In this document: positions 1-17,376 of the stretch, piece after piece
Layout: the number at the start of each line of letters is the position of its first letter
Numbering within the stretch: the stretch's first letter is position 1
IMG/VR virus record: IMGVR_UViG_3300048907_000177
Location: 1-17,376 of that record
Length of the DNA: 17,376 nucleotides
Direction: 5' to 3' (one strand)
Source of the DNA: a virus
Program-made: the position numbers and the translations under genes
The notes under the pieces: model-generated
Told to the model about the DNA's origin: nothing
The model's database searches: none
What the model saw: the letters and a program-made list of their open reading frames with translations, nothing else

Positions 1-127
1 CCCGCGCCTGTTCTCCCTTTCGCGCCCCGCGCGCACAGATTGTGACGGATAGTGACGGTTCTCGACCAGGCGCCGCCGCTTCTCGGTAAGACTGAGCCGC
101 GGCTCTGGACTCCGCCCCTGCGGGACC
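1..127. repeat. Terminal overlap, copy 1 (identical to 17250-17376)
   Basis: Base-by-base comparison shows 127/127 identity with the window end. The overlap includes the first 76 nt of the terminase ORF. Confidence 0.95.
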
Positions 128-1641
128 TTAATCCGGACACTTCGTACGGGTTTGAGGTGATCGACTACGCCCGCGAAATCCTTCACCGTCCGTTACTGCC
201 GTGGCAAGAGTTCGCTGTGGTCCACGGCGGCGAGATGCTCGACGGCGCCGACTGCTCCCCGGCGCTCGGCGCGCACAGCGACGCGTGCGCGGCCAGAGAT
301 CCCCGCGACTTGACGCGGCTGTGCCGCCCGCGGTTCCGCATCGTGCTGCTGCTGGTGGCTCGGCAGAACGGCAAGACCGAACTACCGGTGATCCTGTCGA
401 TCTTCTGGCAGTTCAAGCAGCGGCTCCCCTTGATCGTCGGCACGTCCACGCAGCTGTCGTACGCGAAAGAGTCGTGGAAGAAAGCGGTCAACCTGGTCGG
501 GCGGACACCGGCGCTGGCTGACCAGCACGCGCCTGCCCGACAGTGGTATCGGCTCCAGAACAACGAGACGGAGTCGTTCACGTACGACGGGTCCCGGTAC
601 AAGATCGCCGCGGCCAACGAGGAAGGCGGCCGGTCGCTGAGCGTGGACCGGGCGATCATGGACGAGATCCGACAGCACAAGACGTACGCGGCGTGGGACG
701 CGCTGGAGCCGGCATGCTCGCCGCCGGACGCCCAAATCTGGTGCCTGTCCAACGCTGGCGACTCACGGTCAATCGTGCTGAACGATCACCAGGACGACGC
801 ACAGGTGTTCATCGAGACCGGCGTAGGCGACGACCGGATGTGCCTGCTCGAATGGTCGGCGCCGGAAGACGCTGAGCCCGACGACGTGGAAGCGCTGCTC
901 CAGGCCAACCCGCGGGTCGGGTACGGCGCTGATCTGGAGGTGCTGGTCAAGGCGGGCCGGAAGGCAAAGCGGCTCGGCGGGCAGGCGCTCGCTGGCTTCA
1001 AAACCGAGCGCATGTGCATCCGGGTGAAGCTGCTCTCCGCAGCGATCGACCCCCGGCGGTGGGCAGAGGCGCTGGCGCCGGGTGAGCTTGCCGAGCACCG
1101 CGACCGCCTGGCCGCGGTCATCGAGCTGAGCCCGAACGGCGACCATGCCACGCTCGGCGTGGCCGCGGTGGTCGACGGTGAGGACGTGCGGGTCGAGACC
1201 GTGGCCGAATGGTCCGGCGCCACCGCGGCGTCGCAAGCCGAACGTGCGCTACCTGGTCTGATCGGCATGATCCGGCCGCGGGTGCTGGGCTGGTTCCCGA
1301 CCGGCCCGGGGGCGGCGATCGGCGCCAAGCTCGGCGCGGCCGGCCAGCCGGCGTGGCTGCCGCGGGGCACCGGGCTGGCCGAGATCCGGGCCGAGACGCC
1401 GGCCGTGTGCATGGGGTTCGCTAAGGAGATTGCCGGCGGCACGCTGTTGCACTCCGGTCAGCCGATGCTCGATGCGCAGCTGGCCGAGACCGAATGGCAG
1501 TCACTCGGGCAGGCGCGGGTGTTCGCCCGGAAGAACGGCAACACGGACGCCGTGTACGCGGTGGCCGGCGCGGTCCACCTCGCGCGGACGCTGCCGGTGC
1601 GGCTCAAGGTGGCGCGCCGGTTCCAGGCGGCGCCGGGCTGA
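52..1641 (+). CDS. terL: Terminase large subunit
   Basis: 529 aa. It has a Walker-A-like VARQNGKTE, a Walker-B-like AIMDEI, and an N-terminal PRLWTPPLR...LLPWQ motif typical of actinophage TerL. The C-terminal half is nuclease-like. GTG at 52 is the first start after the in-frame TGA at 43-45. Confidence 0.9.
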   Translation: MTVLDQAPPLLGKTEPRLWTPPLRDLNPDTSYGFEVIDYAREILHRPLLPWQEFAVVHGGEMLDGADCSPALGAHSDACAARDPRDLTRLCRPRFRIVLLLVARQNGKTELPVILSIFWQFKQRLPLIVGTSTQLSYAKESWKKAVNLVGRTPALADQHAPARQWYRLQNNETESFTYDGSRYKIAAANEEGGRSLSVDRAIMDEIRQHKTYAAWDALEPACSPPDAQIWCLSNAGDSRSIVLNDHQDDAQVFIETGVGDDRMCLLEWSAPEDAEPDDVEALLQANPRVGYGADLEVLVKAGRKAKRLGGQALAGFKTERMCIRVKLLSAAIDPRRWAEALAPGELAEHRDRLAAVIELSPNGDHATLGVAAVVDGEDVRVETVAEWSGATAASQAERALPGLIGMIRPRVLGWFPTGPGAAIGAKLGAAGQPAWLPRGTGLAEIRAETPAVCMGFAKEIAGGTLLHSGQPMLDAQLAETEWQSLGQARVFARKNGNTDAVYAVAGAVHLARTLPVRLKVARRFQAAPG

Positions 1642-1671
1642 TGATGGTCAACGGCGTGTCCACCTGTCACA

Positions 1672-4600
1672 ATGCCGGTCATGGGGTGGATTGCCGCGGG
1701 TCTGCAAGTCGCGCGTGACGTGCTGGGCCTGCCGCGCCCGTTCCATCTCGACCTGGAGCCGCTCCAGACTTTCGACCTTGCCCCGCAGCCGGTGGATCGT
1801 CTGCTGGCCGCGATGCGGTCCGGCGCCGGCCCGGCGTCGCGCACTGACGCGCTGTCCATCGCCGCGGTGCAGCGCGGCCGAAACGAGCTGTGCGCGCTGG
1901 CCACGCTGCCGCTGCGCCTGTTCCAGGGGCTGACGCCGGTCGACTCGCCGCTGTTCCGCCAGTTCGATCTTGACGTGCCGAACGTCGTGCACATGTCGAT
2001 GACGATCGAGGATCTCGCCTTCGAGGCGATCGCGTGGTGGCAGGTCGTCGGGCAGGACTTCGACCGCTACCCGATGGCAGTTCGGCGCATCGAGCCCTGC
2101 CGTGTGCAGTTGACCCGGCCGGACGGCCCGCCGCGGCCGGATGACCGGCGCTACGTGTGGATCCGCCGGGAGACACCCGCAGTCGGATGGGACATGGTGC
2201 CCGCGTCGGAGATGATCCGGTTCGACTCGCCGAACCCCGGCCTGCTCAAGTCGTGCGGCCGGATGATCCGGATCGCGCTGGCGTTGGACCGGCTGATCGA
2301 GATGTACGGAAACAACCCGGCGCTGCGTGATCTGTTCACCGCGAACACGGACGCCCCGGTTGACATGCCGGAAGACTCCGAGGTGGCCGCGTTCCTGGCC
2401 GAATGGGCTGCGCTGCGGTCGGTGACGCCGGCCGGCTACCTGCCCCCGCAGTTCAAAAAGGCGGACGTGTCCGTGCCGTCGCCGCGGGATCTCACCCTGG
2501 TGGAGTTGCGCTCTGAGGTCAACCTCGCGCTGGCCAATCACCTCGGGGTGGACCCGGAAGACCTGGGCGTGAACACGACGTCGCGGACGTACTTCAACGG
2601 CGTGGACCGTCGGCAGGAAAAGATCAACCGGACGTACGCGCCGTACATGAAAGCGATCACGGACCGGCTGATGATGGGCGACGTGACCCGCCGCGGGTAT
2701 CAGCCGCAGTTCGATCTGACCGGCTACCTCAAGTCGGACCCGAACACGCAGGCAAGCTACTGGGCTGCCCTGAAGGGACTCAACGTGGTCGATGAGCTGT
2801 GGATCGGCGAGCAGGCCGGCATCGATCCGGCGGTGACCCGGCGGGCGATGCGTGCCGCCCCGGCACCGGCGCCGGCCGCGGACGCCGCGGTGAACGGGCG
2901 CCGGCCGGCAATCCAGCTCGGCGACATCACGCCGGCCCGTACCTTCGCCGACTGCCGGCCGGCGTACACGTTCCAGGCGTCTGAGTTCGCCGGGTCAACA
3001 CCGGCGCCGACCGTGGACCGCGCGGCCCGAACCATCACCGGCTTGGCCGTCCCGTACGGCGCGGTGGCCAACAAGTACGGCCTGAAGATCACGTTCGAGC
3101 CCGGGTCCCTGGAGTACGGCGACGCCGCGCGCATGCCGCACCTGAAGGACCACATGACGCCGGTCGGTTTCCACCGTTCCGTGAAGGACTCGGCCAACGG
3201 CCCGATCGTCGAGCTCGCCGTGTTGGACGCGCCGGACGGAAGCCCTGCCAAGACCGAGCGTGACCAGCTGCTCTACGACGCTGAGCACGGCCTGTACTCA
3301 GGCCTGTCGATCGGCGTGGACTACTCGCTCGACCCTGCCGACGGTGACGTCGAGATCGACGACGACGGGGTCTATCACGTCCGGCGTGCCACGTGGCGCG
3401 AGACCAGCACGACGTACATGCCCGCATTCGATGACGCACGCGTGACCAGAGTGGCCGCGAGCCTGACAGGAGGAACCACTGTGGAACGCTGCCAGCACTG
3501 CGGGCACCCGCACATGCCGGGGATCGCGTGCCAGACCTTCATCGCGCAGCTGCGCACGCAGCCCGACCCGGCGCCGCAGCCCGACCCGGTACCGGCGCCG
3601 CAACCTGCCCCGGTGCCCGCCCCCGCACCGGGGCAGCCCGACGCCGCTCAGTTCGCCGCGTTCGCTCAGGCAATGGGCATGCAGGTGTCGCCGCTCGGCC
3701 TGATGGCGCCGGGCCCGGTGCCGGTCAGCCCGCACACCGGTGTCGCCGTCGTCAGCGAGCCGGTCCCGTACCGGTACGACCGGCACGGCAACCTGCGAGC
3801 CGGCGCGCATGATTTCTCGACGGACATCTTCATCGCGCACAACCCCAAGTACGACGGCCCGGAAGACCGGACCGCGGCGGCCAAGCGCATCGAGCACTGG
3901 CTGTCGTACGCGTTCGGCGGGGAGGATGGGCAGCAGCACCTCGGCAAGCTGGCCGTGCCGGGGTCGGCCGCTCAGCAGCAGTACGCCATCACGCCGGCCA
4001 ACGTCGTCAACCTGAACTACCCGCAGAACCATCCGGAGATGTACGTCGACCAGCTCGACTACCTCTATCCGATGTACCAGGAATTCAACAAGGGCACGCT
4101 GGACGTGCTGACCCCGTTCGTGCTACCGAAGTTCTCGGCGTCGTCGGGCCTGGTCGCGGATCACGTGTCCGGCGTGGAGCCGACCCCGGGCGCGTTCTCG
4201 GCGACCGCGCAGACGATCACACCGTCAGCGCTGTCCGGCAAGGTGGAGATGCTGCGTGAGGTCTTCGATCAGGTCGGTTCCCCGCAGGCGTCGGGACTGA
4301 TCTGGCGGCAGATGGTCCGCGGCTGGTACGAGGGCATCGAGGCCGCGATTCAAGCGTTCTTCGTCGCGAACGCGGCCAGCATCCCGGACATCGCGCTGGG
4401 CACGGCGGTCACGGACGCCGCGATGGACACGTCCCTGGCGACGTTCATCGCCGCTCTCCAGTACATCCGCGGCGGCGACCGCTACCGCAAGATCTTCACC
4501 CAGGTTGATCTGTACAACAAGCTGATCAACGCGAAGGACACCACGAACCGGCCGCTGTACCCGCCGCTCGGCGCGATGAACGCAGCCGGCGTGGCGGGCC

Positions 4601-4848
4601 CGGAGGCGAACTACATCAACGTCCGCGGGAAGCTGTTCGTCCCTGAGTGGGCGACCGCGGCGTCGGGCTCGGTGGCCGCGTCGTCCTGGATGATGGACCC
4701 GGACGTCGTCGGCGTGTGGCTGTCGGTCCCCAAGCGGATCGATCTGGAGTGGCGCGTGGCGTGGGTGGACATCGGAATCTGGGGTTACAAGGCCCTGGCC
4801 ATCACGGACTTCACGCGTACCCGTGAGCTGATCTACGACCCGGTCTAA
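1672..4848 (+). CDS. Portal / HK97-type prohead protease / major capsid protein in one continuous reading frame
   Basis: 1058 aa with no in-frame stop. Roughly aa 1-390 are portal-like (SIAAVQRGRNELCALATLPLRLF, EMIRFDSPNPGLL, LVELRSEVNLALANHLGVDPEDLGV, SRTYFNGVDRRQEKINRTYAPYMKAI). Roughly aa 450-598 are prohead-protease-like (ITGLAVPYGAV, PHLKDHMTPVG, GLYSGLSIGV, RETSTTYMPAFDDARV). A Pro/Ala linker follows. Roughly aa 650-1058 are HK97-fold capsid-like. Confidence 0.85.
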   Translation: MPVMGWIAAGLQVARDVLGLPRPFHLDLEPLQTFDLAPQPVDRLLAAMRSGAGPASRTDALSIAAVQRGRNELCALATLPLRLFQGLTPVDSPLFRQFDLDVPNVVHMSMTIEDLAFEAIAWWQVVGQDFDRYPMAVRRIEPCRVQLTRPDGPPRPDDRRYVWIRRETPAVGWDMVPASEMIRFDSPNPGLLKSCGRMIRIALALDRLIEMYGNNPALRDLFTANTDAPVDMPEDSEVAAFLAEWAALRSVTPAGYLPPQFKKADVSVPSPRDLTLVELRSEVNLALANHLGVDPEDLGVNTTSRTYFNGVDRRQEKINRTYAPYMKAITDRLMMGDVTRRGYQPQFDLTGYLKSDPNTQASYWAALKGLNVVDELWIGEQAGIDPAVTRRAMRAAPAPAPAADAAVNGRRPAIQLGDITPARTFADCRPAYTFQASEFAGSTPAPTVDRAARTITGLAVPYGAVANKYGLKITFEPGSLEYGDAARMPHLKDHMTPVGFHRSVKDSANGPIVELAVLDAPDGSPAKTERDQLLYDAEHGLYSGLSIGVDYSLDPADGDVEIDDDGVYHVRRATWRETSTTYMPAFDDARVTRVAASLTGGTTVERCQHCGHPHMPGIACQTFIAQLRTQPDPAPQPDPVPAPQPAPVPAPAPGQPDAAQFAAFAQAMGMQVSPLGLMAPGPVPVSPHTGVAVVSEPVPYRYDRHGNLRAGAHDFSTDIFIAHNPKYDGPEDRTAAAKRIEHWLSYAFGGEDGQQHLGKLAVPGSAAQQQYAITPANVVNLNYPQNHPEMYVDQLDYLYPMYQEFNKGTLDVLTPFVLPKFSASSGLVADHVSGVEPTPGAFSATAQTITPSALSGKVEMLREVFDQVGSPQASGLIWRQMVRGWYEGIEAAIQAFFVANAASIPDIALGTAVTDAAMDTSLATFIAALQYIRGGDRYRKIFTQVDLYNKLINAKDTTNRPLYPPLGAMNAAGVAGPEANYINVRGKLFVPEWATAASGSVAASSWMMDPDVVGVWLSVPKRIDLEWRVAWVDIGIWGYKALAITDFTRTRELIYDPV
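3481..4848 (+). CDS. Possible nested, in-frame internal-start product (linker plus major capsid protein, 455 aa)
   Basis: A perfect AGGAGG at 3468-3473 is followed by a 7-nt spacer and an in-frame GTG at 3481. This sits exactly between the protease-like and capsid-like segments. Confidence 0.5.
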   Translation: MERCQHCGHPHMPGIACQTFIAQLRTQPDPAPQPDPVPAPQPAPVPAPAPGQPDAAQFAAFAQAMGMQVSPLGLMAPGPVPVSPHTGVAVVSEPVPYRYDRHGNLRAGAHDFSTDIFIAHNPKYDGPEDRTAAAKRIEHWLSYAFGGEDGQQHLGKLAVPGSAAQQQYAITPANVVNLNYPQNHPEMYVDQLDYLYPMYQEFNKGTLDVLTPFVLPKFSASSGLVADHVSGVEPTPGAFSATAQTITPSALSGKVEMLREVFDQVGSPQASGLIWRQMVRGWYEGIEAAIQAFFVANAASIPDIALGTAVTDAAMDTSLATFIAALQYIRGGDRYRKIFTQVDLYNKLINAKDTTNRPLYPPLGAMNAAGVAGPEANYINVRGKLFVPEWATAASGSVAASSWMMDPDVVGVWLSVPKRIDLEWRVAWVDIGIWGYKALAITDFTRTRELIYDPV

Positions 4849-4898
4849 GTCGTACCCGGCGGTGGGGTGGTAAGTGCTCACGCGCTTGCCGCCCCCCA

Positions 4899-4916
4899 AT
4901 GTTTCACGTGAAACAT
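4899..4916. repeat. Perfect 18-bp AT-rich palindrome ATGTTTCACGTGAAACAT in the capsid-downstream intergenic gap
   Basis: Read directly: ATGTTTCAC followed by GTGAAACAT. It lies in the 93-bp gap between 4848 and 4942. Confidence 0.9.
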
Positions 4917-4941
4917 CCAAGATCGAGGGAAGGGGCCCGGG

Positions 4942-5349
4942 ATGGGCGACCAGACGAACGAAGAGATCGCCGCGGAGCGTGACCGGCTCCAGGCCGAGAA
5001 TGAGCAGCTCAAGGCGCAGCTGTCCGCAGTCGGCGCGGGCACGACCCAGGCCGCGGCGCCCGCGCACACGTTCCAGCTGTCGGAGGCCGACCGGCAGGAA
5101 TTGGAGCAGCGCGGTTGGATCAACTACCGCGGCACGGTCATGACGACCGACGACGTCCGCCGCGCGCTCGGCAAGGATCAGGGGAAGGTGAAGATCAAGG
5201 ACGCTCCGAAGGACGCGCCCAAGCCTCCGACGCTGCCGACCCGCAACCCGGTGGCCGGCGTCGACTACGTGCCCCCGGCGACCGCGTCCGACGTCCCGAA
5301 CACGGAGGCCCCCTCGGACCGGCCTCGCTCCCGGCGCGGCGGGAACTGA
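4942..5349 (+). CDS. Coiled-coil protein of unknown function (scaffold- or decoration-like by position only)
   Basis: 135 aa. An RBS-like GAGGGAAGGGG lies upstream. The N-terminal heptad-like stretch is EEIAAERDRLQAENEQLKAQL, and the tail is Lys/Pro-rich. Confidence 0.7.
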   Translation: MGDQTNEEIAAERDRLQAENEQLKAQLSAVGAGTTQAAAPAHTFQLSEADRQELEQRGWINYRGTVMTTDDVRRALGKDQGKVKIKDAPKDAPKPPTLPTRNPVAGVDYVPPATASDVPNTEAPSDRPRSRRGGN

Positions 5350-5355
5350 CCTGCC

Positions 5356-5958
5356 ATGGCCTGGGCTCCCGACTACGTGACAGCGGCGAACCTCGATTCC
5401 TACCTGGAGATCGCGGACTCCGTCGATGACACGTTGCTGGCAGGCTGGGCCACCGCGGCGTCCCGCGCGGTCGACAACTGGGCGAACCGGCAGTTCGGGC
5501 AGCTCGCCGCGGCGGCGGCCCGGACCTACCGGGAGGTGCCGTTCTACAACTGGCGGACCGGCCTGTGGGAATTGCAGATCGACGACGTCCAGGACTTGAC
5601 CGGGATGACGGTCAACGGGGTCGCGTTCGCGAGCTCAGGCGCGGTGCTGCTGCCGGACAACGCGCCGTCCGATGGCGTCCCGTACACCCGGATCGGGTTC
5701 GCGGTCGTGCCTGTGCAGGCGAGCCCTGGCGTGTCCGTGACGAACGTGATCGTCGCGAAGTGGGGCTGGACTGCCGTGCCCGCGGCGGTACCGATGGCCT
5801 GCCGCTTGCAGGCGGCCCGCTGGAACTTCCGGCGTAACTCGCCGCACGGTGTGGCCGGCTCGCCCGATCAGGGGTCCGAGGTGCGGCTGTTGGCCAAGCT
5901 GGACCCGGACGTGGCCGTGACCCTGGCCGGTCTCGGTCGACCGCGGCGGCCCGGCTGA
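5356..5958 (+). CDS. Head-to-tail adaptor (gp6-like connector)
   Basis: 200 aa. The N-terminus PDYVTAANLDSYLEIADSVDDTLLAGWATAASRAVDNWANRQF matches the typical head-tail connector signature. Its position after the capsid module fits. Confidence 0.75.
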   Translation: MAWAPDYVTAANLDSYLEIADSVDDTLLAGWATAASRAVDNWANRQFGQLAAAAARTYREVPFYNWRTGLWELQIDDVQDLTGMTVNGVAFASSGAVLLPDNAPSDGVPYTRIGFAVVPVQASPGVSVTNVIVAKWGWTAVPAAVPMACRLQAARWNFRRNSPHGVAGSPDQGSEVRLLAKLDPDVAVTLAGLGRPRRPG

Positions 5959-6383
5959 TGGATCTCTACGCGCTGGCCACCCAGATCGGCATGGCCCTCA
6001 ACGCGGTCACGCCGGCCCTGCGGGTCTACCCGTACGGTGCCGACAAGATTGAGGCGCCGGGCGTGGTCGTCACCATGCCGGACGAGTACGGGCCGTCCTC
6101 GTACGGCCGGGGCGCCCGGCACCTGACCTCGATCGGCGTGCTGCTGTGTGTCCGCGGCGCCGCGGGGGTCCGGCCGCGCCGGGCGTCGCTGAAACAGCTG
6201 TACGCCTACTTGCAGGAGACCGGCACCGGGTCGATCCTCAAGGCCGTGGAGGAATACGCGTACACGGCCTGCATCCCTGGCACGATGGCCTGGAAACGAA
6301 CCACGTTCGACGTCCTGTCAATCGCGGGCGTCGAATACCTCACTGCTCTACTCGAATTCGACGCCGATGGCGTAGCGACCTAG
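5958..6383 (+). CDS. Neck / tail-terminator-like protein
   Basis: 141 aa. It is TGATG-coupled to the adaptor and sits immediately upstream of the major tail gene. The motif RVYPYGADKIEAPGVVVT resembles neck and tail-completion families. Confidence 0.6.
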   Translation: MDLYALATQIGMALNAVTPALRVYPYGADKIEAPGVVVTMPDEYGPSSYGRGARHLTSIGVLLCVRGAAGVRPRRASLKQLYAYLQETGTGSILKAVEEYAYTACIPGTMAWKRTTFDVLSIAGVEYLTALLEFDADGVAT

Positions 6384-6393
6384 GAGACCGGCC

Positions 6394-6804
6394 ATGCCTT
6401 ACACCCCCGTGCACGGCAAGGGGACCGTGCTCAAGCTCGGCGCCAACGACATCAGCCTGTCCACCCAGAATTCGGCGTTCTCCGGGTCGGCCGAGATCGC
6501 GAAGTCGTCCGGCTACACCGTCACGAACCACACCAAGGTCGCCGGGATCGTCGACGGACAGTTCACGGCGAACGGCTGCTACGACATCGGCGCGACGACC
6601 GGCACGAACACGCTGCTGGAGGGCAAGGAAGGCACGTCGTTCTCGATCACGCGGCAGGTGGCGGGCACCGGCTCGGGTAAGCCGCAAGAGGTCTTCACCG
6701 GCCTGCTCTCCAAGTTCGACGTGTCCGACCCGTACGACGGCCTGGTCCAGTGGTCGGCGACGTGGGAAGTCAGCGGTACGGTGAACCGGACCGCTCAGCC
6801 CTGA
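6394..6804 (+). CDS. Major tail protein
   Basis: 136 aa with a strong RBS (TAGGAGA). Composition is Gly/Thr/Ser-rich and beta-type, ending in WSATWEVSGTV. It lies directly upstream of the chaperone pair. Confidence 0.75.
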   Translation: MPYTPVHGKGTVLKLGANDISLSTQNSAFSGSAEIAKSSGYTVTNHTKVAGIVDGQFTANGCYDIGATTGTNTLLEGKEGTSFSITRQVAGTGSGKPQEVFTGLLSKFDVSDPYDGLVQWSATWEVSGTVNRTAQP

Positions 6805-6821
6805 TCGAGGAGAACCCCAAC

Positions 6822-7184
6822 ATGCTCAGCAGAGACGAGATCCTCGCGCGGAAGACGAACGCGCCGGGCCCGCAGCCATACCAGCTGTCGGACGGGTCGG
6901 GTGAGGTGATGATCCGTGGCCTGTCGGTCCGTGAGCGGCAGGCGGCCGGCGTGGCGGGTCAGGACCGTGACGCTGACGGGGTGACCCGCTCGACCGCGCT
7001 GATCATCGCCGCGGGGCTGGTCGAGCCGGCGCTGTCTCTTGAGGACGTGGAGGCGTGGTGTGACACGCCAGGGCAGGCCGAGGTGGTGGAGCGGTTGGCC
7101 AACAAGATCGCGGACCTTTCCGGCCTTGGTGAGGGTGCCGGGAAAAGCGGCGTACCGGCAGTTCGACGCAAATCCCGATCTTGA
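6822..7184 (+). CDS. Tail assembly chaperone (G-like, unshifted product)
   Basis: ATG at 6822 follows GAGGAG. The 120-aa product reads MLSRDEILARK...VMIRGLSVRERQ...LVEPALSLEDVEAW...LSGLGEG, typical of chaperones between the major tail protein and the tape measure. Confidence 0.8.
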   Translation: MLSRDEILARKTNAPGPQPYQLSDGSGEVMIRGLSVRERQAAGVAGQDRDADGVTRSTALIIAAGLVEPALSLEDVEAWCDTPGQAEVVERLANKIADLSGLGEGAGKSGVPAVRRKSRS

Positions 7185-7326
7185 GTTTGAGCACTTGCTG
7201 TGCGCTGAGTTGGGCGGGATGACCGTTGAGGAGATGAGGGATCGCATGACCAACGCCGAGTATGTGCGGTGGTCGGCGTTCTTCGCCCGGAAGGCGCAGC
7301 GTCAGCAAATCGCGGGCGGCAAGTGA
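6822..7326 (+). CDS. Tail assembly chaperone frameshift product (GT-like), requiring a +1 shift at about 7146
   Basis: The overlapping frame (open 7039-7326) encodes GMTVEEMRDRMTNAEYVRWSAFFARK, a typical T-extension motif. GGGAAAA lies in the overlap region. Confidence 0.6.
7140..7146 (+). promoter_or_regulatory. Candidate recoding (slippery) site GGGAAAA
   Basis: The upstream frame reads GGG AAA AGC. The downstream frame reads G GGA AAA GCG. Confidence 0.55.
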
Positions 7327-7736
7327 TGGCCACGATCAACATTGCGGGGCTCAAGGAATTCCAGCAATCGCTGAGGCAGATGGATGCCCAACTGCCGCGG
7401 CTGCTGCGGCTGGTGTTCAACGAGTCGATGGGGGTCGTGATCGGCTATGCCCGGGATCACATGCCGTCCCGGACGGGCCGGGCGGTGAATTCGCTCAAGC
7501 CAAAGTCGCAGCAGCGCACGGCCCGGATATCGATGGGCGGGAAAGCGTCGCCGTACGCGCCGTGGCTGGACTTCGGTGGTGAGGGCCGGATCAAGGGCCG
7601 GCCTCCGGCGCGGTCGTTCATGAAGGGCGGCCGGTACGTGTACAAAGGGCTGGCCGTCAAGAGCACGGAGATCACTGAGATCATGGCCCGCGGGATGACG
7701 GACATTGCCCGTCAGGCCGGATTGGACGTGAGGTAG
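7326..7736 (+). CDS. HK97 gp10-like head-tail joining / tail completion protein
   Basis: ATG at 7326 overlaps the T stop (TGATG). The sequence MATINIAGLKEFQQSL...ARDHMPSRTGRAVNSL...ASPYAPWLDFGG fits the gp10-family pattern. Confidence 0.75.
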   Translation: MATINIAGLKEFQQSLRQMDAQLPRLLRLVFNESMGVVIGYARDHMPSRTGRAVNSLKPKSQQRTARISMGGKASPYAPWLDFGGEGRIKGRPPARSFMKGGRYVYKGLAVKSTEITEIMARGMTDIARQAGLDVR

Positions 7737-7738
7737 AG

Positions 7739-8728
7739 ATGCCGAATCAGGTCACGCTCACGTTCGCCGGTGAGGAAAAGCCGCTCGTCTCGTCGATGGA
7801 CAACGTCGGATCCGCGGCTGACCGTATGGGTGATCAGGTGGGGTCAGCGGCGCGGCGGGTGTCGGATAGCTCGGGGGAGGCGGCCGGCGGACTGCATCGT
7901 ACGGGTGAGGCGGCAGATAAGGCCGAGACGTCCCTGATCGGTGTCCACGACGTCATCGACGGCACGGCGACGATCATGCAGGGGCCCGGTAAGGCCGGCG
8001 TGGTCGCCTACATTCAAGGCTGGGCTGATCTCGCTGGTGGTCTGGCCCCGCTGATTTTGCAGCTGGCAGAGACGAAGGTGGGCATCCTCGCTCAGGCCGC
8101 GGCGTCGCATGTCGCCGCCGCGGCGTCGAAGGTGTGGGCCGGTGCCCAGTGGCTGATGAACACGGCGCTGCTGGCCAACCCGATCACGTGGATCATCGTC
8201 GGAATCGTGGCGCTGATCGCGGTCATCGTGCTGATCGCGACCAAAACGGACTGGTTCCAGAGGGCGTGGCGTGCGTCGTGGAACTGGATCAAGACCGCGG
8301 CCGAGAACACGTGGGAGTTCATCAAGAAGATCCCGGGTTGGCTGGAGTCGGCGTTCAAGAACGTGGCCCGGTTCATCTCGGCGCCGTACCGGGCCGCGTT
8401 CAACCTGATCGCGGACGCCTGGAACTCGACGATCGGCCGGCTGTCCTGGACGGTGCCGGGTTGGATTCCGGTGATCGGCGGGAATACGATCAGCGTGCCG
8501 AACCTGCCGCACTTCCATGCCGGCGGCCGGGTGCCGGGCGGTCCGGGCCAAGAAGTGATGGCGGTGCTCCAGGGCGGCGAGACCGTGTCGACGGAGGCCG
8601 GTTCGAGCGGGGACCGCACGGTGGTGATGGGCGACGGCCCGCTGATCCGGTACGTGCTCGACGCCCTCGCGACCGAGGTGTCTCGCCGCGGCGGCAGACC
8701 TGAGCACCTCGGCTTGAAGGCGGTCTGA
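7739..8728 (+). CDS. Tape measure protein (unusually short, 329 aa)
   Basis: The N-terminus is alpha-helical and Ala-rich. The central hydrophobic segment is PITWIIVGIVALIAVIVLIA. Trp-rich repeats are present, and the C-terminus reads HFHAGGRVPGGPGQEVMAVLQGGETV. It lies after the chaperone genes. Confidence 0.8.
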   Translation: MPNQVTLTFAGEEKPLVSSMDNVGSAADRMGDQVGSAARRVSDSSGEAAGGLHRTGEAADKAETSLIGVHDVIDGTATIMQGPGKAGVVAYIQGWADLAGGLAPLILQLAETKVGILAQAAASHVAAAASKVWAGAQWLMNTALLANPITWIIVGIVALIAVIVLIATKTDWFQRAWRASWNWIKTAAENTWEFIKKIPGWLESAFKNVARFISAPYRAAFNLIADAWNSTIGRLSWTVPGWIPVIGGNTISVPNLPHFHAGGRVPGGPGQEVMAVLQGGETVSTEAGSSGDRTVVMGDGPLIRYVLDALATEVSRRGGRPEHLGLKAV

Positions 8729-8729
8729 C

Positions 8730-10847
8730 GTGGGTACCCCGCTGAGCCCGGTCACGCCGCAGCTGCGCTACAACTCGGCCTGGAACCCGGTGCCCTGCTA
8801 CGCCGACGACATGCCCACGGTGATCGAGCGCGGCTACACCGACGAGGGCACTATCAAGCCGTCGCGGATGTCGATGCGGATCAATGACTCTGCGGCGCCG
8901 ACGCTGAACCCGTCGCGGCCGAACTCGCCGCTGTATGGGGTGACGGGCCGGTCGATGCCGGCGGCGATCACGTGTGGCGGGACGACCCGGGCGTGGCTGG
9001 AAACCGCGGTGCTCGACCCGGATCAGGATCAGGCGTACAGCGAGGCCTCATACTCGACGGCGTCGCCGCGGGGGAAGCGGTGGATAGATCTGGAGGCGTA
9101 CGGGCCGCTGTACCGGATAGGCCAGTGGTCTGACTTGGTGCAGGCGCCGATGACCCGCACGTTCCTGTCGTACTCGAATCTGATCGGGTTCTGGCCCGGC
9201 GATGACGCGGGCCTGTCGACTCAGGTCGGCAACGGCGGATCGTTCTCGAACGTGACCGCGGGGGATGCGTCGGCGCCGGCCGGGGCGTCCGGGTCGTTCG
9301 TGGGGCAGGCCGGCTCGCACATGGTGCTGTCGCCGCTGACGAATTCGGACACGGCCGGGTTTCAGGTCTTCTGGTCGACGGACCTGTCCGCGGTGCCGGT
9401 GTCTCCGGCGACCACGCAGTTCTTGTACTTCCGGGCCAACCCGTCGCTCATCTGGTCGGTCGAGCTCGACAACGTCGCGTTCCACCTGAAGCTGTACTCG
9501 GCGGGCACGCTGGTCGACGACTCGAACATCTCCCTGGCCGGTGTGACGACCAACTTCACGGACTGGGTGACGTGGCGGGCCAAGTGCTACCAGTCCGGGG
9601 CGGATGTGAAGTGTGAGTTCGCGTGGTACTCCAAGTCGGACAACCTGATCTGGGGGTTCACCCGCACCTATGTGGGGTTGACGTTGAACCGGCTGACCTC
9701 GATCCGGATGGAAGGCAACACGCTGACCAACGGCACCCGGTACGCCCAGATCGGCGCGTTGACCTCGGTGGCCGATGATCTCCAGTCGTACACGGCGATC
9801 GCCTCGTTCAACGGCTATGCCGGCGAGTCGACCACGACGCGGTTCAACCGGCTGATGACGGAGGCCGGGATCTCCCGGGTCGTGATCGGCACCTCGACCA
9901 CGCTGATGGGTCCGCAGAAAGCGGACACGCTGATGAACCTGCTGAAGGAGATTGCGGCCACCGAGGACGGCCTGTTGTTCGATCAGAAGGACAACCCCCG
10001 CACGGTGCTGCGTACCCGCCGCTCCCGGGTGAATCAGGCGGTCGGTCTGACCCTCGATGCGAACGTGGATATCGTCCCGCCGTTCAAGGAGCGCGTGGAC
10101 AACGTCGGCGTGGCCAACGTCGTGACGATCACGGACCGGTCCGGGTACACGGGCACGGTGACCAAGACGACCGGGTCGATGGCGGCGACCGCGTACCCTG
10201 CCGGCATCGGCACCTTCAAGGGCGGCGCCCTGCCGGACGTCAAGGTCAACCTGAACAGCGCGGTCGACGACATGCCGGCGATGCTGGCCTGGTATCTGGC
10301 CCGCGGCACGGTGCCGGGCCCGCGCTGGCCCACGGTCACGATTGAGGTGGGGCAGCGGTCGCCGGGCCTGGCCGCGGCGGCGAAAGCGCTCGAAATCGGC
10401 GACCGGCTCCAGATCACGAACCGGATGGCCGACCCGATCGACTTGCAGATCATCGGGATCCGGGAGCGGATCGGGATCTTCGCGTGGGAGTTCACCTTCA
10501 CCTGCATTCCGAACGCCGTGTTCGACGCGGGCGCCGAGGACGACACCACGCACGCGCTAGACACCTACGCGAATACGATCATCACCGCGCCGGCTCCGGC
10601 GACCACGGGCACATCCATGGTGGTCGGGTCGGCGGACCCGGACGATGTGTGGTCGGCGACGTCGCTGCCGTACCCGATCATGGTGGCCGGTGAGAAGATG
10701 ACGGTGACCGCGGCGACCGCGCCGACGCTGGTGTCGGGGACGTGGCGGCAGACGTTGACGGTCACCCGGTCGGTCAACGGCATCGTCAAGGCTCAGGTCG
10801 TCGGCACGCCGGTGAACGTGTTCGCCCCGTACAGAGAGGCCTGGTAA
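8730..10847 (+). CDS. Minor tail protein (distal-tail / tip complex-like)
   Basis: 705 aa. The GTG start is 1 nt after the tape-measure stop. It is the largest tail gene downstream of the tape measure and looks beta-rich. Confidence 0.7.
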   Translation: MGTPLSPVTPQLRYNSAWNPVPCYADDMPTVIERGYTDEGTIKPSRMSMRINDSAAPTLNPSRPNSPLYGVTGRSMPAAITCGGTTRAWLETAVLDPDQDQAYSEASYSTASPRGKRWIDLEAYGPLYRIGQWSDLVQAPMTRTFLSYSNLIGFWPGDDAGLSTQVGNGGSFSNVTAGDASAPAGASGSFVGQAGSHMVLSPLTNSDTAGFQVFWSTDLSAVPVSPATTQFLYFRANPSLIWSVELDNVAFHLKLYSAGTLVDDSNISLAGVTTNFTDWVTWRAKCYQSGADVKCEFAWYSKSDNLIWGFTRTYVGLTLNRLTSIRMEGNTLTNGTRYAQIGALTSVADDLQSYTAIASFNGYAGESTTTRFNRLMTEAGISRVVIGTSTTLMGPQKADTLMNLLKEIAATEDGLLFDQKDNPRTVLRTRRSRVNQAVGLTLDANVDIVPPFKERVDNVGVANVVTITDRSGYTGTVTKTTGSMAATAYPAGIGTFKGGALPDVKVNLNSAVDDMPAMLAWYLARGTVPGPRWPTVTIEVGQRSPGLAAAAKALEIGDRLQITNRMADPIDLQIIGIRERIGIFAWEFTFTCIPNAVFDAGAEDDTTHALDTYANTIITAPAPATTGTSMVVGSADPDDVWSATSLPYPIMVAGEKMTVTAATAPTLVSGTWRQTLTVTRSVNGIVKAQVVGTPVNVFAPYREAW

Positions 10848-11353
10848 TGGCGGCTGGTGATCCGATCCTCGCGTCGGACTACGCGGCGATCAAGCGGACG
10901 TCGAAGGACACGCCGGTGTGCCGGCTGGTGCAGGCGGCCGCTCAGTCGATGCCGGACAACGTGGCGACCGCGCTGACGTTCGCCGCCGGGTCGGAGGTCA
11001 CGGACAACGATGGCTTCCATGACACGGTTACGAACAACACGCGGATCACGCCGACGTTCCCCGGCTGGTATCTGTTCACCGGGGCGGTGTATCTGGCTGC
11101 GGCCACGACACCGGTCACCCGTGAGGCGTACTTCCGGCAGAACGGTGCGACGTCGATCGCGCCGGGTAGTCGCGACGTGGGTCTGGCTATCACGTCGGCC
11201 ATCGACGTGGAGCCGGCGTACATCTACTGCAACGGCACGACCGACTACGTGGAGTTGATCTGCCGGCAGGACTCGGCGGCCGCGGTGAACACCAACGTCG
11301 CATCGCAGCAAACGTCGGCGTTCGGCTGCACTCTCGTGCGGCAGACTGCGTAG
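10847..11353 (+). CDS. Minor tail protein, possible receptor-binding jelly-roll protein
   Basis: ATG at 10847 overlaps the preceding stop (TAATG). At 168 aa it is the last tail gene before lysis. The motif GWYLFTGAVYL...YIYCNGTTDYVELI is reminiscent of C1q/TNF-like tips; this is a weak recollection. Confidence 0.55.
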   Translation: MAAGDPILASDYAAIKRTSKDTPVCRLVQAAAQSMPDNVATALTFAAGSEVTDNDGFHDTVTNNTRITPTFPGWYLFTGAVYLAAATTPVTREAYFRQNGATSIAPGSRDVGLAITSAIDVEPAYIYCNGTTDYVELICRQDSAAAVNTNVASQQTSAFGCTLVRQTA

Positions 11354-11354
11354 G

Positions 11355-11690
11355 GTGGCGGACGTGAAGAACAACCTGGGTGTGGTGATCGTCGCCGTGT
11401 GCGGCACGCTGGTCGTGCTGGCGTTCATCGCCGGGTACACGGTGCTCGGTGCGACCGGCCGGGACTCCGCTGAGCTGTCGCGGTTCGTGAACACGCTGCT
11501 GAACGCGGCCGGTCTGGTGTTCTCCGGGGTCGGCGGTATCGCCGGTATCGCCGGGTTCCTGAAGGCGCGGCAGGCCGCGGAGCAGACCAACGGTGGCCTG
11601 GATGAGCGGATCGTTGCCGGCGCCCGGGTGGCGCTGGCGGAGCAGCGGACGGCGGATGTGGCGCCGGGGGGAGAGCTACGTCGTGAGTAG
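11355..11690 (+). CDS. Holin-like membrane protein
   Basis: 111 aa with two hydrophobic segments (LGVVIVAVCGTLVVLAFIAGYTVLG and LLNAAGLVFSGVGGIAGIAGFL) and a charged C-terminus. It overlaps the next gene. An alternative in-frame GTG start lies at 11364. Confidence 0.6.
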   Translation: MADVKNNLGVVIVAVCGTLVVLAFIAGYTVLGATGRDSAELSRFVNTLLNAAGLVFSGVGGIAGIAGFLKARQAAEQTNGGLDERIVAGARVALAEQRTADVAPGGELRRE

Positions 11691-12387
11691 TTGGGTGCTG
11701 GTGCCGGCGCTGGTGTCGCTGCGCAATGAGTTCAACGTCCTGGCGCCGGGCCGGGATAGGGCGTCGGACGGCTCGATCGGCGACGCGGCGCATCGGGCTG
11801 AGGGCCCGTCCGGGCACAACCCGGACGACACTCCGGGGTCGACGCCGGAGAATTCGGACGCGGACGCGATTCCGGAGGTTCGGGCTATCGACGTCGATGC
11901 TGATCTCCGTCAGCCCGGTTGGTCGATGGAGCGGGCCGTGCAGATCATCGTCGACCGGCATCGGTCGGGCGTCGACACCCGTCTGGACTACGTGATCTAT
12001 AACCGGCGTATCTGGGCCCGCGCGTACGGCTGGGAGGAGCGCGAGTACGTCGGCGTCAACCCGCACGACAAGCACGCGCACTTCTCGTGCCGGGCCGGGT
12101 CGGGGACGGCCGGTAACCCGGAGGCGTTCACGGGCCCGTGGGGGCTCCTGGCAGATGAGGATGAGGGCATGGATGCGGCAGAGTTCATGGCGTCGGTGGC
12201 GCGCGCCGTCCGTAACAAGGCGGACGACCCGGCGTCGGCGGGTGACCGGGCCAACCGGACCAATTTTGCGGTCGGCGTGCGGTTCGCGCTGGGCTACAAC
12301 TGGAACGTCCAGGACGGCGACGACACGGTCCCGGATGAGAAGACGGTAATGGGCAAGCTGGACGAGATCCTCTCGCACGTCGAGTAA
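11683..12387 (+). CDS. Putative endolysin (zinc-peptidase-like peptidoglycan hydrolase)
   Basis: GTG at 11683 is preceded by GGGGGGAGAG. The 234-aa product has SDGSIGDAAHRAEGPSGHNPD ... RAIDVD ... NPHDKHAHFS, which resembles His/Asp metal-binding motifs of LAS/M15-type cell-wall peptidases. It is the last gene of the late operon. Confidence 0.5.
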   Translation: MSSWVLVPALVSLRNEFNVLAPGRDRASDGSIGDAAHRAEGPSGHNPDDTPGSTPENSDADAIPEVRAIDVDADLRQPGWSMERAVQIIVDRHRSGVDTRLDYVIYNRRIWARAYGWEEREYVGVNPHDKHAHFSCRAGSGTAGNPEAFTGPWGLLADEDEGMDAAEFMASVARAVRNKADDPASAGDRANRTNFAVGVRFALGYNWNVQDGDDTVPDEKTVMGKLDEILSHVE

Positions 12388-12416
12388 GCCTGCCCTAAGA
12401 AAAACTCGAGGTATGG

Positions 12417-12455
12417 GGGCCCGGCGCCGGGGAAGTGGCGCCGGGCCCTTTCTGT
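12417..12455. terminator. Bidirectional intrinsic terminator between convergent genes
   Basis: A perfect 12-bp stem (GGGCCCGGCGCC / GGCGCCGGGCCC) has an 8-nt loop and is followed by TTTCTGT. An A-run at 12398-12405 supplies a U-tract for the opposite strand. Confidence 0.8.
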
Positions 12456-12501
12456 GTCTCCGAGCGGCGCGGTCACTGCTCTCGTGCCGTCCGGGACCCG
12501 T

Positions 12502-13002
12502 CTAGCCGGCGCTGGTGTTGTGGAAGCCGACCGGGTCGCCGTTCTCGTTGAGGTGCTCGGGGGCGTAGACGTTGGTCTCGGCGACGCCGGTGTCCCGCGG
12601 GGGCACGTCGGATCCTGCGATCGCGGCCGGCGGCTGGTGGTTGAGGATGCTGGGCCGGGTCGCGCGGTCGGTGCCGTCGTCCAGGCAGTCGCGGTTATGG
12701 GCCTCGTACTGGAGCCGGTCAGCGTCGGTCATGTCCCTGCTGTAGAGCGTGTACAGCACGCGGATGGCGCCGTCGTCCAGGATCGGAATGTCGATGGCGA
12801 CGAACGCGTGACCGTCGTCGGTGTCGTTGAACAGCCTGATGTGCACGTCGTAGCGGTCGGCGATGTCGAGCATCTGCCGGCGGCTGAGGTTGTGGCGGCG
12901 GTAGACGGTCGTGGTGGGGGCGGGGAGCGCGCCGGCCTTGACCGCGTCGTTGAGGGACTGGGCGGCGGCGACGTTCAGGGCGGCTGTGTTGGGGTTCGTC
13001 AT
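12502..13002 (-). CDS. Hypothetical protein, the only minus-strand gene (candidate regulator)
   Basis: 166 aa with very high GC3 in this frame. The overlapping + strand ORF is Val/Gly/Asp-rich shadow. It is divergent from the early operon and has a terminator downstream. Confidence 0.8.
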   Translation of the reverse strand: MTNPNTAALNVAAAQSLNDAVKAGALPAPTTTVYRRHNLSRRQMLDIADRYDVHIRLFNDTDDGHAFVAIDIPILDDGAIRVLYTLYSRDMTDADRLQYEAHNRDCLDDGTDRATRPSILNHQPPAAIAGSDVPPRDTGVAETNVYAPEHLNENGDPVGFHNTSAG

Positions 13003-13009
13003 GCCAACG

Positions 13010-13039
13010 ACGATAGGGCACGACCGTGGCCACGGTCAA
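13010..13039 (-). promoter_or_regulatory. Leftward promoter, apparently leaderless
   Basis: On the minus strand TTGACC (13039-13034) is followed by 18 nt and then TATCGT (13015-13010). Seven nt further is the ATG at 13002. Confidence 0.6.
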
Positions 13040-13062
13040 CGGTTGACCGTTGATCGTTGACG
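13022..13062. repeat. Operator-like palindromes and heptad repeats
   Basis: A 16-bp palindrome GACCGTGGCCACGGTC spans 13022-13037. It overlaps a 15-bp palindrome GGTCAACGGTTGACC at 13034-13048. Tandem heptads GTTGACC GTTGATC GTTGACG span 13042-13062. Confidence 0.7.
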
Positions 13063-13072
13063 GGGGTATCGT
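13043..13072 (+). promoter_or_regulatory. Rightward early promoter, apparently leaderless
   Basis: TTGACC (13043-13048) is followed by 18 nt and then TATCGT (13067-13072). Eight nt further is the ATG at 13081. Confidence 0.6.
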
Positions 13073-13080
13073 CCCGAGCC

Positions 13081-13275
13081 ATGACGAAAACCAAGATTCG
13101 TACGGCCGCGGCGACCGCGGCCCGGCGCCGGCAGGCTCGCCTCCGCCGTATCGCGAATGCGGTGGCCCTGCTGCTGCGGCACGGCTACACGGTGGTCGAG
13201 CCGGCGCCTCCGGACCCTTGCGGCGATAACTGCCCGGACCCGTGGGCGCACGCTGAGGGTGGTCACGATGTCTGA
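13081..13275 (+). CDS. Small basic protein (Cro-like by position; possible DNA binder)
   Basis: 64 aa from the ATG at 13081: MTKTKIRTAAATAARRRQARLRRIANAVALLLRHGY. It is the first gene of the rightward operon and is ATG..TGA-coupled to the next gene. Confidence 0.6.
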   Translation: MTKTKIRTAAATAARRRQARLRRIANAVALLLRHGYTVVEPAPPDPCGDNCPDPWAHAEGGHDV

Positions 13276-13918
13276 CCAGCCGCCCCCGTGCGGGGACCAC
13301 GATGCCAATGAGCTGTCGTGCGCTGCGTGCGGCACGGTGCGCACCGTCTTCTACGCTGGCGTCGCTGTCGGCGTGGACGCGGGGGACCCGGTGCCCGTGG
13401 TGGCACCTCAGCTGCATCCGCAGATCTACGACGGGTCGATCGGTGATCTGATCAACCTGCCAACGGCGGCCGAGAAGTTGGCCGCGCGTGTGGCGGTCCT
13501 GTTGCAGGGTCACGCGGCCGGCCTGCACGTGCTACCGGCGATGGATTGCCCGTCGTGCTCGCCGGTGGAGACCCCGAACCGTGACCGGCTTCGGCGCCGC
13601 GCGGCCCTCGCGCTAGATCGCGTGTTCGAGGTGATGGGTGAGCGACAGGACGACGGCGATGGCGGAGAGCACGCGGTGGGGGTGGCCGAGGAGCGCTTCG
13701 TACAGTCAATGGGCGACTACGTTCTGTCGCGATTGCACCATAACAGTCATTATGGTGTAGCGGCCGAGCGCTGTCCTACCTGCGATTCGCCCGCGCCAAA
13801 CCTCCACCCGGCGATGCAGTCAGAGGGCGAGGTTCAGCCCTGCATCGACCGCTGGCACCTCACGCACAACATGGCCACGCATAAGCGGAATTATGGGGCC
13901 GACGATGCGCGCGGTTGA
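13268..13918 (+). CDS. Cys-rich hypothetical protein (possible zinc-binding)
   Basis: ATG at 13268 follows GAGGGTGG. The 216-aa product carries CGDH...CAAC, CPSC and CPTC motifs plus His-rich stretches. Confidence 0.7.
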   Translation: MSDQPPPCGDHDANELSCAACGTVRTVFYAGVAVGVDAGDPVPVVAPQLHPQIYDGSIGDLINLPTAAEKLAARVAVLLQGHAAGLHVLPAMDCPSCSPVETPNRDRLRRRAALALDRVFEVMGERQDDGDGGEHAVGVAEERFVQSMGDYVLSRLHHNSHYGVAAERCPTCDSPAPNLHPAMQSEGEVQPCIDRWHLTHNMATHKRNYGADDARG

Positions 13919-14084
13919 GCTGTTCGGCGGGGAGGGCGCTCCGTGGGCGTCGCCGCGCGGACTGTCGCTGTGCGTGCCGTGGCAGTACACGTACTTCCTT
14001 GGCCTGCAAGCGGCAGACCACATTAGACGGTCAATGGCGGAATCCGTTGGCCTGTATACGCCGGCTAAGGAGAATGCATCATGA
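13905..14084 (+). CDS. Small hypothetical protein
   Basis: 59 aa from the ATG at 13905, with an alternative ATG at 13893. Its stop overlaps the next start (ATGA at 14081-14084). GC3 is moderately high. Confidence 0.4.
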   Translation: MRAVELFGGEGAPWASPRGLSLCVPWQYTYFLGLQAADHIRRSMAESVGLYTPAKENAS

Positions 14085-14332
14085 CCGTGTTCATCGGCGT
14101 GCTGATCATCGCAGCCGTCATCGCGACGCCGATCGTCGCGGACGCGTGGGCCCGGCAGGCGCGGGCGCGCCGGGTCGTGCCGAACGTCAAGCCTCCGGAG
14201 GCGGTGAACGCGTTCATGGGCCGTGAGCCGGACACGTCGATGTGGGGCTACGCCATCTGGGTCAGGGACGGCGAGCTCTATTGGTGCCCGTACGTGCGGC
14301 CGGCGGCGCCTGTAGATGGAGATGGTGCGTGA
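14081..14332 (+). CDS. Small N-terminally membrane-anchored protein
   Basis: A strong RBS AAGGAGA lies upstream. The 83-aa product starts with MTVFIGVLIIAAVIATPIVA. Confidence 0.7.
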   Translation: MTVFIGVLIIAAVIATPIVADAWARQARARRVVPNVKPPEAVNAFMGREPDTSMWGYAIWVRDGELYWCPYVRPAAPVDGDGA

Positions 14333-14421
14333 TGCCGTGGTGGTTCTGGATGACCATGGGGTTTGCGCTCGGGTCGATCTGGGCCAGCGCGCTCATGTTC
14401 TGGCTCGCGGGTAGGCGGTGA
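14332..14421 (+). CDS. 29-aa Trp-rich single-pass membrane micropeptide (not in the ORF track)
   Basis: Hand translation gives MPWWFWMTMGFALGSIWASALMFWLAGRR. The ATG overlaps the upstream stop (TGATG). Its own stop overlaps the helicase GTG (GTGA). Confidence 0.5.
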   Translation: MPWWFWMTMGFALGSIWASALMFWLAGRR

Positions 14422-15839
14422 GCGGCTGGTCGCCCGGCGCCAAGTTTTTCAGCCCCGACTATGGGCTCATGGCCGGCCGTCTCGCCGACGCGGTTGAGGC
14501 GGTCGGCCCGCTCATGGTGGACACGCTTGAGGGCAAGATCTGGCTGTACGCCGATGGTGTGTGGCAGATGGATCGCGAGGGCAAGCGGTCCGAGGTGCGG
14601 CGCCGGGTCGTGCGGCTGCTGGGTGAGCGGTACCGGCCGGCGCACGCCCGCACGCTGGCCGAGGTGCTCGGCGCGCACCTGGAGCGATTCACGGTGGGCC
14701 CGCGGCCGGGGCTGATCAATCTGGCGGACGGTCTGCTCCGGTGGGGTGCCGACCCGGACCCGGTGCTCATTCCGCACCATCCGGAGGAACCGTCCACGGT
14801 GCAGCTGCCGGTGACATGGGACCCGGGCGCGACGTGCCGGGAGTTCGACGCGTTCCTGACGGCGGCGCTACCTGCCGATGACGTGGACCGGGCGTGGGAG
14901 GTGCTCGGCTACCTGATGATGTCGGGCAACCCGTTGCAACGCATGTTCCTGTTGTCCGGGTCGGGCGGCAACGGCAAGGGCGTGTTCCTGAACATCGCCC
15001 GGTCGCTGGTCGGGGAGGAGAATTTCGCCGCGGTCAATATCCACGAATTGGCAGAGGACCGGTTCGCGTCTGCCGATCTGTACGGGAAATTGGCCAACAT
15101 CTGCGGTGAGATCGACTCCACGTTCATCGAGAAAACGGCGCGGATCAAGGAGCTGTGCGGTGACGATGTGATGCGCGCTCAGCGCAAGAACGAAGATCCT
15201 TTCAGCTTCAAGTTCTGGGGTAAGGCGCTGTTCTCGGCGAACGCCATCCCGGGCACGTCGGACTCGTCGGTCGGCTGGTCCCGTCGGTGGGAGGTCATCC
15301 AATTCCCTTACGCACCAACGAAACCAGACCCTAAGCTGTCCGATCGGATCGTCGGGAATGAGCTGCCTGGGATCGCGTACAAGGCGGTGCATGCGCTCCG
15401 TCGCCTCATGCAGGCAGGCGCGTTCTCCACGGGAGAATCACGCGAAAAGGCGCACACGGAATTCGCGGATAAGGCCAACAAAGTGCGTCGCTGGCTCGAT
15501 GACCCTGAGTCGGGGGTGATCCGGTCGGACGTGGAAGAGCGCGTGTTCAACAAGGGCACAACGCTACTCAGGGCATTCCGGGAATGGGAAGAGCACGACT
15601 CCGGGAGCCGCACGCATACGGGTGTGCAGCGGTTCAATGAGCTATGCCGGCAGGCCGGTCTAGTGCCGGTCGTGAAGCGGGGCACGCGGGGGTACTACGG
15701 CACCCGGGTCATGCGCATGCCCTTCGGTGTCCCCCCGGCCGATCACCCGTGGCTCAACCATGAGGCCGGCGACCCACATGGAGATGTGCACCAAAGTGCA
15801 CCACCGGGCACCACGCCGGGCCCGTCTCCGCTGTTCTGA
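14418..15839 (+). CDS. D5_N / P4-type primase-helicase C-terminal (SF3) NTPase; replication initiator-helicase
   Basis: 473 aa with Walker A LLSGSGGNGKGVF. Other motifs are INLADGLLRW...PHHPEE...TWDPGATCREFDAFL (D5_N-like), KELCGDDVMRAQRKNEDPFSF, LFSANAIP and WSRRWEVIQFP. No TOPRIM or AEP primase domain is recognisable. Confidence 0.85.
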   Translation: MSGWSPGAKFFSPDYGLMAGRLADAVEAVGPLMVDTLEGKIWLYADGVWQMDREGKRSEVRRRVVRLLGERYRPAHARTLAEVLGAHLERFTVGPRPGLINLADGLLRWGADPDPVLIPHHPEEPSTVQLPVTWDPGATCREFDAFLTAALPADDVDRAWEVLGYLMMSGNPLQRMFLLSGSGGNGKGVFLNIARSLVGEENFAAVNIHELAEDRFASADLYGKLANICGEIDSTFIEKTARIKELCGDDVMRAQRKNEDPFSFKFWGKALFSANAIPGTSDSSVGWSRRWEVIQFPYAPTKPDPKLSDRIVGNELPGIAYKAVHALRRLMQAGAFSTGESREKAHTEFADKANKVRRWLDDPESGVIRSDVEERVFNKGTTLLRAFREWEEHDSGSRTHTGVQRFNELCRQAGLVPVVKRGTRGYYGTRVMRMPFGVPPADHPWLNHEAGDPHGDVHQSAPPGTTPGPSPLF

Positions 15840-16057
15840 CCTGGGGAAATAGCACTTCTGCACCACGGAAACGGGCTTTACCCCTCGGACCCCACGCGTA
15901 ACTACCCCCCATGAGGGCACCATGTCAATACCCCAATCCTGTGGTGCCCTTATGGGGTGCACATGGGCGTCCACCTACGCGGACGCGCGCGCTCTTTACT
16001 CACTGTTACTTACTTCCTTACGCTCTGTAAAGTCTGGTGTTGACGAACCCGGCACCA
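15786..16057. repeat. Iteron-like (G/T)GCACCA cluster with an AT-richer TTACT patch; candidate replication origin
   Basis: GCACCA occurs at 15788, 15798 and 15808 with exact 10-bp phasing, and again at 15860, 15917 and 16052. Inverted copies are TGGTGCCC at 15942-15949 and GGGTGCAC at 15955-15962. TTACT repeats lie at 15996-16021. Confidence 0.55.
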
Positions 16058-16139
16058 GCGGGGGACGATCGCTGTGCGGGCCCGCTTGTTGGGGGCGGGC
16101 CCCACTACCCAACCGAACCCAACTGGAAGGGATCATCCA

Positions 16140-16424
16140 ATGCCTCGCAAGACGAAGGCTCAGATCGCGCTTCTGCTCGGCGACCTGTACGCCGCAAAGA
16201 GCGACAAACGCAAGATCGAGACCCGTGTCAAGGATCTTGAGGCCGAGCTCGCCGCCATCCCGGCCCTGAAAGAGGGCGCGTACGGGGAGTGGACGTACAC
16301 CCTGGGCACGGCCCGGGAGATCCTCGATCAGGCCAAGGCCAAAGAGCTGCTGACCGAGAAAGGCCTCAAGGTGCCGACGGTGATGACCAAGGCGCCGATC
16401 GTCGTCAAGCCGGTGGTGAAGTGA
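16140..16424 (+). CDS. Small helical Lys-rich protein of unknown function
   Basis: ATG at 16140 follows GGAAGGGA. The 94-aa product reads MPRKTKAQIALLLGDLYAAKSDKRKIETRVKDLEAELAAI, which is coiled-coil-like. Confidence 0.7.
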   Translation: MPRKTKAQIALLLGDLYAAKSDKRKIETRVKDLEAELAAIPALKEGAYGEWTYTLGTAREILDQAKAKELLTEKGLKVPTVMTKAPIVVKPVVK

Positions 16425-16427
16425 CCG

Positions 16428-16577
16428 ATGCCGATCTTCGGAATAGGCAAGGGCAAAGGGTCATCTGGGTCGTCGCAAGGGGGCTCGCCCCCTGGCAACT
16501 CGAAGGGCTCCAAGCGACCACCGAAGAGCACGGGCAACAGCGGGAAGGGCAAGGGGCTGGGCAAGTCCGGTCGCTGA
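16428..16577 (+). CDS. Possible 49-aa Gly/Lys/Ser-rich peptide (not in the ORF track)
   Basis: Hand translation gives MPIFGIGKGKGSSGSSQGGSPPGNSKGSKRPPKSTGNSGKGKGLGKSGR. The ATG lies 3 nt after the previous stop. Confidence 0.35.
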   Translation: MPIFGIGKGKGSSGSSQGGSPPGNSKGSKRPPKSTGNSGKGKGLGKSGR

Positions 16578-16643
16578 AGCTCTGGCGCTCGGCCGGCCCG
16601 TCCAACCGAGGCCCGCGGCACCGCAGGCCTCGAGGCCGTGGCG

Positions 16644-16754
16644 ATGGGTGACCTAGCCGTCGTGCTGCTGCTCCTGCTCTTGGGTGCGTGGTGTTTCGGC
16701 GCCCTCATCGTGGACGAGATCAGAGAGGCGGGTGACCAGCGTGCGCGGCACTGA
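16644..16754 (+). CDS. Possible 36-aa single-pass membrane peptide (not in the ORF track)
   Basis: Hand translation gives MGDLAVVLLLLLLGAWCFGALIVDEIREAGDQRARH. Its stop directly abuts the HNH ORF start. Confidence 0.4.
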   Translation: MGDLAVVLLLLLLGAWCFGALIVDEIREAGDQRARH

Positions 16755-17075
16755 GTGGGGTTAGCGATGGAATGGGCCGGCGGCAGTACCCGGGCATGGC
16801 GCGCAGTCCGCGCGTTCGTGCTCTCACGGGACGGGTACCGCTGCCGGGCCCATGAGGATGGGTGGTGTGCGCGAGCGGGACGGCGCACACCACATCGCTG
16901 TCTAGGGGTGGCGCCGCTGGTCGGCGGGCACGCGCATCACACGCTCGGCCGGGCCCGGACCGGTGATGATCCGGCGTACATCGTGGCATCCTGCGAACCG
17001 TGCAACCTGCACATCGGCGAGCCCGAGACGCATCATGATCCGAGGAACAGGGCGGTGACCAGGTGGAGAGACTGA
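16755..17075 (+). CDS. HNH endonuclease (packaging-associated)
   Basis: Motifs are WRAVRAFVLSRDGYRC, GGHAHHTLGRARTGDD and ASCEPCNLHIG, which fit the HNH pattern. It lies immediately upstream of the packaging region and terminase. The start is ambiguous (GTG 16755 or ATG 16767). Confidence 0.85.
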   Translation: MGLAMEWAGGSTRAWRAVRAFVLSRDGYRCRAHEDGWCARAGRRTPHRCLGVAPLVGGHAHHTLGRARTGDDPAYIVASCEPCNLHIGEPETHHDPRNRAVTRWRD

Positions 17076-17300
17076 TCGGTCGCGTGCTGTGCAGGCTAGG
17101 CCTGCATGAATGGCTGCCATGCAGCGGATGGTGCGCCCGATGCGGGAGGGATCCGCGGTGAAAGATCTACGGAGAGTGACGGTCGTGTTGTGACCGGCCA
17201 CAATGGATTGTCGCGGCCCGATTTTTTCCGCGACCACGACCGGGGGACACCCGCGCCTGTTCTCCCTTTCGCGCCCCGCGCGCACAGATTGTGACGGATA
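17076..17300. other. Non-coding packaging region (candidate cos site and terminase recognition)
   Basis: Hairpins are TGCAGGC-tag-GCCTGCA (17090-17106) and CTGCATG/CATGCAG (17102-17124). GTGACGG or GTGACCGG repeats lie at 17176, 17190, 17291 and 17301. A T6 tract spans 17223-17228. The region lies between HNH and terminase. Confidence 0.5.
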
Positions 17301-17376
17301 GTGACGGTTCTCGACCAGGCGCCGCCGCTTCTCGGTAAGACTGAGCCGCGGCTCTGGACTCCGCCCCTGCGGGACC
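17250..17376. repeat. Terminal overlap, copy 2; 17301-17376 is a duplicate of the terminase 5' end
   Basis: Exact copy of 1-127. A length of 127 equals the largest k-mer normally used by SPAdes-type assemblers, which suggests a circular-contig overlap. Confidence 0.95.

Follow-up and report, generated by a model that had tools for sequence, protein, structure and literature searches.

A conserved portal–protease–capsid reading frame with a predicted nested capsid gene in a small actinophage

The portal protein, the S78-type prohead protease and the HK97-fold major capsid protein of a small actinophage share one reading frame, and this fusion is real and conserved. The window, meaning the whole 17,376-nt stretch of DNA that was analyzed (IMGVR_UViG_3300048907_000177), is a complete 17.2-kb siphovirus-like actinophage genome: its ends carry an exact 127-nt terminal repeat, and the genome is therefore complete and circularly assembled, with a unique length of 17,249 bp. 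The uninterrupted frame that the original prediction placed at 1672–4848 was recovered by ORF listing and translation as 1058 codons plus a stop, with zero internal stops, and all 69 complete relatives have it as well. We consider it probable that this frame holds nested genes, with the bulk of the capsid protein made from an internal in-frame start and a minor full-length polyprotein carrying the protease. The features of the locus are as follows.

52–1641, plus strand: large terminase (phrog_9, E 1.7e-52), directly upstream of the fused ORF, in head-module context
1672–4848, plus strand: polyprotein ORF (portal–linker–protease–CCHC knuckle/linker–major capsid protein), 1058 codons, ATG start
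1732–2826, plus strand: HK97-family portal domain, aa ~21–385 (Pfam, phrog_12, 3kdr profile match, AF2/Foldseek)
2827–2964, plus strand: linker 1, aa 386–431, Pro/Ala-rich, variable in length, always in frame
2965–3462, plus strand: S78/HK97-type prohead serine protease domain, aa ~432–597 (phrog matches, invariant H494/S546, Pfam scores of homologs)
3468–3474, plus strand: internal Shine-Dalgarno (SD) sequence AGGAGGA, within the codons ACA GGA GGA (Thr-Gly-Gly), 6 nt 5' of the GTG
3481–3483, plus strand: candidate internal in-frame start GTG (Val604 of the read-through protein), with a homologous ATG or GTG across loci
3481–4848, plus strand: nested capsid gene, predicted 455-aa product (CCHC knuckle, Pro-rich linker with a short helix, HK97-fold capsid protein)
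3490–3531, plus strand: CCHC zinc-knuckle-like motif, C607-x2-C610-x3-H614-x5-C620, at the N-terminus of the nested product
3532–3741, plus strand: linker 2, aa ~621–690, Pro-rich and variable, with a short helix at aa ~658–667
3742–4845, plus strand: HK97-fold major capsid protein domain, aa ~691–1058 (AF2/Foldseek, phrog_2263, Pfam scores of homologs)

Homologs of about 1000 aa number in the hundreds and are found both in viral contigs of about 17 kb and in actinomycete chromosomes. With the window protein as query, more than 120 clusters (90% identity) of 868–1081 aa were retrieved, nearly all covered over their full length, and about 58–66 of the clusters among 50%-identity representatives are triple fusions. 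In the related loci (36–71% identity to the window protein), the frame from portal to capsid is free of stops in 69/69; this set comprises the complete relatives that were fetched, excluding loci cut by a contig end, and since the loci are phylogenetically related, counts and P-values drawn from it are nominal. The fused frame turned up in numerous independent metagenomes, and isolate genomes have it too (Micromonospora, Actinoplanes, Amycolatopsis and Saccharothrix, among others). The 120 homologs that were aligned show three conserved blocks and two variable Pro/Ala-rich linkers, the lengths of which always vary by whole codons. The order of the blocks is as originally proposed, but their limits had to be refined to nt 1732–2826, 2965–3462 and 3742–4845. 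Homolog N-termini open with "MGW" and the window has an ATG at 1681 (M4), so that the true portal start may be this codon; nothing else is altered by the choice.

The identities given to the three blocks in the original prediction hold up in profile searches, in fold matches and in the Pfam scores of homologs. The N-terminal block is an HK97-family portal by both profile and fold. Pfam PF04860 (Phage_portal) matches aa 76–367 (E 6e-9, profile positions 14–305 of 321) with 35.9 bits, slightly below the gathering threshold of 39.1, which end-to-end homologs exceed (59.9 bits for the 60% identical P0054, 103 bits for P0421). A portal match was also obtained with phrog_12 (1e-7), and the family profile matches the HK97-family portal 3kdr in the PDB (E 1.4e-8). 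The AF2 model has a pLDDT of 70–92 over aa 50–390, and its top 50 Foldseek matches are all portals, including 3kdr (3.5e-12), HK97 (8cez, 2.1e-11, and 8fql), GTA, T5 and P23-45.

The middle block is assigned to the S78-type prohead proteases, with predicted activity. No Pfam match was found for the window segment, and TIGR01543 scores 17 bits (E 5e-3), below its cutoff of 59. End-to-end homologs do pass the 21-bit threshold of PF04586 (Peptidase_S78), with 50.7 bits for P0421, 48.0 for P0351, 43.8 for P0396 and 38.9 for P0435, so that S78 membership of the sub-threshold window segment rests on transitive homology. Protease matches were obtained with phrog_80 (2e-4) and with phrog_2263, the latter at positions 22–179 (1e-15) for the protease part and 343–470 (1e-4) for the capsid part. 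The candidate catalytic residues, His494 (3151–3153) and Ser546 (3307–3309, in GLSIG), are invariant in the family, line up with HD and GLS(V/I)G in relatives that match PF04586, and show the expected His...GxSxG distance of about 50 residues; we take them to be catalytic on the model of HK97 gp4. The domain is modeled with a pLDDT of 70–87 and ends in PAFDDARVTRVAAS. The checks on the N-terminus and the middle that were proposed at the outset came out in favor of a portal and, by way of homologs, of an S78-type protease.

No Pfam or NCBIfam match was found for the capsid segment of the window, but homologs score above threshold: P0054 for Phage_capsid_4 (PF25209; 46.9 vs 27 bits) and P0435 for Phage_capsid (PF05065; 25.6 vs 24.2 bits). 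The AF2 model of aa 604–1058, made from 79 sequences (pLDDT 82.8, pTM 0.72), gave 342 Foldseek matches in the PDB at E <= 1e-3, the best being phage Bobi (8ec8, 4.5e-10) and HK97 Head II (2ft1, 3.9e-9); others were phiXacJX1, LME-1 and GTA (6tb9).

How could a single frame supply the portal and hundreds of capsid subunits? An internal capsid start would solve this copy-number problem. The polyprotein of the original prediction stands, but the prediction overlooked a conserved internal SD and start at 3468–3483, which point to a nested gene pair and not to a polyprotein alone. These signals lie exactly at the protease/capsid boundary. By duplex energy, the internal SD (−11.9 kcal/mol) is the strongest of the 25 candidate starts in the window, whereas the SD of the portal ATG is very weak, at −1.9 kcal/mol. 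At the homologous site, each of the 69 loci has both an SD and a start, with every SD at −7.9 kcal/mol or below; of the other in-frame starts, 6% reach −7 kcal/mol. The start codon is ATG in 55 of these loci and GTG in the other 14, with spacers of 5–9 nt, giving the pattern ACA GGA GGA n5-9 ATG/GTG. A strict GGAGG or AGGAG with a 4–10-nt spacer is found in 50/69 loci, compared to 0.02 expected per 30 codons. When the whole ORF was scanned in 10-codon bins across the 69 loci, SD-backed starts reached at least 15% of loci in only three bins: aa 600–609 (87%), 370–379 (52%) and 380–389 (19%). At the internal site, GGA makes up 77% of the Gly codons, vs 6.8% ORF-wide, an excess that indicates selection at the synonymous level, and the residues encoded over the SD vary (TGG, DGG, QGE, KGD, RKD) while its purine core persists. 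The frame thus has a conserved signal for starting translation internally, one that is presumably used. This sequence evidence also backs the earlier suggestion that the full-length product is probably minor.

The same position serves as a gene start where the frame is divided. In the split relative L094, the portal-protease gene ends with VAASTHTPKGSPP and a stop, and a separate capsid gene begins via an ATGA overlap (SD −9.3) at the position homologous to the internal start of the window. Other split or two-domain relatives share this internal start, with M-x-C-x-x-C following it (METCEHCG in L088, MKCTKCG in L089); the CCHC motif opens the capsid part there as well. This motif is invariant in a 27-sequence alignment and absent in some distant loci; in the window, the first ~30 residues of the nested product, which include it, are modeled well (pLDDT 84–90). 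It is zinc-knuckle-like, with putative metal binding. Linker 2 follows, in the position of the delta or scaffold-like N-terminal extension of capsid proteins; it may have a scaffold role, and it presumably contains the maturation cleavage site. The GC3 of the capsid segment is higher than that of the portal in 62/69 loci and that of the protease in 61/69, while portal and protease are alike. This would fit stronger expression of the 3' part of the ORF, but could instead stem from amino-acid composition.

For the protease, on the other hand, no convincing start of its own was found in the window or the close clade. The best candidate, M393, lacks conservation and has an SD of just −6.0, and was rejected. 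V448 is an invariant residue, but its codon is mostly GTC in relatives, and it is thus no start codon.

We infer that ribosomes use the internal start, that its product outnumbers the full-length one, that the polyprotein acts by tethering or nucleation at the portal vertex, and that it cleaves itself. Initiation at the weak portal start (1672 or 1681) would yield the 1058-aa portal-protease-capsid polyprotein; with no stop in the frame, ribosomes that start there must make it. Initiation at the strong internal site (SD 3468–3474, GTG 3481) would yield the 455-aa knuckle-bearing capsid protein, which is predicted to be the abundant product and the source of the hundreds of shell subunits. The polyprotein would be a minor product and the sole source of portal and, in the window clade, where the protease domain lacks a start of its own, the sole source of protease. 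In HK97-like heads, the portal C-terminus and the capsid-protein N-terminus both point into the capsid interior. The protease would thus be covalently tethered inside the procapsid, where it would cut the linkers and release mature portal and capsid protein. A point against this is that, if only portal-linked proteases are packaged, twelve per head is few compared to HK97.

The polyprotein might even be a dedicated assembly initiator, with a 12-copy portal ring tethering 12 proteases and 12 capsid domains on the side that faces inward. Shell growth would in that case begin nowhere but at the portal, and every head would receive a set amount of protease, matched to the number of portal subunits. 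Free capsid protein made from the nested start would finish the shell, and the tethers would be severed only afterwards. Nucleation of the shell by 12 polyproteins at the portal vertex, as originally proposed, is topologically plausible; we put forward the dedicated initiator only tentatively. If true, it would be a covalent answer to two long-standing questions about the assembly of tailed phages, namely how one and only one vertex comes to hold a portal and how the protease gets inside the head.

Do the covalent links have any function at all? The genes might be nested simply because an ancestral stop or ATGA overlap between neighboring head genes was lost and read-through is tolerated; with the capsid gene retaining its own ribosome-binding site and the protease cutting the linkers anyway, tethering would be unneeded. 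All three architectures do coexist: fully fused, portal / protease-capsid (common, 41/149 representatives) and portal-protease / capsid (rare among relatives). A single-base indel at the ATGA overlap suffices to switch from one state to another. Comparison with relatives, proposed at the outset as a way of detecting separate genes, found the close clade fused and portal / protease-capsid forms among distant relatives. On the protease+capsid tree, fused and unfused labels are interleaved and indistinguishable from random at deep distances (29 changes vs 30.4 +/- 2.3; nearest neighbor in the same fusion state in 50/96), although the deep tree is star-like and the random pattern may only mirror its poor resolution. 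Since portal fusion is not universal and the forms are interleaved, the portal link may be dispensable or nearly neutral. However, architecture is uniform within each neighborhood of at least 50% identity (fused throughout the window clade and the P0200 clade, protease-capsid throughout the P0253 clade), and many junction codons (CGA, GGA, CAG) are one mutation away from a stop. A stand-alone S78 protease was not found among the 149 representatives; it is always joined to the portal, the capsid protein or both, and the rarity of portal-protease / capsid splits is a further point against functionless links. In the window clade, the protease without a start of its own makes the portal-protease link, at least, obligatory. 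On balance, links without any function seem rather unlikely.

At the other extreme, the polyprotein could be the only product, with no internal initiation and every capsid subunit cleaved from a portal-protease-capsid precursor. The frame is open and necessarily read through from the portal start, and the annotations of cultured phages accept protease-capsid fusions at 1:1 (PMC5513430, PMC9671004). A ~20–35-fold excess of portal and protease would then be degraded or left unassembled, and the SD-like motif inside the frame would serve to pause translation or would reflect a constraint on the amino acids. A pause site, however, needs no in-frame ATG or GTG at 5–9 nt, yet 69/69 loci have one, and an amino-acid constraint is at odds with motif residues that vary while the purine core and the rare GGA codons persist. 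The same site being a real gene start in L094, the contrast between the portal start, nearly without SD, and the internal site, whose SD is the best in the genome, and the GC3 difference between the 5' and 3' parts of the ORF also make a polyprotein alone quite improbable. Finally, the idea that the genes are truly separate, with a stop or frameshift concealed by an indel from sequencing or assembly, can be dismissed: apparent frameshifts in linker 2 of L095 and L096 show that such variants or errors occur, but no direct support for one was found, and a single frame conserved across independent assemblies, both metagenomes and isolate genomes, with linkers that always differ by whole codons, excludes it.

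The window protein has relatives among cultured phages. Protease-capsid fusions in tiny actinophages, which the original prediction named for cluster EE, are documented for clusters AN, AM and AU and for RRH1 (PMC5513430) as well as for cluster EE (PMC9671004). A search of the literature found no portal fused to a protease-capsid protein, in agreement with the original statement that no such case was known. The fusion proteins of Arthrobacter cluster AN/Decurrovirus (Elkhorn gp7, Adaia gp5), Rhodococcus RRH1 (Orf7), Gordonia SallySpecial (gp8) and Microbacterium cluster EE, along with the "capsid polyprotein" of PAJU2, are kin of the window protein. Homology to two-domain proteins extends over aa 448–1058 by blastp (E 1e-60 to 1e-106). 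The tiny-actinophage genes were also found by tblastn, and identity to the cultured-phage fusions is <30%. Genome size (14–17 kb) and head-module order are alike. Elkhorn gp7 has an internal SD and ATG at aa 160, immediately behind the motif that marks the end of the protease in the alignment. In Adaia gp5 they lie at aa 162, the equivalent position, preceded by a similar motif, and in RRH1 Orf7 at aa 274, where correspondence to the domain boundary is only probable. No published mention of a nested capsid start in these phages was found. All of these phages encode the portal separately: in Elkhorn there is a 4-bp gene overlap, and in RRH1 and SallySpecial, lysis genes lie between the portal and the protease-capsid gene. 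In the window, by contrast, the portal is joined to the protease-capsid part in one frame, and the separate start of the latter has been lost. The window is thus an architectural variant of the phrog_2263 family, and departs from its two-domain layout with a separate portal gene.

Two uncultured phages of ~17 kb, L091 and L092, resemble the window in genome size and gene order, and their capsid protein is homologous (32–35% identity to P0253, the query that retrieved them, to which the window capsid is ~36% identical). Unlike the window, they have three separate genes for portal, ClpP-type protease (CLP_protease/SDH_protease family) and capsid, without fusion. The three domains of the window belong to the same HK97-type families as the portal gp3, protease gp4 and capsid protein gp5 of HK97. 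As in HK97, nothing between protease and capsid stands out as a scaffold gene of its own, and the capsid protein has an N-terminal extension where the delta domain sits in gp5. In HK97, however, the three genes are separate and the protease is targeted non-covalently, whereas in the window all are in one frame, and a CCHC knuckle and Pro-rich segment take the place of the helical delta domain.

In phages and viruses with nested protease/scaffold genes, the upstream start is weak and a stronger internal start makes the abundant structural protein, and the protease enters the procapsid covalently joined to the assembling protein. Such genes with in-frame internal starts, a long protease form and a shared C-terminus are C/Nu3 of lambda, UL26/UL26.5 of HSV-1 and gp17/gp17.5 of HFTV1, the last established by Ribo-seq and mass spectrometry (bioRxiv 10.64898/2026.09.13.751334). 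The lambda gpC protease is of another family than that of the window. In those systems the nested gene encodes a scaffold, which is taken out later on, whereas in the window it would encode the major capsid protein, extended at its N-terminus, and the long form bears a portal at its N-terminus as well. The portal-fused, probably nested locus is thus a new architecture for a strategy that is itself already known.

The ORF at 1672-4848 (+) runs for 1058 codons with zero internal stops, which confirms the original prediction that portal, protease and capsid share one frame, and the three domain calls made there are borne out by profile, fold and homolog Pfam matches. In an alignment of 120 homologs, three blocks are conserved (aa ~21-385, ~432-620 and ~685-1058), and two variable linkers rich in Pro and Ala (linker 1 and linker 2) lie between them. 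The portal block matches Pfam Phage_portal at E 6e-9, slightly below the gathering score, and also phrog_12; the profile of its family matches the solved HK97-family portal 3kdr (1.4e-8), and the AF2 model is confident, its top 50 Foldseek matches all being portals (3kdr, 3.5e-12; HK97, 8cez/8fql). Direct matches to the protease block are weak (phrog_80, 2e-4; TIGR01543, 5e-3); over its whole length, the block can be aligned with two-domain relatives bearing Peptidase_S78 (E 1e-60 to 1e-106), with which it shares an H-D motif (invariant H494), a G-L-S-x-G motif (invariant S546) and the end motif PAFDDARV..VAAS. A full-length AF2 model made with 27 sequences gave a pLDDT of only 25-45 for the capsid block. 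Remodelled with a 79-sequence alignment, aa 604-1058 reached 82.8, and the Foldseek matches are HK97-fold capsid proteins (Bobi, 4.5e-10; HK97 Head II, 3.9e-9). One end-to-end homolog (P0435, E 7e-145) scores above the Pfam gathering threshold in all three families, Phage_portal, Peptidase_S78 and Phage_capsid, and another, 60% identical to the window protein (P0054), passes Phage_portal and Phage_capsid_4.

The fusion is neither an artefact nor rare. With the window protein as query, homologs of 868-1081 aa were found in more than 120 clusters (90% identity), nearly all with full-length coverage and most on ~17-kb contigs (JGI, Logan, ENA, NCBI). There are 293 relatives in IMG/VR and six in GTDB genomes (Actinoplanes, two Micromonospora, Amycolatopsis, Streptomyces and Saccharomonospora), and a second search found more fusions in isolate chromosomes of Amycolatopsis thermoflava (8.7-Mb contig), Saccharothrix and Actinokineospora. 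Every fetched locus lying whole within its contig has a single stop-free frame from portal to capsid; the 69 complete fused loci encode proteins with 36-71% identity to the window protein. The lineage, with hundreds of sequences, is widespread in actinobacterial phages and prophages. Fused-type elements lie within large chromosomal contigs (L084, Micromonospora mirobrigensis, 569 kb; P0448, A. thermoflava, 8.68 Mb), which implies that these are integrated prophages. Public databases already include the proteins with generic names, the automated labels on the ~1000-aa fusions being "phage portal protein" and "prohead protease" or "HK97 family phage prohead protease". No GenBank phage record searched has the fusion, no cultured phage there carries it, and no near-identical DNA was found among GenBank phages. 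The nearest cultured phages, at less than 30% identity, are those of Arthrobacter cluster AN, Adaia, RRH1, and Gordonia phages SallySpecial and Emperor; the comparison with them that was proposed with the original prediction finds the portal separate and protease-capsid as one fusion gene.

The window has an exact 127-nt direct terminal repeat (1-127 = 17250-17376), the signature of a circular-assembly overlap, and is therefore a complete, circularly assembled genome of 17,249 bp (GC 67.7%), belonging to a very small, siphovirus-type phage. Genes flanking or following the fusion include:

52-1641, large terminase, directly 5' of the fusion ORF (phrog_9, 1.7e-52)
4942-5349 (+), 135-aa protein encoded just 3' of capsid, preceded by a strong SD (-11.2)
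7739-8728 (+), very short tape-measure-like protein of 329 aa, with PHROG matches

Besides the short tape-measure-like protein, the region 3' of the fusion encodes an adaptor between head and tail, a tail terminator, the major tail protein, a Neck1-type protein, minor tail proteins, and a primase-helicase of D5_N/DUF5906 type. The top PHROG match of the 329-aa protein is an endolysin family (phrog_971, 8e-28) and many tape-measure families match too, so it is probably a tape measure that includes a lytic function as a domain. A stand-alone endolysin or holin gene was not recognised in the window. Neither an integrase nor a repressor is detectable there by Pfam, and there are no tRNAs. The 135-aa protein, kept 3' of the fusion in many relatives, has a coiled coil at its N-terminus (EEIAAERDRLQAENEQLKAQL) and a disordered tail. 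Its segment PAHTFQLSEADRQEL (about 5052-5094) resembles PAYTFQASEF (2958-2994), just N-terminal of the protease domain. The protein could be a scaffold-like or decoration protein with a docking or cleavage motif common to the polyprotein.

How can one frame supply all three functions? Tailed phages and herpesviruses, to our knowledge, universally build their heads with a portal, a maturation protease and a major capsid protein, three components required at very different copy numbers. This stoichiometry paradox would have a conventional solution in a capsid gene nested in frame. All in-frame ATG, GTG and TTG codons of the fused ORF were scanned in the 69 loci by pairing the upstream 15 nt with the anti-SD. 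A start backed by an SD in at least 15% of loci occurs in just three 10-codon bins, aa 600-609 (87%), 370-379 (52%) and 380-389 (19%). The aa-604 site follows the pattern ACA GGA GGA n(5-9) ATG/GTG in nearly all loci, the start codon being ATG in 55 and GTG in 14. A strict core (GGAGG or AGGAG, spacer 4-10) is found at this site in 50 of the 69, against 0.02 expected per equivalent window, and its energy is -7.9 kcal/mol or lower in 69/69, while 6% of other in-frame starts reach -7. GGA makes up 77% of Gly codons in the seven codons before the start versus 6.8% ORF-wide (nominal P ~1e-76, for loci that are non-independent). In distant loci, the amino acids of the motif differ and the purine core is retained. 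In the window, the site reads:

3468-3474, SD AGGAGGA, followed by the spacer ACCACT
3481-3483, start codon GTG (Val604)
3490-3531, CCHC motif C-x2-C-x3-H-x5-C (aa 607-620), directly after the internal start

With a duplex energy of -11.9, the SD here is stronger than at any other of the 25 candidate starts in the genome; the figure for the portal ATG is -1.9. The capsid segment exceeds the portal segment in third-position GC in 62/69 loci and the protease segment in 61/69, with no difference between portal and protease; this pattern fits stronger expression of the 3' part, and composition effects may also contribute. The original prediction that the full-length product is a minor species gains support, though the conserved internal capsid start had been missed. 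The CCHC residues (C607, C610, H614 and C620) are invariant in the close clade, with pLDDT 84-90, and the motif also stands at the capsid start of split relatives and is absent from several distant loci. It appears zinc-knuckle-like, and a zinc knuckle would be an unusual way for a capsid or scaffold region to begin.

Other candidate starts fared less well. A protease start at invariant Val448 (PTVDxxARTITG) was rejected, the codon being GTG in the window and mostly GTC elsewhere, with no SD upstream. The aa ~370 start is not convincing: it stems from a conserved peptide (YWKALKDMGV) of a single subclade, its codons are common ones and its spacing is poor, and the window lacks it. In linker 1 ("site A", reference aa 381-411), a good AGGAG/GGAGG plus ATG is confined to certain loci, most of them distant (L058, L061, L067, L073, L078, L080, L085 and L087), which could possibly make a protease-capsid product too and hence three nested products. 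No good linker-1 SD plus ATG exists in the window clade, where the candidates are weak and unconserved. At the front of the ORF, neither portal ATG (1672 or 1681) has a recognisable SD; the portal may be translated weakly, or by coupling to the terminase gene, which ends at 1641. Homolog N-termini begin MGW..., equivalent to the second ATG (1681, Met4) rather than the ORF start at 1672.

The internal start is also present in relatives with other gene arrangements. Splits into portal-protease and capsid genes are rare. In the one clean case, L094, the portal-protease gene ends with VAASTHTPKGSPP and a stop, and a separate capsid gene begins via an ATGA overlap at the homologous spot, with an SD of -9.3 upstream. 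Two loci annotated in the same way (L095, 3716-3719; L096, 3931-3991) were rejected as clean splits, since their C-terminal tails look out-of-frame, as if from frameshifts inside linker 2; this suggests real variants or assembly errors. The internal SD and ATG, then M-x-C-x-x-C, recur in loci with a separate portal and a protease-capsid gene (L088 and L089). P0253 (MKCTKCG...) was set aside as evidence for a split capsid gene, its 1.3-kb contig being uninformative on architecture; its IMG/VR relatives L089 and L090 have a separate portal followed by protease-capsid. Among cultured phages, genes annotated "major capsid and protease fusion" are:

3706-5289, Elkhorn (L001)
3183-4784, Adaia (L099)
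4439-6424, RRH1 (L097)

Each has one strong in-frame SD plus ATG: at aa 160 in Elkhorn gp7, directly after the motif aligned with the window's VAAS; at aa 162 in Adaia gp5, after a similar end-of-protease motif and with a stronger SD than the annotated start; and at aa 274 in RRH1 Orf7, where its place at a protease/capsid boundary is tentative. The sole comparable candidate in SallySpecial gp8, at aa 134, is tentative in the same respect. On this sequence evidence, the fusion genes of Elkhorn, Adaia and RRH1 may be nested gene pairs. Two sibling ~17-kb uncultured phages with shared gene order and a homologous capsid protein lack the fused S78 protease and have instead:

3084-3764, separate ClpP/SDH-type protease gene (L091)
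3113-3790, separate ClpP/SDH-type protease gene (L092)

This looks like replacement of one protease family by another within one head module.

Is the covalent link itself selected? Architecture is uniform within neighbourhoods of at least 50% identity, the window and P0200 clades being all fused and the P0253 clade all protease-capsid. Among 50%-identity representatives (~37-47% mutual identity), fused and unfused forms are interleaved, and in a quick test by NJ tree and Fitch parsimony, fusion-state labels were indistinguishable from shuffled ones; the reason is either repeated switching at the portal junction or a lack of resolution in the star-like tree. This distribution of fused, unfused and split forms leaves a serious rival, though one we consider unlikely: that fusion is a tolerated stop-loss without special function. 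A free S78 protease was found in 0/149 family representatives; it is always joined to portal, capsid protein or both, which suggests that covalent tethering is this protease lineage's route into the procapsid.

In the proposed scheme, the long product is the whole polyprotein, made from the portal start, and the nested product would be the capsid protein itself, presumably abundant, 455 aa long and carrying an N-terminal CCHC knuckle and Pro-rich extension at the position of the delta/scaffold domain. Some full-length polyprotein must be made, because no stop halts ribosomes starting at the portal. The scheme predicts a minor precursor of ~114 kDa, an abundant primary product of ~49 kDa and a mature form of ~40 kDa. 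Within the window's clade, no start serves the protease separately (Val448 is usually GTC, and the linker-1 candidates are weak and unconserved), which makes the polyprotein its only source. In HK97-like heads, the portal C-terminus and capsid-protein N-terminus both face the head interior, and the fusion is thus topologically compatible with assembly. Initiation at the internal site, the ratio of the products, tethering or (as the original prediction proposed) nucleation at the portal, and self-cleavage are inferred. The fusion would offer a system, provided by nature, in which covalent links fix both the delivery of the protease and the coupling of portal to shell, and in which assembly-initiation models are testable by shifting one stop codon.

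Fusions of protease and capsid are known from clusters AN, AM and AU and RRH1 (PMC5513430) and from cluster EE (PMC9671004), and a PAJU2 "capsid polyprotein" is cited in PMC8306868. In the full-text literature covered, mostly outside subscription journals, no account came to light of a portal fusion with protease and/or capsid, or of protease-capsid fusion genes that contain a nested capsid start. For the "capsid and protease fusion" genes of cultured SEA-PHAGES clusters (AN and others), the nested start suggests two overlapping genes, which, if so, has consequences for annotation and for the reading of virion proteomics. Nested protease/scaffold genes are known, and the arrangement here matches the strategy of nested in-frame genes in lambda C/Nu3 and HSV-1 UL26/UL26.5. 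The strategy was demonstrated recently for HFTV1 gp17/gp17.5 by Ribo-seq and mass spectrometry (bioRxiv 10.64898/2026.09.13.751334). In lambda and herpesviruses, however, the nested genes yield scaffold proteins, whereas here the nested product would be the capsid protein itself, to which this form of stoichiometry control would thus be extended.

Follow-up and report, generated by a model that had tools for sequence, protein, structure and literature searches.

A conserved candidate internal translation start inside the portal-protease-capsid fusion gene of small actinobacterial phages

In phage lambda, the head-assembly gene C contains, in frame, an internal ribosome-binding site (RBS) and a start codon for Nu3, and both products have been shown experimentally (Shaw & Murialdo 1980, Nature 283:30, as cited in PMC8508860). 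As far as this citing source goes, the protease is carried by the long form, the C-terminus is common to the short form, which is needed in excess for procapsid assembly, and it is through this common C-terminal part that the protease reaches the procapsid. In HK97 (gp4/gp5), the portal, the prohead serine protease and the capsid protein are encoded by three separate genes, and the N-terminal segment in front of the capsid fold is a coiled-coil delta domain. Herpesvirus UL26 has a protease of the assemblin/T4 gp21 fold placed N-terminal to the assembly protein, which is also made from an in-frame, 3'-coterminal nested gene, UL26.5. There, the short form has its own promoter and mRNA, with no Shine-Dalgarno (SD) sequence within the same mRNA. 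The I/Z pair of phage Mu is a case similar to lambda C/Nu3. [quoted passage not shown] These genes are described as simple fusions, with no mention of an internal start (PMC7302621, PMC5513430), and the literature that we searched returned no description of such a start or of a portal-protease fusion.

Here we analysed a viral sequence of 17,376 nucleotides (IMG/VR record IMGVR_UViG_3300048907_000177), which in its whole length we call the window. Its 127-bp terminal repeat points to a 17,249-bp circular assembly, and it carries terminase, adaptor, tail terminator, major tail, tape-measure and primase genes. The window resembles the small actinophages with fusion genes (genomes of 14-17.5 kb) in its siphovirus-type genome, within the small range of about 14-18 kb, in its actinobacterial host, in gene order, and in a protease-scaffold-capsid ORF that joins protease and HK97-fold capsid. 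Its relatives, actinobacterial phages or prophages, are found in genomes of Actinoplanes, Micromonospora, Amycolatopsis, Streptomyces and Saccharomonospora. The difference is that in the small actinophages the portal is a separate upstream gene, whereas in the window it is fused in frame to the rest (Table 1). Portal and protease are about 28% identical to those of cluster AN phages; the capsid part has no detectable sequence similarity to that of Elkhorn (BLASTP between the two capsid parts was not significant), and a megablast of the long ORF against cultured phages gave no match.

With HK97 the window has in common an HK97-family portal, a prohead serine protease fold and an HK97-fold capsid with an N-terminal extension that is probably lost at maturation; in the window this extension carries a CCHC knuckle and a Pro-rich linker instead of a delta domain. 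The herpesvirus arrangement matches in protease fold, domain order and nesting, but its nested part is a scaffold only and its portal is unfused. As in lambda C/Nu3, two ORFs (1681-4848 and 3481-4848) lie in one frame with a common stop codon and C-terminus, and the prohead protease is on the long form. The first-pass annotation had likened the locus to Nu3 nested within C. The functional likeness stands, but Nu3 is a free scaffold, whereas the nested product of the window would be a major capsid protein precursor that brings a scaffold-like segment at its own N-terminus. Moreover, lambda C has no portal, which the long form of the window includes, and the two loci have no sequence relationship. 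The two lambda products, according to the source cited above, are experimentally established; those of the window are read from its sequence.

Table 1. Features of the fusion gene and its internal start in the window, with the junction sequences of cultured phages.
Feature	Position	Strand	Basis or remark
Long ORF: portal, Ala/Pro linker, prohead protease, CCHC knuckle, Pro-rich linker, HK97-fold capsid	1681-4848	+	
SD-less region 5' of portal start	1668-1680	+	CACAAT, 7 nt, then ATG 1681
Portal domain, aa 76-367	1897-2772	+	Pfam Phage_portal, E=6e-9
Prohead (capsid maturation) serine-protease domain, aa 430-586	2959-3429	+	phrog_2263, E=7.5e-21; phrog_80, E=0.004
Internal Shine-Dalgarno AGGAGGA	3468-3474	+	Encoded by codons ACA GGA GGA
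Internal in-frame start codon GTG (codon 604)	3481-3483	+	
Nested ORF, predicted 455-aa short product (capsid precursor)	3481-4848	+	From conserved SD and start
CCHC zinc-knuckle-like motif C-x2-C-x3-H-x5-C (C607, C610, H614, C620)	3490-3531	+	3 residues past internal start
Pro-rich linker of variable length, aa 630-656	3559-3639	+	Alignment; low pLDDT
HK97-fold major capsid domain, about aa 703-1058 (boundaries approximate)	3778-4845	+	Fold search
Gordonia phage GMA5			Junction sequence AGGAGGAcaccacaATG
Arthrobacter phage Elkhorn or Decurro			Junction sequence AGGAAAGAGGcaacaATG

The order portal, protease, capsid that had been read from the letters alone is borne out by searches that agree with one another. 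The Phage_portal profile was matched by all 40 aligned homologues, the homologues P0054 and P0083, scanned singly, exceed its gathering cut-off, and the portal profile matches the HK97-family portal 3kdr (E=7e-9). The AF2 model of the protease region (aa 430-603, pLDDT 87.8) has T4 gp21 (probability 1.00) and the herpesvirus assemblins as its top PDB folds and becomes disordered past about residue 587. For the capsid part, queried directly, Pfam and PDB sequence searches returned only noise and NCBIfam nothing, so its identity is taken from the fold search and from the Pfam matches of homologues: the AF2 model, itself of low confidence (pLDDT 56), has HK97-fold shells of phages, gene transfer agents (GTA) or encapsulins as almost all of its 50 best PDB matches (E 3e-6 to 4e-4), and P0054 and P0083 match Phage_capsid_4 above the gathering score. 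The internal start had been placed exactly at the protease/capsid boundary; it does lie at the end of the protease fold, but the CCHC knuckle and the Pro-rich linker still precede the capsid fold. The CCHC columns are invariant across the 40 homologues, and the motif is missing in many distant relatives (33-40% identity), a few of which retain CxxC.

The long ORF measures 1058 aa from its first in-frame ATG, at 1672, and 1055 aa from the ATG at 1681. Since 28 of 30 relatives begin with the consensus ATG-GGN-TGG, the true start is probably ATG 1681 (MGW...). This portal start lacks an SD, with an anti-SD pairing of only -1.1 to -3.2 kcal/mol. Relatives carry a conserved TACACTsCCGATC block 5' of it, and the block 5' of ATG 1681 may be a -10 element that yields a leaderless mRNA. 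From portal to protease the ORF is an in-frame fusion with no stop and no conserved start between. The earlier claim that no comparable signal precedes the protease is upheld by the alignment: M393 is missing in most relatives, and V448 is GTC in 18 of 30 and has no upstream purine tract. Both were rejected as pre-protease starts, being neither conserved as start codons nor preceded by an SD.

At the end of the protease the situation is different. AGGAGG (3468-3473) and GTG 3481 are separated by a 7-nt spacer, aaccact, and the GTG is in frame with ORF 1672-4848 ((3481-1672)/3 = 603), the junction codons being ctg ACA GGA GGA ACC ACT GTG (L T G G T T V). The arrangement proposed in the first-pass annotation, AGGAGG-N7-GTG within the 1058-codon ORF, was thus verified in the letters for coordinates and frame. 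AGGAGG occurs only once in the whole window, on both strands, against 6.5 +/- 2.6 in shuffled versions, all 200 of which had at least one; GGAGG is likewise depleted (31 observed versus 50 +/- 6). With a longer 16S tail, several GGAGGTG-type sites outscore the internal SD, but this ranking was dominated by GAUCA pairing and uninformative, and it was redone with a shorter anti-SD. The internal SD then pairs at -10.3 kcal/mol, the best value among 17 candidate gene starts (terL to the primase gene), and ranks 10th among the 643 ATG/GTG of the + strand. Its description as the strongest SD-like hexamer in the window therefore holds in the sense of the only canonical hexamer and the best pairing among the candidate gene starts scored, but not across all ATG/GTG. 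The GTG itself is a weaker start than the ATG of most relatives, and a scan for sigma-70-type consensus promoters found none near 3481.

The local RNA structure is less distinctive. Averaged over the family, the folding energy from -70 to +20 is about -12 kcal/mol versus -16 to -20 elsewhere, a modest dip towards weaker structure. The window itself is not unusually unstructured (-16.8 versus a mean of -16.3 kcal/mol), shows no significant local fold at the junction (z = 0.39), and has its GTG partly paired in the centroid fold.

A homologue search with the long ORF returned 451 matches, portal-protease-capsid fusions of about 1000 aa on contigs of about 17 kb. Among the best 120 of these 451, almost all of them full-length (about 970-1080 aa), the junction motif is present in 119. 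The residue at the start position in these 119 homologues is M in 78, V in 40 and L in 1, and never I. Every Val for which the DNA was read is encoded by GTG and never by GTC, and the lone Leu is TTG, with GGAGGA 6 nt upstream. In all 55 loci for which the DNA was read, a purine-rich SD, mostly GGAGG, lies upstream of an in-frame ATG, GTG or TTG, at a spacing of 4-10 nt that is nearly always 4-8. These loci represent at least 46 distinct junction sequences (ATG 32, GTG 13, TTG 1), and because the sequences are phylogenetically related, neither locus nor protein counts are independent events. The valid analysis here is the one anchored on the junction motif: column statistics from MAFFT count too few start codons, as indels of one codon distribute them between two columns.

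Codon choice shows that the signature is one of nucleotides. The long ORF has a GC3 of 0.90, and of its 993 aligned codon columns the three richest in A/T endings are those of residues 599-601. Gly600 is encoded by the rare GGA in 97% of sequences, compared with 7.4% of Gly codons gene-wide, and the Thr599 codon ends in A or T in 80% (in A in 73%), compared with 3.4% ACA gene-wide. Rare codons ending in A are fixed at exactly the positions that make up GGAGG; just outside it, the third base of the second Gly codon is freely A, C, G or T. In the alignment, GGAGG falls in the junction bin in 26 of 30 relatives and in at most 7 of 30 in any other bin. In distant relatives (33-40% identity), the TGG residues are replaced by KGKE, KEGE, RKD and similar, yet the SD and start are retained, as in AGGAAAGGAAAGGAA-ATG, AAGGAAGG..ATG and the like. 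A check for loss of the SD or start in relatives that keep the fusion revealed none: every relative examined retains the signal, and an RBS and start are conserved at the nucleotide level inside the long ORF.

An SD and an ATG are also found at the same junction in six of nine cultured phages in which protease and capsid are fused and the portal is separate: Elkhorn, RRH1, Penoan, Atraxa, GMA5 (AGGAGGA-N7-ATG) and McGonagall. In the other three (Emperor, Yavru and BlueFeather) no clear internal signal was seen, so that a fused gene apparently works without one, or the signal goes unrecognised there.

How else could such a junction arise? For the window taken singly, an SD-like hexamer and a GTG could have met by chance in GC-rich coding sequence: ATG, GTG and TTG make up about 7% of the codons of the long ORF, an in-frame start would fall 5-9 nt past any given SD in roughly 10% of cases, and on the + strand nine further ATG/GTG are preceded by sequence that pairs more strongly with the anti-SD. 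With a coincidence chance of 1 in 10, a single window is not decisive. The comparative data refute this explanation, since chance would produce neither the family-wide conservation (55 loci, 119 proteins) nor the abnormal codon usage, and we give it a negligible probability. Equally negligible is the idea that the SD stimulates programmed frameshifting, with most ribosomes leaving the portal-protease frame here. It draws on the shift sites of dnaX and prfB, which are stimulated by an internal SD a few nucleotides upstream; but aaccactgtggaacgc contains no slippery heptamer, the alternative frame that was checked stays open for 77 codons and so gives no prompt termination, and relatives have no conserved shift site beside the SD. 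It was rejected on these grounds.

Two further explanations accept that the junction is conserved and deny that ribosomes start there. The conserved T-G-G-x-[M/V] could be a feature of the protein, a hinge or a protease cleavage site, with all capsid released by proteolysis. A Gly-Gly in the disordered tail right behind the protease fold is a plausible place for either, the long ORF stays open across the whole family, and the three cultured fusion phages lacking an obvious signal fit this scheme. However, selection on the protein cannot fix rare GGA and ACA codons, it leaves the exclusive use of ATG, GTG and TTG, with no Ile and no GTC, unexplained, and the purine tract and start survive complete amino-acid change; synthesis of portal and capsid would also be forced to 1:1. 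We consider it very unlikely. Slightly less credible still is a pause signal, in which the SD-like tract would slow ribosomes within the gene while the protease domain folds, the start codon being incidental. The tract does sit at a domain boundary, and the depletion of SD-like motifs elsewhere in the window suggests that they matter to the ribosomes of the organism. Whether SD sequences induce pausing is itself disputed, and a pause needs no in-frame ATG, GTG or TTG 4-8 nt downstream, yet one is conserved in 55 of 55 loci, where Met and Val alternate to the exclusion of other hydrophobic residues apart from the single TTG-encoded Leu.

We therefore favour, with a probability of about 85%, the view that translation does initiate at this internal site and that the long ORF is a nested gene with two products. 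Because the RBS and start are conserved in every relative examined, the phage very probably has the means to produce much capsid protein by itself and little of the three-part fusion. From the sequence we infer the following order of events. Ribosomes starting at the SD-less portal start ATG 1681 would make a little of the full portal-protease-knuckle-linker-capsid polyprotein. Meanwhile, AGGAGGA would recruit ribosomes to initiate at GTG 3481, producing a 455-aa protein, of about 48 kDa by estimate and with the predicted N-terminus M-E-R-C-Q-H-C, made of the CCHC knuckle, a Pro-rich/helical segment that is probably a scaffolding (delta-like) domain, and the HK97-fold capsid protein. The short form would greatly outnumber the long form, as is needed for a shell that takes up coat subunits by the hundred and the portal in just 12 copies. 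The capsid/scaffold moiety of the long form would then carry protease and portal into the assembling procapsid, where the protease would afterwards cut the pieces apart. The argument from portal:capsid stoichiometry, raised in the first-pass annotation, is consistent with an SD-less portal start and with the lack of a conserved pre-protease start. The SD-less portal start and the strong internal SD also lend indirect support to a molar excess of the short product.

More speculatively, and with rather less than even odds, the functions of portal, protease, scaffold and coat could all come from a single gene through two products. The scarce long form would serve as a nucleator in which portal, protease and coat are covalently joined: its twelve copies would form the unique vertex, hold exactly one protease ring inside, seed the shell through their coat domains and then self-cleave, the internal start giving the bulk of the coat. 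It would follow that the genes annotated as "major capsid and protease fusion" in many cultured small actinophages are nested two-product genes too. The CCHC knuckle, for its part, would be a hitherto undescribed element for scaffolding or for binding nucleic acid.

If the favoured reading of an internal start is true, a portal of 12 copies can be fused to a coat protein needed in hundreds without the cost of 1:1 synthesis, which would make for a highly economical head module in tailed phages with the smallest genomes. The short capsid product would be absent from all current gene calls for a family of more than 450 proteins, and in cultured phages of Arthrobacter, Gordonia and Rhodococcus the same annotation gap probably affects the genes labelled "capsid and protease fusion". 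The old question of how a procapsid acquires the protease and exactly one portal would now become directly testable in culturable systems.

The first-pass annotation had placed an AGGAGG 7 nt before a GTG in frame with the 1058-codon ORF, and the coordinates bear this out, the GTG being codon 604 (ctg ACA GGA GGA ACC ACT GTG, L T G G T T V). We found a single AGGAGG on both strands of the 17,376-nt window, and it is the one at the internal start. Shuffled sequences carry 6.5 +/- 2.6 copies, at least one in every one of 200 shuffles, and the shorter GGAGG is depleted as well (31 observed versus 50 +/- 6), so that Shine-Dalgarno (SD)-like strings are seemingly avoided in this genome. The hexamer had also been called the strongest SD in the window. 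This stands insofar as it is the only AGGAGG and gives the best anti-SD pairing of 17 candidate gene starts scored (-10.3 kcal/mol), but nine other ATG or GTG codons on the + strand have stronger pairing upstream. Averaged over the family, folding energy between -70 and +20 relative to the start is weaker (about -12 versus -16 to -20 kcal/mol); in the window itself, no local dip was found there. ATG, GTG or TTG make up about 7% of long-ORF codons, and a suitably spaced in-frame start would follow a given SD by chance roughly one time in ten: by itself, the window is weak evidence.

The family is far more informative. A protein search with the long ORF returned 451 matches, and the best 120 of these are almost all full-length (about 970-1080 aa), of the same architecture and mostly on contigs of 16.5-18 kb; judged from this comparison, the portal-protease-capsid fusion is real and common. 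Relatives occur in Actinoplanes, Micromonospora, Amycolatopsis, Streptomyces, Saccharomonospora and Nocardioidaceae assemblies, one Micromonospora relative being apparently a prophage because it lies inside a 569-kb contig. In a Nocardioidaceae MAG (locus L076, 8660-8750), the junction-spanning ORF measures 618 aa between stops and the portal is apparently unfused; it still has CAGGAAGGAaccaccATG at the protease/capsid junction and may represent an evolutionary intermediate toward fusion. The window itself holds the whole of a very small genome of siphovirus type. Its ends, 1-127 and 17250-17376, are exact direct repeats of 127 bp and mark it as a closed assembly, circular or circularly permuted, of a 17,249-bp genome, which also encodes terminase, adaptor, tail terminator, major tail, tape-measure-like and primase proteins. 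The terminase ORF has its apparent start at 52 and may begin upstream, across the end junction. The sole tape-measure-like ORF (7739-8728) is very short, at 329 aa; among PHROG families it matches an endolysin family best (E=8e-28) and then many tape-measure families, a pattern suggestive of a tape measure that carries its own lytic domain, in a minimal genome.

Had relatives lost the SD or GTG, the annotation would have been contradicted; we found the opposite. The junction motif ...RVTxVAAS-x-T-G-G-x(1-3)-[M/V]-x(1-2)-CxxC is present in 119 of the best 120 homologs, with Met (78), Val (40) or Leu (1) at the start position and never Ile or another residue. The lone Leu is encoded by TTG, which makes up only 6.8% of Leu codons across these genes, and GGAGGA lies 6 nt ahead of it; wherever DNA was read, Val is encoded by GTG every time (48% of Val codons). 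We compared DNA from 55 loci (IMG/VR, genomes and one metagenome contig), with at least 46 distinct junction sequences; these being related, counts across the family overstate the number of independent events. All of these, three loci being scored by inspection beyond the automated pass, keep an SD-like core, which is GGAGG in 32, upstream of an ATG (32), GTG (13) or TTG (1) start; the distance is 4-10 nt and in nearly every case 4-8 nt.

We aligned 30 distinct full-length ORFs by codon (993 columns), and the result points the same way. A/T-ending codons average 9.4%, and the top three columns are residues 600 (Gly, 97% GGA), 599 (Thr, 80%) and 601 (Gly, 70%); gene-wide, GGA accounts for 7.4% of Gly codons and ACA for 3.4% of Thr codons. 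The second Gly has its wobble base just outside GGAGG, where A, C, G and T interchange freely. GGAGG itself occurs in 26/30 ORFs in the junction bin and in at most 7/30 in any other. On this alignment, selection at the junction acts on nucleotides, not protein. Thirteen codons ahead of the internal start, Val591 of the conserved ARVT motif (3442-3444) is GTG in 28/30 relatives versus 48% gene-wide, and a purine tract upstream of it is absent.

These data bear on several other explanations. Chance co-occurrence of SD and GTG is ruled out by the family data. T-G-G-x-[M/V] could be purely a protein-level motif, a hinge or cleavage site, but this is improbable: it accounts neither for the biased codon use nor for the confinement to start codons, nor for the behavior of relatives at 33-40% identity, which have changed residues (KGKE-M, KEGET-M, RKDTH-V, REDAH-V) and are still fused, with a purine-rich tract and either ATG or GTG in place. 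That the tract is a ribosome-pause signal seems slightly less probable still, as pausing has no need of a start codon. An SD-stimulated frameshift is hardly credible, given that a slippery site is absent and the alternative frame checked is open for 77 codons before a stop. We thus favor 3481 as a real translation initiation site, with a probability of about 0.85, a reading that supports the annotation's interpretation.

Features of the long ORF (1672-4848) and junction sites in cultured relatives (L-numbers, loci whose DNA was read)
Feature	Position	Strand	Remarks
SD AGGAGG	3468-3473	+	7-nt spacer aaccact, then GTG
Internal start GTG	3481-3483	+	codon 604 of 1058-codon ORF
HK97-family portal	aa 76-367		N-terminal part; Pfam Phage_portal match
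Prohead protease	aa 430-586		high-confidence predicted model, pLDDT 87.8
CCHC zinc-knuckle-like motif	3490-3531		C-x2-C-x3-H-x5-C; begins 3 residues past internal start
Ala/Pro-rich linker, portal-protease	2824-2976		length varies strongly among relatives
Ala/Pro-rich linker, knuckle-capsid	3559-3639		length varies strongly among relatives
Block before portal start	within 1642-1683	+	CACAAT 1668-1673, 7 nt gccggtc, ATG 1681
Cultured junction site, L060	4166-4185		
Cultured junction site, L061	~codons 270-274		RRH1 orf7
Cultured junction sites, L063, L064, L066, L067			

The domains of the long ORF flank this start. The portal family profile matches a solved portal (3kdr, E=7e-9), and the best PDB matches of the protease model are T4 gp21 prohead protease and herpesvirus assemblins; there are PHROG matches too, to protease and fusion families. 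Beyond about aa 587 the model is disordered, and the internal start comes next. The C-terminal model is of low confidence (pLDDT 56); HK97-fold shells of phages, GTAs or encapsulins make up nearly all of its 50 best PDB matches (E 3e-6 to 4e-4), and homologs at 57-60% identity match Pfam Phage_capsid_4 above the gathering threshold. C607, C610, H614 and C620 of the knuckle, whose 14-residue span is that of retroviral nucleocapsid knuckles, are invariant in aligned homologs. The CCHC is absent from many distant relatives (33-40% identity), some of which (L043, L051, L058, L074) keep CxxC, and from the cultured phages. Both linkers, with indels of up to tens of residues among relatives, appear to behave as flexible tethers.

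The portal start is of a different kind. The family consensus ATG-GGN-TGG corresponds to 1681, not 1672; no purine tract or SD precedes it in the window or family, and anti-SD pairing there amounts to -1 to -3 kcal/mol. Directly before this start, most relatives have gTACACTsCCGATC conserved at the nucleotide level (in L002-L029, upstream of the match), and a palindrome often comes ahead of it (gtttcacgtgaaac in L014, ttccggaa in L007). By inference, this block looks like a -10 hexamer placed for a leaderless mRNA, and ATG 1672, inside it, is probably not the start. The annotation's view that no comparable signal precedes the protease holds among relatives: M393 is mostly absent and V448 is GTC in 18/30, without a purine tract. 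With no conserved start between portal and protease, the long form would be the only source of the protease. At the major tail protein gene (ATG 6394) the SD is likewise good (TAGGAGAccggccATG, 6373-6396, -7.3 kcal/mol), somewhat outscored by candidate starts 4942 and 8730; thus both highest-copy virion proteins have good ribosome-binding sites. The contrast between an SD-less portal and a strong 3481 fits differential expression.

From the signal, its conservation and the domain identities, we infer that one nested in-frame gene would yield two products: a long form in few copies (portal-protease-knuckle-linker-coat) and, from GTG 3481, a short form in many copies (CCHC knuckle, Pro-rich/helical segment, HK97-fold coat). 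Through their common C-terminal moiety the two would co-assemble, so that the procapsid receives the protease and, in this family, the portal as well; the protease would then cut the parts apart.

The principle is that of the classical nested head gene and is known. Functionally closest are lambda C/Nu3 (Shaw & Murialdo 1980, cited in PMC8508860) and herpesvirus UL26/UL26.5, systems that, in a fold search, share the protease fold of the long ORF; its structural kin are the protease-scaffold-capsid fusions described in PMC5513430. Here the principle would apply to the coat protein itself within a triple portal-protease-coat fusion, of which we found no description in open-access text, nor any mention there of a portal-protease fusion. 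In the nearest cultured phages, Arthrobacter cluster AN and Rhodococcus RRH1 (about 28% identity), the portal by contrast has a gene of its own, and a "major capsid and protease fusion protein" comes next. PMC7302621, PMC5513430 and a small-actinophage preprint give the genes as simple fusions and mention no internal start. An SD and ATG were not clearly seen at the protease/scaffold junction of Emperor, Yavru and BlueFeather. They are present in six of the nine cultured representatives checked, namely Elkhorn (AGGAAAGAGGcaacaATG), RRH1 (GGAAGGAaccccagccATG), Penoan, Atraxa, GMA5 (AGGAGGAcaccacaATG) and McGonagall, in all of which one such fusion protein is annotated and the short product is not. 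Thus, the nested start probably extends to many phages already in culture.

Follow-up and report, generated by a model that had tools for sequence, protein, structure and literature searches.

In the genome of an uncultivated soil phage, a gap of 78 bp (13003-13080) holds two outward-facing promoters, very likely functional, leaderless and of the housekeeping-sigma (sigma-A) type, whose -35 hexamers lie only 3 bp apart. Both hexamers are embedded in a conserved 26-bp dyad, a candidate operator, and the whole probably represents a regulated early-promoter hub of a small, probably lytic actinobacterial siphovirus, not a bistable switch. An earlier note on this DNA had rightly placed everything within these 78 bp and had called it a compact genetic switch; bistability finds no support in a genome of the lytic type that is without an integrase and without a recognisable repressor.

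The stretch of DNA that was analysed, hereafter the window, comprises 17,376 bp with 68% GC from a soil metagenome, and looks like the complete genome of a small siphovirus. It starts with the terminase, followed by a 1058-aa portal/capsid fusion and by adaptor, major tail and tape-measure-like proteins; then come a 705-aa tail protein, a holin-like gene, a 264-aa lysis-region gene and, in leftward orientation, a 166-aa gene. The right part carries, on the plus strand, 64-aa, 216-aa and 83-aa genes and a D5-type primase/helicase gene, after which a conserved non-coding stretch, small genes and a Cys/His-rich ORF (16755-17075) are found. This last ORF is HNH-like when read by eye and had no match in Pfam or NCBIfam. 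Domain and family scans revealed no integrase, partition system or repressor family among the ORFs of this 17.4-kb genome; scans of the 166-, 64-, 216-, 83- and 94-aa proteins against Pfam, PHROGs and NCBIfam gave no family, and Rfam and tRNA scans of the whole window were empty. Compared with GenBank phages, the window displays zero nucleotide similarity, its terminase and primase reach 23-37% protein identity and no closer, and nucleotide and protein searches returned nothing or chance matches only, whether the query was the switch region, the 166-aa protein or a large part of the window. The genome is of the same type as those of lytic small-genome actinophages and, by analogy, the phage itself is probably lytic.

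The two promoters and the genes that they face are the following, with positions counted from the first letter of the window:

13043 to 13072, plus strand: P_R, with -35 TTGACC at 13043-13048, an 18-nt spacer and -10 TATCGT at 13067-13072.
13010 to 13039, minus strand: P_L, with -35 TTGACC at 13039-13034, an 18-nt spacer and -10 TATCGT at 13015-13010.
13081 to 13275, plus strand: gene of the 64-aa small basic protein (SBP), the first gene after P_R.
12502 to 13002, minus strand: 166-aa gene; all other genes of the window run rightward.

Direct reading of the letters thus bears out, in every position, the arrangement that the earlier note had reported, namely TTGACC-N18-TATCGT on both strands with an ATG 7-8 nt further on. 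The -10 box of P_R lies 8 nt from ATG 13081 of the 64-aa gene, with a predicted transcription start at 13078-13081, so that the real start may leave a leader of 1-3 nt; that of P_L lies 7 nt from ATG 13002 of the 166-aa gene, with a predicted start at A13002. Both start codons are backed by homologues beginning at the same residue. Sigma-70/sigma-A promoters were defined by a -35 box near TTGACA and a TANNNT -10 box 16-19 bp apart, as is the case at both sites, and leaderless mRNAs by a start codon, usually AUG, that forms the 5' end or is preceded by a UTR of up to 5 nt, too short for a Shine-Dalgarno (SD) sequence. A generic promoter scan of the window gave four sigma-70-like matches, P_R and P_L being two of them. 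Of the more specific pattern TTGAC-N19-TANNNT, the 17,376-bp window has two copies, both of them in the gap, for an expected 0.05, and none of 200 shuffles reached this number. In Corynebacterium, leaderless genes account for 20-33%, about 80% of them use AUG, and mapped starts lie 6-9 bp from the -10 box, with a mean of 6.9 (PMC5784534); the -10-to-ATG distance of 6-8 nt in the window and its relatives is in line with this range. The symmetry of the region also reaches into both ORF starts, where a repeat finder reported ATGACGAA(C/A)(C/A)CCAA, with arms at 12989-13003 and 13080-13094 (ATGACGAACCCCAA versus ATGACGAAAACCAA).

Relatives of the phage were collected by primase-based searches, which yielded 5 IMG/VR loci and 21 metagenome loci, and six further loci were added by protein look-ups and a DNA pattern search. 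Many of these relatives are on contigs of 17.1-18.0 kb. Close relatives were absent from the 185,579 reference genomes searched, where one distant match only (40% identity) was found. A script with a regular-expression parse recovered the same architecture in 13 distinct sequences, i.e., the window and 12 relatives (L002, L003, L007, L008, L009, L012, L013, L015, L021, L028, L029 and L004, the last being identical to L010), and it was additionally read by eye in L031 and L033. Shared in the left half are ATG, N6-8, (T/C)AnnGT, N17-18 and TTGACN, and in the right half TTGNNN, N17-18, (T/C)AnnnT, N7-8 and ATG; the gap between the -35 boxes is 3 nt in most sequences and 5 nt in L012 and L015. In an unbiased MAFFT alignment (A4), positions A2, G5 and T6 of the left -10 box and T1, A2, G5 and T6 of the right one are invariant; the rest of both -10 boxes, the spacers and even the genes on either side differ from locus to locus. 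One relative, L007, has the same P_R followed by a 30-nt leader with an SD sequence and a GTG start, which implies that the promoter is kept independently of the start codon.

Within 12301-14417, the interval 13009-13091 is the sole stretch with nucleotide similarity to most relatives, and direct alignments give 80-92% identity there, versus about 74% for the primase gene. The leftward gene varies among relatives, being that of SBP, of a 63-aa protein, of a 74-aa protein or of a member of the 166-aa family; genes swap sides at the promoter pair between genomes, and those for SBP and the 63-aa protein occur on either side. Retention of the complete layout by 13 distinct sequences in which other positions drift, despite a primase DNA identity of about 74% and differing flanking genes, makes two leaderless sigma-A-type promoters very likely and agrees with the back-to-back leaderless promoters first proposed. 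Promoter activity and leaderless starts are thus what we infer from elements, and from a conservation of these elements, that are directly visible in the letters.

Overlying the -35 pair is a conserved symmetric element:

13032 to 13057, no strand: conserved 26-bp dyad ACGGTcaACGGTtgACCGTtgAtCGT, a candidate operator with four ACSGT boxes at 7-bp spacing (-> -> <- <-).

The dyad is centred on 13044.5, i.e., off-centre from the -35 pair and skewed toward P_R; it spans both -35 hexamers and extends from them into the spacers, by 9 nt on the P_R side and by no more than 2 nt on the P_L side. It contains a central perfect palindrome of 19 bp, ACGGTCAAC-G-GTTGACCGT, at 13032-13050 (repeat finder). 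When sequences are anchored on the -35 pair, 24 of the 26 positions are invariant in 12 distinct loci (13032-13050, 13052-53 and 13055-57), including 7 non-hexamer positions of the centre and 7 of the 9 positions that follow. The invariant edges are AC (13032-33) on the left and GTnGAnCGT (13049-13057) on the right; beyond these edges the sequence varies. Conservation ends at equal distances on both sides of the dyad centre, and the two positions that vary in the right arm have as their counterparts, in the left arm, positions fixed by the leftward -35 box. The four-box pattern is found once per locus in 12 related loci, always at the promoter pair; ACSGT-N2-ACSGT has 3 copies in the window for 0.10 expected, and the window contains no further copies of the dyad or of the palindromes, which are single-copy. 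In L002, an analogous 25-bp dyad of different sequence (ACGTCAAgCGT-TGC-ACGtTTGACGT) is present at the same place, and the SBP encoded there is divergent.

The earlier note had located the symmetry in the -35 pair itself, as a palindrome at 13034-13048. GGTCAA-CGG-TTGACC is indeed present, but as an inverted repeat with a 3-nt centre and not as a strict palindrome, and it is an automatic consequence of two abutting -35 boxes. The accompanying idea that one dimer bound at the centre would occlude both promoters survives in modified form, since the conserved symmetric element over the -35 pair could allow this; the operator would, however, be larger than proposed and displaced from the centre of the pair. 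Dyad symmetry over divergent promoters, as in operators of the lambda or BPs type, is thus found here at 13032-13057, and also at 13022-13037 (see below). The chances that some protein binds the dyad are put at slightly better than even; part of the invariance of the core could be due to a host factor or to recombination among phages infecting the same cell.

Two further elements lie in the spacers, where the earlier note had correctly seen a 16-bp palindrome and three tandem GTTGAYS heptads:

13022 to 13037, no strand: 16-bp perfect palindrome GACCGTGGCCACGGTC, in the P_L spacer, its right arm being common with the 26-bp dyad.
13042 to 13062, plus strand: tandem heptads GTTGACC, GTTGATC and GTTGACG, in the P_R spacer.

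The exact 16-bp palindrome is restricted to the window and L031, a match that is notable given that the leftward proteins of these two are only about 32% identical. Its GTGGCCAC core is present in L002 and L021, and the palindrome is absent in L003, L004, L008, L009, L029 and L033; it may be a lineage-specific second operator. Heptads 1 and 2 belong to the conserved dyad and heptad 3 varies, being replaced in relatives by GTCCACG, GTCGGGC or GTTCACG. The flanking elements had been thought to bias transcription one way, a role that is not borne out by the comparison: with the third heptad unconserved and the palindrome present in a subset only, they are lineage-specific at best. Palindromes with arms of at least 8 nt (8-9 nt) arise at a mean of 2.8 per simulated window (Markov simulation) and are not rare singly, so that palindromes alone prove little; the remarkable point is that they are clustered and that relatives have kept them. 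The GTTGACC heptad occurs 11 times in the window versus 2.4 expected, mostly as GGTCAAC on the coding strand of plus-strand genes. Its frame was checked at one site only (position 486, in terL, which reads GTC-AAC), and this excess was put down to codon usage and is not used as evidence here. A function of the palindromes as terminators was also considered and rejected, as no T-run accompanies them and transcription is predicted to start downstream of them on both sides.

Which protein could bind the dyad? The earlier note had put forward both neighbouring gene products, and comparative support exists for the 64-aa protein only. SBP is Arg-rich, with a core RTAAATxAR..RRR..AAxLLRxxGWxVxPP and a C-x3-C-x5-H-x4-H tail, and its family comprises 27 small proteins, all seen in this group of phages and nowhere else. 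Structure prediction, from database homologues, gives one long basic helix (pLDDT about 95). A profile of the family searched against PDB sequences and Pfam returned noise only, with no DNA-binding family or solved structure, and to our knowledge a single helix alone is no recognised sequence-specific DNA-binding fold. SBP is nevertheless encoded by the first or second gene beside the promoter pair, on either side, in 13 of the 13 loci with the four-box core. Conversely, the seven loci in which the first rightward gene is of the HTH_17 type (L001, L006, L012, L015, L026, L030 and L032) have neither SBP nor the four-box core. Overall relatedness does not explain this pattern, since L001, whose primase is the closest to that of the window (80% identity), is of the HTH_17 type and lacks both SBP and the core. 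This circumstantial evidence suggests that the candidate regulator and the centre of the promoter pair move between genomes as a single unit, and it makes SBP the best candidate for the cognate regulator, although their co-occurrence could reflect inheritance of one mosaic module instead of a functional pairing. SBP as the actual binder of the dyad is a tentative assignment, with the odds somewhat against it.

The 166-aa protein belongs to a small, uncharacterised family with members of 108-156 aa and the motif L..AD...HN..C, some of which hold the same lone-leftward position in related small phages. Its AF2 model has a confident core (pLDDT above 90) with an alpha/beta fold, for which no fold match with E below 0.02 was found in PDB or BFVD. 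Judging from this model, the protein bears no mark of a DNA binder, and it was dropped as a candidate repressor as no DNA-binding fold matched its confidently predicted core.

Two more features of the window bear on the transcripts that would originate at the promoter pair:

12417 to 12459, no strand: hairpin with a 12-bp GC-rich stem followed by a T-rich tail (z = -2.6).
16040 to 16069, plus strand: further promoter-like site in rightward orientation, TTGACG-N18-GACGAT; the 94-aa gene would follow after a leader of about 70 nt.

The hairpin sits between the convergent lysis operon and 166-aa gene, and is likely where the P_L transcript and, from the other side, the late rightward transcript terminate; a simple terminator scan of the window did not call it. 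The site equivalent to 16040-16069 reads TTGTCC-N18-TACCGT in L001 and L007, and its existence means that P_R need not be the master promoter.

In the mechanism that we propose, RNA polymerase with the principal sigma factor of the host would use both promoters, whose -35 hexamers lie 3 bp apart, and each transcript would begin at the ATG of its first gene or at most 3 nt from it, both mRNAs being leaderless. P_R would drive an early operon encoding the 64-aa SBP, the 216-aa and 83-aa proteins and the D5-type primase/helicase, and P_L would drive a single accessory gene, that of the 166-aa protein, with transcription ending at the 12417-12459 hairpin. The predicted starts are 79 bp apart, so that upstream contacts of one polymerase would overlap the other promoter and some mutual interference is to be expected. 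A phage early protein, most likely SBP made from P_R itself, would then bind the 26-bp dyad and, once the early phase is over, shut down both promoters; as a dimer or tetramer occupying the four boxes, it would block both -35 hexamers, that of P_R more completely. The outcome would be negative feedback or temporal control, not a decision between lysis and lysogeny. That a protein binds here, and which one, is deduced from conservation and gene neighbourhood. A bolder version appears doubtful: SBP would represent a new class of regulator, a very small, single-helix Arg-rich protein that reads four ACSGT boxes at 7-bp spacing, thereby silences the two leaderless early promoters simultaneously, and can be functionally replaced by an HTH_17 regulator in sister phages; the near-palindromic promoter core would in addition be a reversible joint at which promoter-plus-gene cassettes flip. 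Such flipping would account for the occurrence of the SBP and 63-aa genes to the left in some genomes and to the right in others.

The main rival to a regulated hub is a pair of constitutive promoters without any dedicated regulator, the symmetry being a by-product of the abutting -35 boxes and the extra conservation coming from preferences of the polymerase, from a nucleoid or regulatory protein of the host, or from recombination that homogenises sequences at a mosaic joint. In its favour, the -35/-35 inverted repeat is automatic and palindromes with 8-9-nt arms are expected by chance at about 2.8 per window; moreover, no known DNA-binding protein is encoded adjacent to the pair in the window, and the swapping of genes from side to side makes the site act like a recombination joint. 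What renders this reading unlikely is that 14 positions outside the hexamers are invariant and are bounded symmetrically around a dyad whose centre is displaced from that of the -35 pair, when the spacer bases adjoining a -35 box are not normally under polymerase constraint. The joint replacement of the core and of SBP by a different centre and an HTH_17 gene speaks against it as well. The heptads and palindromes could also be viewed as replication-origin iterons for the D5-type primase/helicase, with the promoters secondary or coincidental: direct 7-bp repeats with an inverted copy are located 1.3 kb upstream of the primase gene, and origins often overlap promoters. However, only two of the three heptads are kept, the conserved positions follow the promoter geometry relative to both start codons, the region is GC-rich without an AT-rich unwinding element, and L001 and L006, whose primases are 80% identical, do not have the repeats. 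A better origin candidate exists at 15840-16040, directly 3' of the primase gene, where a conserved non-coding stretch of lower GC carries TGCACC/GGTGCA repeats, and an iteron function of the promoter region is therefore hardly to be expected.

The remaining alternative is a lysis/lysogeny switch like those of lambda or BPs, in which the leftward gene would encode a maintenance repressor and the 64-aa gene an antagonist of the Cro kind, with the palindromes as the target of both. What favours it is a layout like that of an immunity region: a lone leftward gene diverges from an early operon, and the promoters contain palindromes. In lambda, the start sites of PRM and PR are 82 bp apart, close to the 79 bp predicted for the window, and the OR1-OR3 operators overlap the -35 and spacer regions of these back-to-back promoters, as the candidate operator does here. 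The two systems differ in that lambda has three 17-bp operators and the window one conserved dyad of four 5-bp boxes, that the -35 boxes of the window are only 3 bp apart, and that the window has neither a CI- or Cro-type HTH protein nor a lysogeny apparatus. The lambda cI mRNA made from PRM is leaderless (PMC10491246), i.e., one of the two transcripts, whereas both are predicted to be so in the window. [quoted passage not shown] BPs is, however, temperate, with an integrase, an HTH repressor and more operator copies genome-wide, in contrast to the single-copy dyad of the window, which encodes neither repressor nor integrase. A lysogeny switch is very improbable in a 17.4-kb genome without an integrase, a partition system or a known repressor domain, in which the 166-aa protein has an alpha/beta fold without a DNA-binding match. 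In addition, the leftward gene is not conserved among relatives, the 185,579 reference genomes contained a single distant relative (40% identity), and the comparable small-genome actinophages are lytic (PMC7302621).

These comparable phages are small lytic phages of Microbacterium (cluster EE), Arthrobacter (AN, AX and FE) and Gordonia (CW and DM), and Rhodococcus phage RRH1 (PMC7302621). The likeness to the window lies in genomes of about 17 kb with high GC and no integrase or repressor, and in compact structural genes, a capsid fusion gene, a lysis cassette, a few regulators and an HNH nuclease, in the window an HNH-like ORF (PMC7302621). The D5-type primase/helicase of the window is, in contrast, not among the genes listed there for cluster EE, and no promoter pair of this kind is described in the same pages for these clusters (PMC7302621). 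Phages of Microbacterium cluster EG carry the repeats GATCAACCNNGGTTGATC, which are likewise short GTTGA-containing inverted repeats upstream of early genes, kept between diverged phages; they are present in 8-10 copies, 14-22 bp upstream of start codons in short gaps (PMC7302621). The window has instead one copy, coinciding with two -35 boxes, and the sequence resemblance to the EG repeats is partial and may be coincidental.

A regulated early-promoter hub of this type would not define a new category of biology, since each ingredient is familiar: phage promoters that diverge, operators that overlap them and leaderless mRNAs in Actinobacteria. What sets it apart from lambda and BPs is the combination of two predicted leaderless transcripts, abutting -35 boxes, a single four-box dyad, the lack of a known repressor or lysogeny apparatus and a novel one-helix protein as candidate regulator. 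If confirmed, it would be a near-minimal control region for both directions, 78 bp long, in which the transcripts lack untranslated leaders and the promoters share an operator, and a natural test case for the competition of two polymerases at abutting -35 boxes. It would also provide a compact, portable bidirectional promoter part for high-GC Actinobacteria, and an operator/regulator pair, the four-box dyad with SBP as opposed to the other centre with HTH_17, in which to study module swapping. Among the phages themselves, it would serve small, uncultivated actinophages from soil, with genomes of about 17 kb, throughout an entire clade.

Which genes lie on which side of the switch, the 78-bp gap between the window's divergent genes with its conserved palindromic core, differs from one genome to another (compare 13081-13275 in the window with 642-839 in L004, 481-669 in L003 and 2591-2791 in L031, three related loci). 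The gene for SBP, the 64-aa small basic protein, points to the right in three loci (the window, L011 and L031) and to the left in 10 others, while a 63-aa protein starting with MTREQ is encoded first to the left in L003 and first to the right in L031. In addition, the window's predicted rightward leaderless promoter P_R together with the SBP gene aligns in reverse orientation, with 72% identity, to the leftward promoter P_L and SBP gene of L004. These changes of side and this alignment suggest that promoter-plus-gene cassettes have been inverted around the palindromic core.

Otherwise unrelated small early proteins have in common a C-terminal tail, C-x3/4-C-xDPxxHAEGGHD(V/I/R), which is carried by SBP, one member of the 166-aa family (that of the window's only leftward gene product) and the L007 ORF preceding the primase gene. 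Its sites are:

window 13213-13275, tail
P0015, tail
L004 3385-3444, tail
L007 1556-1606, tail

The tail resembles a Cys2His2 metal-binding knuckle. The codons that specify it, GCTGAGGGTGGTCACGATG, double as the Shine-Dalgarno sequence and overlapping start of the next gene, and the target of selection may be the protein, the RNA or a recombination junction.

Further palindromes are present in the window. One, GGCCGCGGCGACCGCGGCC (13104-13122, 8-nt arms), falls within the SBP coding sequence, spanning +24 to +42 relative to the predicted start of P_R, and is similar to the palindrome of the P_L spacer (CGACCGCGGCC versus CGACCGTGGCC). Because it encodes the conserved RTAAATAAR motif, it may have arisen as a consequence of Ala codons, or it may serve as a downstream operator. 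Another, the perfect 18-bp palindrome ATGTTTCACGTGAAACAT (4899-4916), occupies part of the 93 nt that separate the capsid fusion gene from the gene that follows; such an AT-rich element is out of the ordinary for a 68% GC genome. Among the retrieved loci, the 10-bp core of this palindrome, TTCACGTGAA, is present in L011 alone, at one site (5957-5966). The fusion gene itself (1672-4848) is a single 1058-aa ORF with two PHROG matches: residues 129-367 are portal-like, and residues 436-597 are major-head-like. Protease-scaffold-capsid fusions are known from small-genome actinophages, and one also including the portal would be unusual; alternatively, a frameshift or stop may have been missed.

Directly 3' of the primase gene, a lower-GC non-coding stretch of about 220 nt (15840-16069), without a match in Rfam, is 71-78% conserved in nine distinct relatives. 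It holds TGCACC/GGTGCA inverted repeats, one pair of which covaries, and an invariant CTACGCGGACGCGCGC block followed by:

16040-16069, conserved promoter-like site, TTGACG-N18-GACGAT

This stretch may serve as an origin, a middle promoter or both.

In L001, the closest relative of the window by primase, only 46 bp separate the divergent genes (4997-5048; identical in L006), and the first rightward product is an HTH_17 protein. Two leaderless promoters are predicted there:

rightward, TTGCAC (5009)-N18-CAACAT-N7-ATG (5046)
leftward, TTGACA (5035)-N18-CAAGCT-N6-ATG (4999)

They interdigitate, each -35 overlapping the -10 of the opposite promoter. The related contig L015 carries two further leaderless-type promoters, 5' of other small genes:

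94-150 and 2179-2235, TTGACA-N17-TAAGAT-N7-ATG and a near copy

Given these two additional examples, this phage group may use leaderless promoters as a general rule.

Follow-up and report, generated by a model that had tools for sequence, protein, structure and literature searches.

The iterons of phage P4 are short and are recognised by the C-terminal domain of the alpha protein. A winged-helix origin-binding domain of P4 alpha is available as PDB 1KA8 (Yeo et al. 2002, as quoted in PMC2777425). [quoted passage not shown] In pRN1, the origin is a stem-loop downstream of the orf904 rep gene (PMC4234260).

In this study, a window of 17,376 nucleotides (the whole stretch of DNA under analysis) was examined computationally around the 3′ end of a helicase gene, where an earlier note on the same DNA had proposed an origin made of iterons read by the adjacent P4-type helicase, with an AT-richer patch beside them. 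That proposal was supported by a layout shared among about 40 relatives, by concerted change of the repeats, by co-variation with residue 419 of the helicase, by the P4-family match and by likeness to SaPI5 PriRep5. Judged from these sequence comparisons, the region from 15786 to about 16035 is probably the replication origin of a 17.25-kb phage, with iterons for the adjacent, self-loading SF3 helicase. An iteron origin just past an SF3 initiator-helicase gene is the expected kind of element and is not surprising.

Results

The window was found to be the complete 17.25-kb genome of an uncultured actinobacteriophage. The origin layout was shared by about 40 distinct loci with helicase identities of 39-89%, and the clade comprises more than 370 helicase homologues, the longer contigs bearing them being mostly 17-19 kb. 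No cultured relative of the clade was present in the phage records searched, in which the nearest cultured phages were at most about 35% identical in TerL, and no DNA nearly identical to the window was present in the phage collection searched. The 16-mer CTACGCGGACGCGCGC was tried as a marker of relatives and abandoned, having chance matches to many unrelated high-GC contigs; similarity extended past the 16-mer only in five known relatives, and the matches in L007, L017 and L032, which were inspected directly, were coding sequence.

The helicase gene (Table 1) matched DUF5906 (1.2e-21) and D5_N in Pfam, and scored 149.8 bits against a cut-off of 108.7 with TIGR01613 ('phage/plasmid primase, P4 family', NCBIfam). 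Among PDB entries the best match was 7OLA (SaPI5 PriRep5; sequence E = 2.5e-11, fold E about 1e-9), and the SaPI Rep/PriRep structures used for comparison were 7OLA, 7OM0 and 7PDS. With the 7OLA chains in which the C-terminal domain is built, 426-436 columns were aligned, about 60-90 more than with chains in which it is not. This domain occupied approximately residues 340-431 of the helicase and was followed by a predicted disordered tail (446-473), which is encoded by the iteron-bearing DNA. The AF2 model was confident over residues 351-450 (pLDDT 81-96), less so over 341-350, and dropped to about 50 for the tail; a helix at 380-395, a helix at 403-412 and a beta hairpin at 416-427 were all modelled with pLDDT 81-96. 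When the C-terminal domain was modelled alone and used in a fold search, the matches were mainly winged-helix DNA-binding domains (RFX5, TubR, HSF, SmtB and ORC WH), all of them weak (best E = 0.09) and none significant. No phage primase was identified in the genome; the ORF at 13157-13918 was considered as a SaPI-like upstream primase and rejected, having only 10 weak homologues and no family match.

Table 1. Positions of the helicase gene, the repeats and the neighbouring elements in the window
Feature	Position	Strand	Basis or conservation
SF3 helicase gene, P4/D5 family, 473 aa, no primase domain	14418..15839	+	Pfam, TIGR01613, PDB
Val419 codon, first strand of predicted wing (..QRFNELCRQAGLVPV[V]KRGTRGYYG)	15672..15674	+	Column test, AF2
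Iteron GTGCACC, first of 10-bp tandem set	15786..15792	+	In L046, L067, L072, L077, L088, L089, L091, L114
Iteron GTGCACC within C-terminal helicase codons	15796..15802	+	Site kept in relatives examined, sequence tracks repeat class
Degenerate iteron GGGCACC, third of tandem set	15806..15812	+	Window and closest relative L067 only
Iteron CTGCACC, 19 nt past stop codon	15858..15864	+	Position conserved, 61-62 bp from in-gene copy
Left GC box CACGCGTAACTA, palindrome ACGCGT inside	15893..15904		Invariant columns, class-independent
Copy GGGCACC, left arm of 17-bp hairpin	15915..15921	+	Non-conserved, window only
TGTCAA, just upstream of inverted iteron pair	15923..15928		Near-invariant; GTCAA common to all loci, initial T to most
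Inverted iteron GGTGCCC (plus) = GGGCACC (minus)	15943..15949	-	Position conserved
Inverted iteron GGTGCAC (plus) = GTGCACC (minus)	15956..15962	-	13 bp from 15943 copy
Right GC box CTACGCGGACGCGCGCGC, tandem ACGCG units, alternating purine-pyrimidine	15975..15992		Most conserved non-coding block, class-independent
AT-richer tract, 71% pyrimidine, four TTAC; candidate unwinding element	15991..16035	+	Conserved; family consensus TTACTTACTGT
Promoter-like site for downstream genes, TTGACG-18 nt-GACGAT	16040..16069	+	Positional conservation only

The repeats lay where the earlier note had placed them: the tandem decamers GTGCACCAAA, GTGCACCACC and GGGCACCACG at 15786-15815, with exact 10-bp spacing in the last helicase codons; further GCACCA copies starting at 15860, 15917 and 16052; and inverted copies at 15942-15949 (TGGTGCCC) and 15955-15962 (GGGTGCAC). 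Seven copies were counted within 15786-15962, four of which were conserved in position across the roughly 40 relatives, at offsets of about -175, -114, -32 and -19 from the right GC box. The copies at 15806, 15917 and 16052, which had been included in the repeat set, were not conserved as iterons; the 15917 copy, together with the left arm of a hairpin described below, was absent even from L067, and the 16052 copy belonged to a distinct conserved element, CACCGA, that is independent of repeat class. The 8-bp inverted repeat reported earlier, GGGCACCA (15915-15922) with TGGTGCCC around a 19-nt spacer of 47% GC, is present in the window but is not conserved. Helical phasing, likewise proposed, held at exactly 10 bp for the in-gene tandem copies, whereas the conserved copies are 61-62 bp and 13 bp apart. 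At the 15796 iteron, AAGTGCACC was invariant among close relatives and the codons used were rare (AGT, 1.3% of Ser; GCA, 5.3% of Ala). Almost every relative had the 15956 iteron in the same place, including those with a different motif.

The heptamer KGCACCA was found 14 times in the genome against 5.4 +/- 2.3 expected, a count reached in 0/200 shuffles; the observation in the earlier note was confirmed. GCACCA itself occurred 19 times (12.5 +/- 3.5 expected), with 7 of the 19 copies inside 270 bp, and this cluster ranked first among the 6-mer clusters of the genome after adjustment for word frequency; its score was matched in 6/300 dinucleotide shuffles when any 6-mer at any position was allowed (p about 0.02). 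The raw count of 7 copies was discarded as evidence, being unexceptional among common GC-rich 6-mers, and significance was drawn solely from the frequency-adjusted cluster statistic and the KGCACCA count. The exact heptamer GTGCACC occurred three times in 17.4 kb, each time inside 15786-15962, and its one-mismatch forms elsewhere in the genome were at chance level (90 against 90.3 expected). No other repeat cluster or repeat family able to serve as an origin was found in the genome. GC skew, which had been suggested as a further check, was uninformative because all genes lie on one strand, and the cumulative skew climbs almost monotonically; a skew dip at 15600-16200 mirrors C-rich intergenic DNA and therefore says nothing about the origin.

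The elements came in one order in the relatives. Direct repeats on both sides of the helicase stop codon are first, followed by an ACGCGT box and TGTCAA; next are two inverted repeats at a distance of 12-13 bp from each other, and last a TACGCG..ACGCGCG box with an AT-richer pyrimidine tract after it. The left GC box is the inverted partner of the right one (CGCGTA / TACGCG), and in distant relatives the two boxes pair as a long inverted repeat (L061, z = -5.9). A block similar to the right GC box was also found in L066 (contig CAVUUF010000025.1), an integrated element with an integrase in an uncultured Actinomycetota MAG. TGTCAA was considered as a minus-strand -35 element (TTGACA) and is unlikely to be one, the corresponding '-10' (TAGTTA, TAGATA or TAGGTA) being without the final T and missing altogether from L050-type relatives. 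The tract at 15991-16035, which the earlier note had described as the least GC-rich stretch noticed, was indeed the lowest-GC stretch of the genome with windows of 30, 45 and 60 nt (40% against about 67%), and the four TTAC repeats ascribed to it are 4/10 of the plus-strand TTAC copies of the genome.

The promoter-like site beyond this tract kept its -35 and -10 positions in relatives (e.g., TACCGT in L001, L002 and L046) and contained GGCACCAG (16050-16057), a copy of the CACCGA element and not an iteron; strict scans for sigma-70 promoters and intrinsic terminators over 15600-16300 gave no match. The direct iteron at 15858 overlapped a weak terminator-like hairpin and a conserved GGnTTT. Both features, of which the promoter-like site is conserved some 90 bp past the inverted pair, would suit repeats that are true helicase sites with a regulatory role (autoregulation, transcription block or termination, or control of the site at 16040-16069), replication starting elsewhere; the co-variation with residue 419 described below tells only which protein reads the sites, not the consequence of the reading. 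We regard such a role as unlikely, given that the C-terminal DNA-binding domain carries out origin recognition in every studied family relative that the cited accounts cover, namely SaPI Rep (PMC9371898), P4 alpha (1KA8, via PMC2777425) and pRN1 ORF904 (PMC4234260), that the genome offers no alternative repeat cluster for an origin, and that its lowest-GC tract adjoins the sites.

Folding was analysed for the window and its relatives. The window folded better than shuffles because of a 17-bp hairpin (15907-15923 with 15941-15957; z = -2.8 as RNA and -3.2 as DNA), the left arm of which was missing from L001 and from the 89%-identical L067. Most hairpin z-scores of the main clade did not go beyond +/-1.7; the exceptions were L050 and L090, at roughly -2.2 to -2.5. 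In an alifold consensus of 19 sequences, the sole helix was a 6-bp iteron-to-iteron pairing (-4.9 kcal/mol, covariation term +0.18). The sole match among the Rfam 15 covariance models scored 16.6 bits against a gathering threshold of 46 (E = 4.8), and no tRNA-like element was detected with ARAGORN. The region could in principle be a structured RNA, or a functional hairpin or cruciform with the repeat copies as arms: the window hairpin gives the fold its score, direct and inverted copies can pair with A/C and T/G co-change, and pRN1 offers the precedent of a stem-loop origin downstream of a rep gene (PMC4234260). With the hairpin confined to the window, a consensus limited to 6 bp, no Rfam family or tRNA, and extra tandem and in-gene copies that have no pairing partners, this explanation appears highly improbable. 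A conserved stem-loop origin of the pRN1 type was rejected for the main clade on the basis of alifold and of per-sequence DNA folds mostly no better than shuffles.

The iteron variants were uniform within each genome and switched together between lineages (GTGCACC, GTGCCCC, TTGCCCC or others); class-B/C hexamers were nearly absent from the region in class-A loci, and the converse also held. Each of the three reading frames was used by in-gene copies in the relatives (28 copies encoding SAP, 19 VH/VP and 4 CT). Because three frames are used, the codons AGT and GCA are rare and the encoded tail is predicted to be disordered, the constraint on the repeats is at the DNA level.

After motif classes had been assigned by eye, the helicase alignment was tested column by column, and residue 419 was the sole class-separating column among 442: the 24 class-A loci (GGTGCA) had V, I, T or Y, except for the mixed-motif locus L100, which had R, and the 14 class-B/C loci (GGGGCA) had K. 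In the AF2 model this residue lies in strand E416-420, just past the helix 403-412. The first association is post hoc, because the classes were assigned by eye beforehand, and a prospective test (n = 3) repairs this in part: predictions fixed in advance from residue 419 were correct in 3/3 cases. Judged by their first 335 residues, P0120 (T419) and P0056 (I419) fall inside the class-B clade, but their iterons are class A; P0097 (K419) carries class-B iterons as predicted. Residue 419 tracked the motif over at least three independent switches, including the two loci nested in the opposite clade. From the alignment and the model, residue 419 is a candidate specificity residue that may read the variable iteron base; concerted change of the repeats together with residue 419 suggests that the iteron sequence is specific to its cognate initiator.

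In the negative control, a downstream protein of 94 aa, 0/78 columns separated the classes. This protein was also rejected as the repeat reader, having no such column and being missing from several loci that keep the iterons.

TerL is 1.3 kb downstream of the region, beyond three or four ORFs that include an HNH endonuclease gene (16755-17075), and in some relatives the HNH gene directly follows the repeat-bearing intergenic region. With HNH and terminase genes this close, and with a highly conserved GC box that could in principle be a cleavage site, the repeats might instead be bound by another protein (terminase, a cos/pac packaging factor or a transcription factor), the match to residue 419 being hitch-hiking. 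We consider this quite unlikely. A cos or pac site would sit directly beside the terminase genes and depend on them, whereas here TerL is 1.3 kb away and the HNH gene separates it from the region; because of that placement we take 17076-17300, by analogy with HNH-associated cos phages, to be the likelier cos site in this genome. The layout is kept in L066, in which a Pfam scan of the ten largest ORFs revealed no terminase. The small downstream protein is often absent and has no class-separating column, and it is residue 419 of the helicase that follows the motif through the independent switches.

Discussion

We favour the region as the replication origin. Its iterons are 7 bp long, with the consensus (G/C)TGCACC. 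Two conserved direct copies lie on either side of the helicase stop codon, further tandem copies keep a 10-bp spacing, and some 80 bp beyond there are two conserved inverted copies, separated by 13 bp. The iterons would be bound by the winged-helix-like C-terminal domain of the helicase, with wing residue 419 reading the sole iteron position at which lineages differ. Once bound, the helicase would self-assemble on the DNA, like SaPI Rep and P4 alpha, and the duplex would be opened at the adjoining GC box and the lowest-GC pyrimidine tract (15975-16035). Since the helicase has no primase domain, priming and synthesis would presumably be performed by host enzymes. Physical binding by the helicase, melting, the site of melting and origin firing are what we infer in this scheme.

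More speculatively, a code of one residue and one base may set origin specificity in the clade: position 6 of the iteron would be read by wing residue 419, as T·A by V/I/T/Y and as G·C by K, and repeated flips would have produced separate replication-specificity groups among otherwise similar phages. As part of the same tentative proposal, the class-independent ACGCG boxes of alternating purines and pyrimidines, common to the integrated Actinomycetota element, may be a distinct second origin component in high-GC hosts, either a site for a host factor or non-B-prone DNA that nucleates melting where truly AT-rich DNA is absent. We put this combined idea forward as possible but doubtful.

With this analysis, a specific origin that is open to testing is proposed for a large clade of approximately 17-kb actinobacteriophages, a phage group previously unstudied. 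A single residue that predicts a single binding-site base over independent switches is rarely available for winged-helix initiators, and the pairing of residue 419 with the iteron is a possible basis for designing orthogonal origin-helicase pairs for high-GC hosts.

The likeness to P4 consists in a helicase that passes TIGR01613 and has an SF3 helicase domain followed by a C-terminal domain, for which DNA binding is predicted here. P4 alpha has a DnaG-type primase domain, which the window helicase lacks, and the iteron sequences are unrelated. The parallel with P4 drawn in the earlier note therefore stands for iterons beside a P4-family helicase gene but not for the second site: P4 depends on a pair of separate cis elements, ori and crr, whereas the window has a single cluster and a genome-wide search found no second, crr-like one.

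The resemblance to pRN1 (ORF904; PMC4234260, PMC2777425) is that the origin is situated in non-coding DNA just past the gene for the replication protein, after a small terminator-like hairpin. [quoted passage not shown] In pRN1 an approximately 100-nt stem-loop is conserved in structure and not in sequence, whereas the phage clade conserves sequence repeats and boxes.

As in SaPI, the origin proposed here is directly downstream of the helicase gene, has short iterons (5-7 bp) in both orientations and an AT-richer segment, would be read by a C-terminal DNA-binding domain (predicted here) and differs in specificity between related elements. In contrast to SaPI, the window helicase, only about 15% identical, has no fused or adjacent recognisable primase, and the iterons begin inside its coding sequence. 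The AT-richest tract of the window is outside the convergent iteron sets, whereas the AT-rich region of SaPI lies between them; the SaPI arrangement, in which a central AT-rich region has two or more iterons on either side pointing in opposite directions, was not found in the window. Its opposed sets are the direct copies at 15796 and 15858 and the inverted copies at 15943 and 15956, with a 75-bp spacer that is only mildly AT-richer, and no conserved iteron pair was found in the phage clade beyond the 15991-16035 tract. For the two class-independent GC boxes (ACGCGT and TACGCG..ACGCGCG) and for TGTCAA, no counterpart in SaPI has been described. The window holds the genome of a complete small phage of a high-GC Actinomycetota host, and SaPI is a satellite.

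The integrated element L066 has two direct iterons, two inverted iterons and then CTACGC..ACGCGCG after its helicase gene, and its helicase is 40% identical to that of the window over the SF3 part. It differs in its unrelated iteron (AAGTCACTT), in a helicase that is a PrimPol-D5_N-SF3 fusion, and in an extra iteron pair beyond the GC block, which gives it two iterons per side and makes it more SaPI-like. So far, the evidence points to the helicase as the only component that L066 and the phage layout have in common.

Genome and gene content

The first 127 bases of the window were repeated exactly at its end (1-127 = 17250-17376), and the window was therefore treated as a circularly closed assembly with a unique genome of 17,249 bp and a GC content of ~67%; 127 is a common maximum assembler k-mer. 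No close DNA relative was found among 50,697 deposited phage records, and identity of the terminase to cultured actinobacteriophage terminases was at most ~35%. A phage primase was not found. In the 1058-aa protein, residues 76-367 matched portal protein and residues 436-597 matched the major head family phrog_2263, so that this ORF may be a portal-capsid fusion or two genes joined by read-through. The HNH-like ORF carried the signature ..RDGYRC..GGHAHH..CEPCNLHIG and had no match in Pfam, PHROG or NCBIfam at the thresholds used; the gap downstream of it is a plausible cos site. In one relative (L071), a C5 DNA methylase gene (PF00145, 1416-2504) lay directly upstream of the helicase gene and overlapped its start, and in the corresponding region of the window, further upstream, a poorly conserved ORF with only 10 detectable homologues was present.

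Features of the window and elements of the layout conserved in relatives, the latter listed in order
Feature	Position	Strand or orientation	Remark
Large terminase	52-1641	+	
ORF with portal and major-head similarity	1672-4848	+	1058 aa
Tail proteins		+	
Poorly conserved ORF	13157-13918		253 aa
SF3 helicase	14418-15839	+	473 aa
HNH-endonuclease-like ORF	16755-17075		106 aa; just upstream of terminase gene
Gap downstream of HNH-like ORF	17076-17300		225 bp
Conserved repeat copies	15796, 15858	direct	
Conserved repeat copies	15943, 15956	minus	
GC boxes	15893-15904, 15975-15992		inverted copies of one another
Promoter-like site	16040-16069		
GC stem	16068-16092		8 bp
Layout element 1		direct	1-3 repeat copies in last helicase codons
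Layout element 2		direct	repeat copy ~20 nt 3' of helicase stop codon
Layout element 3			box with ACGCGT
Layout element 4			TGTCAA (GTCAA in 100% of loci)
Layout element 5		inverted	two repeat copies, 12-13 bp apart
Layout element 6			spacer, ~20 nt
Layout element 7			TACGCG..ACGCGCG box
Layout element 8			pyrimidine-rich, AT-richer tract (TTACTTACTGT)

Repeats in the window

The repeats lay in the 3'-terminal 54 bases of the helicase ORF and in the 5' two thirds of the intergenic region that follows it (300 bp, 15840-16139), and the coordinates assigned to them in the earlier note were all correct on checking against the sequence. GCACCA occurred 19 times in the window (12.5 expected), 7 of these copies being inside 15788-16057, and the count of (G/T)GCACCA against shuffled sequences proposed in that note gave 14 occurrences against 5.4 ± 2.3 expected, a number reached in 0 of 200 shuffles. 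When every 6-mer was scored by its tightest 272-bp cluster with adjustment for word frequency, GCACCA ranked first in the genome and was equalled in 6 of 300 shuffled genomes (p ~0.02); the raw count of 7 copies was unremarkable among common GC-rich words. All three exact GTGCACC heptamers of the window fell within 15786-15962. The tract at 15991-16035, which had been singled out as low in GC, indeed had the lowest GC content in the genome with each of three window sizes and held 4 of the 10 plus-strand TTAC motifs of the window. Taken alone, the window gave a signal that was real, though moderate.

Conserved layout in relatives

About 40 distinct relatives (helicases 39-89% identical), many on contigs of 17-19 kb, were gathered by helicase protein scans and homologue look-ups, and all except the most distant shared one non-coding layout (listed in the table). 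The copy at 15786 was also present in some relatives. The tandem decamers described earlier in the helicase gene exist as stated; the 15806 copy was shared with L067 alone, the closest relative. The copy at 15917, previously counted among the repeats, was private to the window and without conservation, and the 17-bp hairpin that it forms with 15941-15957 was likewise confined to the window, its left arm being missing even in the 89%-identical L067. The supposed iteron at 16052 matched a separate element, CACCGA(C/T)G, unchanged in relatives with other repeats, and was located within the promoter-like site. That the region encodes a structured RNA is unlikely, since neither an Rfam nor a tRNA match was obtained and the sole consensus helix in 19 sequences was a 6-bp pairing of the repeat copies.

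The promoter-like site (TTGACG, 18 nt, GACGAT) retained its -35 and -10 positions in relatives (-10: TACCGT, GAGCAT or CACCAT), and its spacer held the conserved CACCGA(C/T)G independently of repeat class; a strict consensus promoter scan did not report this site. The GC stem (GGGCCCGC / GCGGGCCC, loop TTGTTGGGG), located 3' of this site and ahead of the next gene's ribosome-binding site, was followed by no T run. A hairpin with different stem sequences was present at the matching position in four relatives (L072, L091, L101, L111), the differences looking like compensatory changes, and was absent from four others (L002, L004, L005, L046). In a distant clade (L061, L094, L097, L099), the GC boxes were expanded to alternating GC/GT runs (GCGCGTGTGTGTGTGCGCG ... 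CACACGCACGCGC), a long inverted repeat whose arms can pair over the interval that holds TGTCAA and the two inverted copies (z = -5.9 for the DNA fold of L061).

An integrated element in an Actinomycetota MAG, L066 (contig CAVUUF010000025.1, 7252-7420), shared the layout of the phage, but its repeat (AAGTCACTT) was unrelated. The element carried a tyrosine integrase and an 810-aa PrimPol-D5_N-SF3 fusion, with DUF499 genes nearby; 3' of its helicase gene lay, in order, two direct GAAGTCACTT, a pair of inverted copies, the block CTACGCTCGTACGCGCG and another inverted pair. A Pfam scan of the ten largest ORFs of L066 found no terminase, which, together with the HNH gene and other ORFs lying between the region and the terminase in the window, makes a packaging site an unlikely explanation.

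Repeats and residue 419 of the helicase

The repeat variant differed among lineages (GTGCACC, GTGCCCC, TTGCCCC and rarer forms), and within a single genome all copies, direct and inverted, were of the identical variant. Across relatives, in-gene copies occurred in three reading frames (28, 19 and 4 copies, encoding SAP, VH/VP or CT), the conserved in-gene copy of the window used the codons AGT (1.3% of Ser) and GCA (5.3% of Ala), and the helicase tail encoded by the repeat-bearing DNA was predicted to be disordered; these three observations indicate that the repeat sequence is kept as DNA and not as protein. Judged from sequence, the repeats behave as protein-binding sites.

The window helicase passed the NCBI model for P4-family primase-helicases, and its closest solved relative by sequence and fold was PriRep5 of staphylococcal island SaPI5. 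In the AF2 model, a confident C-terminal domain comprised two helices and, after them, a beta hairpin, with residue 419 (Val) in the first hairpin strand; modelled alone, this domain gave mostly winged-helix DNA-binding domain matches, none significant (best E = 0.09).

Helicases of 36 loci sorted by repeat class were aligned, and a single column of 440, residue 419, distinguished class A (GGTGCA) from B and C (both GGGGCA): V, I or T was found in class A, with R in one mixed-repeat locus, and K in 13 of 13 class-B/C loci. The classes were not simple clades: class B fell in two unconnected regions of the helicase tree, and the distant clade included class-A loci as well. Because the association was found post hoc, predictions for unseen proteins were recorded before their DNA was fetched. 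Class A was predicted and found for helicases P0120 (T419) and P0056 (I419), which are 69-73% identical to class-B helicases over the first 335 residues, and class B was predicted and found for P0097 (K419); P0019 (Y419), without prior prediction, had class-A repeats. When the set was enlarged to 24 class-A and 14 class-B/C loci, no column of 442 other than residue 419 separated the classes. For the small protein encoded downstream, used as a control and missing from several loci retaining repeats, 0 of 78 tested columns separated the classes. Pairing of a hydrophobic side chain with T and of lysine with G makes chemical sense for what is an inferred contact. That a single residue predicts the repeat variant is the most useful new point.

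Probable replication origin and comparison with known systems

The conserved layout, the residue-419 match and the helicase family support, with details corrected, the earlier proposal of an origin, and the repeat region is probably the replication origin of the phage. Its assignment to an already known type, an iteron origin adjoining a self-loading SF3 helicase, is supported, and helicase binding, melting and origin firing would be candidate steps. A purely regulatory role of helicase binding at the repeats is improbable, as the genome offers no other candidate origin. Cultured relatives of the phage clade were absent from the collections searched.

The SaPI origin is found directly downstream of rep; there the C-terminal winged helix binds penta- or hexanucleotide iterons that are oppositely oriented on the two sides of an AT-rich region, and Rep is self-loading (PMC9371898). 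P4 alpha and pRN1 ORF904 likewise combine such a helicase with a winged helix (PMC2777425), and the pRN1 origin is also directly 3' of the replication gene (PMC4234260). Unlike P4, the window genome had no second iteron cluster elsewhere. It differs from the known models in that the AT-richest tract stands beside the opposed repeat sets and not between them, the repeats extend into the helicase coding sequence, and two class-invariant GC boxes arranged as an inverted repeat (CGCGTA, 15895-15900; TACGCG, 15976-15981) flank the inverted pair.
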